Positions 1 through 64,000 of a DNA stretch of 64,000 bases are shown here, piece after piece; the stretch's first letter is position 1; the number at the start of each line of letters is the position of its first letter. The notes below the pieces were generated by a model that ran no database searches, was not told where the DNA came from, and saw nothing but the letters and a program-made list of their open reading frames with translations. The position numbers were made by a program, and so were the translations under genes. Location of the stretch: IMG/VR virus record IMGVR_UViG_3300030329_006583, positions 62,001 to 126,000 of that record; one strand, written 5' to 3'.

Positions 1-944
1 TCACAGATCACATTTGAAAATGGGCCCGAAGGTTTAGATGACATACGATTGGCAATTTGGTGCGCAAATTTTCCATTAAGCTGCCCATAATGCACAACAC
101 GAGAAAACGTTTCTTCCTCTGCCAAATAGTCGCCGTTTTCAGGATCCCAAATTTTGACATTAGGATTTGACATAGCTGCATTAGTGGCATTATCAACAAA
201 TGCAGCAGTTGTTTCTAACTCATCGTTGGCCAAAGTATGCTCTTTATCTGACGTTTTAAGATCAGCTACTAAATCTTCCAGGCCGGTTTTGGGATCACCT
301 GCTTCACCTAGCAAATACTTTATTTCACCACCCATAACCGCCAATTCAATCAATTCTTGTGCCGCGTTATTATCTTGCAATGCAAAAGAAGTATAAGGAA
401 CACCGGAATAACCTAATTTTGAAAAATATGATTCATCAACCAAGGTATCAAAATTGGCACGTATAAGTGCCTCCATTGACTCAACGGTAATTTGAGCGGG
501 TTCATTAGGCATAGGTAAAAAATCAATACTAAGATCTTGAGCCGGTGTGCCAAAATTGAATAACACAAATCTAGGAACAAATGAAAGAAAATCCACTAGA
601 TTAATAATGGGTTCACCATTTTCCGGAATAAGGTAACCGGAGAAATCAAGCACCGTATCACCACCGGATAAACCCAGTGCTTCCTGTAACGCCAGTGATT
701 TTGGTGTTCCATCAAATAAACCGGAATCATTTTCACATTCATCCTCTGTATGTTTATTATAAAACCACTCTGCACTAAATCCTTTTGGTTTAGGTATCTC
801 TAGGACATTAAGAGGAATTCCGGGAAATGAAGTTGCATTTATATAATCTTCATTTACATATCCGTCAGCAACTGCATCCGGGCCTATAAAGCCTGCCTTG
901 ATACCCGCCAATACGGCCGCTGCTACTTTTGGAGGTGTTGTCAT
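1..944 (-). CDS. Hypothetical (probably virion-associated) protein, truncated by the left window edge; not in the ORF track
   Basis: ATG at 942-944 directly follows the TAA of the 2250-aa gene (TAAATG). The frame reads MTTPPKVAAAVLAGIKAGFIGPDAVADG... and stays open to the window edge. Confidence 0.8.
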   Translation of the reverse strand, partial: MTTPPKVAAAVLAGIKAGFIGPDAVADGYVNEDYINATSFPGIPLNVLEIPKPKGFSAEWFYNKHTEDECENDSGLFDGTPKSLALQEALGLSGGDTVLDFSGYLIPENGEPIINLVDFLSFVPRFVLFNFGTPAQDLSIDFLPMPNEPAQITVESMEALIRANFDTLVDESYFSKLGYSGVPYTSFALQDNNAAQELIELAVMGGEIKYLLGEAGDPKTGLEDLVADLKTSDKEHTLANDELETTAAFVDNATNAAMSNPNVKIWDPENGDYLAEEETFSRVVHYGQLNGKFAHQIANRMSSKPSGPFSNVIC

Positions 945-3900
945 TTATATACCCCACATCGGGTTTTGGTGTATTTGTTCCACTTTATCTTTTTCCACCA
1001 ATGATATTGTTACAAAATATTGATCCGCTAAAAGATTGTCTTGACCAGCCCCAAATTGTGAATGTTTATAAACATATATAGTCTCATCCGGATAAATTGA
1101 TTCATATGCGCTAACCGCTATTGTGTCATCAATTAATACATTTTTTACATTTTCAATTATACCATCAGTCACATAGGATGTAATTACATCCGGATCATTT
1201 TGGGACTCACGAATTATAAATCTATCTACATCCACGGGAATAGCAAACACCCTATCAAATATCTTCATTGAAGTGGCTTGAGAAAATAGGTTGGTGGATT
1301 GAAAAGCAGCAGATGAAAGCATTAACTTAATATTGTCAAATTTCGCAGTAGTGAGATTCGTTGCCGGGCCTAAAACATTGTGATTTGCCAATTTAACCGG
1401 ATGCAATAATTTTGATTTATCAACTACACTGTTCCATTCTGGGGATACCCCTGGATATTCAGGATCTGCGTTGCTGCCTGCACCTTTGTGATTCTCACCG
1501 GCCAGTGCGGCAGGTATACTGGGTATATATACAGCTGTTGAGAATGGGTGTGCCATTAATGTAGAGGGAAAAATTTCACCGGTGGACACCATATTTGCAA
1601 AATCCTTCGGGGTACCTTGTTCACCAGGTGCCGGAAGTGCATTACCTTTTGCAACCTGCGTCAAAAATGCCACTGCATCAGTTGTCACATTTAAACCGTT
1701 TGAAAAATCATCATATGCATGTGTATATGTCATCTCATCCAATTCCATACCATACATCGAACGATAATACCTACCAAGTAATTCACTTACAATGTGATTT
1801 TTTAACAGTGATTGTTTATTGGTAGAACTCAACATATCCCAATATTGCTGAAACAAGAAATCCTTTTGATACATTGAAGTACCGGTTGGATTATTAAGTA
1901 AATTATTCCCCAAACCTGTTCCTGATACCCCACCAAAGTTATTGACAAAGTTAGGGGATCCACCTGCAAATGTGAAATCCGACGTCGGTTGTGTCATCGG
2001 CACAGTCAGGTAACGTGTAAATCTTGTATTTTCTAATATTTCATCAAAATTCTTGGGGGATAAAGCTGTAACGCCACCTGTAGGGGTGTCAAACCATTTA
2101 ATCGCAGGTAATTGACTATCAATTAAAAACATGTTCATATCAAACAAATAAACCAAAGGTTCAAACACCAAAGACGATCTTGCATGATCTTTACGATGAA
2201 CCTGTACTTGTACGATGGTTGAATTTGATCTCCGATAAGGTATTTCCTTAAAATCAATATCAGTTGCATCTATGTTTTGTTGCGTCCTTTGTAGCGAGCT
2301 CAACATGCCCGCGGGGATTCCTATACACATCACACGTAAATTTGCAGACTCCTTACCTTGAAAAGCCGGGAATAATCCGTTTTCACCAAACATGTTTCGT
2401 AATAATTTAAGATCAATATCATAAGGAGAATACCCAGCCCAATCACCATAATTAAGAACAGAACCCGGAGGTAACATGCCTGGTCGTACTGCGATTGATT
2501 CAAGTTCCCGGGTTCTCTTGCAAATCAAATTTGCTTGATGTGTGGTAATAGCTGCAAATTTAGATACATAATACCGGTGAAGCTCTGGGTGTGATGTTTT
2601 TAAAGTTTGTAGTGAAAGTTTTAAATTACCACCACCGGCTTCGGGGGTTGACGGAAATAAGCCTACTTCCCCACCAATAAAATCACCTGATACATTTGCA
2701 CCATTTAGTTCCGGAACACCCGTTGTGATCTGGGTATTAAAATTATTTGCAGCCGCATCAATGTTGTTGGCGTATGATTTAAGCAATGAAGTGGTGTATT
2801 TAATGAATGCATTTTCCCTCCTTGCCATCCGGTAAACGTCAGATAACGCATCCCATCCTGATAAAGTTGCATTTTGTAATACAGTATTAATCAATTCATT
2901 TCTTTCATATTTGTGTGTCGTGACAATTATTGGCTTGCCGTCATTGAGTTGATATTCCTCGCCATCCATGGTGTAATTATCAAAATTTTTATAAACCAAA
3001 GGATCTAGCGTAGATGTAGGGTATAAAAATTCAAACCAATCTGAATCCTGCAATTGGTTTTGGAAAAAACTTGCTATTGTAGATGGTGCAAAACTATCTT
3101 TTTTCATCCCTAAAATATCAATGTAGCTTTGTGCATCCATATCAAAAGCCTCAGATTGCTTGGGATCTTCTAGGTATGATAACATGAGTTTCATGTATAT
3201 AGCCAATTGCCTATTAACCTCAGTTTGAGCACGGACGGTTGTAACACCAGCGGCGCCTTGATATGAATCAATTACAATTAAATTGGCACCAATATATTGT
3301 GGTGCAGAGGATGCAAATCCACCTTCCTCATAAAAATTCTCATCATAATTTTGAAATAACTGAACACCTGCACCACCTTCAAAATAATCCCAATAACTCG
3401 TTCCAGGCCAAAACCCAGATACCCACTTTTTCATATAATCGGGATCAGCCTCAGGGGGTTGCAAATTATTTGCCGATAAGTAAGCAGCTTCCGCATCATA
3501 CTCATATGTGGTTGAAGCCTGCCCTTGCCCTTCAACATATACGGCGGGTACATAATTGCCCCCTAATTCAGTAAAAGTCCATGATGATGCCCCACCCAAT
3601 GATGGAACAAATGCAGAACCTGCTTCAAAAGCAAACTGGCCTTGTAACCTAGGGGATCCGAACACATCTTCCCAGGTTAGCGGTTGCCAAAAATTCCCGT
3701 ATTTTTTAATCATCTTATCTTGAAATTCATACAAAGCCGCGAGGTTGCCGTCCCATTCCTCCCCCCAGTATTCATATGGACCACCGGTTTTGTCGTTAAA
3801 ATTGTCATCATTCAACCACCCTTGATTTGGTACATAACCAAAATGTTCGTTGGTATCCGGTGTCAATGACCAGAGACACAAGTATGCAGATGCTTTTGAA

Positions 3901-6900
3901 GTAAGCCATGTCACCCACATCTCATACACAAACGCAGCCAAGGTATCTTCATCTAAACCATTATATATCGTTAAAATGGCACCGGTACCCTGTAACGATT
4001 GCGGTAAATTGCCGGCGGCGACGTTGGTTCCTTCAGGTGTTAATACGGAGTTACCTTTGTTTTTACGACTTAAATATGTGTATTTATCATCATTTTTACT
4101 AGCAACGTGATGTGCCTTGTCCTCTAACTCATCAAGATGTCTCCACATATTGTAACCAAAAGATCCGTAATCAAAAGGTGCAGAAGTATTCACTCCATCA
4201 AATGGCATTTGAAATCCTAACGCGCTTTTTAGCGATTCCTTTATCCAATTTATCCAATCCAGCGAAGCCCCCAAAAGAGGTTCATTTGTGGGCCAATCAC
4301 CCGGTTGCATTTGGTGGAAAAATGATTTCCAGGCCACATCAACCCCGCGGGTAGGTAGATCAAAATGTTCCCAAAACAACGGGCTTTGTGCCTTGCCAGG
4401 TGTAGGAGTAAACCCATCTCCAAATTGGATACCTTCCACTGGCTGATCGGGATCTGCGGTTATTTTTGTTGTCATTACCAAATTGTAATTGGCGTTAACA
4501 TTGGGTATGTTTGTGTTTTCCCCATATGTTTTTTGGGGGTATTTTTCCCCTGCGTGATACCCTAAAAGTGGACTCTTGTCTGCCCCACCTGCACCCATTG
4601 CACCCTTTAAAGGAGGGTGCATGGCATCGGTACCCATGGGTGGTGTTTCGCCCAATCCGGCAGCCCAATCTTCACCAACCCAAGTTGGAGCTGTATTTGC
4701 AACAGGTTCAAAATCAGCCGACATTAAATCATTGCCTATCATCTCAGCAACAGCTTTTGAAATATCATACAATAAATTCTCAACAGCTGCTTCAAATTCA
4801 CCACCAATAATTACATAATCTTGGCCCAAAGGATTAATATAAGCATCATCGATGTCACCATCTACATCATTTTGAGATGCCGCAACAATAATTGGCGTAT
4901 TGGAGTTCATTACCCCATATCCGGCACCGCTGGCTTGTGGAACACCATATCCCAACATATTTTTCTCTTGATCAAAATTAATGTTCTGTGCCGTTAAGGT
5001 GATATCTTCGGTACCGAAAATAAAAGGTGACGCATTATCCGGTGCATCAAATAATTCCTTCCTGAATTTAAGTGTTGCAAATCTCCATAACGTAAATATT
5101 TTATGAATAATATCAGGATGTTGATTTTCATGTTTGGCAATATTCAGGATTGCCAATAGAATCAAATTATCTTTTCGCACCCCTTCTACACTACTACCCC
5201 AATATAATTTACCTTCATTAATGATATTATTAGGTAAAACCTGATGTGCATTTGGCCACAGGACAGTATCACTAAAATGAAATAATTCCACACCCGTATC
5301 AGAATAACCTGGTACCGGGAGCCACCCACCGGGGAAATCATTGGGATCCGGCTTATGGGCACCAAACAACCATTCTGTCTGATCCATGTGACTACGATCA
5401 GAAATTGTGAACAAAAAATTGCTGCAATGCCTTAAAAATGGGCGTAATGTGTCGGTTGCAGAATTCACTCCATGGGTATGTTTGGAACCGTCTGGCTGAT
5501 CCCCGAATTTAAAACCAAAACCGGACGCGATATTAAGAACTTGATCTGATAAGTCGGCGGTGGTTTTCAGTTCTCCAACAAAATTTTGATAACGATCAAA
5601 TTCTAATAATGGCCTATCGTTTACCGGTGCAAACAATGGTTTGAAAAATATATCATTGGCAGCACCCGCAGGAGAAACCGGTGCTGCGGCGCCCCATGTA
5701 CTTGGGCGTGTTTCAAATGGGAGATATTTGCCATAATTACCAACCCCTCCAGGGTATTGTGAATCCACAATGTTACAAAAACTCATCAAAGTAAAAATAG
5801 GAGCTTTTGCTAGCATGTGCATCTCATCACCAGATGCTGTACCTCCCACAGTACCATATGTTAAGCCATTAGCGGCCAACAATAGTGAATGTGGGTTTTC
5901 TGAAAACATGTTGAATTCATTTGGCACACCCAATACCCTGGAAAATGGCTTATCATCTGTCAAAAAACGACCTTGGATATTGAATGACATTTGGTTGCCT
6001 GCGTCCAAAGATACTAGATTTGCAATTCCGGCAGATACAGAAAATTCACGTGACAATGCCATATTCAACAAAAATAATCGTTGTCTCACCTTATTACCGG
6101 CGGGTAGCATTGCCTGAAATTCATCCCAACCTGTTTTCCAATTTATAAGAACCGGAGAAGGTGATTTTTTATAAGAGAACTTTTCCAGTGAAAAAGAATG
6201 AGTGCCTTGAGGTGACATATGAGGATTAAGCCGATAATTTTCAATTAAATCAGACATACCTTCAATAGCCATGGGATTGATTCCCTCAAATTCAGTTCTC
6301 CACCCTGAATCTACACCTGCACCATAAAGTGGCGACAGTGGCGAATGTAATTTCATTGCACCATACATGTCGTGAACCAATTGTGCATAAACCTTGGTGC
6401 CCGGAAATGTTTTGAATGTTTCTTTTGGAAAACTTAAAAACGTTTCAAATATATTGCTGGGGGTAAAGGCTGATGTACTAAAAACCTCTGCGGGAATAAA
6501 ATTTGATTTATCATGACCGTCATATTTGGCCATTATATCTTCTTTCCACGTGTTGGTCCCGTTCTCGGCAGCGCCGGTCCACCCGCGTAAATTGGTGAGA
6601 TCCAATATGTCTTCAAGCCATATTATCCATGCCGTCAGGTATTGGGTCATCAAGGCCCAGTTTTTAGTTGCAGGTAATAACTTATTTTTAAAACCCCCTT
6701 CCAACTGATCTATGGTTATCTCATCCACACCCACAAATTCAATTTCATCACCGGTAATCTTGCATTTTTTTAATTTTTCATAACATTTCATCATGATATC
6801 GTATTTCAACTTACTTTGTTGCATACGATATTGCAATAATTCACGATAAGTTCGACGAGTGGGATTTTTGTTTTTCTCCAAAGATTGATCGTACGCCGCT

Positions 6901-7697
6901 TGGGATTGCGGATGGTTCATACTCAAATCTTCCAATGAAAGAAAATCCAATGACGCTATTATTTCCACTCGTGGACTAATGAATGGATTGGGTTTAGAAG
7001 GCATGCTCGAGCCAAACCCGGGTGGCGCGGCATCCCCTCCTGGCGGGGCATCCCCTCCTGGTGGGGGTTGGAAGGTGGTATCAGAAGGTATGTAATCCAA
7101 TATCGAGGTATCATTCCCGCTGTCAAAAGTTATGGCATCCTGGCTACCCGGAAGAGGTTGGGGATGAGACTTAAATCCATCAGTACCATAATTCCAAAAT
7201 TGAGTGATTTTGTTTTTACCCACTGCCGACGAATAAGGATCGGGTTTATCGGCAAAATCTTCATATGAATTATACATACCTGGAGTTGATGGGGAAATAT
7301 TGCCACCAGGTAACGGTGCATCAGGTTCCTTCTCCATGAATTCTTGCCAGGGTTGTGACGTCACTTTAGCTACCATAGAACCATTAGTTAATGTAGCCCG
7401 CTTGGAACCGTCTTGTTGCATATGCATAGGTGAAGCAGTTTTAAAGGCATTTGCTTCATTATCATCCGGTAACATGCTGGTTTCTGATTTATTAATCAAA
7501 GAACCATCCGTATCATTCCCTAGCCCAGGTGGGGTTAATTTCTCGTTGTATTGTTTGGTAACTGCCTGAGCCACCGTTTGCTCTTTGTCATCTATTCTTA
7601 ATTGAGCATCCAGTTCTAAATTAGCATCCGGTAATTCACTATTTGCCACCGGTTGCATATTAAATTTAACGTTTTGAAAAGAATTATCAGTTGCCAT
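945..7697 (-). CDS. Very large hypothetical protein (2250 aa), probably virion-associated
   Basis: Long uninterrupted ORF in the structural-gene block; no catalytic motif recognised. Confidence 0.75.
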   Translation of the reverse strand: MATDNSFQNVKFNMQPVANSELPDANLELDAQLRIDDKEQTVAQAVTKQYNEKLTPPGLGNDTDGSLINKSETSMLPDDNEANAFKTASPMHMQQDGSKRATLTNGSMVAKVTSQPWQEFMEKEPDAPLPGGNISPSTPGMYNSYEDFADKPDPYSSAVGKNKITQFWNYGTDGFKSHPQPLPGSQDAITFDSGNDTSILDYIPSDTTFQPPPGGDAPPGGDAAPPGFGSSMPSKPNPFISPRVEIIASLDFLSLEDLSMNHPQSQAAYDQSLEKNKNPTRRTYRELLQYRMQQSKLKYDIMMKCYEKLKKCKITGDEIEFVGVDEITIDQLEGGFKNKLLPATKNWALMTQYLTAWIIWLEDILDLTNLRGWTGAAENGTNTWKEDIMAKYDGHDKSNFIPAEVFSTSAFTPSNIFETFLSFPKETFKTFPGTKVYAQLVHDMYGAMKLHSPLSPLYGAGVDSGWRTEFEGINPMAIEGMSDLIENYRLNPHMSPQGTHSFSLEKFSYKKSPSPVLINWKTGWDEFQAMLPAGNKVRQRLFLLNMALSREFSVSAGIANLVSLDAGNQMSFNIQGRFLTDDKPFSRVLGVPNEFNMFSENPHSLLLAANGLTYGTVGGTASGDEMHMLAKAPIFTLMSFCNIVDSQYPGGVGNYGKYLPFETRPSTWGAAAPVSPAGAANDIFFKPLFAPVNDRPLLEFDRYQNFVGELKTTADLSDQVLNIASGFGFKFGDQPDGSKHTHGVNSATDTLRPFLRHCSNFLFTISDRSHMDQTEWLFGAHKPDPNDFPGGWLPVPGYSDTGVELFHFSDTVLWPNAHQVLPNNIINEGKLYWGSSVEGVRKDNLILLAILNIAKHENQHPDIIHKIFTLWRFATLKFRKELFDAPDNASPFIFGTEDITLTAQNINFDQEKNMLGYGVPQASGAGYGVMNSNTPIIVAASQNDVDGDIDDAYINPLGQDYVIIGGEFEAAVENLLYDISKAVAEMIGNDLMSADFEPVANTAPTWVGEDWAAGLGETPPMGTDAMHPPLKGAMGAGGADKSPLLGYHAGEKYPQKTYGENTNIPNVNANYNLVMTTKITADPDQPVEGIQFGDGFTPTPGKAQSPLFWEHFDLPTRGVDVAWKSFFHQMQPGDWPTNEPLLGASLDWINWIKESLKSALGFQMPFDGVNTSAPFDYGSFGYNMWRHLDELEDKAHHVASKNDDKYTYLSRKNKGNSVLTPEGTNVAAGNLPQSLQGTGAILTIYNGLDEDTLAAFVYEMWVTWLTSKASAYLCLWSLTPDTNEHFGYVPNQGWLNDDNFNDKTGGPYEYWGEEWDGNLAALYEFQDKMIKKYGNFWQPLTWEDVFGSPRLQGQFAFEAGSAFVPSLGGASSWTFTELGGNYVPAVYVEGQGQASTTYEYDAEAAYLSANNLQPPEADPDYMKKWVSGFWPGTSYWDYFEGGAGVQLFQNYDENFYEEGGFASSAPQYIGANLIVIDSYQGAAGVTTVRAQTEVNRQLAIYMKLMLSYLEDPKQSEAFDMDAQSYIDILGMKKDSFAPSTIASFFQNQLQDSDWFEFLYPTSTLDPLVYKNFDNYTMDGEEYQLNDGKPIIVTTHKYERNELINTVLQNATLSGWDALSDVYRMARRENAFIKYTTSLLKSYANNIDAAANNFNTQITTGVPELNGANVSGDFIGGEVGLFPSTPEAGGGNLKLSLQTLKTSHPELHRYYVSKFAAITTHQANLICKRTRELESIAVRPGMLPPGSVLNYGDWAGYSPYDIDLKLLRNMFGENGLFPAFQGKESANLRVMCIGIPAGMLSSLQRTQQNIDATDIDFKEIPYRRSNSTIVQVQVHRKDHARSSLVFEPLVYLFDMNMFLIDSQLPAIKWFDTPTGGVTALSPKNFDEILENTRFTRYLTVPMTQPTSDFTFAGGSPNFVNNFGGVSGTGLGNNLLNNPTGTSMYQKDFLFQQYWDMLSSTNKQSLLKNHIVSELLGRYYRSMYGMELDEMTYTHAYDDFSNGLNVTTDAVAFLTQVAKGNALPAPGEQGTPKDFANMVSTGEIFPSTLMAHPFSTAVYIPSIPAALAGENHKGAGSNADPEYPGVSPEWNSVVDKSKLLHPVKLANHNVLGPATNLTTAKFDNIKLMLSSAAFQSTNLFSQATSMKIFDRVFAIPVDVDRFIIRESQNDPDVITSYVTDGIIENVKNVLIDDTIAVSAYESIYPDETIYVYKHSQFGAGQDNLLADQYFVTISLVEKDKVEQIHQNPMWGI
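7029..7061. repeat. Short tandem duplication (GGCATCCCCTCCTGG x2, 18-bp period) encoding a PPGGDA linker
   Basis: Copies at 7029-7043 and 7047-7061; the protein reads PPPGGDAPPGGDAAPP. Confidence 0.85.
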
Positions 7698-7712
7698 GTA
7701 AACTACCGTTCA

Positions 7713-10517
7713 TTAAAATGTTCTATTGTATCCCTGGGTTGTTGCCAATAAATCAGGTTTTCTAGAATTGCCTTCTGTAACATTATCCAAATACCCAAGA
7801 TTTGCATTAATATCCACTGTCACACCTTGTGATTCATTGCTCATCATATAATTGTTAAAACACAATCGCACCGTATATTTCCTTTGCCCAACCAAACCTG
7901 ATAATTTAGTATCCACAAATTTATATTTTCCAATACCTTTTAAGAGGTGAACAACACCAACAACAGCCTTAGTACCCTGGTATTCAGCCAACACCTGAAC
8001 GTGATCAATATTGTCTGTATTTCCCACAAGATCCCAAGAAATTGTAACCAAACGAGTCAACCCTTGTGTTGAAGCAACAACATTTTTTATTTCCACCGGT
8101 TGTACCGGAATTTCAATATCTTTAATAATCTGATATGTAGTTTCACCCTCTAAAAAAGTTTGCTCTATGTTTTTAGAATCCTCCGTGTCATCAAAAAATT
8201 CTGATTCCATTGGTAAGGTGGCACTTTGTAATGTTTTTTTACTAAGAAATTTTGAACGCAAGGTTTTATATTTATTGAGGGTAAGCTGATCTTTCACCTC
8301 AGTGGGTGCATCAATTAACATATCAAAAATAGATGCCTTTAACAGAGTTATCACGTAACGATAGCGATGTCCAGGCTTTAAATTCGGTGCCCGATATTTA
8401 CTAACCTCAAAACTTTCTCCGGCATCAGTTGATTTATTTAATCCCAATTTTTTGTCATTAGTTACCCCATCCAAAAATTTTCCCAATGGTTGAGCACCAA
8501 AATTAATTGAAGTGCCCGTCGTTAAATTTATCCGGTCAATTTTTACGCGTAACAATGATTGAAATTTACCTTTATTTTTTTCAATATCACCCACAAAACT
8601 AGATAAAGCCTCATTTTCTTTAATGACACGTACTATTTCTTGGTACCCTTCCTTTAGGAAACCTGCCTCGGTTTCAAACTGTACCTTCGATGTTTTACCA
8701 ATTGTTGTAACCTTTGGTTCACTTACACTCAAACTTAACCCTTCATCTAAAAACACATTATGTGTATAATAAGCCACATTTGGTGCCCTATATAGACTTC
8801 CATCTTTAGCACTAAACACCAACGTATATCGATATGTGTGACCATGAATTAAATTGTTATGCATAAATGTTTTATTGTTTGCCATGGAATCCAAGATTTC
8901 AAAACCATAAGGCGAAGTGGTATCCTTTCCAACTAATGTCTCCCGACTAAGCAAACCTAATGTAAAATTGCGAGGCTCACTTTTTGGTAGTGCCGCACTA
9001 ACATCATCTGCCATCATATAACATCTGGTTGCAGGAGAACTTATGTTATGTGCTTCTACCTGAACCTCTGTTTGTGACACACGCTGGGTGGTTATAACGC
9101 AATGTCCAATTGTTGTTATATCATAAGCAGGAACCGCGGTATCATAAACATAACTTTTTGTTTTTGCTGTTCCAACAACCACTGCTGAGCTAAATGATTG
9201 ACTAAAATTACCATGTGTATCCTCGGCAATTGCCCGATATATTACAGTGGTACCCGGTTTGTTGTTATCTGTTAATACACCGTTGGTGGGAAAAGCCAAT
9301 GGCACTTTTTTTACAAATTTATAACCACCCACCCCGGTTCCATTAAAGTAGTTCATCAAATTAATGGTTTTTTTATAAATGCTGACAGATGTTGCACGGG
9401 TATCCGTTTGATTGAACGTTAATTTAACAACACCCCTTCGTAACACAGATGATTGTAATTCTGGTTTTTCCAAAACAAAATTTTGCGATATAGCACCAAT
9501 ATTTAAAGAATGAGGTAACGTAATTGTATCCTTTACCACACCGTCATCATCCAATACTTCAAAGGTAAAATAAATAACTTCCGGTGACATTTGATCCGGA
9601 TAATTTATGGTGATAGGTAATTTAAATGTAGTAAAAGTAAGCCCTAGATTTCGAGTAACCAAGGTTTGTTCCATGGTATCAGCAGCACCCATAGAATCCC
9701 GGGCAATTAATACACCATAATATGATTTAGACCCAATAGGTAATAATGATGTTAAATAAGGATCTACATCAATATTGTCTTTGGGCATCCTCATAATGGA
9801 ATCTTTCACATTGGAATAAAATGAAGGCATAAATTGATGTGAATTATACATATGATGAGGTATAATACGACCCATTCTCGCCTGAACCGGATCTACCGGA
9901 AATGCATACGAAACAGCAGAAGCGGGATCCAATCCATCTAATACAGAATATAAAGCCAATCCCCTATTTCCGGATTGGGGGATAAAATTACTTCTACCAC
10001 CCCCGATATAAGATACTGTTTGAACTACATGTGTTTTGGAGTCTTTTTTAGCGCTCATCATGGTTGCATTTTTATCCACAATTTGCGTTACCATCGCCTG
10101 TTGCATAAAAGGATTTCTTATGTCAACGCCATCTTTTTCATATTGAGAACATTCAAGTGAAGAAACATTTGATAATAAACTACAATTTACCTCACCTACC
10201 TCTGTATTCTTTTTTTGTTTTCCAGAGCGTAAAAATTCATTTGCCCTTTTTTTAATCACTTTTGCCAATTGACGTTTAGATACAGATTTTATATTAGACT
10301 GGCGTGAATTACTAGGGTTTGTAAGGTGAGCCTTTACTTTAATAAAATAAGCAGAATTTTTTACTGCCTCTCTAATATTAACTGAAAATGTTAATTCATA
10401 AACATTGCGATAACCTGCAACCTCTCTGGATTTTGTCATGACAATTTCTGTCACAAAAGATTCAGGAATATTTAAAATATTTCCCCTTTCACCAATATTT
10501 CCGCTTATTATTGACAT
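7713..10517 (-). CDS. Hypothetical structural protein (934 aa), beta-sandwich/FN3-like segments
   Basis: Long ORF with repeated FN3-like ends (LIHGHTYRYTLV, LKPGHRYRYVITL, VTISWD...RKYTVRL); lies in the virion block. Confidence 0.6.
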   Translation of the reverse strand: MSIISGNIGERGNILNIPESFVTEIVMTKSREVAGYRNVYELTFSVNIREAVKNSAYFIKVKAHLTNPSNSRQSNIKSVSKRQLAKVIKKRANEFLRSGKQKKNTEVGEVNCSLLSNVSSLECSQYEKDGVDIRNPFMQQAMVTQIVDKNATMMSAKKDSKTHVVQTVSYIGGGRSNFIPQSGNRGLALYSVLDGLDPASAVSYAFPVDPVQARMGRIIPHHMYNSHQFMPSFYSNVKDSIMRMPKDNIDVDPYLTSLLPIGSKSYYGVLIARDSMGAADTMEQTLVTRNLGLTFTTFKLPITINYPDQMSPEVIYFTFEVLDDDGVVKDTITLPHSLNIGAISQNFVLEKPELQSSVLRRGVVKLTFNQTDTRATSVSIYKKTINLMNYFNGTGVGGYKFVKKVPLAFPTNGVLTDNNKPGTTVIYRAIAEDTHGNFSQSFSSAVVVGTAKTKSYVYDTAVPAYDITTIGHCVITTQRVSQTEVQVEAHNISSPATRCYMMADDVSAALPKSEPRNFTLGLLSRETLVGKDTTSPYGFEILDSMANNKTFMHNNLIHGHTYRYTLVFSAKDGSLYRAPNVAYYTHNVFLDEGLSLSVSEPKVTTIGKTSKVQFETEAGFLKEGYQEIVRVIKENEALSSFVGDIEKNKGKFQSLLRVKIDRINLTTGTSINFGAQPLGKFLDGVTNDKKLGLNKSTDAGESFEVSKYRAPNLKPGHRYRYVITLLKASIFDMLIDAPTEVKDQLTLNKYKTLRSKFLSKKTLQSATLPMESEFFDDTEDSKNIEQTFLEGETTYQIIKDIEIPVQPVEIKNVVASTQGLTRLVTISWDLVGNTDNIDHVQVLAEYQGTKAVVGVVHLLKGIGKYKFVDTKLSGLVGQRKYTVRLCFNNYMMSNESQGVTVDINANLGYLDNVTEGNSRKPDLLATTQGYNRTF

Positions 10518-10518
10518 C

Positions 10519-12066
10519 TTACTCAGAACCTAATAAAAATTTATTATTGGGATTAATTAAATATTCATCAAATATTTCGGCACCCGTTGCTGCATTTCCT
10601 ACTGAACTATTCAAAATCATTGTAAAAATATTCGCAAATCTTAAAGAAACTGCGCCAGTATTATCTTTATCCTGATACATTTTTCCTACATAAAACAAAC
10701 GCTGTTGATTCCCATTGGGATTACCATCCGATAATTCCCCTGCATCAATTACAGCTAATTTATTTATTTCCGCCTTATCCCTAGGGAATTCAAATATTTG
10801 CATAATTAAATTATTGTTTTTTGAAGTCTCGGGAAATGTCACCAAATTACCTATAATTTGTTTATTGCTTTTGGGATTATCGCCGGCTTTTGCTTTAAGC
10901 CTATCAATTACTTGGCTCAATTTTGTCTCACGCTGTTGGTATTTTGTTGCCGCCTCTGCAGGCCATTGCCACTGATAACACAAACGTGCCGCTGCAAAAT
11001 CTTTTTCATTTAAGCCTTGAACACCCAATGCCACTGCACCTATTTTATCCAATTCTGTTGCAATATCACCTTCCTTATAAGGTGTGATTCCTCCGCCAGT
11101 ATATTGTTTCACCTCATCGGGAGCATGAAATCCATCTTTAAAAAGAGATACATTTTCCAGAACACCGTTGGGTAAGCCGTCAATTTTAAAAGCACCATTA
11201 GGTAAAAAGTGTTCCAAAATGCCTAACATAACCACTAAGCCTAGACCATCCAAAAGACCGAGATCATCACTGTCAAGCAGTTTTACCACAGCGGCAGGTA
11301 ATCCCATAAACTCAGACATTTTTTTCATTGCTTGTTTGAAATCCATTTCCGGTAATTTCAAACCTGTCACTATGAAAGGTAGGATACGTGCCATTTGTGC
11401 ACCGGGTGGGAGTTTGTTAATGGGTGGCAAATACAGGAAATTCGGAACATGGGTAAATCGATGATCCTCCCAAACCCTGGGCAGCGTACTTCTTTCTAAC
11501 GTTTGTGGTACATCAGGTGAAGCCGAAGATTCATCTGTGACTGCTTTGGGTTCTGGGAGTGTATCAAAATTAATACTTCCTGTGCTGATTATAAACTTAT
11601 TATTGATGGCAAACGGATCAATGCTGGCCAAAAATCGCTGTGACTGATAATTCCCTTCCAGCCCTTTTATAAATTCATTTGGCATGCCCCCATTCAGTGG
11701 GTTAATGTTAACGCCTGTTGGAAATGCCCCAGTAAGGGAGAATTTATTTAATAAATTCGGCAACAATTCAAAAATACTACCTGAATATAATATGGGCGGT
11801 GCCTTAAGTGCTGTGATTAATCCATTGTGATCTGTTTCAATACACAACGTATCCTGAAACCTTTGCATGGCTTCAAAATAAATACGATCCCCTGCATCAC
11901 CCGCAACATCAGAAGCGGTTGGCGCCAACGCACTATCATAAAATGCATGTCGGTCGGTAAATGTAACATACCTAAATTGCATATGACCGGATGCGGCCTG
12001 GAATCTGCCGGGGGTGGTGATCAATGTATCCATCACCCTTTGTTTACTATTTAATATACCTGCCAT
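10519..12066 (-). CDS. Putative baseplate/tail-collar-type structural protein
   Basis: Likely start MAGILNSK at 12066; the track start at 12120 overlaps a terminator. The N-terminus DTLITTPGR...FRYVTFTD resembles tail-fibre/collar attachment N-termini. Confidence 0.55.
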   Translation of the reverse strand: MAGILNSKQRVMDTLITTPGRFQAASGHMQFRYVTFTDRHAFYDSALAPTASDVAGDAGDRIYFEAMQRFQDTLCIETDHNGLITALKAPPILYSGSIFELLPNLLNKFSLTGAFPTGVNINPLNGGMPNEFIKGLEGNYQSQRFLASIDPFAINNKFIISTGSINFDTLPEPKAVTDESSASPDVPQTLERSTLPRVWEDHRFTHVPNFLYLPPINKLPPGAQMARILPFIVTGLKLPEMDFKQAMKKMSEFMGLPAAVVKLLDSDDLGLLDGLGLVVMLGILEHFLPNGAFKIDGLPNGVLENVSLFKDGFHAPDEVKQYTGGGITPYKEGDIATELDKIGAVALGVQGLNEKDFAAARLCYQWQWPAEAATKYQQRETKLSQVIDRLKAKAGDNPKSNKQIIGNLVTFPETSKNNNLIMQIFEFPRDKAEINKLAVIDAGELSDGNPNGNQQRLFYVGKMYQDKDNTGAVSLRFANIFTMILNSSVGNAATGAEIFDEYLINPNNKFLLGSE

Positions 12067-12118
12067 AAGATTAATTATCCACCTTAAATATTTTACCGCA
12101 TTATTGTAAATAAGAAAC

Positions 12119-12150
12119 AAAAAAAAGGTGGGCGACCGAAGCCGCCCACC
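12119..12150 (-). terminator. Rho-independent terminator with a C(UUCG)G tetraloop, downstream of the 924-aa fibre gene
   Basis: Minus strand reads GGTGGGCGGC-TTCG-GTCGCCCACC followed by T8. Confidence 0.92.
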
Positions 12151-12181
12151 CGCTATGGAAACCCAACTATTCTACTAACAT

Positions 12182-14956
12182 TTAGTTAGTGGAAAGAGGG
12201 GGAGGTCCATTCATACCAGCATCACGACCGGTCGGATCAATCTCAGTCATATTTAACTGAAACCACCTTCCGTTGGTGTTGTTACGAATAGTAAGCATGG
12301 ACTCTTCCTCGACGATTGTCCAGTTACCACGGCTATTTGCAAGGTGAAGGTCACCTGTGTAGATGTTACCAAACCTCAATGCCGCCGTACCTAGGTCTAC
12401 ACCTAAATCACTACTAGGCTGGATTGAAGCAGCAGTAACACTAACATCATTGCTACCAGCATCTATCACAATATCAGCGGCTTCACCTCGAAGTGCAATA
12501 GTGGAATTACCACTATCTTCACCGATCCGAATGGTACGTGTACCGTTTGTACCGATGTTGATGTTTTGGTTAACATCATCACCACCCAAGGTAATTGTGC
12601 CACCGGATGATTCAAGCGCTATATTGCTTGAGGCATCAACCTCGAATGTGGTAACATTTGCAACACTTAATGCCCTTGCATCAGACACTGCAATAATGTT
12701 AGAACCACCTTCTTGGAGATTTAAACCACCAGCACCATTAACTGTCAATGCACCAGCAGATGTTGACCAAGTCGCAGCAGCAGCAGAAGTAAGCGTAAGC
12801 GCACCTGCAGAACTGGACCAAGTTGAAGCAGCACCAGCTGTCAATGTGATTGCCCCTGAAGGGGTAACAGACAATGACGTCATACCTGTTTCAGAAACAG
12901 CACCAGATCCATCAAACTCCCATGTACCTGTGTCATCACCAAGTGAAGCACCACTAGCACCTGTCACAGACATTGTACCAGCAGCCGAAGTTACATTAAC
13001 ATTACCAGCGGCGGCATCAATGGAAATTCCACCAGATGAAGTATCAAGTGTAATAGCACCAGATGCGTCCAGATCGAATGTTGATGAATCAACATCAAGT
13101 GCAACATCTGCAGCAGTACCAATTGAAATGCTATCAGCGGAGTCAATTGTCAATGCACCTGTAGCATCAATGTCCAGTGTTGTACCGGTATCCATGTTGA
13201 TACTACCAACATCGAAGTGTATACCACCAGCAGCATCTGTAGTCTTGAATGCAAATGCGTTAGCACTTCCAACAGAACCTGTAAACTGCAATTTACCACC
13301 ATTACTACGCATGAGCGCACCATTATCGGCTTCTATATGAACACCACCAGCACCTTGAGCACTGTAAAGCTTCACTGCAGGCCATGAACTCCTGGAACCT
13401 GACATAACGTTCCACCCTGATGATCGTGTGTACACGTTTCCACTAGCACAATTGACATCAAAGTCACCGCTGGAAAGATCAACATCCATCTCTGCAGCAT
13501 CTGCATCAATTTTACCGTTGGCGCTCAGGTGAATACCACCAGAAGTACCATTGGCGACTAGTTGAACCGCCTGGTTGTCATCCTCACCACCGACCAGTTG
13601 AACCGATCCGGCGCCGTTAGTCAAGACAATGTCTTTTCCTACACCACCCTGGGCACCCAGGTATATACCACCAGCAGAACCGATGTCAACTGCACGAGCC
13701 TGAGCATTAGCACCAGTCAAAGCCAGCTTTGTACCCGCACGGACTGCGAGCCATTGGCCGGAGTTATTGACATAGTTAGCTGCATCTCCAAAGGTGAGCT
13801 TGTTAGTGCTATTGAGTGTCAGACCTGTTCCGTCAGTATGAGTCAGAGTTGTATCAGAATCAGCACCAAAACTAAGGACAGCTGAATCAGAGAGAAGCTT
13901 GACATCATTACCAAGAACTGCATCTTTAACAACACTCAAACCACCGTCAGTCTGAAGTGAACCATCTGTTATAGAAGTGGCATCAGTTGCATCATCAACA
14001 ATAACCCGACCACCAAAATAACCTTGTTTTACAACACTCAAACCACCATCAGTTTGAAGTGAACCATCTGTTGTAGAACTGGCTTGTGTTGCATCATCAA
14101 CGATGACTCTTCCATCGGCGGTAAGTTGACCGGCAGACGTAATAGTAACACCGGAAGAACCGGCTCCGCCAGCAACATCAAAATCGCCATTGTCTTCAAC
14201 GCGGAAGACCTCCGTGCCATCATACTGCTTAAATACAAAATCATCAGAATCAACCTTGAGTTGCATAATGATCTCGCCAGCGGTTCCATCCATGTCAAGT
14301 GCCAATTGGGCTACACCACCGTCTTCGAATGAAATGTCACCAGAATCGGAATCAATTTTGACTGAATTGGCAGCATCCAGTTCAATATTTCCATCAGAAA
14401 CAAGATCCAAAATACCGTCAGCAGACTGATAAATGTACGTACCGGTATCACCAAAGTTAAGTTTAGCGTCAGTTGTCGAAGCACCGATTGTCACATCACC
14501 TGTGCTATCATTGTAAGTTAAATCAGCAGCACCACCAAAATCACCGTCATTATTGTATTGAACTTGTGTGTTTGAGCCTTTAGCATCACGATGGTCTGAA
14601 CCTGATTGTAGGCGAACACCATCCCAATAAAGATGACTTCCAACATTATAAAGCTTGTCGGTTGTATTACTGGGGGCGCTCATTTGCTCAAGGTTAAACG
14701 CACCGGATGCCACCAAGTCGCCACCGAAACAAGCAACACCAAAAGCATGCTCGCCAGCTTCCTTACCTTTACCGTCAATATTACCGGAAACGAAAAGAAG
14801 CACATCCTGACCGGGAAGGGCCGGGAATGCTGTTGCAGCGGCGGACTTTTTTCCACCTGGTCTAGCCACGATAAACGATCCTGTTAAACCTACATTATGT
14901 TGGCCATTACCTGCATTAGAAGCAGACATCTGGCTAAGTATTAATCCATTTGCCAA
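12182..14956 (-). CDS. Long tail fibre / fibre-like virion protein (924 aa), TTG start
   Basis: Rich in G/S/T/A/D with beta-type repeats. Contains the GSNTQVQYNNDGDFGG fibre motif and a C-terminal RFGNIYTGDLHL..RGNWTIVEE domain. AGGAG lies 7 nt before the TTG. Confidence 0.8.
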   Translation of the reverse strand: MANGLILSQMSASNAGNGQHNVGLTGSFIVARPGGKKSAAATAFPALPGQDVLLFVSGNIDGKGKEAGEHAFGVACFGGDLVASGAFNLEQMSAPSNTTDKLYNVGSHLYWDGVRLQSGSDHRDAKGSNTQVQYNNDGDFGGAADLTYNDSTGDVTIGASTTDAKLNFGDTGTYIYQSADGILDLVSDGNIELDAANSVKIDSDSGDISFEDGGVAQLALDMDGTAGEIIMQLKVDSDDFVFKQYDGTEVFRVEDNGDFDVAGGAGSSGVTITSAGQLTADGRVIVDDATQASSTTDGSLQTDGGLSVVKQGYFGGRVIVDDATDATSITDGSLQTDGGLSVVKDAVLGNDVKLLSDSAVLSFGADSDTTLTHTDGTGLTLNSTNKLTFGDAANYVNNSGQWLAVRAGTKLALTGANAQARAVDIGSAGGIYLGAQGGVGKDIVLTNGAGSVQLVGGEDDNQAVQLVANGTSGGIHLSANGKIDADAAEMDVDLSSGDFDVNCASGNVYTRSSGWNVMSGSRSSWPAVKLYSAQGAGGVHIEADNGALMRSNGGKLQFTGSVGSANAFAFKTTDAAGGIHFDVGSINMDTGTTLDIDATGALTIDSADSISIGTAADVALDVDSSTFDLDASGAITLDTSSGGISIDAAAGNVNVTSAAGTMSVTGASGASLGDDTGTWEFDGSGAVSETGMTSLSVTPSGAITLTAGAASTWSSSAGALTLTSAAAATWSTSAGALTVNGAGGLNLQEGGSNIIAVSDARALSVANVTTFEVDASSNIALESSGGTITLGGDDVNQNINIGTNGTRTIRIGEDSGNSTIALRGEAADIVIDAGSNDVSVTAASIQPSSDLGVDLGTAALRFGNIYTGDLHLANSRGNWTIVEEESMLTIRNNTNGRWFQLNMTEIDPTGRDAGMNGPPPLSTN
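13925..14113 (-). repeat. Intragenic tandem repeat with a 102-bp (34-aa) period in the fibre gene
   Basis: GRVIVDDATQASSTTDGSLQTDGGLSVVK and GRVIVDDATDATSITDGSLQTDGGLSVVK. Confidence 0.9.
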
Positions 14957-15200
14957 GAGATTTCTCCTAAGAATCCAAAAATGCGCTAGGATTCAAATAA
15001 AGAGTTAAAAAAAAAGAAGAGCGTAAATTCACATTAAAAACGTTTGCGCAGACGACAAATAACATGAAATTACGATCTAATTATTAGTGCAAATACAAAA
15101 AAACTAGAGTATTTTTGCAAGACACAAAATTTTAAAATTTAAAATATTTTGCTATTTGAAATAGGGTGAATTTTATATTTCTGGCGGGTCAAAAAAAAAA

Positions 15201-16853
15201 TTAATCTTTTATTTCTTCAAGAACAAATTTGTAATGTTTACCATTTTTATTGTTTTTAATGGTAAGGTACTCTTCTTCCTCAACAATTGTCCAATCACCT
15301 CTTTCATTTCGTAAATGAAGGTCACCGGTGTATACGTTGGCAAAACGATTGGTGGAACTCCCTAAATCAACAGTGGAATCTAGGCCCGGGATTATTGATC
15401 CGCTCATTACTAAATCCCCACCAAAAACAGAGGTTCCTTTTATGGTCGAGTCTTTAGAACCAATGGCTCCTGAAACAAAGAAACTAATGTCAGATGCCTC
15501 CTTGGGTTGCATTGCACCTGCAGCCATCCTGCTACCAGATAGAAAAATTACCTGCCTGTTACCGGCCCCATAATGGTCACGCAGTCGCATTATTTCTTCT
15601 ACAGAGGTACCATTAAACACATCAAACTTTAAATCATTAGTGCTTCCATCATGTGATATAGCAGCCCCCACAGTTCCACCTGAACCCGCAAATTCTAATG
15701 TAGAGCTCTCTGAGTTATTATTTCTTTGAAGCCTGATTGTTGGGCTTGAGTCTTTTGCATGCACCAATGTGCTAGGGTTATTAAGACCAATACCAATCCT
15801 GTCTGTATCACCTTTCACATACAATGTGTTATCGTCTCCAAGCGTTCGCACTTGAAAATCAACATCACCGCCATCCCCAATCTTTACGATATCCTGCCCA
15901 GCTTCAGATACGGTAATAAGCTGTTCGCCCCCTACTGTAATTCCAATTGCATCATCAGCAAACTGTATAAATGTGTCACTATCGCCGATGTGTTTGATGT
16001 ACTCTGCAACCTCTACATCCCCTAGAACCCCAAAAGATCCTGTAATTCCAACATTTCCGGAAAATTGTGATCCGGTCAAGGTGGCCACAACTCCATCGTT
16101 AATGTTGAGTGTGACATCCCCACTGGTTCCGCCACCGGTAAGACCAACCCCAGCGGTTACACCGGTAATATCGCCCACCGTGCCGTCATTAATAATTGTA
16201 ACCTGACCATTGGAACCGGTTGATATACCAATCCCTGCGCCGGCAATGAGGTATGATGTTCCATCAACAAGGTGGGTCAATGATCCAGACAGTCCTTGAT
16301 CAAATTTTACGACGCCAGTAAACGTAGAACCAGATATAGTTGCCACCACGTTATTATCAATATTTAGGGTAACATCACCACTAGTGCCCCCACCTATTAA
16401 GCCTGTACCGGCAGTTACCCCGGTGATGTCGCCATCTAGTGTTCTAACGGTAATTGATCGCGATGCAGAGTCGCCCACCAATGTAACATTAGCACCCGCC
16501 TTAAGGGAAAATGTTTTATTTGAAGAATCAAACGATATAGCAGAATCGCCGCTAACACTACCACCATCTGCAGTAAGTGAAATTCTATTAATACCATCAC
16601 CCACACCAGAAGTTCCAGAAAGTAATGGAATTCCAGAAAATGTCAATACACCATTTTCATTATATAATTTGTTTAAAATTTCCGGGGGGGCGCTGTGAGG
16701 TTGGAACACAACACCACGACCTGGCATATTAGGATCCTTTAAACCAATTTGAAAATCAGCCTGAGAAATTATTCGCCTAACTTCTTGATTTTTGGAATCT
16801 TTTAATACCAGAAAAGTTTGTTTTAGCGTTTTGTTTTTATCCTGTATTGCCAT
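15201..16853 (-). CDS. Tail fibre-like virion protein (550 aa)
   Basis: GDITGVTAGxGLxGGGTSGDVTLNI occurs twice, and there is a RIGIGLNNP fibre motif. It has the same C-terminal YTGDLHL domain as the 924-aa protein. Confidence 0.8.
   Translation of the reverse strand: MAIQDKNKTLKQTFLVLKDSKNQEVRRIISQADFQIGLKDPNMPGRGVVFQPHSAPPEILNKLYNENGVLTFSGIPLLSGTSGVGDGINRISLTADGGSVSGDSAISFDSSNKTFSLKAGANVTLVGDSASRSITVRTLDGDITGVTAGTGLIGGGTSGDVTLNIDNNVVATISGSTFTGVVKFDQGLSGSLTHLVDGTSYLIAGAGIGISTGSNGQVTIINDGTVGDITGVTAGVGLTGGGTSGDVTLNINDGVVATLTGSQFSGNVGITGSFGVLGDVEVAEYIKHIGDSDTFIQFADDAIGITVGGEQLITVSEAGQDIVKIGDGGDVDFQVRTLGDDNTLYVKGDTDRIGIGLNNPSTLVHAKDSSPTIRLQRNNNSESSTLEFAGSGGTVGAAISHDGSTNDLKFDVFNGTSVEEIMRLRDHYGAGNRQVIFLSGSRMAAGAMQPKEASDISFFVSGAIGSKDSTIKGTSVFGGDLVMSGSIIPGLDSTVDLGSSTNRFANVYTGDLHLRNERGDWTIVEEEEYLTIKNNKNGKHYKFVLEEIKD
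16056..16433 (-). repeat. Duplicated ~40-aa module in the 550-aa fibre
   Basis: GDITGVTAGTGLIGGGTSGDVTLNIDNNVVATISGSTFTG and GDITGVTAGVGLTGGGTSGDVTLNINDGVVATLTGSQFSG. Confidence 0.85.
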
Positions 16854-16870
16854 TGCATAATCAACCTATA

Positions 16871-19576
16871 TCATAGTTCGTCTATTTCCGTTATAACTAT
16901 AGACGTTTTCAAATATGGATCATCATTTCTATCAACTGCAATTCCGTCAAAATAAGGTAAGGAAGATGTAGAGTGCGGGCTTAGATTTTGGGATATTGTA
17001 TCCATGGCATCAATTAAATCGTTATCATTATTTACAAATTTTATATCTATCGCCGGCTCCATTACCTTAACTAGTGCATCGATAGAATTGTTGTAAAATG
17101 CAGTATATTGTCTTTGTTCTAACCTATCCCTAAATTGACCGTATCTATCGTAGCGATACACCGCAGAGTTATAAAGAGGATCAATATTAATCAAACCATA
17201 CCTTAATGCATGGGCACCACTAAATTTTTCATCATCAATGACCTGTGTTCTTGTGGCCATTGTTCCTCCAGATAATTTTTTGGTTAAGAATTGTTCATTA
17301 TTAATCCCGACCTGAAATATAAATCTTCTTACATCTTTGGGTTCTGTTAAAATCTCAATCTGTGTATCACCAACAGAACCACTCAGTACCACAAAACCGT
17401 CATCAGAAAGAACACGTGTTGGATTTCCAACATACGGAAATGGCAAAGACCTGTATCCTTTCCATGTAGTTGTATCTCCATCTTGGGAAATTTCAAGGGC
17501 TCCTGAGAAATAATAGGCATTAACGTTAATTCTCTTAAATTGCCTTTGGCTGAAAATTGTACCACTCATCGCTAATCTACCAAAATAATTTTGTAAATTT
17601 GGCATCAATGAATCATAATATATCTCATTACTATCGATTATTTTTACGCCTTTAAGTAATGATCCTGTTGTGCCTTGCGTTCCCTCAGTGCACCGACCAA
17701 CAACGCCCCTAGTTCCCGCAGAAAGTTTTCCATCATACACTTCGTCAATATAGGTGCCTCTATACGTGTAAAAAGGTTCATTCTGGTATTGATCAACAGT
17801 ATCATAATTACCTAATGCCTCATGAATGGCGTCTGATGTTAGAGGCTGGTTTGTTTGACCGATGGTTGGGTAATTATCACAAACAATGGTTCCAAACATC
17901 GTTATTTTGCTCGGTCCTTTGGACATTACGTTGCGAAAAGTCTGAGCAAAGCCCGCTTCTGTGGCAGGATCACCGGTGGCTTTGTTCAAGGCAGGACATT
18001 GTTGGTTTGCCATCCCTATCACTAATTTGTCTGTTGGCATTAAAATATAGGGTGAATAACTCCTTAGGCTTCCATAGGGTTGGATGTATTGTTGATTTGG
18101 GTATACAGTGGAAGGAAATTTAAATGCGCTACCACTAGTTATTCCACCTACCACGCTGGCTTGAAAACTCCTTCCTGAAGCATTGGCAAACATATCACGG
18201 CCACCATCCGGATTGCCAAAATATGTCATATCATAATTTGCGCTGTCATATAATCGATCACGAGTAAATGTTCCCACCAATGCATTAGGATAAATTCCCG
18301 GGGTAACTGCAATCATTGGCAACTTAAATGTTCCCGTAACACCTGCATTGGTTCCGGTTAACACTAGGTTTTTTCGTTGATAACGACTTAATTGGTGCAC
18401 AGGAGCTGACGATTTACCGAAGGTACCGTATGTGATAACCTCTTTTTCCCTGTTGACAGTGTAAGGTCCATTAAAATTATCGTAATATTCATCTGTTTCA
18501 AGATCAAAATATATCTGTTTACCCGTATATACCTGCCTGTCTACCGGGGTTTCAAATTGATTTAAAATAAAGAATGCACCAGCTTGCGCAAATTTACCGT
18601 CATCTAATGCATCAATTGAAAATGTATTAACACTACCGGTCCATTCAAATGTTATTCTTTCAACCATAAATGGGTGATTAATATAATCTGACATATGCAG
18701 CAATTGAGAACCGGTGGCATCAAATTTTGAAGCCAACGGAAAACCGGCAAAATTTGAAGGAGCACCAGATGCCCTACCGGTTTTTTTAGGCACTTCACCC
18801 GTCAGGGCATTATCGGCTATGCCATTAGGAAATGCAATATAAGAAGACGATCTAACTGTGTTTGACCTATTTAAAAAATCAACATTACTACCGGTTGTAA
18901 GATCACCGATAATCTCCCATTGTTTTTGTTTCCAGTTAAAATATGCAATACCAGAATTAATTCCTGCCGCCAATCCCAATGCAGAATTTGCATATGGCGA
19001 ACTATGTGCCGATGTACCGGTGCTGAAATATATGTCGGTGTCGGTGGCAGGATTGAGTTCTATAACAATCTGTCTTTTATCTTTTAAAGGTGAACTAAAC
19101 CCAAAACCCATTGCAGGTTGTGGTCCACGCAAGGTATAAAACGACGATGTTGCGTTTAAATTAACCCGAGAATCATCATATGGTTTTAATGATTGTGAAG
19201 ATAAATTATTTGTTGTTAAACGAAACATTTTATCTGATACACCGGCAACAATACCGCGTGAAACAAAAATGCTGCCCGTGGTATTAGGATTGGCTATGCC
19301 GATAGAATAACCCTCTTTATTTTCAACAGAGGATGACCCAAAAATATAATCCGGTGGTAACATCAAAGGATATGACATTCCAACGGGTGATTGTGAATTA
19401 TTGGGAACTGATGCTGAAAACATCAAGGTAAGAGTATCATCAAAGATAGATGGTGTTTGCTTTACATAATCCTGATCACCGGTTCTTTTCAGTGCAGGAT
19501 ATGTTCCCATCGCCTCATCTTGCAACCTTAATTGCACACGGGGTGGTAATCCTAAAAATGGTCTTTTATTGCTCAC
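16871..19576 (-). CDS. Hypothetical virion structural protein (901 aa), rich in [ST]G[ST]
   Basis: Long ORF with GTG start after GGGAG; lies between baseplate and fibre genes. Confidence 0.7.
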   Translation of the reverse strand: MSNKRPFLGLPPRVQLRLQDEAMGTYPALKRTGDQDYVKQTPSIFDDTLTLMFSASVPNNSQSPVGMSYPLMLPPDYIFGSSSVENKEGYSIGIANPNTTGSIFVSRGIVAGVSDKMFRLTTNNLSSQSLKPYDDSRVNLNATSSFYTLRGPQPAMGFGFSSPLKDKRQIVIELNPATDTDIYFSTGTSAHSSPYANSALGLAAGINSGIAYFNWKQKQWEIIGDLTTGSNVDFLNRSNTVRSSSYIAFPNGIADNALTGEVPKKTGRASGAPSNFAGFPLASKFDATGSQLLHMSDYINHPFMVERITFEWTGSVNTFSIDALDDGKFAQAGAFFILNQFETPVDRQVYTGKQIYFDLETDEYYDNFNGPYTVNREKEVITYGTFGKSSAPVHQLSRYQRKNLVLTGTNAGVTGTFKLPMIAVTPGIYPNALVGTFTRDRLYDSANYDMTYFGNPDGGRDMFANASGRSFQASVVGGITSGSAFKFPSTVYPNQQYIQPYGSLRSYSPYILMPTDKLVIGMANQQCPALNKATGDPATEAGFAQTFRNVMSKGPSKITMFGTIVCDNYPTIGQTNQPLTSDAIHEALGNYDTVDQYQNEPFYTYRGTYIDEVYDGKLSAGTRGVVGRCTEGTQGTTGSLLKGVKIIDSNEIYYDSLMPNLQNYFGRLAMSGTIFSQRQFKRINVNAYYFSGALEISQDGDTTTWKGYRSLPFPYVGNPTRVLSDDGFVVLSGSVGDTQIEILTEPKDVRRFIFQVGINNEQFLTKKLSGGTMATRTQVIDDEKFSGAHALRYGLINIDPLYNSAVYRYDRYGQFRDRLEQRQYTAFYNNSIDALVKVMEPAIDIKFVNNDNDLIDAMDTISQNLSPHSTSSLPYFDGIAVDRNDDPYLKTSIVITEIDEL

Positions 19577-19594
19577 GACGCTATGCTCCCCATT

Positions 19595-20749
19595 TTATTT
19601 CTTTAAACCCCCATATACTATAGAATCAGTGCCCATATTCCAACCTGTATGATATGAAATTGCATATTCAAATCCGGATGTGGTACCATATACGTTCTTA
19701 TCAAACATTGATAAAACAGCAGACCCAGTGGCATTAAAAAGTATATTTTTAAATTCTGAGTCATTTTCAAGATTATTTGTCAACCCCCTCCCTTCAGAGG
19801 AAAATATAGAAGAAATACGAGCCTCTATATAACTTTCATCAGCAAAGGGTTTAATCTGGCTGGAGGTAATTACTGTTTTAACAATTCTATTTGTTGCCCC
19901 TGCAGGTAGAAATATAGGTAAATCTGTAATATTTTGTACCGGCGGATTTAAATTATCTGTGGGAATGTCTATATTAAATGCGGCAATTTCCCAATTTATA
20001 TTATAAGTTATCCATTGATCAGGTGTAAAAGACGGGTATTTCAATCTTCCAAACGAACCCGATGTATACCTTAAAACACGTCGATCATTAAATGGAGATA
20101 TTGGTTCACTATAATGCCTTCTCCCATTACCTGGTACCTCTTGTTCTTGAACAATGAATATATTAGGTCTTTGATTTATTGTGACAGGACTAGAATAATC
20201 AAGTGGCTCATTACTCAAATCTGCCTGCATAGATTCACGTTTATCATATGAAAGAGGTACCGTAAAATCAATCTTTTTACGAATGGGAAAAACCTCCACA
20301 ATACCGTTTAATTGCCCTAATGCAACATTTGATTGGCATCTATCTAGTGGTGATAAACTAGCAGTGATTGAAACATCATTAAGTAAAAATGCATTAGACC
20401 CCGAAGGATTTGTATTGATGGAATTTTTATCCACAAACATTATTCCATCGCCAATATTTCTTTCGAGTGTCGTTTGACCAAACATCAATTCTTCATATTC
20501 GTGATTAATGATAACATGATATCCTGGTCGTACCCCAATATTTTCACTACCTATTCCAGCCTGGGAGTCGTTAAAAGATATGCCTAATTCGCCATGGCTA
20601 CCCGACAGTGCCAAGCGTGACATTGGGCCCATTGATAAATGGGGAAGCAATGACATAAAATTATATTTTAATTTATTTGCACTAATCCCTTGCCTAAATG
20701 AAGACATGGTACCTGATAGTGTGATGCTGCTTCTTTTAGTACTCGCCAT
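19595..20749 (-). CDS. Hypothetical virion structural protein (384 aa)
   Basis: ORF tightly packed in the structural operon; contains SGS/TGS motifs. Confidence 0.7.
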   Translation of the reverse strand: MASTKRSSITLSGTMSSFRQGISANKLKYNFMSLLPHLSMGPMSRLALSGSHGELGISFNDSQAGIGSENIGVRPGYHVIINHEYEELMFGQTTLERNIGDGIMFVDKNSINTNPSGSNAFLLNDVSITASLSPLDRCQSNVALGQLNGIVEVFPIRKKIDFTVPLSYDKRESMQADLSNEPLDYSSPVTINQRPNIFIVQEQEVPGNGRRHYSEPISPFNDRRVLRYTSGSFGRLKYPSFTPDQWITYNINWEIAAFNIDIPTDNLNPPVQNITDLPIFLPAGATNRIVKTVITSSQIKPFADESYIEARISSIFSSEGRGLTNNLENDSEFKNILFNATGSAVLSMFDKNVYGTTSGFEYAISYHTGWNMGTDSIVYGGLKK

Positions 20750-20757
20750 TACCTTTC

Positions 20758-23700
20758 CTATGAACTATTGGGAACAATTGTTATAACCCATGTATTTTCT
20801 GTGTCAGATATTTCCACAAAATTTTCATACACCTTTTGAGGTGCAGCACCGGGACCAACATCCTCATAACCTACAACTTTATCTTTCACGCGTAACCTAG
20901 GTGGCACAAATATATCTGCCCAATCATATCTAAATTTTGCCCTCTCCAACATGTGTGATTCAATAGTAAATTGCACACCTAAAAAGTCTGTCTTTCGCGG
21001 TAGTAATCTTTCAATGATTATACCAATGGAATCATCAAACCACCGATAAAATTCAAAAAACTCTTTAATTTTAATTCGAGACGTCAATCTATTAAAATAA
21101 ATGTCTCTTAAATTCTCTAATGTAGGATATTCATCTGCAAACAAGTATTCCGTATTGCCTATAATGTTGTTCCATTCATCAAGAGTTGAAAACATGTTTA
21201 TTATATCTTCATTTAAAGCCTGAACAAATGAATTTTCTACAATAAAACGCGTGTCATCCTGTGGTTCTTCGCTTCTTAAGACATTGTATGTCGGTGTTGC
21301 AGAGGCATTATTCTCTATTTCATCTGCCCGATTAGAAAAACTTCTTATCCTCACTTTGTTTTCAGCGCTTCTTTCATCAAATTTTGGATCAATATATGAA
21401 TAATCAAACCTCTGTGAACGAAACGCCAACCTGTTGGGTTCAAAGCCGGTACCCGACATTGCGTACATTACTTTGGTACCATGGCCGTCCTCTGTAGAAG
21501 GACGCCAAGGAACGCCGCGGCACCCGCTAGCAAAATTCTGGCTATAATCAAATAAAACCACGTTGCCGCCGGCGGAGGCAGACTTTATTAATTGATCACC
21601 GCTAACATCCAATCTTAACCTTTCAAATGATCCGGTGGGAGTGGTGGTAAAGTTAAAGTTGACAAAAGGATTATTAACCCCTAGTGATTTAGGATTCCTG
21701 GTGCGCTCCTTAAATTCTGCATCTGTTAAAGCCTTGCTCCAGAATCGGATTTGAGAAACTTCACCGCTAAACCTAGTTTGGCGTGAAAGAGAGGGCACCA
21801 CGGGATCGTCTTGATTTAAATACAATCCCCTAGCATCTACATATAGGCTTTGGCTTCCGATGGTAATAAACGATCCCGAAGTATTACTATCATATTTTTT
21901 ACTTAATGCATCTCTTTCAGGATTTAATGATGCATATTTATCTGTCCATGGCAAAAACAATGTTGAGCTCATGTGATATTCGGTAATGCTTCCATAACTT
22001 TGCTTTGCAGCCTTAAGAAAATACGAAGAAGATATTACCGATCCAATTTCTTCACCGCACCTTCTCCCCCAACCGATTTTCCAGGTGTTACCATCAAAAA
22101 TATTTACACCTGTTAACACCATTTCCAGTGTAGGCATTTGTATAGAGCCAGGTGCAGCTGTGTCAATCCTGCCTGGGCGACCAAACAAAAACAAAGATGA
22201 TGTGGTCACATTTCCCACTTGACCCACGGTACCTGAAATTGCTATTAAATTAAACATAACACCGTGTTGACCACTTAAATTACTATTTGTGCCGGTTACA
22301 TTAAGCCTCATTAAACTCTGGGTTGCAAAATGAGTTGAGCTAGTAGGGATACTGGTAACGTCAAACCTATATAATGCTTCATATGTAAAAGAACCAGACG
22401 TAAACAATCCATCGTCAGGATTTCGAGAGATACCGTGTAAAAAAGTATTATGTGAAACATTTGGGCCACCAGATGGTGCATATTCATATGAACGCACCAT
22501 AGGCCCTTGAGGGGAAGGCATACCGACTTCAACCCTGGAAGCTGAAAGAAATGGGGAAATAATGAATGGCACATTAGGATGTACGCCCAGTGTATCTGTC
22601 GTAGCTGCAGTGGGGTTGGGTGCCAACGTTGCAGAATAATTAAGCATTCCTAAATGATCTGTTTTTAAACGCCGACTATCCTGTATTTTTGTTGATTTTG
22701 GACCACCGAATTCTCTAATTCTAAAATTATTATCCGGATTTAAACCAATAGATCTTATTAGCGCCTTGATTGAATGCACTGTGCCTTTACTGGTTATAAT
22801 TTCTTGAATATTGGTTAAAACTCTGCGCCATAATTCATTTTGCACATACCGTAATCCAAATTGACTATATGAAGGATCTGCCAATAAATTTTCACCATCC
22901 AAATATTGCTTCAATCCTGCATTAGAATAAAAACTCGGTAGCTGAAACCCATAATGATTTCCTAAAAATGTCAAAAACTGATCTGCGATTGTATTGTCTT
23001 TATCGTAATCCACACTCAACAAATCTGAAAAGTGATCTGTATACATTTTTAATTCATCAAAATATTTTCCCCACATTAACATCATTAATGACATTAATTG
23101 TGAAGATCCTAATTTTCCGCCCCCTGGAAAACTAATAGAACCTGTAGAATAAGGTTTGTCTAATTCACCCTTTATTGTAGAAAAACCTTCTGTAAATTGA
23201 GATTCCATCAAATAATGCGGTGGTATTAATTTTGTAATGAGGTTTGGATTATTTGCGTCATAAACACTGGCAGAAAGTAATAAATTTTTATTTAAATTCA
23301 TTACATTATCAACATAAGGAAAGAGTATCGGATTTAATTCAGCTCTTTCGTTTTTAATGGGCATTTTACCGGTTAAACCTATAACCTTTTCTACCTCACG
23401 TAAAGAACTAGTAAAATTAGTAATTGTTGAATGTAACGATTTTCCTGAACTATCTAAAACTAAATTATTGTTAGAATATGAACCACTAGGCTCATTAAAC
23501 TTAAAATATAATCTTAAATCTGGTGAAGAATAGACGTTTTTATAAAGAAATTCTTTTTGTTTAGTTTTTTCAATTACTGTATTATAAAGACGAAATTCAT
23601 CAATTGCACCTGACAATGTTTGTTTGGGTATAAAGTATTCTGGTTCCAGTGTAGTTGCATTTGTACCTGATATTACCAAACTTCCCGAACCTATAATAAA

Positions 23701-24600
23701 ATCACTGGCAATGAATTTAAAATCACCAAATGTGCCGGCGCTGCGAGATTTCGAGAACAATGTACCTGTTTTGTACATTTTAATGTCAGCCAATGTAGGC
23801 ATAGAAAAATTATCATAAACAACACTAACATAATTGAATCTACCTTTTTGTATTTGCATACTCGCAGATAAAACACCTGTAGAATCAGCAGAACTTCCGG
23901 AACTTATTACAAAAAATAGATCACATGTCTCAGTTGAACTAGAATCTGCAAGACCCAGCGTCAGGTGATTGCTGGCATCATAATATTTTTGTGCTATTAT
24001 TTGATTATCGTTTACTTGTGGTGGTACAAATACTGTCATTTCAAATGTAAGTGAATCATTTAAATTAGGACCAATAACAACATCACCCGTTTTGTCTTTG
24101 GATAATGCAGGATATAGGTTACCCGCCGAATCTTTAACACTTATATATGTTCCTAAATCTTTAGAAAATCCATTGGCCGGTGTTTCATCCACCATAGTGC
24201 CTGAAAAGTGTAAAAAGCCTCTATATTTTGGGAATCTATCGTAGATGTATTTTTCATAGCCTGTAAGTTCATCAAAAAATGCCTCAAATTCCTTTTTATT
24301 CCCATCAAATGGAAATTCATTAATTATTTTATCAAATGATACATTCACCTTTGATTCAGCTGAATTAAAAAATGTATGATTTTCAAAATTCACCCAATTA
24401 ATCGGAAGTTGTTGAGTTGATTTCATACCTTGTCGCCAGTGTGTAAGATATCTAAACGAACTGGTAGAATCCACATTAGTGTCTATAAAATTTTGCGATG
24501 AATCCAAAGCGGTTGGTGCAGATTCATAAAGTATTTTTTGTAACGTTGTTGGGGAAAATAACGACGTTTTTTTAAATAAGGAATCTTCGTTATTTGCCAT
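20758..24600 (-). CDS. Baseplate wedge-type protein (gp7/P2 gpI-like core) with LamG/concanavalin-like domains (1280 aa)
   Basis: LamG-type ends (LSGAIDEFRLYN; FSGEVSQIRFWSKALT) and a wedge-type segment ELWRRVLTNIQEIITSKGTVHSIKALIRSIGL..IREFGG. It follows the baseplate J-like gene. Confidence 0.65.
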   Translation of the reverse strand: MANNEDSLFKKTSLFSPTTLQKILYESAPTALDSSQNFIDTNVDSTSSFRYLTHWRQGMKSTQQLPINWVNFENHTFFNSAESKVNVSFDKIINEFPFDGNKKEFEAFFDELTGYEKYIYDRFPKYRGFLHFSGTMVDETPANGFSKDLGTYISVKDSAGNLYPALSKDKTGDVVIGPNLNDSLTFEMTVFVPPQVNDNQIIAQKYYDASNHLTLGLADSSSTETCDLFFVISSGSSADSTGVLSASMQIQKGRFNYVSVVYDNFSMPTLADIKMYKTGTLFSKSRSAGTFGDFKFIASDFIIGSGSLVISGTNATTLEPEYFIPKQTLSGAIDEFRLYNTVIEKTKQKEFLYKNVYSSPDLRLYFKFNEPSGSYSNNNLVLDSSGKSLHSTITNFTSSLREVEKVIGLTGKMPIKNERAELNPILFPYVDNVMNLNKNLLLSASVYDANNPNLITKLIPPHYLMESQFTEGFSTIKGELDKPYSTGSISFPGGGKLGSSQLMSLMMLMWGKYFDELKMYTDHFSDLLSVDYDKDNTIADQFLTFLGNHYGFQLPSFYSNAGLKQYLDGENLLADPSYSQFGLRYVQNELWRRVLTNIQEIITSKGTVHSIKALIRSIGLNPDNNFRIREFGGPKSTKIQDSRRLKTDHLGMLNYSATLAPNPTAATTDTLGVHPNVPFIISPFLSASRVEVGMPSPQGPMVRSYEYAPSGGPNVSHNTFLHGISRNPDDGLFTSGSFTYEALYRFDVTSIPTSSTHFATQSLMRLNVTGTNSNLSGQHGVMFNLIAISGTVGQVGNVTTSSLFLFGRPGRIDTAAPGSIQMPTLEMVLTGVNIFDGNTWKIGWGRRCGEEIGSVISSSYFLKAAKQSYGSITEYHMSSTLFLPWTDKYASLNPERDALSKKYDSNTSGSFITIGSQSLYVDARGLYLNQDDPVVPSLSRQTRFSGEVSQIRFWSKALTDAEFKERTRNPKSLGVNNPFVNFNFTTTPTGSFERLRLDVSGDQLIKSASAGGNVVLFDYSQNFASGCRGVPWRPSTEDGHGTKVMYAMSGTGFEPNRLAFRSQRFDYSYIDPKFDERSAENKVRIRSFSNRADEIENNASATPTYNVLRSEEPQDDTRFIVENSFVQALNEDIINMFSTLDEWNNIIGNTEYLFADEYPTLENLRDIYFNRLTSRIKIKEFFEFYRWFDDSIGIIIERLLPRKTDFLGVQFTIESHMLERAKFRYDWADIFVPPRLRVKDKVVGYEDVGPGAAPQKVYENFVEISDTENTWVITIVPNSS

Positions 24601-24602
24601 AA

Positions 24603-26189
24603 TTAATTAACCTTGAAACTAGTGTTAAGCGCCTGACTTATAACATTTCCCCCGGCTTCTTTATGAAGAAATTCAATTGTATAAATTCCACCTTTAGGTA
24701 AATCCATTGTCATTTCAAAATACATGCCTTCCGAATCAGATGATAATTTAGTCCCATTATTTTCTGTTTCAAATGGGATATATATTTCGCCGCTATTCAT
24801 ATCCTTTACACGATAATAAACATCACTCATAAAAATACTTTCAAGACTATAAGGTAGCCTTTTTGCTTTATAGACTGCATTAAAATCCCTCACAAAGACC
24901 CTGAACAAGGCTTTTTCATGTTGTTTATATTCGTTTTTTGAATTAGTTATAATAAAATTTAAATCCATGGGATTAACATTAAATGCCACCCTGTTAATTC
25001 TATCAATTTTAAGGCTACCGGTATAATAACCAACAGTTCCATCTGCAGAGCTCCAATATTCATCAAATGTAATTGAACCACTACGGGTAATCATTTCTGC
25101 CAGCGTGGTACCCCATGATACAAAATTGGAATCATCAGATGGAATGGCAAATGAAGCAGAATAAACCCCTGTCACATAATTAATAAAATCTGCGCCGCCT
25201 GCATGGGCTACGCGGGTGCCGGCTTGGTGTTGTGAAGCATTTGCGGTAAAACTAAACGATCCGGTTCGTAATGTCAACAACATACAATTAGCACCAGTCA
25301 CCTCAGTAAGGGCTGAACCTGAAACAATATTTGCCGGTAGGCCACGATGGAAATTCTTTAAAAATAAAGAACCACTTAGATCAAAATAAAATGATTTGTG
25401 ATGATCTATGACTGTATCATCCCATATCACATCCAACCTTGGCCTTAATTTTGCATTCCTAACATGGCGTGAGGCAAATCTTTTAACAAAACGTGTTTTG
25501 GTATCTTCTTCTTGGGAACCTGTGAATGAAAGCCGAAATCCGTGATCAGGTAAAATGCCTGCCAATGTTGCTGAGACAATTTTTGTCACGTCCATTGTAA
25601 GATTTTCAGTGCCTAATTCAAAATTCTGCGAAACCCCCAAGGCCTGCATCCCTTGTCCATCATTTAGGTTTCCAGAAATTATTATATCAATATTGGCCGG
25701 ATACCCATCGGCCGCTGTGGAATCAATATTCCCTTGTGCATTAGCCCCTGATAGGTGCCATTTGTTTAACGTACTGCCAATAAAAGAAGAAGTCAAGAAA
25801 TTAGCAGCGCCGAGATCATTATATGATGCCACATTCCTACCAATTCCTTCCTCAAAACTTTGAGAAAGTGGAAATAGCATTACATTAAAATTGGTTGGAG
25901 TAAGTTGTCCACCCATTATATCATATAGGTTTAAATTACATTTAAATTTAGAACTATTGATATTGAGCGTCTGATTCATGTGTTCCCTAATTCTAGAATA
26001 ATCAAACTTAATCAATAATCGGGTTAGCTCATTAGGTTTGTCAGTACCAGTAATCACAGATTCATTATATAAACGATATAAATCAAGTGTTGATGCATAT
26101 CCTACATTGGCATTAGATGCACTAAAATTATTATCAATGATTTTATTGGTTATGTAAGTATCCTTGCTGGCGCTTAATATAAGATACAT
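24603..26189 (-). CDS. Baseplate-associated structural protein with DNRLRE-like N-terminal domain (528 aa)
   Basis: ASKDTYI...TRLLIKFD...DVTKIV...HGFRL...FASR...RPRLDVIW pattern. Confidence 0.55.
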   Translation of the reverse strand: MYLILSASKDTYITNKIIDNNFSASNANVGYASTLDLYRLYNESVITGTDKPNELTRLLIKFDYSRIREHMNQTLNINSSKFKCNLNLYDIMGGQLTPTNFNVMLFPLSQSFEEGIGRNVASYNDLGAANFLTSSFIGSTLNKWHLSGANAQGNIDSTAADGYPANIDIIISGNLNDGQGMQALGVSQNFELGTENLTMDVTKIVSATLAGILPDHGFRLSFTGSQEEDTKTRFVKRFASRHVRNAKLRPRLDVIWDDTVIDHHKSFYFDLSGSLFLKNFHRGLPANIVSGSALTEVTGANCMLLTLRTGSFSFTANASQHQAGTRVAHAGGADFINYVTGVYSASFAIPSDDSNFVSWGTTLAEMITRSGSITFDEYWSSADGTVGYYTGSLKIDRINRVAFNVNPMDLNFIITNSKNEYKQHEKALFRVFVRDFNAVYKAKRLPYSLESIFMSDVYYRVKDMNSGEIYIPFETENNGTKLSSDSEGMYFEMTMDLPKGGIYTIEFLHKEAGGNVISQALNTSFKVN

Positions 26190-26202
26190 TTAAATTTTCC
26201 CC

Positions 26203-28053
26203 TTAAGCCGATGTTCCCAAAATATCAAAATCAGGAAATTTTAATTGAAAAATGCTTCCCGCCGGAGGGACTATCATTCCTCTCACCTCCAAATTTCTGG
26301 GGGTGAATGTCACATTATCATAATTTCGCCCATCTATTATACCATAACGTGCCGTTATGCGTGGTAATTCAACCATTGATATTACACCCTGGGTATTAAC
26401 AATTATATTCACAATATCAGATAAAACTATGGGTTGATTAATTTGAAAATTATCAACTGTAAGAATTCCCTTTAATCTTTTTGCAACTTGTTGGATCACC
26501 AATTGTTTGTTGGCGCTTGGATTTGACACAATTGAAAATGAAACTGCAAAATTTAAAACCCTTGCGTCTAAAATATCCATTGCATCTGACACTAGTCTAA
26601 ATTCATTCAAATACGTACTTAAATTCTTTTTTAAGGCATCTGTAGCCGGTACCAAATGATGTTGTTGGTTTTTACAAATAACATGCAAATTTGCTGCCAA
26701 CATATTATTTGGGTTAGATGAAATTGCCGCACGATAAACCCTGCCAAATGTGGTAGGCAACGTGTAAATCCTGGCCAGCGTATCAGCCTTGCTAACCATA
26801 CGAGATTGCATTTGTCTTGCCTGCGGTATTTGTGCCCTTAGTTCTTCCAACGTGGGGGCGGGTAAACCGCCGACTGCATTTGTTTCATTGTTGGCACTAA
26901 CAGAATTTTTAACTTGCTCACCGATAACGGGATCTACAATATTTTTAAAAGTAAACCCAAGTTGAACAATTGTGTTAATTGCGCCGGGATCTGCATTATG
27001 ACTTAAACCACCACCATGCCGGTACTTGATTCTAAGCGTTGTGTTTTTAGGAGAAAATCCCAATGTTTGGCTCTTAAGTAGCGAATTGGGATCAATAACA
27101 AATCTTGAAAAGGTTTTTTTACCAAATAATGGAAGCGCTAACTCACTGGGATCTGGAATAATATCATCATCCAATGTATCTGCATCTCCTCCCCCAAACA
27201 CCAATTTTGTGGTCCTATCAAGCGGGTCTGTAAGCACCATAAACCTTCTGGGGGCAGGAATTATTTCCATTTGTTGCTTTACAATCTCACCATCTTTACC
27301 AATTGTAGGAGAGCCGCCATACACCACATCCTGACTCAGTGAATTCACCTCATAATACTGGTTTAAATTTGAATCCACAACTGAAATAACTTCTGTAATA
27401 TTAGGGTGAGGTAAAGGTATTCTCCTAAATGGAACATGTGAATTTGGTATATTAATAGTGTAAATAGATTCATTACCAGAAACACATGTTCCAACCAAAC
27501 TCAACGTATATGACATAGGCAATCCATTACTGTCTACTGTCAAAACCTGACTTGTGGCCTTAACATCCCCGAAAGGATCTTTTTTTCGAAAATCCAATTC
27601 ATCCACCAGATTAAAAATAATACCATTATTGGCGCTAATACGTGTACCTATTTCAATAACAGGCAAAGCATCCTCCATGGGACGCTTTTGACCATCCGGA
27701 GCTGTTTCTGCGGGCACAATTATACTAAATGTAACGTCCGCACTTGCGGGTGAGGCACCCGCGATAGGAACCCCGGCTGAACGCAGGTGCCTTACTACAT
27801 TGCTGGGTTCAACGGCCGTTAATGCGTTTAATTCATTGAATTGGTGATCCAAATAGAAAGACAATGAATCACCCACAAAAGCGGCCATATCCAAAAAGAG
27901 CCCGCCTACACTTCCTTCTGAGAAATCCTTGATTTTATCTGGGAAGTATGTTTTTGCATAACTCAATAATTCCGCCCTAAAACCATCGAAGTCCTTTGAG
28001 AGATAATTTCTCTCTTTTTCTTTTTTAACCTTTTTCTGAATATCTTGAGCCAT
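26203..28053 (-). CDS. Baseplate wedge subunit, gp6 / baseplate J-like
   Basis: N-terminus YLSKDFDGFRAELLSYAKTYFPDKIKDFSEGSVGGLFLDMAAFVGDSLSFYLDHQFNE; also AVGG..APTLEELR..Q.RMVSKAD and FQINQPI. Adjacent to the gp25-like gene. Confidence 0.88.
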   Translation of the reverse strand: MAQDIQKKVKKEKERNYLSKDFDGFRAELLSYAKTYFPDKIKDFSEGSVGGLFLDMAAFVGDSLSFYLDHQFNELNALTAVEPSNVVRHLRSAGVPIAGASPASADVTFSIIVPAETAPDGQKRPMEDALPVIEIGTRISANNGIIFNLVDELDFRKKDPFGDVKATSQVLTVDSNGLPMSYTLSLVGTCVSGNESIYTINIPNSHVPFRRIPLPHPNITEVISVVDSNLNQYYEVNSLSQDVVYGGSPTIGKDGEIVKQQMEIIPAPRRFMVLTDPLDRTTKLVFGGGDADTLDDDIIPDPSELALPLFGKKTFSRFVIDPNSLLKSQTLGFSPKNTTLRIKYRHGGGLSHNADPGAINTIVQLGFTFKNIVDPVIGEQVKNSVSANNETNAVGGLPAPTLEELRAQIPQARQMQSRMVSKADTLARIYTLPTTFGRVYRAAISSNPNNMLAANLHVICKNQQHHLVPATDALKKNLSTYLNEFRLVSDAMDILDARVLNFAVSFSIVSNPSANKQLVIQQVAKRLKGILTVDNFQINQPIVLSDIVNIIVNTQGVISMVELPRITARYGIIDGRNYDNVTFTPRNLEVRGMIVPPAGSIFQLKFPDFDILGTSA

Positions 28054-28056
28054 CTC

Positions 28057-28542
28057 TTATCCCGCAATAAAAAGCACTATTTCAATTGCTCTATTAAATG
28101 AATTCAATAATGGTAAATCATATGTTACCAATATAGAAATTTTTGCAACGTGTTCATTGTCATCGTATAAAGTTTTAGGAACAAAATCTATCAAATTAAC
28201 ATAAGGCATAAAATCACTACATGCCTGTGTGATTCTTGACATTGCCTCAACGTCTGCATTTTCTGTACCTAACTCAAATGTAAGTTCCCTTAAATTTGCA
28301 CCATAATTATACATACATACTCTTTCGCCTTTATTCGTCAGCAAAAGATTCCTAAAATTATCAGCTACTTGATTTGCCAAATCTTTATTCATGGCAAACA
28401 AACCTTCGTAATCATAACCAAATTGCAGAGGTGTTTTTATCCCAACAGGTATCTCAACACCTTGGGTATTCTTAAGTTGTTGTTTTTGCCCTACTGACAA
28501 CCCAACACTTTTAAAATTATATTTTTTAAAGTTCTCTGCCAT
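28057..28542 (-). CDS. Baseplate wedge subunit gp25/GPW-like (sheath initiator)
   Basis: NFRNLLLTNKGERVCMYNYGANL and FMPYVNL, typical of the GPW/gp25 family. Confidence 0.9.
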   Translation of the reverse strand: MAENFKKYNFKSVGLSVGQKQQLKNTQGVEIPVGIKTPLQFGYDYEGLFAMNKDLANQVADNFRNLLLTNKGERVCMYNYGANLRELTFELGTENADVEAMSRITQACSDFMPYVNLIDFVPKTLYDDNEHVAKISILVTYDLPLLNSFNRAIEIVLFIAG

Positions 28543-28651
28543 TATTGTCCTTTAAATAGACTACATTTTAAATATGACGTAAAAAAAAACATCATACATA
28601 ATTAGCCAAAGAAATAATAAACAAAATTATTGTTAAAGGAAAATAAAGGTG

Positions 28652-28939
28652 TTATTCTTTTTTTTGACGAATGGCCTTGGGTATCACATCCCACCTTCCG
28701 TCAGGGCATCGCTTACCATAGGCAAATATCATCGCAGGAAATGCACAACCACATTTACTACAACTGCGCCACTTTCTATTTTTGTTAAAAAAAGTTTTTT
28801 CCTTCATGTATGGACATGTCATACACGCTTGAAAACGCTCATCTAGATAATTTTGTAAGGCAGGGGTAGGTTTCCTTGTTTGAAGCATACCGGACATCAG
28901 GTAATTAAGCCAACCATCTTTAATGTCACCTAAGCTCAT
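28652..28939 (-). CDS. Small Cys-rich putative metal-binding protein
   Basis: RFQACMTCP...CSKCGC...CPDGRW pattern. Confidence 0.7.
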   Translation of the reverse strand: MSLGDIKDGWLNYLMSGMLQTRKPTPALQNYLDERFQACMTCPYMKEKTFFNKNRKWRSCSKCGCAFPAMIFAYGKRCPDGRWDVIPKAIRQKKE

Positions 28940-29499
28940 TACGGTTCCTCTGTCCCCCCTTCTCCCTCTTCTTCCTTCTTTTCGTCTATTTCTTCTTGTG
29001 TAAAAGGTTGTGGGGGTAATACACTGAGGATGAGATCAATTAAACAGGAACTTAAATTAATTGCAGCATCGAATGTAAGTCCCCAACCCACCAATATCTC
29101 CGGTAATGCAATTGTAATATCAAAATCAGGATCCAATGATAATTCCATCAATTCCAAAGGTAAAGTAAATAGCTTCAACACAAAATCTATCCCAAAATCA
29201 AAATTGGGAATGGGCAACCCCGGAAGTTCAACATCAATCCCGGGGGGGAATTCAAAAGCAATGCTGGGTAATTGAAAATCAATGTCAATGAATAAATCAA
29301 GGGGAAAAGCCGGTGGAATCTTAGCCTGAAGCTTAAGAAGAAAATCAAGTTCTAATGCAAATTCCGGGATGGGTATTGATAATCCCGCCCGAAAAGGATC
29401 CAAGTATAGATCAATGCTAGCTGTAAACATATCCAACATTAATTCTAATTGCGGATTGTATTTGCAATCAAAATTTTCTGATGGTGTTACTTCTGCCAT
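28939..29499 (-). CDS. Acidic Pro/Ile/Leu-rich hypothetical protein (186 aa)
   Basis: Translationally coupled ORF between the spike-like and Cys-rich genes. Confidence 0.65.
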   Translation of the reverse strand: MAEVTPSENFDCKYNPQLELMLDMFTASIDLYLDPFRAGLSIPIPEFALELDFLLKLQAKIPPAFPLDLFIDIDFQLPSIAFEFPPGIDVELPGLPIPNFDFGIDFVLKLFTLPLELMELSLDPDFDITIALPEILVGWGLTFDAAINLSSCLIDLILSVLPPQPFTQEEIDEKKEEEGEGGTEEP

Positions 29500-29508
29500 T
29501 TCACAATC

Positions 29509-31047
29509 CTACTTGGTGTATGTGGTGGTGCTCAATGCTGCCTTAAGTGCGTCTACAAGGGTGGTGTTGATGGATTCAATGGTACCAACCACCGGTGCAC
29601 CCAAATTACCGAATGTATTGGTATACAAGGCATTGTGAAGCTCACCAACATATACCTCAAATGCATCAACAACAGCTTGTCCATGGAGCACGGGTTGTGA
29701 CTCAACCCCTGCACTATTCTCGCCTAGATAAATCTTTCCAGCGTCCATTGCTATTTTACCATTGGAAAGCATGTTAATCTCACACTTATTCTCACCTTCT
29801 TTAACCAAACGTATGCTGCCACCTTCCCTTGCGATGATGCGCGCTTCGTCAGATTTTAATATTACATAAGGGGCGTCGTCCACTGTGGTGGCATCTGCGT
29901 TAACGTATGTCAACCCAAAATTAGTATCACCACTAGTTTTCATTGAAACATAGATTCTAGATAAATCTGATGTAAAATCCGGATCTCCTTCAGCTGGGTT
30001 AATCAAACGATTGCTAATTGGATCTTCCTGTGCATTAGGAACATTTCCAAAGTTAACCGGATTTTTGTTAGTTTCCTTAAATTCCCACGCATTATTTGTT
30101 TCAAGTTGTTTTGTGCCGTCGACTTGCCCTCGACCAACGACCAAATCAATGGTACCTCTATTATATGGTTCGCGGGGTTGGAAAGGATTTTCATCCAGGT
30201 TGCGCCCATAACCGGTGTCATCCGGTAAATCTGCCACCGGAGATATATCTTCTACCCAGTTTCCTGCTGGTGTTTCACCCTTTGTATCTTTAAAAGCGTT
30301 GCTAATATTCCCAGTACCTGCATCATTTGCCTTGTCTGTTTTAGGTGAAAAATCCTTTGTATATCCCCTGTCCATTCCCAGGCAAATCATTGCATTATTA
30401 GAACCCTGTAATACCAAATCGCCAGGCCTTTTAGTAAAACGAGGCACAGATTCAAATGCAATTGCCTTGTTACCGAGTGAACCGGTGTAAATTTCTTGAT
30501 ATGCATGCAATGGAGTTAAGGTCCAGTTGCTTTTGGAATCGGCCCCATTAGGAAAGCCGGGAACTGAAGGTGTATCTTCCATTACATCAGAAGAATCAAG
30601 TAGAGCCCGATCAAAATGCGTAAAATTAATGTCATCCACATAATTTGGGCCTGTAATTCTACACATCCAATACATAAGATCGGATTCTTCACCAGGAAAA
30701 GGATCTATTAACCATACCATTTCACCCGGATTTAATGGCATGCATAAATGAGGTGGAAAAAATGGGTAACACAAAAATAACGATGATTCACTAATGCCCT
30801 TGCCTGCAGAAACTAATTGCACAACAATTGAATTTCTGGGGGCTGAATTTATAAATTCCTGATTTTTACATCTATTATGTAAATTTTCAAGATATTCGGC
30901 CGGCAAAGAAGACAAATCATTGAAAACCTCAATAACTACACCGGCCACAAGGGTAGGGTTTATTTTAGCATTGCTACCTAAGTCAAGCAAACCAGGATCT
31001 TGATCATCAGCACTGCCTCCTCGTAACACATAATCAGCAAAATTCAT
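29509..31047 (-). CDS. Baseplate hub / central spike gp5-like protein
   Basis: OB-fold-like N-terminus (CYPFFPPHLCMPLNPGEMVW...MYWM), RPGDLVLQGSNNAMI, and a beta-rich C-terminus. Located upstream of gp25/gp6. Confidence 0.6.
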   Translation of the reverse strand: MNFADYVLRGGSADDQDPGLLDLGSNAKINPTLVAGVVIEVFNDLSSLPAEYLENLHNRCKNQEFINSAPRNSIVVQLVSAGKGISESSLFLCYPFFPPHLCMPLNPGEMVWLIDPFPGEESDLMYWMCRITGPNYVDDINFTHFDRALLDSSDVMEDTPSVPGFPNGADSKSNWTLTPLHAYQEIYTGSLGNKAIAFESVPRFTKRPGDLVLQGSNNAMICLGMDRGYTKDFSPKTDKANDAGTGNISNAFKDTKGETPAGNWVEDISPVADLPDDTGYGRNLDENPFQPREPYNRGTIDLVVGRGQVDGTKQLETNNAWEFKETNKNPVNFGNVPNAQEDPISNRLINPAEGDPDFTSDLSRIYVSMKTSGDTNFGLTYVNADATTVDDAPYVILKSDEARIIAREGGSIRLVKEGENKCEINMLSNGKIAMDAGKIYLGENSAGVESQPVLHGQAVVDAFEVYVGELHNALYTNTFGNLGAPVVGTIESINTTLVDALKAALSTTTYTK

Positions 31048-31053
31048 AACAAA

Positions 31054-31422
31054 TCATCCACCTATTTGGTTAAATAAATCATCAGGATCAATTTGTTGTG
31101 CCTTTTCTTCGGATTTTGCTATTAATTCAGCCAACCTGAGAATCTGTTCATTTGATTTACACATTCTTTCTATATATTTTGTTAATGTGGATCCCAATGT
31201 TACATGTTCGGCTGTACCTGTTTGCATTTGCTGAAAGGCATCAGTAAATAACATTCCTGCATTTTCACGATCCATAACGGCATTGTGATATATTTCTTTC
31301 CAGAGGATTTTTTTCTTATCATCTATGGAATTTATATTATCTAATAATTCATTAAAATCCTCAACTTTCTCAGTTGTTGTTTTTAACTTATCCATGGCAT
31401 TAGATATTTTCTCTTCACTCAT
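31054..31422 (-). CDS. Helical hypothetical protein (122 aa)
   Basis: Coupled ORF (1-nt overlap with the sigma gene) with coiled-coil character. Confidence 0.7.
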   Translation of the reverse strand: MSEEKISNAMDKLKTTTEKVEDFNELLDNINSIDDKKKILWKEIYHNAVMDRENAGMLFTDAFQQMQTGTAEHVTLGSTLTKYIERMCKSNEQILRLAELIAKSEEKAQQIDPDDLFNQIGG

Positions 31423-32147
31423 TACAATACCCCTGAATTTAATTTTTCTTTAACAATATTTTTATAATGTTTTCTAATAGATGACATTGCAACAGATAAT
31501 TGTTTTGGATTTAAACCCGAAATCTCCCTAACATATATAAAAACCGCGCGTTTGTTTAGAAAATCCAAATCATCAACTCTCTCAAATACTGTGATAATTG
31601 CATTAATACATATTTTTTCTTTGCTTCCTGTTACTTTCTTTTTAACCTTTTGTATTGTGTCAAGTATTTCATTTCTAGCATTGGCATTAATTAATAGTTC
31701 ATCAGGAGAGGGCACAAAATCAAAATTTGATAAACATCTTTTATCACCCGCAGACATGCCGTTAATGTCATCTAAGCTTACGTTTTTAATTGCCAACTTT
31801 TTATTTTTTCTGGAATTCATGATCAACCAATTTTTGGCTACCACGTTAAAATACGAAAATGCCTTTGTTCCCCTATCTGGTTTCCATTTATCGATTGTTT
31901 CATATAAAAATGTAACACAATCGCTTTTTAATGAATGGTAATCATCTTGTGGGCCCAAAAATCCATACACAAAAATTAAATTTTCAGCCAACTTATCAAA
32001 TGCAACATATATTTTATCAACATAGATTTTTTTTCTCTCTTCTTCATCTGTACTTTGTTGATATAACTCTATATTTTCCTGTGTTTCTTTATCAAAATAA
32101 AGTCTACCACCTGATTTACGTCGCCTGATCTTCTTTTTTCCCTTCAT
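31422..32147 (-). CDS. Phage sigma factor, sigma70 region 2-containing (gp55-like late sigma)
   Basis: DCVTFLYETIDKWKPDRGTKAFSYFNVVAKNWL matches sigma region 2.2-2.4 (..DKFDPxRG.KFSTY..). It has a basic N-terminus and sits directly upstream of the structural operon. Confidence 0.75.
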   Translation of the reverse strand: MKGKKKIRRRKSGGRLYFDKETQENIELYQQSTDEEERKKIYVDKIYVAFDKLAENLIFVYGFLGPQDDYHSLKSDCVTFLYETIDKWKPDRGTKAFSYFNVVAKNWLIMNSRKNKKLAIKNVSLDDINGMSAGDKRCLSNFDFVPSPDELLINANARNEILDTIQKVKKKVTGSKEKICINAIITVFERVDDLDFLNKRAVFIYVREISGLNPKQLSVAMSSIRKHYKNIVKEKLNSGVL

Positions 32148-32461
32148 ACTTCATCCTCTTCACTCACCATGGTTACGGCATCATCAACTTCTTCAACTTG
32201 AGTAAGGGCTGTGGCAATTTGCAATATGGAATCACGCGTTAAATCTATATCATTTAACACACGCCTAATTTCCGGACTATCATAAAATAAAGGTATATTC
32301 ATCACATCTGTAATACTAGCATATCTTTCATCAAGAACATCCAGTGATTGTTCAATGGTATCTTGAACATTAAGAATAATTATGCCAAATTTATAAACAT
32401 AATACAAACTTATACACAAACCTCCAATTGCCAATACCAATAAAGCAATGAGCCACCACAT
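32144..32461 (-). CDS. Small membrane-anchored protein
   Basis: Hydrophobic N-terminal helix MWWLIALLVLAIGGLCISLYYVY followed by a coiled region. Confidence 0.7.
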   Translation of the reverse strand: MWWLIALLVLAIGGLCISLYYVYKFGIIILNVQDTIEQSLDVLDERYASITDVMNIPLFYDSPEIRRVLNDIDLTRDSILQIATALTQVEEVDDAVTMVSEEDEV

Positions 32462-32463
32462 TC

Positions 32464-33627
32464 TTACATGTACCTCCCAAGTGCCTCATTGTACTTTGCG
32501 TTTATAGCATTTTGTGTATGGGTTTTCAACAATTTTTCCCTTAATTCTTGAGCCCATTTTTGAGGCATATAAGGTGATTTTCGAAATTTTTGTAATCTCG
32601 ATATTGCATTGGCCTCGTCAAATTCCGCCCAACTAGAACCTTGCATGAATATCTGGTTATCTGTACGAGATTGTGGAATATTTTCCAACCTATAACTCAC
32701 AGGAATGAATTTTCCTAAATTTAAAAAATCTAGATGGCCCGACCAATTGGTGGCAATAATAGGTAATCCGCTGGCAGCTGCCTCCAATAAAGGTAATCCA
32801 AATCCTTCACCACGCGTTAATGAAACCAAACATTTTATTTTAGGGTGACGGTGCAATGAAGCAATTTCAGAAGAAGAATATCTTCCGTGTAATAAATGCA
32901 CTTTTGGATATTCACCGATCCGCACTTCACTTATAACCTGCCTAACTGTTTTTTCCGTGATGCTTTTGTCTATTGTTGTATTTCTACCGGAATTGGTTTT
33001 TAATACAATGCCAACATTTGGATCATCTTTAAAAATATGGCACATTAAACGTAAGGTATTGAATAAATTTTTACGATCGGTCTCAGGCGAATGTCCCGTA
33101 AATTGACCAAATAACAAAAAATTAAAATCTGTTTCAAAATCCAAATTAGACTCTGGAATGTTTTCTTCCACAATTTCATCATAAAAACATTCAGGGACTA
33201 CTGTAATTGGTGTAGTGCAATGACCCGAATTTAATAATACATTTTTTGTAAAAGTAGATGGCACTATCACATGTTGCATATTATTGCAATTCATAACCCA
33301 CTGTGGATTACACCTATCTGTTTCTACCACTGCAGATATCCCGATATTCACCGTTGCCAAATTTGGATCCCACTCATTAGGAAGTTGCACCTGCAAAGAA
33401 ACATCAAATTTATGATTTGTTAAATCATTGCTTCTCTTCATTATCTCGCCAACCAATCCACCCTCAAAATCCGGATTAATCATCCATGGTGTAATCCCCC
33501 AGGGAACCAATTGACAATAAACATCAATATCCGGCCTTGTCAATAGCCAACGAAAAATCTGCCTTGAATGGGTGCCGTATCCTGAATATGTTAGTAGAGG
33601 TGCTCTTAATAAAACTTGCTTTTTCAT
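32464..33627 (-). CDS. Glycosyltransferase, GT4-like (GT-B)
   Basis: SGYG N-terminal motif, DRKNL, and RGEGFGLPLLEAAASGLPIIATNWSGHLDF (ExFG-x4-E). Confidence 0.9.
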   Translation of the reverse strand: MKKQVLLRAPLLTYSGYGTHSRQIFRWLLTRPDIDVYCQLVPWGITPWMINPDFEGGLVGEIMKRSNDLTNHKFDVSLQVQLPNEWDPNLATVNIGISAVVETDRCNPQWVMNCNNMQHVIVPSTFTKNVLLNSGHCTTPITVVPECFYDEIVEENIPESNLDFETDFNFLLFGQFTGHSPETDRKNLFNTLRLMCHIFKDDPNVGIVLKTNSGRNTTIDKSITEKTVRQVISEVRIGEYPKVHLLHGRYSSSEIASLHRHPKIKCLVSLTRGEGFGLPLLEAAASGLPIIATNWSGHLDFLNLGKFIPVSYRLENIPQSRTDNQIFMQGSSWAEFDEANAISRLQKFRKSPYMPQKWAQELREKLLKTHTQNAINAKYNEALGRYM

Positions 33628-33633
33628 ATTTTT

Positions 33634-34890
33634 CTATATTGTTATCTTGGTGTTAAAAGAATAAGTGTCCCTCCAATTCTCTATCGTGGACTTAAGTGTT
33701 TCATGCCATAAATCTATGGTGGTATCATGTGAAAATTCTTCTAGCACATATTTCCTGGCTTTTTGACCTAATTTTTCCCTACCTTCATCACCTAACTCAT
33801 ACATTTTCATTAATGCATCAGCAATTTCTTGTGCGCTGCAATAATCTTCGTAAATGTAAGGTACAGTTTGTGAACCAACCAACGACTTTAAACTAATGTC
33901 AAGTGCAAATCCATTTTCGGAATCATCTCTATGATCCACAACCTGGCGAGTTAAACCGCCTGTTTTAGCAGCAATGATAGGAGTACCGGTTTGCATGGCT
34001 TCCAACGTAGGTAAACCAAATCCCTCTGCATAACTGACATTAATACAACAATCTGAAATGTTATGAAGGGCATTCATTTGATCAAAATCAACTCTATCTG
34101 TTGAAAAAATAACAACATCTTTTAAATTAAGGTGTTCAGTTATCACCATTAAATTGGGGCCTTCCGGATCAGCGGGATCTGTGTGCATTATTAAATTGAC
34201 TTTTCTATGACCGTATTTTTTTTCAAGCTCATCAACAAACAAAGACCATGCCCACAATAAATCACCGGGACGCTTTCGGCGCGCATTTCTATTAACCCAC
34301 AAGCATGTAAAATAATCATGCCTTTCAGGCCCTATTAATTGATTTTTCCAATAAGATTTTTGTTGTGAATTTAATGGCTTAAATATATTTTCAGGTAATG
34401 AATGAGGAATAAAATTACTTTTTTCCGGAAATAATTCAGAGCACATTTCATATGTTAAATGTGAATGACAATTAATTAAATCAGTCGCTTCATATAATAC
34501 TTTATTGTACTCCGGGGTGGGCCTATTATCCCACACATGCCACCACACAATGGGACAGTGCTGGTGAATTTCATCCTCCATTTCAAATAACCAGATAAAA
34601 AATCTGGGATCTGTAAAAAGAAATATTGCATCTGGGCGCTCTGTTGCTAATGTTTGTCTCAATAAATCCGGATTACCAAACCCATCAATTGGTTTGATAA
34701 TAAAATCCGGATTAACTTCAATAACATCATAATTTGCATGTTTAATCGCGGCGCCGAATTGTCTAAATGACCATTCCCCAGGATATTTTCTTTGTAAACC
34801 CTCTATCAGGTGACGACTTTGTACCCCGACACCAGAAGTACATAAAGCGTGATCAGATAGCATTAATATCTTTTTCTTCTTTATTTCCAT
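33634..34890 (-). CDS. Glycosyltransferase, GT4-like (GT-B)
   Basis: NRNARRK and AEGFGLPTLEAMQTGTPII. Confidence 0.9.
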   Translation of the reverse strand: MEIKKKKILMLSDHALCTSGVGVQSRHLIEGLQRKYPGEWSFRQFGAAIKHANYDVIEVNPDFIIKPIDGFGNPDLLRQTLATERPDAIFLFTDPRFFIWLFEMEDEIHQHCPIVWWHVWDNRPTPEYNKVLYEATDLINCHSHLTYEMCSELFPEKSNFIPHSLPENIFKPLNSQQKSYWKNQLIGPERHDYFTCLWVNRNARRKRPGDLLWAWSLFVDELEKKYGHRKVNLIMHTDPADPEGPNLMVITEHLNLKDVVIFSTDRVDFDQMNALHNISDCCINVSYAEGFGLPTLEAMQTGTPIIAAKTGGLTRQVVDHRDDSENGFALDISLKSLVGSQTVPYIYEDYCSAQEIADALMKMYELGDEGREKLGQKARKYVLEEFSHDTTIDLWHETLKSTIENWRDTYSFNTKITI

Positions 34891-35015
34891 AGTGTTAAAT
34901 TAATCCACTAAGGTGTTTTGTAATTACTTGAACATAACACCTTTTAAAGTTAGTTTTCAATTGAAATATTATATTCTTATTCTAATATCGTAAATTCAAT
35001 CACGTGAACACTATG

Positions 35016-35873
35016 TTAAATAATGGCTCTCCCAACCATCTCTTTCCAGTCTTCGTTTTTTCTAACTTCATCATTTTTTTGTTGTACAGAAGTTAATACA
35101 GTCGAATTTACGTCATTTTGCTGCATCTCATGAATCATTGCTGCCAAATCTTTGGGGAAACAATGACCCCCAAAACCAAAATCGCCATCAGGACCAGGAA
35201 CAGAAAAATGTGAAGTTCCAATTCTTTTATCATAAAGTGCATATTCCACCACTTTATCATAATCTACACCAATTGCCTCACAATATTGGTACATCTCATT
35301 TGCAAAACTAACCTTTGTTGAAAGGAAACAATTAATAAAATATTTAACCGTTTCTGCATGTGCAGCCGATGTTTTTACAATGGGAATCATTGGAAATGCC
35401 TTTCTAAACATAGACTTAATACGAGTAGAGGCTGGGCGATCGGCACCAATAATAATACGTGTTTGATTTTTAAAATCATCAAATGAATTTGCTTCAGTTA
35501 AAAATTCCGGACTAAAAGCCACTGTGATATTAGAGGCATTAATATTAAGCCTGTCTGTGGTACCAGGAGGAACTGTTGATTTAATAATGGCAATACGATT
35601 TTTGTAATTATTTGTGCCACATATCTCATCAATATCATTAATTACACTTTCCACAATACCGGTATGACACATACCGGTTGAAGCCATAGGTGTAGGCAAA
35701 CAAACAAATATGATCTCTGTATTTTTTACCACATCAACTAATGACTCACAATTTCTTAATTCGGGATTTAAATCAAAAGTATGTACATCATAATAACCTT
35801 TGAACCCTTCCCGAATTGCAGAACCCACAAACCCCTGTCCAATCACGCCTATTTTCATCTTGTTTTCCATCAC
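35016..35873 (-). CDS. UDP-glucose/GDP-mannose dehydrogenase family, short form
   Basis: IGVIGQGFVG, CLPTP, IKSTVPPG, PEFL and catalytic GFGGHCFPKD. At 285 aa it lacks the C-terminal domain. Confidence 0.9.
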   Translation of the reverse strand: MMENKMKIGVIGQGFVGSAIREGFKGYYDVHTFDLNPELRNCESLVDVVKNTEIIFVCLPTPMASTGMCHTGIVESVINDIDEICGTNNYKNRIAIIKSTVPPGTTDRLNINASNITVAFSPEFLTEANSFDDFKNQTRIIIGADRPASTRIKSMFRKAFPMIPIVKTSAAHAETVKYFINCFLSTKVSFANEMYQYCEAIGVDYDKVVEYALYDKRIGTSHFSVPGPDGDFGFGGHCFPKDLAAMIHEMQQNDVNSTVLTSVQQKNDEVRKNEDWKEMVGRAII

Positions 35874-35879
35874 TTCTCC

Positions 35880-36707
35880 TTAAATACAATGTTCTGTATT
35901 TGCATATTCACAAAAACGGCATGCATCCCTATTTTTAAAATACAGGCCTTTCCTTACCGAAGAAACCATGTTTCTTACCATTTTTGTAGCTTTTTCTATT
36001 GCCTTTGGTCCTGCTGATATTTGAAAAAATTCACAAACATTACCTGGGGTACCGCCACGCTTTAAAAGAATAAAACCAGTACCTACATCTTTTAAAGGAA
36101 TATTATTCTTAGTTGCCCAATAGTGTTTATAAAGGATAATTTGTGCAAGTGTTAAATTATCTTGTTTTTTTCTTCTGTCCCAGCCATAAGATTTAGCTGT
36201 TTTCCAATCCAGTATCCAATATTTGTATGTGCCGTTTTTACGAGGCACTTTTATAACAACGTCTATAAATCCTTTAAAATTTATATCTTTTCCTTCAACG
36301 TTTTCATATAACATTTCCTCCGCTGATACTAATTCCCAATTGGGAAACGTTTTATCAAGAAAGGCAGGAACATCATTCCACATATTCTCTGCCCATGTAC
36401 ACCATGTTTCCAGGGGTTCATATTTATACCAGCCAGGTTGATTTTTAACCCATTCAGGATCGTCAAATCCATGTTCTTCCCAAGCATCCTTGATGCCTTG
36501 AATCAATTTTTCTTTTGGGATAATTCTAGAATTTAGATAACTTTCACAACCTTCATGTACAGCTGTCCCAAAATCTAGGTAGGGAGAGGGTTTTGAAAGA
36601 TCTATTTTGTCTATATGTTGTAACTTATGCCTATAAGAACATTCCTTCCAACCCCTAACTTCAGAGTAGGAAATATGTTCCTTTCCGGTGGGAAAATTAA
36701 TAATCAT
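35880..36707 (-). CDS. PD-(D/E)XK nuclease, Cas4/AddB-like with a four-Cys cluster
   Basis: ISYS..C, FGTAVH, GFID, DWKT, QxxxY and C-terminal CRFCEY..C. Confidence 0.88.
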   Translation of the reverse strand: MIINFPTGKEHISYSEVRGWKECSYRHKLQHIDKIDLSKPSPYLDFGTAVHEGCESYLNSRIIPKEKLIQGIKDAWEEHGFDDPEWVKNQPGWYKYEPLETWCTWAENMWNDVPAFLDKTFPNWELVSAEEMLYENVEGKDINFKGFIDVVIKVPRKNGTYKYWILDWKTAKSYGWDRRKKQDNLTLAQIILYKHYWATKNNIPLKDVGTGFILLKRGGTPGNVCEFFQISAGPKAIEKATKMVRNMVSSVRKGLYFKNRDACRFCEYANTEHCI

Positions 36708-36736
36708 AAAGTTAATATAAAAACTTTTTCATTTTT

Positions 36737-37600
36737 TTACAAATTTTTATTTTTCCAATTAGCAACATAATCAGGAAGATTTATTTGTGGTACCCAATCA
36801 GTTGCCAAAGTGGTTTCCTTAATATCGGCCAAAGTAATTTCAGCCTCACCTGGACGCTTGGGAATATAGGTTATATTATCGCCAAAAAATCTGGCAACTT
36901 CGTTAATCGAATAATTGGTACCTGTCCCCAATTGAAAAACATCACCATCCCACCGATCCTCTGAAAGTGCTATTAATCCCAACACAATATCACTTACGTG
37001 AGTAAAATCACGTCTTTGCTCTCCGGAGCCAGTTACAGTCAAAGGCTCAGATTTTTTTGTTTGGTTCTCAAATATACCAATCACGGTAGCATAAGGGCCT
37101 ACCTTGGGCTGCCTGTACCCATATACATTGAAAAACCTAGCAACCACTGTGGATAGACCATAAACCTTGCTATAAAGCTCACAGGTTTGTTCTCCGGTGT
37201 ATTTTGCAAAAGCGTAAGGATTTAGCATAGGACCACCAAAAGCAGAACTGCTTCCCGCATAAATCAATTTTGCATTTGATCTTCGACAAAATTCTAAAAC
37301 GTGTGAAGTTCCCATAATATCTATTGACAAATATTTTAATGGATCTTTAAAACTGGGTTGAATCCTTGCCAATGCGGCTAAGTGATATACTACGTCAAAC
37401 ACTTCATTTACATATTTATAGGAATTTAAATTCCTAACATCATCAATCCAATATTCAACATTATCCCTCATATATGCCCTGCTGCTGGATTCAGAGCACA
37501 AATTATCCATCACAACAATTTCATTATTTGAATTTGATGCCAATTCATCTACTAAATGTGATCCAACAAAACCTAAACCACCTGTTACCAAAATTCTCAT
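36737..37600 (-). CDS. NAD-dependent epimerase/dehydratase (extended SDR)
   Basis: TGGLGFVG, HLAA, YAFAK (YxxxK), RFFNVYG and GEQRRDFTHV. Confidence 0.92.
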   Translation of the reverse strand: MRILVTGGLGFVGSHLVDELASNSNNEIVVMDNLCSESSSRAYMRDNVEYWIDDVRNLNSYKYVNEVFDVVYHLAALARIQPSFKDPLKYLSIDIMGTSHVLEFCRRSNAKLIYAGSSSAFGGPMLNPYAFAKYTGEQTCELYSKVYGLSTVVARFFNVYGYRQPKVGPYATVIGIFENQTKKSEPLTVTGSGEQRRDFTHVSDIVLGLIALSEDRWDGDVFQLGTGTNYSINEVARFFGDNITYIPKRPGEAEITLADIKETTLATDWVPQINLPDYVANWKNKNL

Positions 37601-37648
37601 TTAAAATCCCTTATTCAAATATATTAATATTTAAAATTCACATATTGA

Positions 37649-38233
37649 TTATAACCAATCTATGAATTGTTGTACAGAAACTAAATTCAAGTAATTTTGG
37701 CGATTTTCCACCAAATCATCCCATTGAAGATCAGTATATGTTTTATTGATTTTAATAGGTGATTGATTTTTCCTAACTCGTATTACACCGCATCCTTGGT
37801 CAATATTTACCGTTATCATGTCTAAACTTGGTTCTTGCCTATAATGAACACATGCCTTCCAGCAATCGCCGTTGGCACCATCTTTAAATTGCCTAAATTC
37901 CTGTAATGGATTGCAATCATGCATAAGAATTGTGCCACCGTCATTCAATATATTAAGTGAATTTTCTATGTCCTTATATACCTGCTCAGCATGGTGTAAT
38001 CCATCAATGAAAATAATATCAAATTTATCATTGTATTTTTCAAAATATTCATCACTAGTCATCCGGTGTTGTCCACCCATATTAGGATCAACACCCACCT
38101 TTTTATCGCAATTAATTTTATCAAAACAAGAAGCTGAATGGTTTACACCTATCTCCAGATAGGTTTTGTATTGAAAAATTTCAATACAGTGATTAATTAA
38201 TTGGTCTCTAGAATTATACAACATTGTTTTCAC
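37649..38233 (-). CDS. Class I SAM-dependent methyltransferase (Methyltransf_24-like)
   Basis: YLEIGV, GVDP, FDIIFIDGLH and GGTILMHD. Confidence 0.85.
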   Translation of the reverse strand: MKTMLYNSRDQLINHCIEIFQYKTYLEIGVNHSASCFDKINCDKKVGVDPNMGGQHRMTSDEYFEKYNDKFDIIFIDGLHHAEQVYKDIENSLNILNDGGTILMHDCNPLQEFRQFKDGANGDCWKACVHYRQEPSLDMITVNIDQGCGVIRVRKNQSPIKINKTYTDLQWDDLVENRQNYLNLVSVQQFIDWL

Positions 38234-38237
38234 CTAC

Positions 38238-38744
38238 TCAAGGAGTTATTTCCCAATCACTTAAATGATACATGCATATTTGATCATACCATTTGCCTTC
38301 ACGCAGCAAAGATTTCAATAATTTTCCCTCTACCTTAAATCCCAAGTATTTATATACCCTTTGGCCTATATGGTTATATTCAACAGTCGTAAGACCAGTT
38401 CTTTTTAGTTTTAAAGTATCATAGCAAAAATTAAGCATTAACCTCCACATTGGTTTGGAATAACCTTTTCCCCGGTGGGTAATGTGAATATCTGCACCAA
38501 GTACACAATTCAAATTATTATGATCAATCTTGTAAAATTTACAAAAACCCACCTTTTCACCATTTACGCAAAATATTTTCCTAATTTCTGTTTTTCCATC
38601 AATGGTACCCCACCATTTCATGTGATCATTAAGGGTGATAGGGGTTGGGTTTGTAAGATTTTTTAATACCAAAGGATCATTATGCAATTCCACCAACCAA
38701 TGATGATCATCATCTGTTACGTCTCTCATTGTATATAAATTCAT
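38238..38744 (-). CDS. GNAT N-acetyltransferase (PseH/RimJ-like)
   Basis: HRGKGYS, N..GQRVYKYLGFKVEG. The likely start is the ATG at 38744, just after the upstream stop. Confidence 0.85.
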   Translation of the reverse strand: MNLYTMRDVTDDDHHWLVELHNDPLVLKNLTNPTPITLNDHMKWWGTIDGKTEIRKIFCVNGEKVGFCKFYKIDHNNLNCVLGADIHITHRGKGYSKPMWRLMLNFCYDTLKLKRTGLTTVEYNHIGQRVYKYLGFKVEGKLLKSLLREGKWYDQICMYHLSDWEITP

Positions 38745-38745
38745 C

Positions 38746-39624
38746 TTATTTTCCCTCAAGATAATATTCACATGCCTCATAAAAATAAATGGAATGTGGG
38801 TTATCCCTAAATTTATGCCTTAATGATCCTCGTTGGTGACACAAAAACGGGGTTCCATCTGGAAATTGATATTCTTCGTTATATTGTTTTACGCCTAAAG
38901 GTAAATCACTTGGATGTGCCGGTGGGCATAAGACCTTTATGTCATGACCTGTGGGGGTTACACCCAAAAGAGGACTTCCGTTAATGAAGGTAAAATAAGG
39001 AATATTTCTCTCTATACAATAAGGCGCAATTTGCCACCCGCTATCCCTATGCAAAGAATAACCGATCGGTAAATTAAAAACAGATGAAAGCTCTTCAGAA
39101 TCTATAGGTAAAGGGGAATCAAGAAATACATCCAATCTTAATTGTGAAAAATCATAGTTTGGTGAAAGAGCAAACCAGGTACAGCTAGGACTATTTTTTG
39201 CAGTTTGAATCCTTCCTTCTCCTGCACAAGGCTGCCCAATATCTTCATAAGTGGTTGCAATTATGCCATATGAATTATCTTCCATCATTTTCTGAACCTT
39301 GGTATCCCATCCCTTATAAACAATAACTGTATCAGTATCTGCAAAAATATTTAAGCATTGGGGGTTCATTTTTTTTAATGCATAATGCAATCCATCAACA
39401 TGATAACTTGATGCATTTTTTTGATCAATATTAACCACGTGGGCGGCACTTAATTGTAGTTCGTTTTTAACGGAATCCACAACACTTTGCGGGGTGTTTA
39501 AAAAATAACCACAAAATTCCAAAGAATTTGTTCCGCTACTGGTGTCACGATAATTAGAAACCAAATAACGATAATAGTCCATGGAATTATTATCTATGAC
39601 AGAATGTATTTGAATAGCTTTCAT
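38746..39624 (-). CDS. Putative GT-A glycosyltransferase
   Basis: H..GL...IFADTDT (DxD) and RDSGW; lies inside the glycan island. Confidence 0.5.
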   Translation of the reverse strand: MKAIQIHSVIDNNSMDYYRYLVSNYRDTSSGTNSLEFCGYFLNTPQSVVDSVKNELQLSAAHVVNIDQKNASSYHVDGLHYALKKMNPQCLNIFADTDTVIVYKGWDTKVQKMMEDNSYGIIATTYEDIGQPCAGEGRIQTAKNSPSCTWFALSPNYDFSQLRLDVFLDSPLPIDSEELSSVFNLPIGYSLHRDSGWQIAPYCIERNIPYFTFINGSPLLGVTPTGHDIKVLCPPAHPSDLPLGVKQYNEEYQFPDGTPFLCHQRGSLRHKFRDNPHSIYFYEACEYYLEGK

Positions 39625-39627
39625 TTC

Positions 39628-40566
39628 TCAACCTTTTGTAATAATTTCGGCTATCTTTTTAACACTAGACCAATGATCTGTTGCTTTAATATACGAAATA
39701 GATTCCTTTATTTCATTATGAACCTGATCCAGTGTTTTGTTATGTATTTCTTCTATGATATCCGGAATTTCATCCATACATTCAAAAGTTTGAATCAATG
39801 AAATGTTATCAATCCCGTAGTGCTGCATACCATCCCTTTTATTTGTGACAGCATAACATCCCATAGCCGCAATTTCAATATCTTTTGTCCATGGGTAACC
39901 AAACCACATATCCCATTGTTTACCTTCAATAATAAAAGGTGGGTTATGCATATTATGCAAAAAGATTTTAGATAATCTCATAGACTCTAAAAAACCTTCA
40001 TGATTTTTTCTAGGAAGAAATTCCACATCAACTTTCATAGATTTTAAATTTTCAAAAAATTTCTTTCTATGGGATTTCATTCCTCCCATAAAAACAACGT
40101 CATATTTTCGCTGATTCCATGGAATATAGTTTTTGCATAATTCTGGTAAAATGCCCATAGTAACAGACATTCCGGGAAGTCCTCTATCACGAATAAAATT
40201 GGTCCAAAATTCCGTTGTATTGACAAATGTAATTACATTTAATTTTTCATTAATGTCATAATATGAACCTTCATAAGGTCCATCGGTAATAAAAGCTTCC
40301 CAGGGATCTTGTTCGTAAATAATTACAGGATGATTATTTAAATAATCTTTGATCAAACCTAAATTTTGTACCAATGTTCGCAGCCTTAATGAAGATATTA
40401 CCATATCAAATTTATGCAATTCACCCTTTATTTTATTTCTTTTAATATCATCCAAAGTAATATATGTGGTATTGAAATGCCGTCCTAAAGAAATTTGAAA
40501 TTGCCTATTGTAAGGAACCCCGGCAACATATTGATGAGAATCTATAATGGATAAAACATTTGACAT
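39628..40566 (-). CDS. Putative GT-B glycosyltransferase (CgeB/YkvP-like)
   Basis: QDPW, RKYDVVFMG..HRKKF, SKIFLH and EIAAMGC. Confidence 0.65.
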   Translation of the reverse strand: MSNVLSIIDSHQYVAGVPYNRQFQISLGRHFNTTYITLDDIKRNKIKGELHKFDMVISSLRLRTLVQNLGLIKDYLNNHPVIIYEQDPWEAFITDGPYEGSYYDINEKLNVITFVNTTEFWTNFIRDRGLPGMSVTMGILPELCKNYIPWNQRKYDVVFMGGMKSHRKKFFENLKSMKVDVEFLPRKNHEGFLESMRLSKIFLHNMHNPPFIIEGKQWDMWFGYPWTKDIEIAAMGCYAVTNKRDGMQHYGIDNISLIQTFECMDEIPDIIEEIHNKTLDQVHNEIKESISYIKATDHWSSVKKIAEIITKG

Positions 40567-40577
40567 AAATTATTATA

Positions 40578-41243
40578 CTACCTCTTTTTTATAAACTCAA
40601 TCTTTTTAAAAAGTAATTTACCTTCGGAATCTTCTAAAAACACATTTGGATAAGGATCTTCTCGACACCTTATCATATTATACAAATCACGCGTAGAAAG
40701 TGTTAACAATTTATCCGGGGTCAGTTCACTATCACTTGGTTTGAGTCTTTTACACTTTATATGTGGCACATTTAAATCCTGTGCAACTGAAATGTGATTA
40801 GGATATGTGTCTAAAAATTCCAAAAGTAACTTCAATCCCTGGTACCTTAATTCCAAAAATATTTCAGTAATACCCTTTTCAAGGTTTAAATCACACTTGC
40901 TAATTATATTACCTTCATCATAGTTTTCATTTAATTCAAATAAACTCAGTTTTGTTTTAGTGAGACCATCCAGTATTTGATTTTGAATAGGTGATCCACC
41001 GGCATAATTGGGTAAATCTGAGGGGTGTAAACCTACAACGGTGTTTTGGCTGAGGATTTTGGGGGTTATATACCAACTCCACCCGGCTAAAATTATAATG
41101 TAATTTTCACTTTCTTTGACGCAATTACTTAAGGATTCTGGTGATGTAACATGAATAATGCAATGTTCTGTGTTATTACATAAATCATTTAGCAAATCTA
41201 TTGCCCAACTTCTATAACCACAAAAAATAATATTTAATGCCAT
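40578..41243 (-). CDS. Formyltransferase (Fmt/sugar N-formyltransferase family)
   Basis: HPSDLPNYAGGSPIQNQI, YDEGNII and IRCREDPYPN. Likely start MALNII at 41243. Confidence 0.85.
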   Translation of the reverse strand: MALNIIFCGYRSWAIDLLNDLCNNTEHCIIHVTSPESLSNCVKESENYIIILAGWSWYITPKILSQNTVVGLHPSDLPNYAGGSPIQNQILDGLTKTKLSLFELNENYDEGNIISKCDLNLEKGITEIFLELRYQGLKLLLEFLDTYPNHISVAQDLNVPHIKCKRLKPSDSELTPDKLLTLSTRDLYNMIRCREDPYPNVFLEDSEGKLLFKKIEFIKKR

Positions 41244-41247
41244 TATT

Positions 41248-41934
41248 TCATGCCTCAAAAGGATGATTGGTGTACCACCAATGATTGTGCGTTAAAAGAT
41301 ATATGGATCCTCTTGTTTGAATAACATTTTCCGGCGAATCATTTCTCCAACACAGGTGAGGATTTAATCCTTCATTAACGTATGTTGTTGATTTTAAAAT
41401 ACGGGAATCATACGTCTCATATTGTAAACCCATATCACTGATTTGCTTCCAATTTTTTTCTACATAAGGTAAAGAATTATAGACGTAATTAATATCACGA
41501 TGACATGCAATTCCCTTAATATCAAAAAAACAATTCAATAAATTAAATTCCGCATTCAATACGCGTAACGGCTCAACATTATTTATCATTGCATATTCCA
41601 AAAAATTACTATGCAACCCTATTTCACATCCTTTTTCTTCGGCATTTTTTAACATTGAGAAAACAGGATAATCCATCACATTATAATTTGATCCAGCCAC
41701 ACGTGCATATATACTAGATACAACACCACACTTTATTTCGATGTCTATCATCTGTTGGAGTGTTAAAGGTTTAAGATCAACATCATGCCTTAAAATAAAA
41801 TGTCCTTTGTCGGGACATCCACCTTTTATGAATTCATCAACTGTACAAAAAACATAACCATTACCCAAAGCCAGCTCGATAATACTTTGATAATAATCCA
41901 TGCTAAATTTATTGTGAGAATCAATATTTTTCAT
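41248..41934 (-). CDS. Polysaccharide deacetylase-like (NodB fold, WbmS-like)
   Basis: ILRHDVD, EIGLH, ACHR and YLLTHNHWW. Confidence 0.75.
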   Translation of the reverse strand: MKNIDSHNKFSMDYYQSIIELALGNGYVFCTVDEFIKGGCPDKGHFILRHDVDLKPLTLQQMIDIEIKCGVVSSIYARVAGSNYNVMDYPVFSMLKNAEEKGCEIGLHSNFLEYAMINNVEPLRVLNAEFNLLNCFFDIKGIACHRDINYVYNSLPYVEKNWKQISDMGLQYETYDSRILKSTTYVNEGLNPHLCWRNDSPENVIQTRGSIYLLTHNHWWYTNHPFEA

Positions 41935-42782
41935 TTTATTCCTTCTAGTAGGGATTTTACCATAATTTCATACGCAGGAATAGAAAGCTGAGATTGTAAA
42001 TCGGTGGTGGATGACAATATTCTACTTATTTTTTTAGAATGAAATATGGGTTCAATGTCTAATTTTAAATCCATTACGGTATTTAAATTTTGTAATAATT
42101 CATATTTGGAAATAAAATCATCACAGTGAATATGATAAACACCTTCATTCCATAATTTATTATTCACTATCTTTATAATCGCATCGGCAGCAGCAGGGGC
42201 TGTTAAGCCATTCCAATAATGATTTTTATAACCCTTTATTTTCTTTCCTTTATTGGATTTTGCCCACTCCAATAAACCTAATTTTCTAGCACTATTTAAT
42301 TCATTACCTATTATGCTCATACGAAGAGTCATTGCATGTTTAGGTTCACCCCATAATTTTGTTTTTCCATAAAGATCATCGGGAAAAGGCACCTCTCTTT
42401 CATCCAGTGTTTGATTATTTTCACCGAAAACGCAATCAGTACTAATGTGAATTAATTTACTTGTGGTTTTTGATATATGTTCCTGCAGTTTTTGTGGAAA
42501 CACTGTATTAACAATAACACAATTTTTTTCATATTGTTCTTCACAGAGCCTTTGTTTAATAATACCAATGCAATTTATCACATAATCATATTTTTCAATT
42601 TCCAAAGAAGTTATATCATCATCAAATACATCAAAATATACTTCGTTAGGATTTAATGAGTCCTTAAGTCTAGATGTGCCATAAACATCATGATTTGAAC
42701 GTTCAAATATTTTAAAAACCTGATGTCCTAACATCCCGTTTTTTCCAAGCACCAATATTTTTAAAGAATCCTTCATTATCAC
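41931..42782 (-). CDS. dTDP-4-dehydrorhamnose reductase-like (RmlD-family NDP-4-keto-sugar reductase)
   Basis: LGKNGMLG, INCIG, HISTDCVF and YGKTK..GE. Confidence 0.88.
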   Translation of the reverse strand: MIMKDSLKILVLGKNGMLGHQVFKIFERSNHDVYGTSRLKDSLNPNEVYFDVFDDDITSLEIEKYDYVINCIGIIKQRLCEEQYEKNCVIVNTVFPQKLQEHISKTTSKLIHISTDCVFGENNQTLDEREVPFPDDLYGKTKLWGEPKHAMTLRMSIIGNELNSARKLGLLEWAKSNKGKKIKGYKNHYWNGLTAPAAADAIIKIVNNKLWNEGVYHIHCDDFISKYELLQNLNTVMDLKLDIEPIFHSKKISRILSSTTDLQSQLSIPAYEIMVKSLLEGIK

Positions 42783-42784
42783 TT

Positions 42785-43531
42785 TTAAGATGTTTTTAAT
42801 TTTTCTAAAAATTTTTCCACATTTTGAACCGCAATATTGTAATGATTTATAAATTTTTCATCATTATAACTAAAATTTTTATGGTCCATAAAATTAGAAG
42901 CCATCATTGCCCCAATTAGTACATAACCCCTCTTTGTATCTTGGTGTGTCTGCCACAAATTGAAAACCTTTTGTAATATTTCACCTTGATTTTTTAAGCG
43001 CCTATGTAAACCAAAATGAAAAGCCTGTACATTTGTAGAATAATGACAGTGTTTAGCAGCAGGAATTAATTGTTTTGGGACATTAAATCCATTTATAATT
43101 TTTTTATGATTTGTATCTACCCTATCACAATATAATTCGGAATTTGGCGGATTAAAAACAACCGTTGGTTTAAAACAATTGAGGCCGGCAATCAGATCAC
43201 CGGTAAAATAATCATCTATTAACACCTGCATCCCTGTAACTTCATCATCACCAAACATGATATCACATATTTCACTTAATATGTTTTCCCTTATTAAAAC
43301 TGTATCACCGTCTATTTTTACGATTAAATCAAATTCATTTTTTCTTTTTTCAAACGTGCCCCACAATAAATTGTGTGCCTCTAGTTCAGTTTTATCTTCT
43401 ATAATAAAATGTTCTATATTCACGCCTGTTTGTGAATTAATTGCATTCAAACATTCGGTAATATCTCCTTCACCACATGTCATAGTGCCAACTAATATTT
43501 TCGGTAAATTACCCATTCTTTTGCATCTCAC
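42785..43531 (-). CDS. Putative GT2-like glycosyltransferase
   Basis: CLNAINSQ and KIDGDTVL (DxD); island context. Confidence 0.6.
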   Translation of the reverse strand: MRCKRMGNLPKILVGTMTCGEGDITECLNAINSQTGVNIEHFIIEDKTELEAHNLLWGTFEKRKNEFDLIVKIDGDTVLIRENILSEICDIMFGDDEVTGMQVLIDDYFTGDLIAGLNCFKPTVVFNPPNSELYCDRVDTNHKKIINGFNVPKQLIPAAKHCHYSTNVQAFHFGLHRRLKNQGEILQKVFNLWQTHQDTKRGYVLIGAMMASNFMDHKNFSYNDEKFINHYNIAVQNVEKFLEKLKTS

Positions 43532-44268
43532 TATATCTGTTTTTTAAGCTTACCATCATCATATCCCTCCATTTTTAAAAAAACCTTTTTTCCTTCCAAC
43601 ATTATATAAGGGGCTGGCATATCATCAAAAGTAAGAGATTTTATTTTTCTTAAAAACAATTTTGAATCAACTAATATATCAATTTCATGATTTAAATCTT
43701 TTTTACGATATGAATATTGTTTGGTTTCATAACATGGATAATCAATCTCATTTTTATTGATTAATTTCATGAAATTTTTCTTAAGAAGTTTAAATCCAAT
43801 GTCGTTAGATTTTAAAAATACATCTTCGGCTACATCATCATCATCAATTGCAAAAAAATCAGAATCAATTATTTTTCCTTCATCTATTTTTTCATCTATA
43901 AAATGCATTGTGCTTCCATGCACGCATTCATTGTGCATTAATGCCCATGTAGCACAATGCCTACCTTGGAATTTTAATTCATATGAATGATGAAAATTTA
44001 CTATTCCCATTTTTACTGCATCAATATCATTTTTTGGAATTTTTTTCCAATAGCCCAATGAAAACACAATATCTGAATTTTCAATTACATTCTCATAAGT
44101 TCCAAGATTTATATCTAAATCTTTTACCAATTCTTCATTATTAGTGTGCACATAAGATAATTCAAAATTCTTTATTTTGCTAGTATTTACTATCCATACC
44201 AGATAATCAAGAAATAAATTCTGCCTACCGTTAAACAGAATTCCACACCGTACATTCATCATTAACAA
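43531..44268 (-). CDS. Second formyltransferase (NDP-amino-sugar N-formyltransferase-like)
   Basis: VNFHHS..FQGRH..WAL..HGSTMHFIDEKIDEGKII. Confidence 0.85.
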   Translation of the reverse strand: MLMMNVRCGILFNGRQNLFLDYLVWIVNTSKIKNFELSYVHTNNEELVKDLDINLGTYENVIENSDIVFSLGYWKKIPKNDIDAVKMGIVNFHHSYELKFQGRHCATWALMHNECVHGSTMHFIDEKIDEGKIIDSDFFAIDDDDVAEDVFLKSNDIGFKLLKKNFMKLINKNEIDYPCYETKQYSYRKKDLNHEIDILVDSKLFLRKIKSLTFDDMPAPYIMLEGKKVFLKMEGYDDGKLKKQI

Positions 44269-45398
44269 CTCTCACATAATGTTAGTAAGGTATTGGCAAT
44301 ATGCACAATATCATTTGATTCCAACCACCAACCACAAGGTAAGGATATCTGGTGTTTATTGAAATATTCTGTTTGCGGTAAATCTTTTTTACTGCCTTTA
44401 AAACACGTATAATTATGATTAGGAATATGAACCAAACCTGCGTTAATACCAACATTATTTAATTTTTCAAGTAATATATCCCGATCAATTGATTCATCAA
44501 TAATGCATGTATAAACCCAAAATGAGGGCTCTGAATTCTCGGGGTATTGTAGGGGCATTACTAACTGTGAATTCTCAAATTGTGTTGCGTATATACCTGC
44601 ATTACGACGATGTGAATTAATGATTTTATCTAAATGTGGTATTTGTGTCAAACCTAATGCAGCAGCAAGGTTATTCATATTGAATTTATAACCATTTTCT
44701 TCAATATCCCATTCCCATCTTTGGCCTTTCCATTCACCCTCTGTGGTTTTTGTTGAATCCCTGTCTAAACCAAACCATTTAAGCTTTTTTGCTTTTTGAT
44801 AATCGTCATAATTTTTAACAACCAATGCGCCTCCATCACCGGTGGTGATGTGTTTAATTGCTTGAAAACTATAACACGTAAAATCTGCATAATGACTTAT
44901 GTCTTGATTTTCATATGTAGTCCCCAAAGAGTGTGCGGCATCTAGTATTAACTTAATATTGTATTTTTTGCATATAACATTTAGTGATGTCATATCACAA
45001 GGTAGGCCGGCCCAATTCACGCATAATATGGCCTTTGTTTTATCATTAATTAATTTCTCCACCTCACCTGGATCTATATTTCCGGTATTGAAATTAATAT
45101 CGGCCCACACCGGTTGTGCACCCAACTGCATAATTGGCATATTTGTGGCTACACATGTCATAGCCGTTGTTATCACTTCATCACCACGGGTTACACCGGC
45201 TGCGTGAAGTGCCATGGTGAGACTGCTTGTGCAACTATTAGTGAGAACAACTTGTGAAGTACCAAAATAATCCGCTAGTTTGCTTTGAAACTGCAATACT
45301 TTTTCACCTTCATTAATAAACCCACTCTCTAGCACATCCTTAAATTGTTTTAATGCTTCATCAATATCTACATGTACCTTAAACAAAGGGTAAGACAT
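44262..45398 (-). CDS. DegT/DnrJ/EryC1/StrS PLP-dependent sugar aminotransferase
   Basis: NSCTSSL, DAAHSLG, SFQAIKHITTGDGG (PLP lysine) and GYKFNM. Confidence 0.95.
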   Translation of the reverse strand: MSYPLFKVHVDIDEALKQFKDVLESGFINEGEKVLQFQSKLADYFGTSQVVLTNSCTSSLTMALHAAGVTRGDEVITTAMTCVATNMPIMQLGAQPVWADINFNTGNIDPGEVEKLINDKTKAILCVNWAGLPCDMTSLNVICKKYNIKLILDAAHSLGTTYENQDISHYADFTCYSFQAIKHITTGDGGALVVKNYDDYQKAKKLKWFGLDRDSTKTTEGEWKGQRWEWDIEENGYKFNMNNLAAALGLTQIPHLDKIINSHRRNAGIYATQFENSQLVMPLQYPENSEPSFWVYTCIIDESIDRDILLEKLNNVGINAGLVHIPNHNYTCFKGSKKDLPQTEYFNKHQISLPCGWWLESNDIVHIANTLLTLCESC

Positions 45399-46378
45399 TA
45401 TTTTTCCCCTTCTTTTGTTAACAAGCCCAAAGATATTAAATACTCCTCAAGCTCATCACTACCTATCACATCATCAGCACTAGTATAGCTAAAGGGTGGG
45501 CGGGTGGAATCTATTTCTTTATGAGAAGGATTAATTACATAATGTGTACCGGTATCACGCGTTCTTAATGATTCAGGTTCACAGATTAATGCTTCATGCA
45601 TTTTTTCACCAGGACGAATACCAATAGTTTTAACTTCTTTTCCTGATCTACGCCCAAATATTTTGGCTAAATCATAAATTCTCATGGCTTTTAGGCGAGG
45701 AATCCATATTTCTCCTGAGATTGCATTTTTAATAGCATGTAAAATAAGATCAACAGATTCATCCAAGGTCATAATAAATCTGGTCATATCTTTATGCGTT
45801 AAAGTAATTGATTCTGCATGAGAAGCTTGGTGATTAAACAAAGGAATAATGCTGCCTCGGGACGTCAAAACATTACCATACCTAACACAGATAAAACGTG
45901 GGTGGTTACCATAAAAAAACTCACGACTCACTGTCATTTTTTCCGAAACAGCTTTACACATACCATACGTATTTAATGGTTCACAAGCCTTATCAGTGCT
46001 AACCATAAGCACTGTATCAATTGCTAAATTTTTATAATTTTTTTCCACTGCCTTGACAATATTTTGAATTCCTGTGATATTTGTCAATATGCTTTCATTG
46101 GGTGTAAGCTCACATGTATCAACCTGTTTGAGAGCAGCTGCCATAATAATGATATCCGGATCTGTTTTAAGAATTACTTCTTCCACCCTATCATAATCCC
46201 TGATATCTCCAACATGAAACATTAAACCTGGTGGGTTGGAATATTCTGTTCTAATTTTCCAGTGTTTAGCTTCGTCACGAGAAAATATATGTAATGAATT
46301 ATTATCAACTAAGCGAGAAATCAAAGCCTTGCCTAGAGAACCAGAACCACCAAATATTAAACACTTTTTATCTTTCAT
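45398..46378 (-). CDS. UDP-N-acetylglucosamine 4,6-dehydratase (PseB/CapE/FnlA-like)
   Basis: GGSGSLG, SRDEAK, AAALKQV, STDKA, YGMCK, RYGNVLTSRGS, MTRF and GIRPGEKMHE. Confidence 0.93.
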   Translation of the reverse strand: MKDKKCLIFGGSGSLGKALISRLVDNNSLHIFSRDEAKHWKIRTEYSNPPGLMFHVGDIRDYDRVEEVILKTDPDIIIMAAALKQVDTCELTPNESILTNITGIQNIVKAVEKNYKNLAIDTVLMVSTDKACEPLNTYGMCKAVSEKMTVSREFFYGNHPRFICVRYGNVLTSRGSIIPLFNHQASHAESITLTHKDMTRFIMTLDESVDLILHAIKNAISGEIWIPRLKAMRIYDLAKIFGRRSGKEVKTIGIRPGEKMHEALICEPESLRTRDTGTHYVINPSHKEIDSTRPPFSYTSADDVIGSDELEEYLISLGLLTKEGEK

Positions 46379-46391
46379 TTCAATACCATCA

Positions 46392-47255
46392 TTATTTTAA
46401 TTTAGTTACCACAAATTCATTAGGCGGCACAATATTTAAGGAACCACGTGTGGGTAGATACCCAGCGTCACTTAATATTTGTTTTGTTTGATTACCAAAT
46501 AAAGAACCGCTTAACGTATCACCATCATTACCTAGACTCGTAAAAACACCACCATCAATACAACCACATAATTGATAATATTGATAAAATTTAGCCTGAA
46601 ATTGAAGCTCGGTAAAACTATCCAACATTGATAATTCATCAAAAACCAATTTCATAGTTTCCATTCTATTTAAACAACAAATTAAAGAAACAAAATTATT
46701 CAAATACACAAAGGGAATATCTGTTTTTTGAAAAAAAACTTTCTCTTTAGTAAAATAATTGGTTTGCCTTACCCATGCATGAGTCCTGGATTTTTCAGTA
46801 TGTATATCTTTATCGTATAAATGGCATTCCGACACGCTAAATTCTTGACACCTTACCGAACCAACTAAATCACATACATCTAAAAATTGTTCTGCATATG
46901 ATAGTTTTTCAATATCATAATAAACACAATCAGATTCAATGGGATAAATGTATTTGAATTTTTTTCCCATTATTTCTACATGATTATCAACTGCCCATTT
47001 AATAGCACTCCAATAACCTACATTAATATTAGATTTATAAACGTTTCTAAAATTATCTTTTAAAAATTTTAAAGTATTAGCGTAAGTAGAATCATTATCA
47101 AAAACAAGGATATTATCACGATAAACTTCTAGAAACTGGGTGTCTTGTAAACTCTTTACTGTTTTTTCCAAGCAAACGTGACGGGTTTCTTCCTTGCTAC
47201 ATGTTACCAAAACATATAACGTATCATGTGTTAATTTTTCTACATTCGTTTTCAT
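46392..47255 (-). CDS. Putative GT2-like glycosyltransferase
   Basis: VFDNDST, NVGYW and IESDC. Confidence 0.6.
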   Translation of the reverse strand: MKTNVEKLTHDTLYVLVTCSKEETRHVCLEKTVKSLQDTQFLEVYRDNILVFDNDSTYANTLKFLKDNFRNVYKSNINVGYWSAIKWAVDNHVEIMGKKFKYIYPIESDCVYYDIEKLSYAEQFLDVCDLVGSVRCQEFSVSECHLYDKDIHTEKSRTHAWVRQTNYFTKEKVFFQKTDIPFVYLNNFVSLICCLNRMETMKLVFDELSMLDSFTELQFQAKFYQYYQLCGCIDGGVFTSLGNDGDTLSGSLFGNQTKQILSDAGYLPTRGSLNIVPPNEFVVTKLK

Positions 47256-47260
47256 AAAAA

Positions 47261-48349
47261 TTAATGCATTTTCTTATATGTAGAAAGTGCAGATGCTATT
47301 ACCTGATCCATATCATAATATTTGTAACTTGCCAACCTTCCACCAAAAATAAAATTAGGGAAAGCTGCTTTTTCTTTATTATATTGATGATATCGCTCAT
47401 TGTTCACTTCGTCGTTCACCGGATAGTATGGAATTGAATTTTTGTTACACTTTACCGGGGTTTCGTATGTTACAACAGTTTTGGGTGAATTAGATTTCTC
47501 AAAATGTTTATGTTCAATAGTTCTTGTCCATGGCACCTCATCCCCTGTCCAATTAATCACCGGTGAACCTTGGTAGTTTTCTAAATCCATTACATTGTGT
47601 TGAAAATCTAAAGTACGATATTCTAATTCACCATGCTTGTAATCAAAAAATTCGTCTATTTTACCGGTATATACAACCTTATGGGCTTTCTTATTCCATT
47701 CATCCTTGTTTTCAAAATAATTCACGCCACACTTAACTTCCACCCCTTTTAACAATTCCTCGAATATCTTGGTATAACCACCAACCGGGATGCCACAGTA
47801 CTTATCATTAAAATAACTGTTGTCATACGTTAACCTAAATGGGAGACGTTTAATAATAAATGAAGGTAAATCTCGTGGTTCTCGCATCCACTGTTTTTTA
47901 GTATATCCGTAGATTAATTTTTCATATACATCGGTGCCCAATTGGGAAATTGCATATTCCTCAATATTTGTAGGGGATTCACAGTGAATTGAGGTTTCCT
48001 CTATTTTGTTTAATGCATCCTGAGGTGTGGTTGTGTTCCACAGTTGATGGAATGTCCACATATTAAAAGGGAGCGAATATAATTCACCTTTAAAATTGGC
48101 TACCGGGGAGTATGTAAATTGTTTAAATTCTGTAAACTTATTAACAAATTCCCATATTTTATCGCTATTTGTATGAAAAATATGAGGGCCATAATAATGT
48201 ACGTTAATCCCCTCCATGTTTTTAGTGTAACTATTTCCACCTATGTGTGTTCTCTTATCAATTACCAAACAGCTTTTTCCATCTTGTTTGGCTTGATAGG
48301 CAAAAACAGATCCAAAAAAACCGGCACCAACAATTAAATAATCATACAT
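47261..48349 (-). CDS. glf: UDP-galactopyranose mutase
   Basis: IVGAGFFG, HIGGN, HYYGPHIFHT, YTKKQW, PYYP and GRLASYKYYDMDQVI. Confidence 0.96.
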   Translation of the reverse strand: MYDYLIVGAGFFGSVFAYQAKQDGKSCLVIDKRTHIGGNSYTKNMEGINVHYYGPHIFHTNSDKIWEFVNKFTEFKQFTYSPVANFKGELYSLPFNMWTFHQLWNTTTPQDALNKIEETSIHCESPTNIEEYAISQLGTDVYEKLIYGYTKKQWMREPRDLPSFIIKRLPFRLTYDNSYFNDKYCGIPVGGYTKIFEELLKGVEVKCGVNYFENKDEWNKKAHKVVYTGKIDEFFDYKHGELEYRTLDFQHNVMDLENYQGSPVINWTGDEVPWTRTIEHKHFEKSNSPKTVVTYETPVKCNKNSIPYYPVNDEVNNERYHQYNKEKAAFPNFIFGGRLASYKYYDMDQVIASALSTYKKMH

Positions 48350-48352
48350 AAA

Positions 48353-49501
48353 TCACTTCAAATTCGTAATAAACGTTTCCCAATTTTTCCAATATTCCTC
48401 ATGATGAATACGTTGGGATATTTCATTCATTCCATTAACAAGATGGGAAACTAAATCTGGATTATTTTCAAGTTCATATAATGCTTGTGCCGCCTCCTTG
48501 GCATTTGTAACATGAATAGAATTCTTCCCATGAACCAAAAGACCGTTCGAATGGGTTGCATCAACGTAATCCTTCAATACCACAACCGGGGTGCATGCAA
48601 ATCTGGCATATGCCTCAACCCCACCGGCCCAATCATAACCCTTGAAATGCACAACTGCCTTAAGACCTTGAAATTTTTGAGCTGCCTGGCGTGGACTCAG
48701 GGTGGTGTAATTACCGGTGGGGCCCGATCCATCATATCTTATATCTGCCCCTTGCCTCCTAATATTTCCACCATAATTCACCGCTTGGATATTATGTGGT
48801 TTTAAATATTGGTTCATTTGATTAAACAAGGCAAATTCATTGGGATGACGCACATGAAAATTATGATTAAATGAGGCAAAACCTTTTCTATTTTCTGATG
48901 CAATAATTCCTCCCACACCTAAAATATCAAACTCTACTTGATTTCTATAAAAATTTATATTATTTCTATCGTTATACTCTTTATCATAATTGGCCGGTAA
49001 CATTCTGCATATATTATGGCAATCATTCGATCTTAAAGGACTAAAATGATCAAAGGTTGATGATACCCATTTTGCATTGGGAAATTTTTGTTTTGCAAAA
49101 TTTTTATATATGTCAAAAGAACCTATAACGTGATCGGTCGTGTGAAACAAATCAATTTTAATATCTTCTTTATCAAAATCAACCAAACTACATGTGATAT
49201 TTTCTTCAGTTAAAGGGGTTAATCTGTTTTGTTTCAATAAAAATTGATCTTCACCGTAAATCAATAAATCCTGATTTTGGGAATCAAATTTATAATATTC
49301 AAAATTTGTAATCCCGGGATTATGTGTCGATCTATGCAATAAAACTGGCCATAGAGGTGACATATCCCACGATAACCCACCGGTACCGGGGAATGGATAA
49401 AACACATTATGTCCTAAACGTGCATAATGATAAATCAATCCTGAAAGACCACCCCTGGAGCCGCGATCTAAAATACACACATTTAATTTATTCATTATCA
49501 A
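48353..49501 (-). CDS. Putative divergent GT-B glycosyltransferase
   Basis: C-terminal GT-B-like pattern (HFKGYDWAGGVEAYARFACTPVV...LVHGKNSI); island context. Confidence 0.45.
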   Translation of the reverse strand: MIMNKLNVCILDRGSRGGLSGLIYHYARLGHNVFYPFPGTGGLSWDMSPLWPVLLHRSTHNPGITNFEYYKFDSQNQDLLIYGEDQFLLKQNRLTPLTEENITCSLVDFDKEDIKIDLFHTTDHVIGSFDIYKNFAKQKFPNAKWVSSTFDHFSPLRSNDCHNICRMLPANYDKEYNDRNNINFYRNQVEFDILGVGGIIASENRKGFASFNHNFHVRHPNEFALFNQMNQYLKPHNIQAVNYGGNIRRQGADIRYDGSGPTGNYTTLSPRQAAQKFQGLKAVVHFKGYDWAGGVEAYARFACTPVVVLKDYVDATHSNGLLVHGKNSIHVTNAKEAAQALYELENNPDLVSHLVNGMNEISQRIHHEEYWKNWETFITNLK

Positions 49502-51140
49502 GAACCTTTTTTAATAGAATTTCATATTGTGGAAAATATAATGCATCAATATCAGTATTTAAAAAACAATTAATCGCATGTTGTGGTGTTTCACATATAG
49601 GTTCCCTATCATTAAAACTAGTGTTGAGTATAATAGGCACACCGGAATGTGTATGCCATTTTTTTAAAAACCCATAGTACCATGCATTGTCATTTTCCGT
49701 TACAGTTTGCAATCTAGCACTTCCATCAAAATGAACGACTGCTGGTACCTTATCCTTCATTTCATCTTTAAACATCAATACAAATTGCATGTACGCGCTT
49801 TCGATAGGATTTTTAAACCAATTTTGTGCCTCTTCATACAAGATTGACGGAGCAAAAGGTCGATACCATTGGCGATGTTTAACTTTCGCATTTACCCTAT
49901 CTTTCATTTCTTTTCGGCGAGGATCTGCTAAAATGCTTCTATTCCCTAATGCCCTACGACCTGATTCTGAACCTTCATTAAAAATTGAAACAATGCCTCC
50001 TGACTTTAAAAGGTTTATCACATCTTCATCATTTGATTTATTTATTTCAATATCTGTGGGTAAATTTTGTAATGCAGCATCTACATCCTCTTTTTTCCAC
50101 TCTTCACCAAGATAGGGTGAAAGATTATCATTCCATTGAACGCGCGGATTTCCTAAATGATGATGCCATACCCATTGTGCTGCACCTAATGACAAACCGC
50201 CATCGTACGGTACCGCTGGAATATAAACACCATCTATACGATCCGGAAACCAACTTTTTATTTTTCCAGCTATCACAGAGTTTAATGAAACACCGCCGGC
50301 CAAACATATGTTTTTGCAATGTGGCGACGCATTTAAGGCAAATTCAATAAATTCCTTCACCAATCTCTCTGTGGCGCTTTGTAAACCTGCCGCTAAATCA
50401 AATTTATCTTGTTCAGATCTATCGGCTATTTCAGACCATTTATTCAGATATGGGTGAACAGGATCCTTTCCTTTTACATACGCACCCTTAGGTTGATTTG
50501 GAGGTTTAAATCCCGCAGACAACACATCCGTTGTAAGCATTTTATAAAAATCATCATGATATTTTGTAGGATCACCAGGTGCTGCCATGGCCATCACAGA
50601 ACCCTCTTGTCCCCCTAGGGGCCACCCATTCTGTAATTTAAATATATAACGTGTTACCCGAGTCCAAACTCCGCCTATGTTAATTTGATGAGTTGGAAAT
50701 TTTCTAATACCGGTTAATTGTGTATCACTGCCATACCACAACGTTGTTGCTGTTTCACCACCATTATCATCTTCCACACCACCCCCATCCAAGGTTATAA
50801 CAATTGCATCATTAAATTTACTTGAATAAAATGCATGTGCTGCATGTGCTTGATGATGGGAAATAAAAAAGAACTTACCACCATTTTTTTCCGCCAATTC
50901 TTTTGCGGTATTAAAAGATACTTGATGTTGTGAAGTCTTTGAAGTTGGATAAACGGTGGCAAAATTAACTATATCTTCAATATCATCATCATTCAACCTA
51001 TCAAACATAAATTTAATAGAATCAGTTTGTGGAGATTTTTCACGATTGTATCTTTCATATTCTGCGTGAATGGTTGGTATACCATTCTCTAATATACAAA
51101 AAGAGCTATCGTGTCCTGACCATATTCCTGCTATTTTCAT
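49488..51140 (-). CDS. Carbamoyltransferase (NodU/CmcH/TobZ family)
   Basis: HDSS, ERYNREK, HHQAHA, DGGG, AGGVSLN, GRRALGNRSILADPR, VKHRQWYRPFAP, VHFDGSARLQTV and LNTSFN. Confidence 0.95.
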   Translation of the reverse strand: MKIAGIWSGHDSSFCILENGIPTIHAEYERYNREKSPQTDSIKFMFDRLNDDDIEDIVNFATVYPTSKTSQHQVSFNTAKELAEKNGGKFFFISHHQAHAAHAFYSSKFNDAIVITLDGGGVEDDNGGETATTLWYGSDTQLTGIRKFPTHQINIGGVWTRVTRYIFKLQNGWPLGGQEGSVMAMAAPGDPTKYHDDFYKMLTTDVLSAGFKPPNQPKGAYVKGKDPVHPYLNKWSEIADRSEQDKFDLAAGLQSATERLVKEFIEFALNASPHCKNICLAGGVSLNSVIAGKIKSWFPDRIDGVYIPAVPYDGGLSLGAAQWVWHHHLGNPRVQWNDNLSPYLGEEWKKEDVDAALQNLPTDIEINKSNDEDVINLLKSGGIVSIFNEGSESGRRALGNRSILADPRRKEMKDRVNAKVKHRQWYRPFAPSILYEEAQNWFKNPIESAYMQFVLMFKDEMKDKVPAVVHFDGSARLQTVTENDNAWYYGFLKKWHTHSGVPIILNTSFNDREPICETPQHAINCFLNTDIDALYFPQYEILLKKVLDNE

Positions 51141-51142
51141 TT

Positions 51143-52165
51143 TTATTCCTCCAACCAATCCTGTATGTGTTCAGGCTGTGTGTCCTCTATGTCACTAACA
51201 TCTGCAGCTGAATTATCAAAATAATGTGCAGGACCTTCACTTTTAATTAAATCCTTACTATATTTTACCTGATCTCCATCATGTGTTTTGGCATAATCCC
51301 AGCCCAATGGAAAACAAACATCAACAAAAGATAAAGGCGAAGCATCGTTTGCCTCATCAATTAAAAATGGGGCCGGATTGACTTCATAATACAAACCACC
51401 AGCCCCGTCACTGGGTGGTGTATAGTGACCCAACCTTTTATCGCCTCTCACAACTGCATGCATTCCTCGAGGATCATTCCAGATGGATGCAACAGATGGT
51501 ATATGTGGATGTAATGGGATTAATTTTTCTAATCCAATTGCCTCTTTGGCTTTTTTGTCCATATAATCCTCAGCGGAAGTAAATCCATCGTGTGTTAACT
51601 CCATCCCTGAATCTACAGGGTAATTGCCTATCTCTTTAAACAATTTCGGAGAATACAAACCTGTTGTATTTAAATGAACATTAATCCTTTTCCAATATTT
51701 CCTTTTAGTGAGTGGTGATTGCAATAACCTGGTATTTAAATCTATGTCATTTTTTACAGTAACCCTTCTCACTGCATGAATAGACATATGATATAATTCC
51801 AAATTATGAAAATCTTTCACGGTTTCTAGAAAAACAGTGGAATTAATGATTTGGGTATCATCCTGAAAAAAGCATAGTACATTACAATCTTCAGGAACGT
51901 GCTTTAATATTTCATTTTTTCCTTTCCATTCATCTTGGGCCGGATCCCTTTCTGTCCTTAATATCAATTTGTCGATTTCTGCATGATTTTCTAAAATATT
52001 TAAAAGATCTGGTTCTGTGGATCCATTATCCACATAAATTACATTAATATTAATGTCATTTGCAGGATTTTCTTTTACTGCCTTAATACTTTGCAAAAGG
52101 GCCAACGAATAATATTTTCTATTGCATCCCGTGATCCCAATTGTTAAATTAACGTTTTCACTCAT
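51143..52165 (-). CDS. GT2-family glycosyltransferase
   Basis: YVDNGSTE, FFQDD and SAED. Likely start MSENV at 52165. Confidence 0.75.
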   Translation of the reverse strand: MSENVNLTIGITGCNRKYYSLALLQSIKAVKENPANDININVIYVDNGSTEPDLLNILENHAEIDKLILRTERDPAQDEWKGKNEILKHVPEDCNVLCFFQDDTQIINSTVFLETVKDFHNLELYHMSIHAVRRVTVKNDIDLNTRLLQSPLTKRKYWKRINVHLNTTGLYSPKLFKEIGNYPVDSGMELTHDGFTSAEDYMDKKAKEAIGLEKLIPLHPHIPSVASIWNDPRGMHAVVRGDKRLGHYTPPSDGAGGLYYEVNPAPFLIDEANDASPLSFVDVCFPLGWDYAKTHDGDQVKYSKDLIKSEGPAHYFDNSAADVSDIEDTQPEHIQDWLEE

Positions 52166-52166
52166 T

Positions 52167-52538
52167 TTAATCACCCTTTAAAATACGATAACTGTCACTA
52201 TCGAAATGTTGTGTTGAAAATTCAAATAGCTCCGTATCTTCAAGTGCTATCATCCTATGTCTTAAACCCCGGTAGACATGAAAGTTATCTCCCGGGCCTA
52301 AAATCACTTCTGACGCTGAATCAATATCGTCTGAATCTGAATATATTACGCGTAACTTACCAGATTGAACATAGAAAACCTCGTCTTTTAATTTGTGATA
52401 ATGCCACGAACACATCTTACCTTTCACAAAATATAATAGTTTTCCGCAGTATTCTTCACAATTAACAATCCATTTTTCAAATCCCCATCCCTTGGGCACA
52501 AATTTGATAATATGATTGGTATTAATATCGTTCTTCAT
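52167..52538 (-). CDS. Cupin (sugar isomerase/epimerase-like)
   Basis: KGWGFE..SWHYH..KDEVFYV..G.RH cupin metal motif. Confidence 0.85.
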   Translation of the reverse strand: MKNDINTNHIIKFVPKGWGFEKWIVNCEEYCGKLLYFVKGKMCSWHYHKLKDEVFYVQSGKLRVIYSDSDDIDSASEVILGPGDNFHVYRGLRHRMIALEDTELFEFSTQHFDSDSYRILKGD

Positions 52539-53298
52539 ACTCTTTCCTACTCAATTGATAAGTACCAGATTTTGTAACACTTAGGGAGGCACATTTGTTT
52601 GCGCATTTAACAGAATCTATTAAATCACCAGTTTCCAACCATCTACACACCATAGTTGATAAAAAAACATCACCGGCGCCACATACATCATGTACATCAA
52701 CAGTGTCAGTTGAGTAAATTTTATCCCTATATAATGCGCCACGTGAACCTAAGGTAACAACCAAATCTGTGTCACCAGAGAGATTAATGCAATTATTAAA
52801 TTCTTTTTCATTTATTTTAACAATACAATTTTCAAAAATTGACATGTCATGTTTCTTGGTGTCAACAAATACCTGGGTATTATAGTGTGACACTATATAC
52901 CGAATTAATTCCTTGGTTATATAACCTTTGTCATAATCTGATATTACAATGGCATCATATGATTCATTGGGCAATGATGATGTCTGTAGTGGCACAATAT
53001 GCCCTTCTATGTCATGACGCATAATTTGATAATTTGTTTTTTTATCAATAAACCTAATTTTTTTAATCTGTTGTTTATCATTGCAAAGGTAATTTATTTC
53101 ACCTACCAGTATATTTTTAAAATTTTGATAAACATTTGCGGACATCCCGTGTTTATGTTCTTTGGTAATTTGAGTTAAAATAGGTACCGGTGCCTCAGGA
53201 CTCAACCTATTACATTCTCCATATACATATTCATCGATGCATGCATCACCGATCAACAATATTTTGTATTGTTTTTGTTGTTGAGTATCCTTTAACAT
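52522..53298 (-). CDS. PfkB-family kinase, HldE/RfaE domain I-like (heptose-7-phosphate kinase)
   Basis: IGDACIDEY..RLSPEAPVP, ISDYDKG and DVCGAGDVF. Confidence 0.9.
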   Translation of the reverse strand: MLKDTQQQKQYKILLIGDACIDEYVYGECNRLSPEAPVPILTQITKEHKHGMSANVYQNFKNILVGEINYLCNDKQQIKKIRFIDKKTNYQIMRHDIEGHIVPLQTSSLPNESYDAIVISDYDKGYITKELIRYIVSHYNTQVFVDTKKHDMSIFENCIVKINEKEFNNCINLSGDTDLVVTLGSRGALYRDKIYSTDTVDVHDVCGAGDVFLSTMVCRWLETGDLIDSVKCANKCASLSVTKSGTYQLSRKEYEERY

Positions 53299-53638
53299 AT
53301 TCAAAAATTTTTACCTCACATATATCATTACCAACTACATTTTCTACCTGATAATCTCCTCCCTTCACAATTATATCAGGTTTTATAGATTTGATTAAAA
53401 GATAGGGTGTCTCTTCTTCGAAGATTATTACTTCATCAACACATGATAATTCTAACAATAATGCCCTTCTGTCATCTTCACAATATACGGGTCTTTTATC
53501 ACCTTTTAATTTCTTAACACTAGAATCACTATTTAAACCAACGATTACCTTATCACCAATCTCCTTACAATATTTTAACAATTCGAGATGACCTCTATGA
53601 AACACATCAAAACAACCATTTGTGAAAATAACTTTCAT
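53246..53638 (-). CDS. Heptose-1-phosphate nucleotidyltransferase, HldE/RfaE domain II-like
   Basis: FTNGCFDVFHRGH, GLNSDSSVKKLKG..RP, KGGDY and GYSTT. Confidence 0.92.
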   Translation of the reverse strand: MKVIFTNGCFDVFHRGHLELLKYCKEIGDKVIVGLNSDSSVKKLKGDKRPVYCEDDRRALLLELSCVDEVIIFEEETPYLLIKSIKPDIIVKGGDYQVENVVGNDICEVKIFEYVKGYSTTKTIQNIVDR

Positions 53639-54459
53639 ATATTGCCTTTTATTGCTTCAACTATTTCATTTAAATCATGATATTGGGCATCATTATTACA
53701 TTGTTTACAGGCGATTTTTAATCCACATGGACCATGGGTAGATATTATTATGTTTTTATTTTGTGGATACTGTACCATCCTCTTATCTTGATAACCGGTA
53801 ATTATTACAACAGATTGTGTATTAAATGCTGTTGCACCATGAACCAGGCCACCTTCTGAAGATACAAATAATTTTGACTTGCCAATTATTCCACACGCAA
53901 TCCTAAAACTTTCTGTAAATGTAAGATCTACACAATTTTTTAGTTTTTTTGGACTGGTACCTACCTGTACAACTTGTATTTCCTTTGAAATTTCATCAAC
54001 TATATTTTGCCATTTTTCAAAAGGGTATTCCCTATTTGGCGTGTAATCATGATTAGAAAATGGTTCTATTGTCACAAAATCTTTTTCCAAGTTGGTGATT
54101 GCCGCTTGTACTAGTTTTTCTTCTGATTCATCTAAGAAAATATCACACTTAAGTTCTGGGTTTTCAATCCCATAAACTTCACAAACCTGTTGTATAATAT
54201 GCTTTTCAAATCTATGAAATGCCTTATTAGGTGTATCCTGTTTACAATAATTCGATGCAGGATTGTTTAATTGAAGTGGCACACAATTCTCATTTTGTGC
54301 ATTTTCAGGCTGCCAAATGTGAGGATTATTATAAAATATTACAGACTGCACCGGTTTGATGGTCTGACCATGTTGTTCAAATGGGAAAGATTTAAGCCCG
54401 GATCTTTTATATATTTCTCTTGCGGCAGCTGTCCACGTCAAGTATCCACCTAAACCCAT
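53635..54459 (-). CDS. GT9-like (ADP-heptose-type) glycosyltransferase
   Basis: GLGG N-terminus, REYPFEKWQ, VQVG, SKLFVSSEGGLVHGA and a C-terminal Cys cluster. Adjacent to the HldE-like genes. Confidence 0.75.
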   Translation of the reverse strand: MGLGGYLTWTAAAREIYKRSGLKSFPFEQHGQTIKPVQSVIFYNNPHIWQPENAQNENCVPLQLNNPASNYCKQDTPNKAFHRFEKHIIQQVCEVYGIENPELKCDIFLDESEEKLVQAAITNLEKDFVTIEPFSNHDYTPNREYPFEKWQNIVDEISKEIQVVQVGTSPKKLKNCVDLTFTESFRIACGIIGKSKLFVSSEGGLVHGATAFNTQSVVIITGYQDKRMVQYPQNKNIIISTHGPCGLKIACKQCNNDAQYHDLNEIVEAIKGNI

Positions 54460-55373
54460 TAATGTCCTCCCTCTAAAACCCTCATATACATCTGTGCCAC
54501 TTTCTTTATGTCCAGGTATGAATTATCAATTTCTAATTTTGGGAGCTCTAGGGAAGGTATTAGAATCTCGTAGGGATTATCATAATCAGTCAATTCGAAA
54601 TTATATAGGTTGTTTTCTTCTATGACTATCCCATTTTTTCTTACAATTTCCTTTGTTCCCCCAGAGCTAGAACAAATAACCGGGCAACCTTGAGAAAGGG
54701 ATTCTACCACAACATTTGGACAATGATCCAACCATGCCAAATGTATCATCCAATCCGCGGCTGAAAACATCTGCAAACATGCATCATGAGATATTGAACC
54801 GGTATAAAAAACATCATCATGATTGACCGGACAGTCCGGACTAGATCCCATCACCACCAAACAGGAGCTTGGGTATTTTTCTTTAAGCTTAAAAAATATT
54901 TCCATATTTTCTTTAAGTCTTTTTTGCCTATGCCAGTTTGCAGAACAAACAAACATATGTTTATATGCATTACGGATATTTAAAATCTCAGGTATATCAA
55001 CATTCACCCTTCTGAGTTCTATGCCGTTATGAATAACAACACCTCTTCTTTCCCCCCAATGGTGACATGTCATTTTTTTATCAAATTCAGACTGCCAAAT
55101 AACATAATCACAATTATCATATGCTAACTTTATTCCTTGGTTATGTGTTTTAAATTGGTCTGGTTTAAACCATATACCATCTAATCGCTGAACCTTCATG
55201 GCGTCCAATTTTAATGGTGTTGCCGGCTCAATAAAAATTAAAACAGAATCATAATCATGATTATAACCTACAATTTCATTTCCCATATTAACTAATTCAC
55301 CAGCCAATCTATGCGCAAAAGAATTAGGTCCACTAGTGGAGGAAAAATTGACATTTGAAAAATGAATCTTCAT
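54459..55373 (-). CDS. Glycosyltransferase, GT4-like
   Basis: SGPNSF, QRLDG, VIHNG and DHCPNVVVESLSQGCPVI. Confidence 0.88.
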   Translation of the reverse strand: MKIHFSNVNFSSTSGPNSFAHRLAGELVNMGNEIVGYNHDYDSVLIFIEPATPLKLDAMKVQRLDGIWFKPDQFKTHNQGIKLAYDNCDYVIWQSEFDKKMTCHHWGERRGVVIHNGIELRRVNVDIPEILNIRNAYKHMFVCSANWHRQKRLKENMEIFFKLKEKYPSSCLVVMGSSPDCPVNHDDVFYTGSISHDACLQMFSAADWMIHLAWLDHCPNVVVESLSQGCPVICSSSGGTKEIVRKNGIVIEENNLYNFELTDYDNPYEILIPSLELPKLEIDNSYLDIKKVAQMYMRVLEGGH

Positions 55374-55388
55374 ATATACATTTTAAAT

Positions 55389-56312
55389 TTAATTTTGATA
55401 AAGTTCATTTAGTGTAGAGAACAATTGTGTCATACATTCTTCCCAAGATATAGGAACATAAAGATTTTGAAAATGACTATCATTAAGAATTAATTCTTCA
55501 AGTTCAGTAAATCCACCAAAAACCTTACTTTGTTTTAAGCCAGCATCGGCAAATTCAATAGCACCACCGCCCTCTGCATGTACATATGTAGGCAATCCCA
55601 GCGCCAGAGATTCCAGGATATGATTAGGACCCGGATCAAATCTTGAACCACTAACATATATGTCATGCTTTAATAATTCGTGTGCCAATTCAATACCCGA
55701 TAATGGCGAAATACAATGAGTGTTTTTAAAAGAATTACGATGACGGCCCACATATGTAAATTCTATATCATCCCTTTTTCCCGCCAAATAATCTAAAAAA
55801 TCATATACATCAAATCCCTTGAGGATGTTATTAGACCAATGATGGGTCACTATTTTTAATTTATCAGAATTTGACTTTGTGTTTTTTCTTAGTTTCAAAT
55901 ATGCAGAATTCACACCATTATGCTGAACAGATGTGCTAGGGCATGCCCAGCCTTTTGCACCGAAATATTCCTCCATCCATTTTGAAACAAATATTGTGTG
56001 ATCGATCATTTGGCTACACTGAAGCAGCATTATATCCATATGCTCGGTGTTTTTTCTTGCATCACATTCATTAATTCTCTGAACTAACTTGCAATTTGGA
56101 TTGTGCAACTTATATTGGGAGGCGTCATTAATATTAAATCCCCCCGAATCGCTACGAGGATCCATAAGAAAAATAAGATCTATATTGGTATGTCCTAGGT
56201 TGGTGACAATCTCAATGGAATTAAGATTACAAAAATCAAAAAATCCCTTAACAAAATGATTACCTCCACCCCATGGGCCAGGACGAGGAGAACGATTGAT
56301 TGCAATTTTCAT
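55389..56312 (-). CDS. Glycosyltransferase, GT4-like
   Basis: PWGGGNHF, KGFD and SRFDPGPNHILESLALGLP. Confidence 0.85.
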   Translation of the reverse strand: MKIAINRSPRPGPWGGGNHFVKGFFDFCNLNSIEIVTNLGHTNIDLIFLMDPRSDSGGFNINDASQYKLHNPNCKLVQRINECDARKNTEHMDIMLLQCSQMIDHTIFVSKWMEEYFGAKGWACPSTSVQHNGVNSAYLKLRKNTKSNSDKLKIVTHHWSNNILKGFDVYDFLDYLAGKRDDIEFTYVGRHRNSFKNTHCISPLSGIELAHELLKHDIYVSGSRFDPGPNHILESLALGLPTYVHAEGGGAIEFADAGLKQSKVFGGFTELEELILNDSHFQNLYVPISWEECMTQLFSTLNELYQN

Positions 56313-57031
56313 GATATAAATCCCCGGCTTCTTAGATAATCACCTTCACTTTTCTGAAACTTTGCATCATCGGTTTGAAATGTTTCGGGTTTCATGTCAA
56401 TTGTGTAATGGTAGGTAACTATGGGTTCATAATGCCAATTTCCTGCTGCTTGATGTAACACTGGGAGATATATTGTTTGATCACCAATTCGTTTAAAATA
56501 CTCCCCATCTTCACCACGAAAATTTGCATCTTTTACGTTTTCAATAAGTGATTTTCGAAATGTTTTTAAATGTGATGATACCCATGGATGTTCATAAGGA
56601 TTGGCAGTTTTAGGTAGTGGTGCTGATATATTGTGATTAGAAAATGACCATCTATGTGCAGTCCATAATGCACCAACATTTAAGGTATTATAATGATGAT
56701 TAATAATAGTCAATGCATCACAATCACACAACCAATCATCGCCATCCAATCTGCAGATAATATCATTTGATTCTGTTTCCTTGAGTCCTTCAACAATATT
56801 TTTAATTTCCCAATGTTTTTCTGTGTTAACAGTTAAGCTTATTTTATCATCACCAAAACCAAATTGTCTTTTGAAATTATCTATTACTTCAGGGGTGCCA
56901 TCAGTTGACATGTCATCCCTAATTATGATTTTCCAATTATTATGTGTTTGAAAACCCACTGAAAAAAGGCTTCGGGTAATTGTTGATGCAGCATTGAACG
57001 CCGGCATAATAAAAACAAAACGATTATTCAC
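56309..57031 (-). CDS. GT2-family glycosyltransferase
   Basis: IMPAFNA, DDMSTDGT and LDGDDWL. Confidence 0.9.
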   Translation of the reverse strand: MNNRFVFIMPAFNAASTITRSLFSVGFQTHNNWKIIIRDDMSTDGTPEVIDNFKRQFGFGDDKISLTVNTEKHWEIKNIVEGLKETESNDIICRLDGDDWLCDCDALTIINHHYNTLNVGALWTAHRWSFSNHNISAPLPKTANPYEHPWVSSHLKTFRKSLIENVKDANFRGEDGEYFKRIGDQTIYLPVLHQAAGNWHYEPIVTYHYTIDMKPETFQTDDAKFQKSEGDYLRSRGFIS

Positions 57032-58961
57032 CTAAATATTCCTTAATACATGTTGGATGTGATATATCAAGTTCCAGGTGTTGTGTTGGTTTAGAGAAAT
57101 CTACTCTTTCATGAAAAACCCATCCCCCCATCTTTTCTTTTAATTCTTGGGCCAGGTTATCAATTTCTTCTTCAGTAACATCTTTCCACGCTTTATCAAA
57201 AAACATGTTATTTTCAGGAATGTCTTCTTGTGTAATGTTATAAAGGCTAAGCCAGTGTTTTGACCAATAGTTTTTATACGTTCTTATTTTTCTTCCCAAA
57301 TCAAACCAAGAATAATGATGAACAGAGGGTAATAATTCTATGTTTCTACCAAACCATTCCTGATATTTTTCAAATGCTTCCTTATTTCCTGCCATGGCGT
57401 GAATCCTTAGGTTATGTGCATCTGTATGATAAAAAGATGCATGTGCTATTACTTCACCGGTATCATTATCAATATAATCACAACCATCTGTACCCATTGC
57501 TGCGTACAAATTATTGTCTTCATCATATTTTCTAAAATTAGCAGGAATTCCATGAGTAATGTGATTTTTATTTCTAGAAATTCTCCACTTCCATGGAGTT
57601 ACATCCATTCTCACCTTTTCTTCAGAACCCCAATATTCCACAACTGGAAGACACACTAAATCTACTTGTGTAGGAAATGATTTAATCAAATTAAATATTT
57701 TTTCATAATCATTTTCATGCACTACTTCATCGGAATCCTGTTGCCAACAAAAATCTCCGTTGCACAAAGATCTCGCGTGTGCCTTCTGTGTACCATCAAA
57801 AACTGCATGTCTGGGGTGATTCCAATCTTTTTCATTTTTGAATACTTTCAATCTCTCTTCTGTTTTTGACCATTCCTCTAGTTTTTCCCAGGTGCCATCA
57901 GTTGAACCACCGTCAACCACTATCACTTCATCACAAAAACCCAACATCGATGTAATAGAGGCTTCATAAGGATATTTTTGAGAAATACAATCTTTCGTTG
58001 TAGTATAACCAGAAAGGCTAGGTCTCCAATCCATTGAGTGTTTAATTCCTTTCCAAAACGTTTCTCGAGCGGCATACAAATAAGCCTCGGTATCGAATGC
58101 ATCATCTGTATTAAACCATATTTCATCCTTATGCTGAACATTATCATTTAAGTGAAGTTTGCAACCTAACATTTTCGCTTCTATCACCATTCTTGGGCAT
58201 GTATCACCCCCAGCTGGCAAATAAACAAAGCCTTCGGCTTGTGCCAATCTCTCTAGTACTTCTTCATAAGGTAAATTCCATACTACTTCATAATCTTTAT
58301 TGTTTTCCTTGCACCATTGTTCTGCAGATTCTGCACCTTTAACCCAGCTCGTAGAACCCAATACAATCCAACCCTTTCTTTCATGGGATGAATATTTTTC
58401 ATTTAATAATTTAACAGTAAGAAAAAAATTATGATCAAAAACAGAACTTAATACTGTATTATTTTTTTCCTCAAGAAATGGAAATACTTTAAAATATATT
58501 TCTTGCTGTTTTTCTGACATCCACCAAAGAGATTGTGCCCCATAATAAAATGCAGATATCATTTTTCCATGCATTTCATTGTGACAGTTACACATATGTG
58601 ACTCGGCGGCATAATGCTTGTCTGGTGAACGGTACTTACAATACTTGTAATCATATTCTAAAATAGAATAATTTAAATTTCCAACAATGCTGGGAATTAA
58701 ATTCATATCCATATTGGAAAAGTTACCAAATACCCAATATTTTTCATATCCGGATTCTAGAATTTCCAACGTTAAATCTTTACTTTTTAGTTTAAAAATA
58801 TCAAAAGGACATGAGGTTATTAATGCATCAGATGTAAGTTCAGCACCCCCACAATATTCTTCAGCAAACATGTCTGAAACAAAGATTATTTCTGTGTTTT
58901 CCGGAATTTCAATAGCAGTTGAATTCGATGATGTGTTAAATGGACTACTAGAACCAAACAT
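57024..58961 (-). CDS. Bifunctional glycosyltransferase: N-terminal GT-B fused to C-terminal GT2
   Basis: GGAEL..KG..DTCPRMVIEAKMLGC (GT-B), then VVDGGSTDGT..QDSDE (GT-A). GGAGG precedes the ATG at 58961. Confidence 0.85.
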   Translation of the reverse strand: MFGSSSPFNTSSNSTAIEIPENTEIIFVSDMFAEEYCGGAELTSDALITSCPFDIFKLKSKDLTLEILESGYEKYWVFGNFSNMDMNLIPSIVGNLNYSILEYDYKYCKYRSPDKHYAAESHMCNCHNEMHGKMISAFYYGAQSLWWMSEKQQEIYFKVFPFLEEKNNTVLSSVFDHNFFLTVKLLNEKYSSHERKGWIVLGSTSWVKGAESAEQWCKENNKDYEVVWNLPYEEVLERLAQAEGFVYLPAGGDTCPRMVIEAKMLGCKLHLNDNVQHKDEIWFNTDDAFDTEAYLYAARETFWKGIKHSMDWRPSLSGYTTTKDCISQKYPYEASITSMLGFCDEVIVVDGGSTDGTWEKLEEWSKTEERLKVFKNEKDWNHPRHAVFDGTQKAHARSLCNGDFCWQQDSDEVVHENDYEKIFNLIKSFPTQVDLVCLPVVEYWGSEEKVRMDVTPWKWRISRNKNHITHGIPANFRKYDEDNNLYAAMGTDGCDYIDNDTGEVIAHASFYHTDAHNLRIHAMAGNKEAFEKYQEWFGRNIELLPSVHHYSWFDLGRKIRTYKNYWSKHWLSLYNITQEDIPENNMFFDKAWKDVTEEEIDNLAQELKEKMGGWVFHERVDFSKPTQHLELDISHPTCIKEYLGE

Positions 58962-59050
58962 ATACCCATACCTCCAGAGCTTAAGCAAATTTATTTCAAA
59001 TTATTCTGAATGTATATTATACAAAACTAATTACTGTAGTATTTTATTTT

Positions 59051-59140
59051 TGCTAGATCTGGATCCCTGAATATCTGAATATCTGATTATATTCAATTAG
59101 ATCTATTAATCTGATCAGTATTTAAATTAGATCTTTATAG
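59051..59140. repeat. GATC-palindrome-rich AT-rich intergenic element (possible origin or methylation-regulated site)
   Basis: GATC at 59056, 59062, 59100, 59113 and 59130. AATTAGATCT at 59095 and 59125. Tandem GAATATCT x2 at 59069-59084. Confidence 0.6.
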
Positions 59141-59142
59141 TA

Positions 59143-60441
59143 TTACAATATACTAGTAGCTAGAGAAGCAATTTCAGATCTGTGCCCATTTATTAAATGT
59201 ACATGACCGGTTAACATAGATTCTTTGAATTTTTGTACCACAATTGTTAGGCCATTAGATCTTTTATCAATGTAAGGTGTATCCACTTGATCTGTATCAC
59301 CCAATAAAACTATTTTAGAACCTTTACCGATTCTGGTAATTATTGTTTTTAGTTCATGAATGGTGGCATTTTGTGCTTCATCAACAATTACAAATGAATC
59401 ATTAAATGTTCTTCCTCTAATATATGACAGAGGGGAAATTTCTATTTCACCCTTTTGACGCATACTTTCAAAATACGATATATCGTTAAATGCGTGTCTA
59501 AAATTATCTATTAATGGTGCCATCCATGGTGCCATTTTTTCATCAACATCACCAGGTAAATAACCTAAATCCCTACCTACCGGTTCAATTGATCGTGTAA
59601 CTACTATTCTTTTATATTTTTTTTTAAATAAACCTGATAGTGCACTCATGAGTGTAATAAATGTTTTACCAGATCCTGCAATTCCAGTAATTGTGACTAG
59701 CTGTATATTGGGATTATTTAATAATCCGACTGCAAATGCTTGTTCTTTGTTTTTAGGTTCAATCCCTAAATCACTGTTAAAAGAAGCCAATCGATTTTTT
59801 TTAATATATCCGTTTTCATATATGCCTAATAAAGATTTGCCAAGCGGCGATTTTCCAATAATAAATTGATTTTCAAATACTTTTTCATCACCATTATATT
59901 GTATTTTTCCATGTTCGAAAAACAGATCAACATCACTATCAGAAAGTTCCAGCTGTATTTTACCTGAATATGCTGTATCTGCAGATAATTCTAGATGATC
60001 CTTCCAATAGTCTTCACCAATTAATCCTAATGCATCACATTTAACACGAAGGTTTATGTCTTTTGTAACAACTTTAACAGGGGTATTTTTAAATTCTAAG
60101 GCTAATTTAAGTGCACTACCCAATATTTGATTGTCGGCTAATTCTATGTCCAAACCATCAGGGATATTATTTCTAGAGTACTTGGTTTCAATTCTAATGG
60201 TCTGATCAGATTCCGGAATAGTTACGGCCTTATCCAATCGCCCAATGTCTCTAAGGCTATCTAGATAGCGATTGACATACCTGGCAGATTCACCTAATAA
60301 ACCAGGCTTATTTTTAAATTTGTCTAATTCATCTAAAACGGGAAGTGGAAGAACCACGTCATTTCCGGGGAATGAATGAATAGCTGTCATATCATAAAGA
60401 AGAACACTAGTGTCAACCACTAATACTTTTCTAGAGCTCAT
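59143..60441 (-). CDS. phoH: PIN-domain PhoH-family ATPase (PhoH2/YlaK type)
   Basis: PIN motifs VVDTSVLL, ELD, DNQI and TKDINLR; Walker A GIAGSGKT; LGYLPG, YIRGRTF, DEAQN, TRIG and GDTDQ. Likely start at 60441. Confidence 0.93.
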   Translation of the reverse strand: MSSRKVLVVDTSVLLYDMTAIHSFPGNDVVLPLPVLDELDKFKNKPGLLGESARYVNRYLDSLRDIGRLDKAVTIPESDQTIRIETKYSRNNIPDGLDIELADNQILGSALKLALEFKNTPVKVVTKDINLRVKCDALGLIGEDYWKDHLELSADTAYSGKIQLELSDSDVDLFFEHGKIQYNGDEKVFENQFIIGKSPLGKSLLGIYENGYIKKNRLASFNSDLGIEPKNKEQAFAVGLLNNPNIQLVTITGIAGSGKTFITLMSALSGLFKKKYKRIVVTRSIEPVGRDLGYLPGDVDEKMAPWMAPLIDNFRHAFNDISYFESMRQKGEIEISPLSYIRGRTFNDSFVIVDEAQNATIHELKTIITRIGKGSKIVLLGDTDQVDTPYIDKRSNGLTIVVQKFKESMLTGHVHLINGHRSEIASLATSIL

Positions 60442-60496
60442 GCAATTTCCTTTCGTGTACATTTAACGTATACACAATATTGTTCTTAATATAAAT

Positions 60497-60808
60497 ATGG
60501 AAACGTTTAATATGAAGCATAAAATAAATTTAATGAATTTATCAAATGGGGAAAAAGAAAAGATTGATTGTGATAGTACGTGTTATGAAATTTGCAAAAA
60601 TTATGATGTAGAGTGTAATCAAACACTTTGCAATTATTGGATTAACGATAATAAAAACAATAATTGTGTATTTCTTAGTGCTAATAACGGTGCTAAAACA
60701 TTACAACAGATTGGTGACATATTTGGCATTACAAGAATGCGCATATGCCAAATTGAAAAAAATGCCTTGAAAAAGCTTTGTAAAAAAAGTAAAAAATACG
60801 GGTATTAA
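60497..60808 (+). CDS. Stand-alone sigma70 region-4 HTH protein with Cys-rich N-terminus
   Basis: KTLQQIGDIFGITRMRICQIEKNALKKL matches sigma region 4.2; six Cys precede it. It is the only credible plus-strand gene. Confidence 0.85.
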   Translation: METFNMKHKINLMNLSNGEKEKIDCDSTCYEICKNYDVECNQTLCNYWINDNKNNNCVFLSANNGAKTLQQIGDIFGITRMRICQIEKNALKKLCKKSKKYGY

Positions 60809-61884
60809 ATACCACCCAACAAAGTAATTGCAACCAATCCGGGAATTCCTTCTTTTACGTAAACACCTGAAAATAGTGTGTTTGTTCTTCCGCCAACATA
60901 AGAAAATGCCGATTCCAGTCTTTTGCTCACCATTGGATCACCTGCCATTTCACTATTTGCAATCAATAACAAAACACCGGTCTCTGTGTTGCCTGTTGGT
61001 CCGGGACAAGGGGAAGATTTAAGAGAACCTTGGAATACACTAGCACCTAAATCAGATTTTGAAACATCCCTAATAACAGTACTCCCAATTACCATTCTAC
61101 CATTAACACCCAAGCATTTTTCTAAATCCTTTGAATCAAATGTTTGAATAGGTGATGGTTCATCTGCTAATTTAAAAACCTGACTCAATAATTTTGCAAA
61201 GTTTTTATTAGCAGCTGGGAACATATTTAACATCCCAACCTTTCCTCTTAGAAGTTGTAACTGTTTTTCATTATCAATTACAATATGAGGATAATCGCAG
61301 ACATCTTCTAGAACAGATTTATAATTTGTTGAAATTGTGGGATTTAATAATTCTTGTGCAGTAGGTTTTGAAACAACATAAACCACTTTACCAGAAGCCT
61401 CTGACGATGAAAGGTATCTACTAATAGAGCCATGTAATTCGGCACATGCACTCCCGGTACCGCCACCACCACCGGCTAATACAAATACCCAATCCACTTT
61501 CCCTATTTTGGATCTTAATGCATCTTCAACCATGGTACTATTATTGCGTAATACCTCTTTCCCCAAAACAATATCTTTTCCGACCCCATCTGCACCAGGG
61601 ATTACTAACACATGCTGATCTTCTACGCCGGTAGGTAAATCCTTGAGTGTGGTGTTAACAAGCAATGTTTTATTAAACCCTAGATCCATAAATGCTTTTG
61701 CTAATTTTCCACCACCACCACCAACTCCGATAAAAGCGCAATTAATGGCACTAGTAAATGTATTTTCCGGAAGAAGCTGATCATCCGCAATGGGTTCATC
61801 ATCATATGCTTCCACAAAATCAAATTCATCCATCACATCTGGTGGATTGATATAATCGTCATCCTGTTTTTTCTTTTTGCTCAC
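60805..61884 (-). CDS. FtsZ/tubulin-superfamily GTPase (phage tubulin-like)
   Basis: FIGVGGGGGK, NTT..DL, GVGKD, AGGGGGTGS signature, IDNEK and T7-like FDSKD. GTG start at 61884, 6 nt after AAGGAG. Confidence 0.9.
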   Translation of the reverse strand: MSKKKKQDDDYINPPDVMDEFDFVEAYDDEPIADDQLLPENTFTSAINCAFIGVGGGGGKLAKAFMDLGFNKTLLVNTTLKDLPTGVEDQHVLVIPGADGVGKDIVLGKEVLRNNSTMVEDALRSKIGKVDWVFVLAGGGGGTGSACAELHGSISRYLSSSEASGKVVYVVSKPTAQELLNPTISTNYKSVLEDVCDYPHIVIDNEKQLQLLRGKVGMLNMFPAANKNFAKLLSQVFKLADEPSPIQTFDSKDLEKCLGVNGRMVIGSTVIRDVSKSDLGASVFQGSLKSSPCPGPTGNTETGVLLLIANSEMAGDPMVSKRLESAFSYVGGRTNTLFSGVYVKEGIPGLVAITLLGGI

Positions 61885-62006
61885 GATACGCTCCTTCTTA
61901 TTTTTGAGTGGAAGATTATAATTAGTCATAGATTTTACTACTGTTGACGGCATATGTCCCTTATTCCACCTTCATATATATACGGTAATTCCTTAAATTA
62001 ATTAAG

Positions 62007-62405
62007 TGGAGACGCCGGGAATCGAACCCGGGTCCTAAATACCTCCAACATCATGTCATTCACAAGGTTAGCCATTTTACTCTAAACCGGCAAAGTAACT
62101 CGAATTATCCCATCCCATATCGAGTATCTGGGATCCACCTGTATAAAAAGGTAATCACTTATTTCTAACTGAAAACCTTTTTTACCACCAGGGTAACCAT
62201 TCAGCCCTATTTACTCGAAGGCCAATCGAGTTTTGCTGGTCTTAGTTAAAAAGGCTCCCAGCAGCCTCGGATTAAGCAGCTAGTGCGTAATCGTTGTAAG
62301 TGTCAGTGTTGGCACTTATTAAGTTCAGCGTTTTTACAGAGACCTTCGCTGCCCTCTGCCTTGCACATAATGGTTTTGATACTCAGTCGAAACCTTTACA
62401 TCCCC
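62007..62405 (-). ncRNA. ssrA: tmRNA, one-piece, 399 nt; tag (A)ANTDTYNDYALAA
   Basis: 5' end GGGGATGTAAAGGTTTCGAC and 3' end GGACCCGGGTTCGATTCCCGGCGTCTCCA. The acceptor stem has G3:U70 and discriminator A. Tag ORF at 62313-62272 follows AATAAGT. CCA is not encoded. Confidence 0.96.
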
Positions 62406-62420
62406 AATATTAATTTAAAT

Positions 62421-62606
62421 CTATTTTCTAGATTTTTCTTCACTAATTGTTAATTTTACCAGATCTTGAGCTTCCTTTTTCAATAATCTTAAACCCTTTC
62501 TAGCTCTTACACCGGCTGATGCATTTCCACTAGCATTTTTATGTACGTCTAACTCAAGACTCTCTACCAATACCTTTATTTCGTTCCACTTATCAATGAT
62601 TGACAT
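62421..62606 (-). CDS. Histone H1-like (Hc1-family) small DNA-binding protein
   Basis: LVESLELDVHK..GNASAGVRARKGL matches the Hc1 core GNKAAGxRARK. AGGAG SD present. Confidence 0.8.
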   Translation of the reverse strand: MSIIDKWNEIKVLVESLELDVHKNASGNASAGVRARKGLRLLKKEAQDLVKLTISEEKSRK

Positions 62607-62616
62607 AATTTTCTCC

Positions 62617-62832
62617 TTAAATTATAATATTAGAATCATTTTGATTCTGCGCTTCTGTGATATCATCCATGAATTGCTGACAACATTGCGAAATTTCCGT
62701 GAGTGCATTATTATCTTCTAATTCTAATGATAACAAATAACAAATTTTTAAAATCTGTTGTTGTGTAACACCATAATCAAGTATGGTTTTTACAATTTCT
62801 CTGCTCACTATTGATTTTTCTATTGCGTCCAT
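62617..62832 (-). CDS. Hypothetical protein (71 aa)
   Basis: ORF tightly packed in the operon. Confidence 0.7.
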   Translation of the reverse strand: MDAIEKSIVSREIVKTILDYGVTQQQILKICYLLSLELEDNNALTEISQCCQQFMDDITEAQNQNDSNIII

Positions 62833-62842
62833 ATTTTACGTT

Positions 62843-63307
62843 TTACTCCACCGCCCTTCTATCTATAAATGATTCTATCTTAAATTTATCTTCTTTTTCA
62901 AAAACCAACATTTTACCGGTGATTTCATTTTCAACGTCATCTTTTGTCAAAACTACAAAAGATCCCCATCTTTTATTATCTATAATAAATTTAACATTTT
63001 CATAAGTGGGCAAATCACATTTATACGATTCTAGAATTTCAACTACACCTTTATCCAAAGTATATTTTATATCAATAATGGAGGATTGTGATTTTAAATC
63101 ATCCTTCCCAGCCATAATATGAGATTTACAAATATCAAATATTTTATGTATCACCCCACAATTATTACATGTAACATATTTTGGAATGACTGTATCACTA
63201 TCATCAATAATAGAAAACACAACGAATTTATGATATGCAAAATTCTCTTTATTCCTAAACTGAGGTAATACACAATGACATTCAATTATGTGTTTAATCC
63301 CATCCAT
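62843..63307 (-). CDS. Hypothetical Zn-ribbon-like protein (154 aa)
   Basis: CHC and CNNCGVIH..C motifs. Confidence 0.7.
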   Translation of the reverse strand: MDGIKHIIECHCVLPQFRNKENFAYHKFVVFSIIDDSDTVIPKYVTCNNCGVIHKIFDICKSHIMAGKDDLKSQSSIIDIKYTLDKGVVEILESYKCDLPTYENVKFIIDNKRWGSFVVLTKDDVENEITGKMLVFEKEDKFKIESFIDRRAVE

Positions 63308-63316
63308 GTTTTTATT

Positions 63317-63523
63317 TTATTGCTTTTTAACTACAGATAACACATTATTTGATCCACGATCAAACGACATATTGACACTATTTGTCACTGTATTTAATAA
63401 TGATTTTAATTCTTCTTTTGTTAATGTTGATCTGTATGTTTCTACCACTGAATTATTAATTTGAGAAACAACAAAATCCCTTAATTCATATAATTTTCTG
63501 CCAAGTTCACTTTCTAAACTCAT
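63317..63523 (-). CDS. Hypothetical protein (68 aa)
   Basis: GGAGG precedes the ATG at 63523 (MSLESELG...). Confidence 0.65.
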   Translation of the reverse strand: MSLESELGRKLYELRDFVVSQINNSVVETYRSTLTKEELKSLLNTVTNSVNMSFDRGSNNVLSVVKKQ

Positions 63524-63534
63524 ATCCACCCTCC

Positions 63535-63556
63535 ATGGAAAATATATGGAAAATAT
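63535..63556. repeat. Perfect 11-bp tandem repeat ATGGAAAATAT x2 upstream of the SD
   Basis: Copies at 63535-63545 and 63546-63556. Confidence 0.75.
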
Positions 63557-63606
63557 ATTCCTCACGTAACACTAGTTAAATTGAAGTATGAAATTTGTAT
63601 AAATAA

Positions 63607-64000
63607 TTATTTCGTGTATTTATCGGCAACGGTAGCAGATGCCCATGAATCAGGTTTTAAAAGATAATTAAATCCCATTCCTAATGCATAATTCGCTAAT
63701 GATTTTGCATATTTTGCACTTTTATGAATGATATTTTGATTGGCATCAATATGAATTGTGATTTTTTTTCCGGTTTCCGTTTTAATCGAATTTGCAATAT
63801 GAATAGATCTTTCTACTTCTTCAAATAATCTAGCTTGTAGATTGTTGTAATGGTGCCTAGGTTTTTGAGATTTATTGACGAAATATACCCCACCATTACC
63901 AGGCCATGTCAAACAAATGGCTGTAACATATGTAATATTTTCTTTAACAACATGAGAATCTGAACCTACATGAATTTCAACAGGATTTAAATTTTTTATT
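63607..64000 (-). CDS. RNase H-like YkuK (DUF458) family protein, 5'-truncated by the window edge
   Basis: Frame open to the edge: EIHVGSDSH..YVTAIC..GGVYF..RLFEEVERS..IHID..KPDSWASATVADK. Confidence 0.88.
   Translation of the reverse strand, partial: IKNLNPVEIHVGSDSHVVKENITYVTAICLTWPGNGGVYFVNKSQKPRHHYNNLQARLFEEVERSIHIANSIKTETGKKITIHIDANQNIIHKSAKYAKSLANYALGMGFNYLLKPDSWASATVADKYTK

What the first reader, a model, noticed from the sequence alone, without database searches (positions are those of the whole stretch)
60805..61884. Phage FtsZ/tubulin homologue with inverted architecture: acidic N-terminal extension and no C-terminal tail
Seen: the GTPase motifs are intact, but the protein ends right after the core (VAITLLGGI-stop). 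It starts with KKKK followed by about 35 acidic residues (DDDYINPPDVMDEFDFVEAYDDEPIADD). Established: PhuZ and TubZ use C-terminal tails for filament assembly, and FtsZ uses its C-terminal peptide for membrane anchoring. Inference: a distinct phage tubulin lineage whose N-terminal arm takes over partner binding, or a dominant-negative inhibitor of host FtsZ.
Basis: partly seen in the sequence, partly recalled or inferred. Interest (0 to 1): 0.62.

Follow-up and report, generated by a model that had tools for sequence, protein, structure and literature searches.

The report
Tail-less phage tubulin with acidic N-arm
This gene encodes a previously undescribed, very abundant branch of the tubulin/FtsZ family in uncultured marine jumbo phages; it has lost the usual C-terminal tail and instead carries a conserved acidic peptide at its N-terminus, pointing to a phage cytoskeleton built differently from the known ones.

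Summary
A minus-strand ORF (60805..61884 from a GTG with a good ribosome-binding site) encodes a tubulin/FtsZ-fold GTPase with intact nucleotide-binding and T7 catalytic loops. It stops two residues after the last core strand. A 34-residue N-terminal peptide has 14 acidic and no basic residues.

Neither feature is an artefact. More than 1000 homologues (66-89% identical, 354-421 aa) and 342 IMG/VR viral contigs share the abrupt end and the invariant F-x-F...Y-D-D-x-P arm.

The host genome is a 267 kb marine phage with a distant T4-type capsid. Sequence searches found no chimallin, PhuZ or phiKZ-type RNA polymerase.

The protein is not an FtsZ orthologue, a PhuZ or a classical TubZ. It forms a fully supported clade on a very long branch. 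That clade is allied to a larger, also uncharacterised, viral TubZ-like group whose genes sit beside terminase and portal.

Most likely it is a GTP-driven filament former. The N-terminal peptide would replace the C-terminal tail as the docking element. Modelling gives only weak, confounded support for arm-core contact. The host-FtsZ-inhibitor reading is poorly supported.

Verdict: new variant of a known kind.

The parts
60805..61884 (-). Most likely coding sequence of the tubulin/FtsZ-like GTPase (GTG start, 359 aa plus stop)
   Evidence: ORF list. GTG start with AAGGAG 6 nt upstream. The start column is Met in 66% of homologues. Pfam Tubulin E 5e-8. AF2 model pLDDT 92.8.
61885..61953 (-). Possible 5' extension of the frame (ATG at 61953 or 61929). 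It is poorly conserved and is probably leader, not coding.
   Evidence: Columns 1-23 have low occupancy and low identity in the family alignment. pLDDT is below 50.
61891..61896 (-). Shine-Dalgarno-like AAGGAG before the GTG start
   Evidence: Read directly from the sequence.
61762..61863 (-). Conserved acidic-aromatic N-terminal arm: 34 residues, 14 acidic, 0 basic. The core of the motif is F-D-F-V-x-A-Y-D-D-x-P, followed by L-L-P-x-N.
   Evidence: Invariant and near-invariant columns in 35 and 108 homologues. Translation. Short helix over DFVEA at pLDDT 66-83 in the deep model.
60808..61761 (-). Tubulin/FtsZ-fold core (GTPase domain plus C-terminal activation domain), ending at the last beta-strand
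   Evidence: Foldseek against PDB: FtsZ 2e-19, CetZ 3e-18, TubZ 1.3e-17. VIA-align Z: 31.8 TubZ, 31.6 CetZ2, 27.2 FtsZ.
61705..61728 (-). T1 phosphate-binding loop GVGGGGGK
   Evidence: Translation. Invariant glycines.
61450..61473 (-). T4 tubulin signature loop GGGGGTGS
   Evidence: Translation. Invariant G161-A169.
61120..61146 (-). T7 synergy loop with D273 and D276, aligned to E. coli FtsZ D209 and D212
   Evidence: HMMER alignment to FtsZ. Invariant Q270, F272, D273, K275, D276, L277 and E278.
60799..60818 (-). Terminator-like hairpin and T-run overlapping the stop codon
   Evidence: Consensus scan. One site was found and 1.4 were expected by chance, so this is suggestive only.
62004..62405 (-). 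Phage tmRNA gene directly upstream and co-oriented (a linked feature, not part of the protein)
   Evidence: ARAGORN. Rfam RF00023 at 128 bits. A co-oriented tmRNA ends within 1 kb upstream in 41 of 76 related loci.

Best explanation
The gene encodes a GTP-binding, most probably filament-forming, cytoskeletal protein of the tubulin/FtsZ superfamily. It is a core gene of a large clade of uncultured marine jumbo phages with T4-type capsids.

It belongs to the mobile-element (TubZ-like) side of the superfamily and not to cellular FtsZ. It has diverged along a very long branch.

Shown: the fold; intact T1, T4 and T7 loops; absence of any C-terminal tail; a strongly conserved acidic-aromatic N-terminal peptide; strong purifying selection within the family.

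Inferred: subunits polymerise head-to-tail with GTP, as other family members do. The N-terminal peptide, which sits next to the start of the core, serves as the docking element that C-terminal tails provide in PhuZ, TubZ and FtsZ. It would either clamp onto a neighbouring subunit to stabilise the filament or hook a basic adaptor or cargo.

The likely cellular role is to position phage DNA or capsids for packaging in a phage that makes no chimallin nucleus. This role is suggested because related genes sit beside terminase and portal, or between the major head protein and the head-tail adaptor.
For: Fold and motifs.

Family-wide tail loss and arm conservation.

Viral origin and abundance: the record is a 267 kb virus record. 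IMG/VR holds 342 relatives, on contigs up to 293 kb.

Capsid type: T4-like major head protein.

Lineage placement. The exhaustive search gives the family at 716 bits and intermediates at 365-378 bits. A halo follows at 80-160 bits. E. coli FtsZ scores 33-34 bits. hhalign of family against halo gives probability 100 and E 1.7e-56 over 318 columns. The halo profile scores the window protein 201 bits, TubZ/RepX 150, FtsZ 74 and PhuZ 13. The tree clade has SH-aLRT 100.

Packaging and head context. The order SbcC-like / 78 aa / tubulin-like / TerL / portal, or part of it, is seen in most of 80 halo loci. The order MCP / tubulin-like / adaptor is seen in one synteny type of the family.

Arm-core contact. 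The deep-alignment model raises the arm to pLDDT 66-83 and gives it a short helix. The complex prediction of arm against core scored 0.60, against a best control of 0.01. The tool graded this 'weak support'. The pass mark was reached by 58 of 80 solved complexes and by 2 of 110 mismatched pairs. Scores of 0.60 or under were seen in only 7 of those 80 solved complexes and in both mismatched pairs that passed. The runs agree in at least 85% of contacts, and partner pLDDT is at least 50.
Against: No polymerisation, GTPase or localisation data exist. No cultured phage carries the family.

The complex test is confounded. The two chains are contiguous in the native protein, so contact near the cut site is expected. 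No contact list or coordinates were available, so the docking site is unknown.

The shallower model left the arm disordered.

No neighbour is conserved across all loci, so no partner is identified.

Gene context differs among four synteny types. In the window itself the gene lies between a tmRNA gene and a convergent sigma-70 region-4 gene, with PhoH beyond, not in the head module.

Confidence: 0.55

Rival explanations
1. Type III-like (TubZ-style) segregation motor. Filaments would push or pull the phage genome during a carrier or plasmid-prophage state. The acidic arm would bind a DNA-bound adaptor in place of the TubZ tail-TubR contact.
For: The wider clade scores closest to TubZ/RepX and related plasmid proteins. 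The best structural match is B. cereus TubZ at Z 31.8. A small basic DNA-binding protein (Hc1-like) lies upstream in the window's synteny type.
Against: No TubR-like gene or iteron array lies next to the gene. No neighbour is conserved across loci. The only genome-assembly hits were four short MAG contigs, and no integrated or plasmid copy was seen. The phage has a T4-type lytic-style architecture.
Confidence: 0.15
2. Antagonist or substitute of host FtsZ. The protein would co-assemble with or cap host FtsZ filaments to block or redirect host division, and the missing membrane-tether peptide would make it dominant-negative.
For: As a single sequence its best PDB hits are FtsZ, at E 1e-9. It has an FtsZ-like GGGGG T1 loop. 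It lacks the C-terminal peptide that tethers FtsZ.
Against: Identity to FtsZ is only about 20%. TIGR00065 scores 43.5 bits against a cut-off of 295. Profiles place it with mobile-element tubulins. The catalytic T7 loop and both polymer faces are strongly conserved within the family. That fits self-assembly better than capping. The long stem shows it is not a recent capture of a host gene.
Confidence: 0.1
3. A non-filamentous regulatory GTPase, or a filament former whose N-terminal segment is only a solubility or autoinhibitory element with no docking role.
For: The arm is predicted disordered with a shallow alignment. No partner was identified.
Against: The invariant aromatic and acidic positions in the arm argue for a specific contact and not bulk charge. 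The conserved T7 loop implies polymer-dependent GTPase activity.
Confidence: 0.1
4. Assembly or annotation artefact: a frameshift or early stop hides a normal C-terminal tail.
For: None found.
Against: The identical protein occurs on 10 independent contigs. All 119 full-length homologues listed end at the same place. A convergent gene and a hairpin occupy the DNA after the stop.
Confidence: 0.01

Closest known systems
TubZ / RepX (type III plasmid and prophage partition GTPases; PDB 4ei7, 3m8k, 4xcq)
   Same: Tubulin/FtsZ fold with the highest structural score: Z 31.8, rmsd 2.3 over 308 residues. Both are carried on mobile elements. The halo that links to the window's family scores TubZ/RepX at 150 bits, twice the score of FtsZ. 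The halo's best PDB hit is RepX, at E 2.9e-13.
   Different: Directly, the family profile scores RepX only 19.5 bits. There is no TubR gene, no tubC repeats and no C-terminal tail. RepX has no N-terminal arm and a long basic tail. The T1 loop is GGGGG.
PhuZ (tubulin of nucleus-forming Chimalliviridae; PDB 3rb8, 3zbq, 9pm9)
   Same: Both are jumbo-phage-encoded tubulin-family proteins. PhuZ assembly depends on a terminal tail that grips the next subunit (PMC7950403). The phiKZ PhuZ tail is acidic and hydrophobic, chemically like the arm here.
   Different: PhuZ has the lowest structural similarity among family members, Z 19-20. There is no sequence match: -2.3 bits. The docking peptide is at the opposite end. 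The genome shows no chimallin, PhuZ or phiKZ-type RNAP by sequence and has a T4-type capsid.
FtsZ (cell division)
   Same: GGGGG T1 loop, GGGxGTG-type T4 loop and T7 aspartates. FtsZ gives the best single-sequence PDB hits, at E 1e-9.
   Different: About 20% identity. TIGR00065 scores 43.5 against a cut-off of 295. There is no linker or conserved C-terminal peptide. The gene is viral.
CetZ (archaeal cell-shape tubulin-like proteins; PDB 4b45, 3zid)
   Same: Structural Z of 31.6 and 30.0 with near full-length coverage.
   Different: CetZ is archaeal and cellular. No sequence-level membership was shown.
Bacillus phage G gp138 (annotated putative FtsZ-like protein) and the uncharacterised viral 'halo' (matches phrog_17961)
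   Same: These are the nearest relatives found. The halo scores 80-160 bits against the family profile. Phage G gp138 scores 51 bits against the family and 156 bits against the halo profile. The halo is viral, with at least 531 IMG/VR relatives, and has acidic N-termini.
   Different: The halo has a GxGQxGG T1 loop and a short C-terminal tail with a recurring P..R motif in 35 of 57 members. It sits next to TerL and portal. Phage G gp138 has no N-arm and a 63-residue tail. None has a tested function.

Membership tests
Tubulin/FtsZ superfamily | Pfam PF00091 GTPase domain at or above the gathering score | tested here: met
   33.9 bits against a cut-off of 33, E 5e-8. 35 bits in the genome search. 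The match is marginal but is backed by the fold.
Tubulin/FtsZ superfamily | Two-domain tubulin fold with T1, T4 and T7 loops | tested here: met
   AF2 pLDDT 92.8. Z 27-32 to TubZ, CetZ and FtsZ. Loops verified.
Tubulin/FtsZ superfamily | GTP-dependent polymerisation | not testable with these tools
   Inferred only, from the conserved T7 aspartates.
FtsZ | NCBIfam TIGR00065 equivalog score at or above the cut-off | tested here: not met
   43.5 bits against 295.2.
FtsZ | C-terminal linker plus conserved C-terminal peptide for membrane tethers | tested here: not met
   The protein ends two residues after the last strand, family-wide.
TubZ (type III partition) | Adjacent TubR DNA-binding gene and tubC centromere repeats | tested here: not met
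   No conserved small upstream partner. No iteron array in 60300..63400.
TubZ (type III partition) | Flexible C-terminal tail required for assembly dynamics and TubR binding (PMC5322520) | tested here: not met
   No tail.
TubZ (type III partition) | Sequence-level membership (Pfam TubZ_C or TubZ-like_C, or a strong match to RepX) | tested here: not met
   No TubZ_C hit at E up to 1. The family profile scores RepX 19.5 bits. Only the halo shows weak TubZ-like_C.
PhuZ | Sequence similarity to PhuZ (phrog_4733) | tested here: not met
   No PHROG hit. -2.3 bits. Lowest structural Z of the superfamily.
PhuZ | Co-occurrence with chimallin and multisubunit phage RNAP | tested here: not met
   tblastn and phmmer with phiKZ gp54, gp55 and gp39 found nothing. 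Caveats: sequence-level sensitivity only, and the genome is about 78% complete.
CetZ | Archaeal cellular gene with CetZ-specific sequence signature | not tested
   Only structural similarity was measured, Z 31.6. No CetZ sequences could be brought into the tree.

The most novel reading that the evidence does not exclude
A nucleus-independent phage cytoskeleton is widespread in the ocean. T4-like marine (jumbo) phages would use a tubulin-family filament, evolved from the terminase- and portal-linked TubZ-like gene of their relatives, to traffic capsids or DNA for packaging. A reversed assembly logic would apply: a conserved acidic N-terminal peptide, not a C-terminal tail, grips the next subunit or the cargo.
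Probability: 0.3. Interest if true: 0.8.

Novelty: new variant of a known kind. Interest (0 to 1): 0.6.

Why it matters
Known phage tubulins are PhuZ, in nucleus-forming phages, and TubZ, in plasmid-like prophages. Both depend on C-terminal tails.

This work shows a third, much larger and entirely uncultured set of viral tubulin-family proteins. IMG/VR alone holds at least 342 plus 531 such contigs, in phages with T4-type capsids.

The window's branch has removed the tail and fixed an acidic-aromatic peptide at the other end.

If it polymerises, it widens the range of ways tubulin-like filaments are assembled and coupled to cargo. It would also mean that cytoskeleton-based organisation of infection is common among abundant marine phages and is not a speciality of phiKZ-like phages.

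The invariant arm residues give a direct handle for experiments.

Tried and rejected
1. Frameshift or hidden tail: rejected.

2. PhuZ or nucleus-forming phage: rejected at sequence level.

3. FtsZ orthologue: rejected.

4. Conserved partner gene next to the tubulin gene: none found across 82 loci, which fall into at least four synteny types. The 78-aa basic protein upstream of halo genes has a homologue elsewhere in this genome but none near family genes.

5. Centromere-like repeats: none found.

6. Cultured relatives: tblastn of the family and of two halo members against 50,697 phage records found only a weak match to phage G gp138. BFVD gave only uncultured 'FtsZ' entries at 17-19% identity, followed by PhuZs.

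7. Host: only four short MAG contigs carry the family, three binned as Flavobacteriales and one as Hyphomonadaceae. These are probably mis-binned phage DNA, so the host hint is weak.

8. Deep phylogeny: the relations among the family, the halo, TubZ/RepX, phage G gp138 and FtsZ are unresolved. PhuZ's placement is a long-branch artefact.

10. Arm docking site: model coordinates are not exposed and the complex tool gave no contacts.

11. Homology of the family arm with the halo's acidic N-termini: not shown. The hhalign alignment starts only at the LLPxN segment, and a simple motif count was barely above shuffles.

12. Literature: four full-text searches found no description of this family. One further search call failed on a term-format error.

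Full report
OBSERVATION

The window carries a minus-strand ORF at 60805..61953 (382 aa in the longest frame).

It has AAGGAG six bases upstream. In a 35-sequence family alignment this column is Met in 66% of rows, while the columns before it are poorly occupied and poorly conserved. I therefore take 60805..61884 (359 aa) as the likely gene. The ATGs at 61953 and 61929 remain possible alternatives. Residue numbers below follow the long ORF (P0001).

Translation confirms three loops:
- T1 loop GVGGGGGK
- T4 signature GGGGGTGS
- T7 loop QTFDSKDLE, whose two aspartates align with E. coli FtsZ D209 and D212

The protein ends two residues after the last predicted strand. A terminator-like hairpin overlaps the stop. 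A convergent gene overlaps the stop by four bases.

The acidic stretch is 34 residues long, with 14 acidic and no basic residues.

IS IT REAL AND NON-RANDOM?

The word-based search found 1029 homologues. The best 120 are 66-89% identical and 354-421 aa long apart from one 301-aa fragment. Most come from marine metagenomes, on contigs up to 291 kb.

Every full-length one ends 0-8 residues after the same final strand and carries the arm. In the arm, F44, F46, Y50, D51, D52, P54, L61 and N64 are invariant in 35 sequences. F44, F46, L61 and N64 remain invariant in 108 sequences that include two 40-42% identical outliers. The KKKK run is not conserved.

The identical protein is on 10 independent contigs. 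A frameshift or a one-off truncation is excluded.

THE GENOME

The window is part of a 267,118-bp IMG/VR virus record that CheckV rates about 78% complete. GC content is 40%. My own simple ORF caller found 338 ORFs; every one of the 40 longest it listed is on one strand.

Its major head protein is a distant T4-type protein. The best matches are an uncultured huge phage, Flavobacterium phage immuto, Microcystis phage Mel-JY01 and Rhodothermus phage RM378, at 40-48% identity. Its large terminase and portal are recognisable.

phiKZ chimallin, PhuZ and RNAP beta-like queries find nothing in it. Only one tubulin-family gene is present.

Four short MAG contigs carry the family. Three are binned as Flavobacteriales. 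This is at most a weak host hint.

WHAT THE PROTEIN IS

Pfam Tubulin is only just above threshold. TIGR00065 (FtsZ) scores 43.5 bits against a cut-off of 295. PHROGs gives only a weak hit to an unnamed family.

An AF2 model from 108 sequences is confident: pLDDT 92.8 and pTM 0.88.

A non-redundant structure comparison gave these Z-scores:

| Match | Z |
|---|---|
| B. cereus TubZ | 31.8 |
| CetZ2 | 31.6 |
| CetZ | 30.0 |
| B. thuringiensis TubZ | 28.1 |
| phage c-st TubZ | 28.0 |
| FtsZ | 27.2 |
| tubulins | 22-24 |
| PhuZ | 19-20 |

Foldseek agrees that FtsZ, CetZ and TubZ are about equally close.

The exhaustive profile search of 1.84 billion representatives returned 932 proteins at E up to 0.001. 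They fall into four tiers:
- the family itself, as one 50%-identity representative at 716 bits
- two intermediates at 365-378 bits, which are also tail-less and carry a [DE]-F-D-F-[VI] arm
- fragments
- a 'halo' of full-length proteins at 80-160 bits

Against the same family profile, phage G gp138 scores 51 bits, E. coli FtsZ 34, TubZ/RepX 19.5 and PhuZ -2.3.

Family and halo are clearly homologous: hhalign probability 100, E 1.7e-56, 318 columns.

The halo profile gives these scores:

| Protein | Bits |
|---|---|
| window protein | 201 |
| Alicyclobacillus plasmid protein | 178 |
| phage G gp138 | 156 |
| RepX/TubZ | 150 |
| FtsZ | 74 |
| PhuZ | 13 |

The halo's best solved relative is RepX/TubZ, at E 2.9e-13.

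In a tree, the family plus intermediates form a clade with SH-aLRT 100 on a stem of 2.34 substitutions per site. Deeper relations are unresolved.

I conclude that this is a long-branch offshoot of the mobile-element, TubZ-like side of the superfamily. It is not a captured host FtsZ.

THE HALO AND WHAT IT SAYS ABOUT ARCHITECTURE

Halo proteins share these features:
- a GxGQxGG T1 loop
- short acidic N-termini, with a median net charge of -7
- in 35 of 57 cases, a 10-25-residue C-terminal tail with a recurring P..R motif

None of 12 family members has that tail motif. Classical RepX/TubZ has no N-terminal arm and a long basic tail.

So the window's family did not invent an acidic N-terminus from nothing. 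It lengthened and fixed one, and lost the tail. Homology between the two kinds of arm is not demonstrated.

The halo is viral, with at least 531 IMG/VR relatives. Among the 80 loci fetched, the gene order is SbcC-like, a 78-aa basic protein, tubulin-like, large terminase, portal. Terminase and portal are about 48% identical to those of the window's genome, but the tubulin-like protein is only 27% identical. That contrast, together with the long stem, points to accelerated change on the way to the window's family. Strong constraint followed: within the family the protein is about as conserved as the head protein.

CONTEXT OF THE FAMILY

Across 82 loci no neighbour is universal, and at least four arrangements exist.

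The window's type has this order: RNaseH-like, a small ORF, Hc1-like, tmRNA, the tubulin gene, a convergent Cys-rich sigma-70 region-4 protein, then PIN-PhoH.

Another type places the gene between the major head protein and the head-tail adaptor.

A co-oriented tmRNA ends within 1 kb upstream in 41 of 76 loci with enough upstream DNA.

No iterons lie nearby.

THE ARM

With 35 sequences the arm was modelled as disordered. With 108 sequences it rose to pLDDT 66-83, with a short helix over D45-A49.

I ran a complex prediction of the arm (residues 24-62) against the core (63-382). It scored 0.60, against a best control of 0.01. The tool graded this 'weak support':
- the pass mark was reached by 58 of 80 solved complexes and by 2 of 110 mismatched pairs
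- scores of 0.60 or under were seen in only 7 of those 80 solved complexes, and in both mismatched pairs that passed
- the runs agreed in at least 85% of contacts
- partner pLDDT was at least 50

I regard this test as confounded. The two chains are neighbours in the native protein, so some contact at the cut is expected. No contacts or coordinates were available.

From published work, PhuZ assembly needs its C-terminal tail to grip the next subunit (PMC7950403), and TubZ dynamics need its flexible tail (PMC5322520). The phiKZ PhuZ tail is acidic and hydrophobic. The arm here is chemically similar but sits at the other end. This is an analogy and not a test.

MECHANISM

I commit to this: a GTP-dependent filament former whose N-terminal peptide is the docking element, acting in the organisation of phage DNA or capsids for packaging (confidence 0.55).

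- Shown: the fold, the motifs, the architecture, the conservation, the viral setting and the lineage.
- Inferred: polymerisation, the arm's role and the cellular role.

Rivals are a TubZ-like segregation motor (0.15), a host-FtsZ antagonist (0.10), a non-docking arm or non-filamentous GTPase (0.10) and an artefact (0.01).

NOVELTY

No cultured phage in the 50,697-record collection carries the family. Two halo members found nothing closer than a weak match to phage G gp138. BFVD holds only uncultured 'FtsZ' entries at 17-19% identity. Four literature searches found no description.

I rate it a new variant of a known kind.

LIMITS

- The superfamily tree lacks CetZ, archaeal FtsZ and tubulin sequences.
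- The host is unknown.
- The genome is incomplete.

Noticed in passing
window 62004-62405 (-): A phage-encoded one-piece tmRNA (Rfam 128 bits; tag ANTDTYNDYALAA) lies directly upstream of the tubulin-like gene and is co-oriented with it. The same adjacency, ending within 1 kb upstream, occurs in 41 of 76 related loci across different synteny types. Tags vary (ANDNVEYDYALAA, ANNNNHFEYALAA and others). None of the 80 halo loci has a tmRNA.
   Followed up: partly
window 62421-62606 (-): A 61-aa protein with a Pfam Hc1 hit (chlamydial histone H1-like). It lies upstream of the tmRNA in the window's synteny type. It is a small DNA-binding protein and a conceivable partner for an acidic arm.
   Followed up: no
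window 60497-60808 (+): A convergent 103-aa Cys-rich protein with a sigma-70 region-4 HTH. It overlaps the tubulin gene's stop by 4 nt and sits immediately downstream in 16 of 82 related loci.
   Followed up: partly
window 59143-60462 (-): A PIN-domain plus PhoH ATPase fusion. It is the most frequent nearby gene, present in 37 of 82 loci.
   Followed up: no
G000:C1 about 127.8-132.2 kb (just beyond the window's right end; L002:1742-6177): The phage carries the PrkA / DUF444 (YeaH) / SpoVR trio, a bacterial stress or sporulation-associated kinase module, next to a NUDIX gene.
   Followed up: no
window about 50800-58990 (L002:12993-21149): A run of sugar-modification genes: GT2 and GT1 glycosyltransferases, a cytidylyltransferase-like gene, a PfkB kinase, a cupin and a carbamoyltransferase.
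   Followed up: no
L112-L191 (IMG/VR halo loci): A fixed module in related T4-like marine phages: SbcC-like nuclease subunit, a 78-aa basic protein (pI 10; homologue at G000:C1:150379-150615), a TubZ-like tubulin, the large terminase and the portal. The complete five-gene order is in 20 of the 80 loci fetched, and the same order without the SbcC-like gene in 28 more.
   Followed up: partly
L070:6001-7647: In one related contig the tubulin-like gene's match spans 1647 nt instead of about 1030 nt, and it is called as two ORFs (106 and 434 aa). This suggests an insertion or a frame break inside the gene.
   Followed up: no
G000 whole record: Every one of the 40 longest ORFs (450 aa or more) listed by a simple caller lies on one strand of the 267 kb record, and the caller found 338 ORFs in all. 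GC content is 40%. The relatives' loci also encode a full sigma-70, GroEL and peptide deformylase (L005).
   Followed up: no

Follow-up and report, generated by a model that had tools for sequence, protein, structure and literature searches.

Sigma factors whose function is divided between two polypeptides are known from phages and mobile elements, namely B. subtilis SigO-RsoA, Tn916 Sig7-Sig8, SPO1 gp33-gp34 and T4 gp55-gp33 (bioRxiv 10.64898/2026.10.01.756105), with one of the two polypeptides carrying the region-4-like -35 module. SigO-RsoA and Tn916 Sig7-8 are described as dividing the sigma between region 2 and region 4, and the Sig7-8 pair is expressed together. The two genes are linked or co-transcribed for SigO-RsoA, Sig7-8 and SPO1 gp33-34, but not for T4 gp55/gp33. 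T4 gp33 is a small late co-activator that takes the place of region 4 on the beta flap; it is not known to be homologous to region 4 or to bind DNA, and it carries a clamp-binding tail, as does gp55.

Here we analyse a small gene within a 64,000-nucleotide stretch (the window) comprising bases 62001-126000 of a single 267,118-bp viral contig from a marine metagenome (IMGVR_UViG_3300030329_006583). The contig has 40% G+C, 331 of its 353 retained ORFs lie on the minus strand, and it represents an uncultivated jumbo phage whose nearest isolates, Flavobacterium phage immuto and Microcystis phage Mel-JY01, are only remotely related (28% identity through a gp55-like protein). A preliminary description proposed that this gene encodes a stand-alone, Cys-rich sigma region-4 protein, acting either as partner of a 241-aa gp55-like sigma in a split sigma system or as a metal/redox-sensing beta-flap competitor of host sigma region 4. 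The observation itself holds, with the corrections given below, whereas the interpretation is only partly supported: the idea of a stand-alone region-4 piece of a multi-part phage sigma system fits the evidence, but the named partner does not.

A stand-alone protein matching only sigma region 4.2

The ORF at 60497-60808 (+) encodes 103 aa and is the only plus-strand ORF retained in the window. It is divergent from a PIN-PhoH gene (59143-60462, -) and converges on a tubulin/FtsZ-family gene (60805-61953, -), with its TAA stop (60806-60808) overlapping the stop of the latter inside TTAA at 60805-60808. The true start is probably M6, the ATG at 60512, since the gene-called product has 98 aa and this layout matches that of a relative (G007); by the same comparison, the probable start of phoH is its second ATG, at 60441.

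The protein scores above the curated Pfam cut-off for Sigma70_r4 (PF04545; 39.5 bits against 24.1, E 3.9e-10, and 40.3 bits in a six-frame genome search), but only residues 67-94 (60695-60778, +) match, on profile positions 21-48 of 50, which corresponds to the region 4.2 helix-turn-helix (HTH). Thus, the whole domain, with both 4.1 helices plus the 4.2 HTH, is not present. Indeed, a family profile searched against the PDB hits only the region 4.2 of primary sigma factors (E. coli RpoD and SigA of Thermus, Mycobacterium and Staphylococcus), with about 45-50% identity over the HTH and the hydrophobic core positions kept. In the AlphaFold model (mean pLDDT 82), the top Foldseek hits are all sigma A region 4, over the HTH only (31-39 columns, rmsd 1.4-2.6 Å, probability up to 0.98), with E values of 0.19 or worse because the match is short, and a wide VIA search found nothing for the whole protein. 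Within the recognition helix, TRMRICQ (residues 79-85) aligns with the TRERIRQ of RpoD, such that R80 and Q85 align with two of the -35-contacting residues, R584 and Q589, of E. coli sigma70, whereas E585 is replaced by Met and R588 by Cys, both replacements being invariant in the family. The C-terminal segment that follows in intact region 4 is absent.

In place of the first helix of region 4.1 there is a Cys module (residues 29-57; 60581-60667, +), followed by a short helix at 58-62 in the model. Although six Cys precede the HTH, as the preliminary description stated, only four (C29, C40, C45 and C57, spaced C-x10-C-x4-C-x11-C) are invariant in 48 aligned family members, with W48 near-invariant, whereas C25 and C33 are not conserved. 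The invariant positions in these 48 members are C29, C40, C45, N56, C57, L69, G73, T79, R80, M81, R82, C84, Q85, E87 and K88, while the C-termini are variable. C84 remains invariant in relatives that lack the module, so it is not a ligand of that site. The module is modelled with pLDDT of about 90, but neither Foldseek against the PDB nor the wide VIA search matched its fold. Zinc binding is inferred only, and, besides the suggested metal/redox sensing, four invariant Cys are compatible with a plain structural zinc site.

The family is stand-alone and, in our reading, phage-only, with 13 homologues in a large protein collection, 227 in IMG/VR and 1271 representative clusters at E<=1e-3, nearly all of 37-172 aa and viral. 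Nothing matched in an isolate-phage collection, and the only hits in 185,579 species genomes were six MAG contigs of unrelated taxa, which are probably mis-binned phage DNA. The best 150 of the 1271 representatives show no fusion of the Cys/4.2 module to sigma regions 2-3, and most of the odd-length hits inspected look like chimeric or frame-broken calls. Two relatives carry a canonical TRERIRQ helix, on contigs too short to show context.

Gene order and putative promoters

The small gene is a lone reversed gene, flanked on both sides by opposite-strand genes, in 54 of 68 loci. It lies next to phoH in 74 of 80 related loci, whereas the tubulin gene is present in only 17 of 80 and is thus not part of the conserved unit. 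Upstream of the small gene we infer a bipartite promoter (60455-60483, +) with a -35-like GTGTAC (60455-60460), a 17-nt spacer and a -10-like TATTGT (60478-60483). TGTACA is 10-fold enriched upstream of homologues (16 of 55 loci against 1.6 expected), where a related TGTAAA also occurs, and the pattern [TGC]TG[TA][AC][AC]-N16-19-TAnnnT is found in 25 of 55 loci, against 4 on the opposite strand and a mean of 6 in shuffles.

This divergent arrangement is the classical layout of a regulator and its target, raising the possibility that the protein is an autonomous regulator in the manner of GerE or LuxR C-terminal domains, which are free-standing, of similar size and of the same general HTH class as sigma domain 4. 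In this view, the HTH, stabilized by a Cys4 zinc module, would bind an operator in the shared promoter region and control the divergent pair without being part of any sigma. The conserved TGTACA/TGTAAA element, as well as an imperfect inverted repeat at 60455-60476, read by eye, would be in line with such a role. However, no LuxR/GerE or other regulator family appears among the Pfam hits at E<=1, where only sigma region 4 matches, and the Cys module is not a feature of the GerE/LuxR family. In addition, TGTACA is not clearly enriched in other intergenic regions (6 against 4.4 expected, and 7 against 2.7), so that no regulon beyond the gene's own upstream region is apparent, and the element fits a -35 with 17-18-nt spacing to TAnnnT at least as well as an operator. 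Relatives without the Cys module have just two helices, which is hard to see as a self-sufficient DNA-binding domain, and this reading does not explain why the sigma-70-type factor of the clade lacks exactly this piece. We consider it unlikely, although less so than the other alternatives below.

Two further promoter-like signals were recognized in this phage. The first is a strong class, CGTGCAAA-N-TGGTATAAT, with 17 exact GTGCAA-N16-18-TATAAT sites, all on the sense strand and none in a reversed-pattern control, lying mostly upstream of small ORFs with strong ribosome-binding sites at 138-241 kb. These sites carry a perfect extended -10, TGGTATAAT, and look like early promoters read by host sigma70. 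The small protein is not a likely reader of their -35-like element, since relatives G001, G002, G003 and G007, which have the same invariant recognition helix, have no such sites, and G007 uses TTCTGTAAAAAA instead, although a shared TG[CT]AAA core keeps the idea from being fully excluded. The second is an ATATTTA element, which occurs 15 times in upstream regions against 2.5 expected, lies 3-41 nt upstream of 16 genes, has no -35 partner and resembles a T4-style late promoter. A TATAAATA-like string at the 5' end of the small ORF initially suggested a T4 late promoter for the small gene itself. However, TATAAATA is not enriched (17 sites genome-wide, 1 in the 60 nt upstream of a gene) and, read on the other strand, the string is ATATTTAT (60491-60498, -), which matches the phage's own late-type motif and points at phoH, with the same element at the same place in G007. 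The small gene therefore appears to be driven by a sigma70-type promoter that overlaps a late-type promoter for phoH, as inferred from sequence alone; no RNA run was found to hold the locus.

The presence of extended -10 promoters, which depend less on region 4, together with the similarity of the HTH to primary-sigma region 4.2, would be compatible with the proposed competitor of host sigma70 region 4: made early, the protein would occupy the beta flap, or titrate factors that bind region 4, and thereby shut off -35-dependent host promoters while sparing phage promoters with extended -10 elements. T4 AsiA and gp33, which act at the region 4/flap interface, provide a phage precedent. However, the parts of region 4 that form the flap-tip groove, namely the long first helix of 4.1 and the segment after the recognition helix, are missing or replaced, and the DNA-facing residues (T79, R80, M81, R82, C84, Q85, K88) are invariant, which suggests DNA reading rather than mere occupancy. 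A single complex prediction of the small protein with the E. coli beta flap (831-1057) and Zn scored 0.01 without returning an answer, and counts neither for nor against. On present evidence, we regard a competitor as improbable.

The 241-aa gp55-like sigma is not specifically supported as partner

The 241-aa protein (31422-32147, -) belongs to a very large family of more than 1800 proteins. Its region 2, previously described as clear, is weak by sequence (Pfam E 0.072, below cut-off; PHROG 'late sigma' E 0.036), but its AlphaFold model superposes on sigma domain 2 (Z about 9, rmsd 2.3-2.7 Å over 93-97 residues) and contains a C-terminal helical domain. No region 4 is detectable by sequence, and neither hhalign nor a PDB profile search linked its C-terminal domain to region 4. 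Rather, the model aligns from about residue 14 to 241 with whole sigma factors up to their C-terminal ends, so it probably has its own C-terminal domain. Most homologues end in an FDIF/VDLF-type tail, and the gene directly downstream (31054-31422, -) encodes a conserved protein of about 120 aa (122 aa here) without Pfam or PHROG hit, which ends in ..DPDDLFSQI... This layout resembles T4 gp55 plus gp33 plus clamp, and the traits of gp33 fit the 122-aa protein, a candidate gp33-like co-activator by analogy, better than the small protein, which has an HTH with conserved DNA-facing residues and no such tail, leaving no obvious role for the small protein there.

In addition, the late-type ATATTTA sites have no -35-like partner element for a region 4.2 to read, and the small gene has a putative sigma70-type promoter rather than a late-type one. 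Co-occurrence, which had been suggested as a check, was observed in every sufficiently complete genome of the clade examined (4 of 4 and 4 of 5 large contigs), but is uninformative because everything in the clade co-occurs. The more distant phages immuto and Mel-JY01, which have gp55-like homologues, gave no tblastn match to the small protein. We therefore consider this pairing, by which the two proteins would form a late sigma analogous to T4 gp55 plus gp33, the least likely of the readings discussed here.

A truncated sigma-70-family protein with complementary domain content

A six-frame search of the whole genome for sigma domains identified a second sigma outside the window, at genome position 229725-230507 (-), 107 kb from the small gene and on the opposite strand. 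This 260-aa protein matches Pfam r1.2, r2 (77 bits) and r3, but only positions 1-18 of r4, corresponding to region 4.1, and PHROG 351 'RNA polymerase sigma factor' at E 4e-55, and is thus, like the HTH of the small protein, of the primary-sigma type. It ends about 28 residues after RLRFGI, with no recognition helix. Its gene, like the small gene, sits behind a putative sigma70-type bipartite promoter, not a late-type one. The truncation is a family trait rather than damage, since all 120 closest homologues, out of more than 7800, end 17-41 residues after the RLRFG motif without a TRERIRQ-type helix, as do 70 of 77 IMG/VR loci, whereas the seven full-length ones carry a canonical TRERIRQ-type (or SRERVRQ) helix. 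The coverage of the r4 profile by the two proteins is therefore complementary, with positions 1-18 in the sigma and 21-48 in the small protein.

The clearest case is seen in relatives G017 and G019, where the sigmas end at ..MRFGLTEDKESENGNA (12 residues after MRFGL) and ..MRFGIED, respectively. In exactly these two genomes the small protein, still divergent from phoH, lacks the Cys module and consists only of a basic tail and the HTH, SLQEIG..TRMRICQ(I/L)EK... When aligned to a full-length phage sigma, the two pieces abut at the 4.1/4.2 loop. A two-helix fragment can hardly fold alone, and orphan 4.1 helices are the obvious thing for it to pack against. In the genome studied here, by contrast, the fit is not a simple jigsaw, because the truncated sigma keeps a tail of about 28 residues that may mimic the first HTH helix and the small protein has its own 4.1-like helix.

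Nine of ten relatives' contigs that carry the small protein also carry the truncated sigma, the miss being 38% complete, and this genome carries both. Of five large contigs chosen for the truncated sigma, four carry the small protein; the miss (G015) is 87% complete and also lacks the gp55-like gene, which lies 29 kb from the small gene in this genome, so a missing segment is likely. Three fragments that are 44-73% complete lack the small protein, whereas all seven genomes examined that are at least 90% complete and carry the truncated sigma have it. This co-occurrence is, however, confounded by shared ancestry, as the gp55-like sigma and a further protein (orf303-like) show the same clade-wide pattern, and the only genomes with a full-length sigma and no small protein (G020 and G021) are an outgroup that also lacks the gp55-like gene and thus provide no clean contrast. 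Moreover, the two genes are never neighbours: no truncated-sigma gene lies within 10 kb of the small gene in 68 loci, and the reverse also holds; nor do the two lie within 2.5 kb of each other in 80 loci.

The orf303-like protein (92-108 aa, starting MSMPKG..) represents another candidate for completing the truncated sigma. It is encoded directly after the truncated sigma in all 15 such loci read by eye, was flagged by a crude pattern scan in 41 of 71 truncated loci and is absent from the outgroup. By eye it has an HTH-like stretch, but it is not recognizable as a region 4.2, with no Pfam, PHROG or PDB support and no significant hhalign match to the small-protein family. It could be the real completer, a third subunit or a regulator.

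Discussion

We suggest that the small protein is the detached, -35-reading region 4.2 of a phage sigma-70-family factor split inside region 4, with the 260-aa truncated sigma as the other piece. We assign this reading a probability of about 0.4, the alternatives discussed above being less likely, with some weight remaining for explanations other than these. What the analysis establishes is the sequence anatomy, the family distribution and the gene order; the association of the proteins with each other and with RNA polymerase, DNA recognition, metal binding and the timing of expression are all inferred. In this model, both genes would be expressed early in infection from sigma70-type bipartite promoters, and the truncated sigma would bind RNA polymerase core through regions 2-4.1. 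The small protein would dock on its orphan 4.1 helices, helped in most family members by the four-Cys, probably zinc-binding, module and a short 4.1-like helix, whereas in the minimal relatives the HTH alone would suffice. Docking would complete domain 4 on the beta flap, and the altered recognition helix (TRMRICQ instead of TRERIRQ) would then read a phage-specific -35 element, although no promoter class with a conserved -35 element that the invariant helix could read was found in our searches. Separate and oppositely oriented expression of the -35 reader would give the phage a second control point over this sigma, and the overlapping late-type promoter for phoH could shut the small gene off when late transcription starts.

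Compared with SigO-RsoA and Tn916 Sig7-8, the break here would lie between 4.1 and 4.2 of a sigma that keeps regions 1.2-4.1, with the genes about 107 kb apart and usually with a Cys4 module on the small piece. We found no paper describing such an arrangement, which, given the limited literature searched, is weak evidence of novelty. A broader and more tentative possibility is that a large, cosmopolitan clade of marine jumbo phages runs a three-tier transcription programme, the middle tier of which would use such a split sigma, with the core-binding and -10-reading body and a detachable -35-reading HTH, usually carrying its own zinc module, encoded far apart and under separate control. Promoter specificity would then be assembled in trans and could be switched by the supply of the small subunit, with the orf303-like protein perhaps a further subunit or a regulator.

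Sigma domain 4 is defined as one folded unit that both docks on the beta flap and reads the -35 element. A natural system in which the two halves of this domain are separate gene products would show that -35 recognition can be supplied in trans to a sigma body, adding a new design to the short list of split sigma factors as well as a ready-made orthogonal AND gate for synthetic circuits. It would also help to explain how an abundant, uncultivated group of marine jumbo phages, with thousands of homologues of the truncated sigma and of the gp55-like sigma, and hundreds of the small protein, in ocean metagenomes, times its gene expression.

Genes and RNA elements around the small gene

A phage-encoded tmRNA is located at window positions 62004-62405 on the minus strand, where it lies between the tubulin-like gene and the Hc1-like gene. 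ARAGORN gives the tag peptide of this RNA as ANTDTYNDYALAA, and the Rfam model RF00023 scores 128 bits over its full length. The adjacent gene at 62421-62606 (minus strand) encodes an Hc1 histone-H1-like protein (Pfam E 3.8e-10), whereas the gene at 62843-63307 (minus strand) encodes a conserved 154-aa Cys-rich protein with no family. These two genes are syntenic with the small gene, which encodes the Cys-rich sigma region-4.2 protein, in 59 and 72 of 80 loci, respectively. Just beyond the end of the window, at genome positions 127777-132212 on the minus strand (positions 3780-8212 of the extracted locus L081), we observe a trio of PrkA kinase, SpoVR-like and DUF444 genes, namely the bacterial PrkA/YeaH/YcgB-type set, which is followed by a NUDIX protein and a helicase. 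The trio is conserved in 34-42 of the 80 related loci.

In one subclade, represented by loci L016, L047, L064 and L080, perfect or near-perfect hairpins of different sequence, identified by eye, abut the start codon directly upstream of the small gene, as exemplified by AGGATTGTCTAA/GTTAGACAATCCT in L016. By visual inspection, the differences between loci appear to be compensatory, which suggests a conserved 5' structure. In addition, two relatives of the small protein (P0381 and P0394, from loci L271 and L272) have the same Cys module but a canonical TRERIRQ/TRERVRQ recognition helix, and one of them carries a long C-terminal extension; the contigs of both are too short to show context.

The locus of the truncated sigma-70-family gene

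Outside the window, at genome positions 229402-230507 on the minus strand (contig C1; positions 5402-6507 of locus L183), a sigma-70-family gene truncated after region 4.1 (260 aa) is followed, with an ATGA overlap, by a gene for a conserved 108-aa protein that starts MSMPKG and is referred to here as orf303-like. The orf303-like protein has an HTH-looking stretch, but no family match. It follows the truncated sigma in every such locus that was read by eye and is absent from the outgroup with a full-length sigma. Within the early region next to the truncated sigma, at genome positions 228007-232424 (minus strand), visual inspection reveals a peptide-deformylase-like ORF and a GroEL-like ORF of 536 aa, and a GapR-like DNA-binding protein also lies there (Pfam E 1.1e-5).

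Candidate promoter classes and the gp55-like sigma

The 122-aa protein encoded downstream of the gp55-like sigma, at window positions 31054-31422 (minus strand), is conserved (about 120-128 aa) and ends in (I/V)(D/N)PDD(L/I)F(S/A)(Q/K)I, while most gp55-like homologues end in FDIF/VDLF. These ends look like clamp-binding tails, as in T4 gp33 and gp55, although the 122-aa protein has no family hit and the comparison is by analogy only. An ATATTTA(T) element is enriched 3-41 nt upstream of many genes across the window, for example those ending at 12066, 28542 and 60462 (minus strand), and has no -35 partner. We consider this element a candidate late promoter for the gp55-like sigma; the late motif of T4 is TATAAATA.

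A distinct, strong promoter class, CGTGCAAA-N-TGGTATAAT, is found at 138-241 kb of the genome, outside the window, with one exact site inside the window at 23581-23609 (minus strand). The class comprises 17 exact GTGCAA-N16-18-TATAAT sites, all of which are on the sense strand. An analogous class, TTCTGTAAAAAA-N-TGGTATAAT, is observed with 14 sites in the related phage genome G007. Thus, the -35-like element differs between related phages, while the extended -10 is the same.
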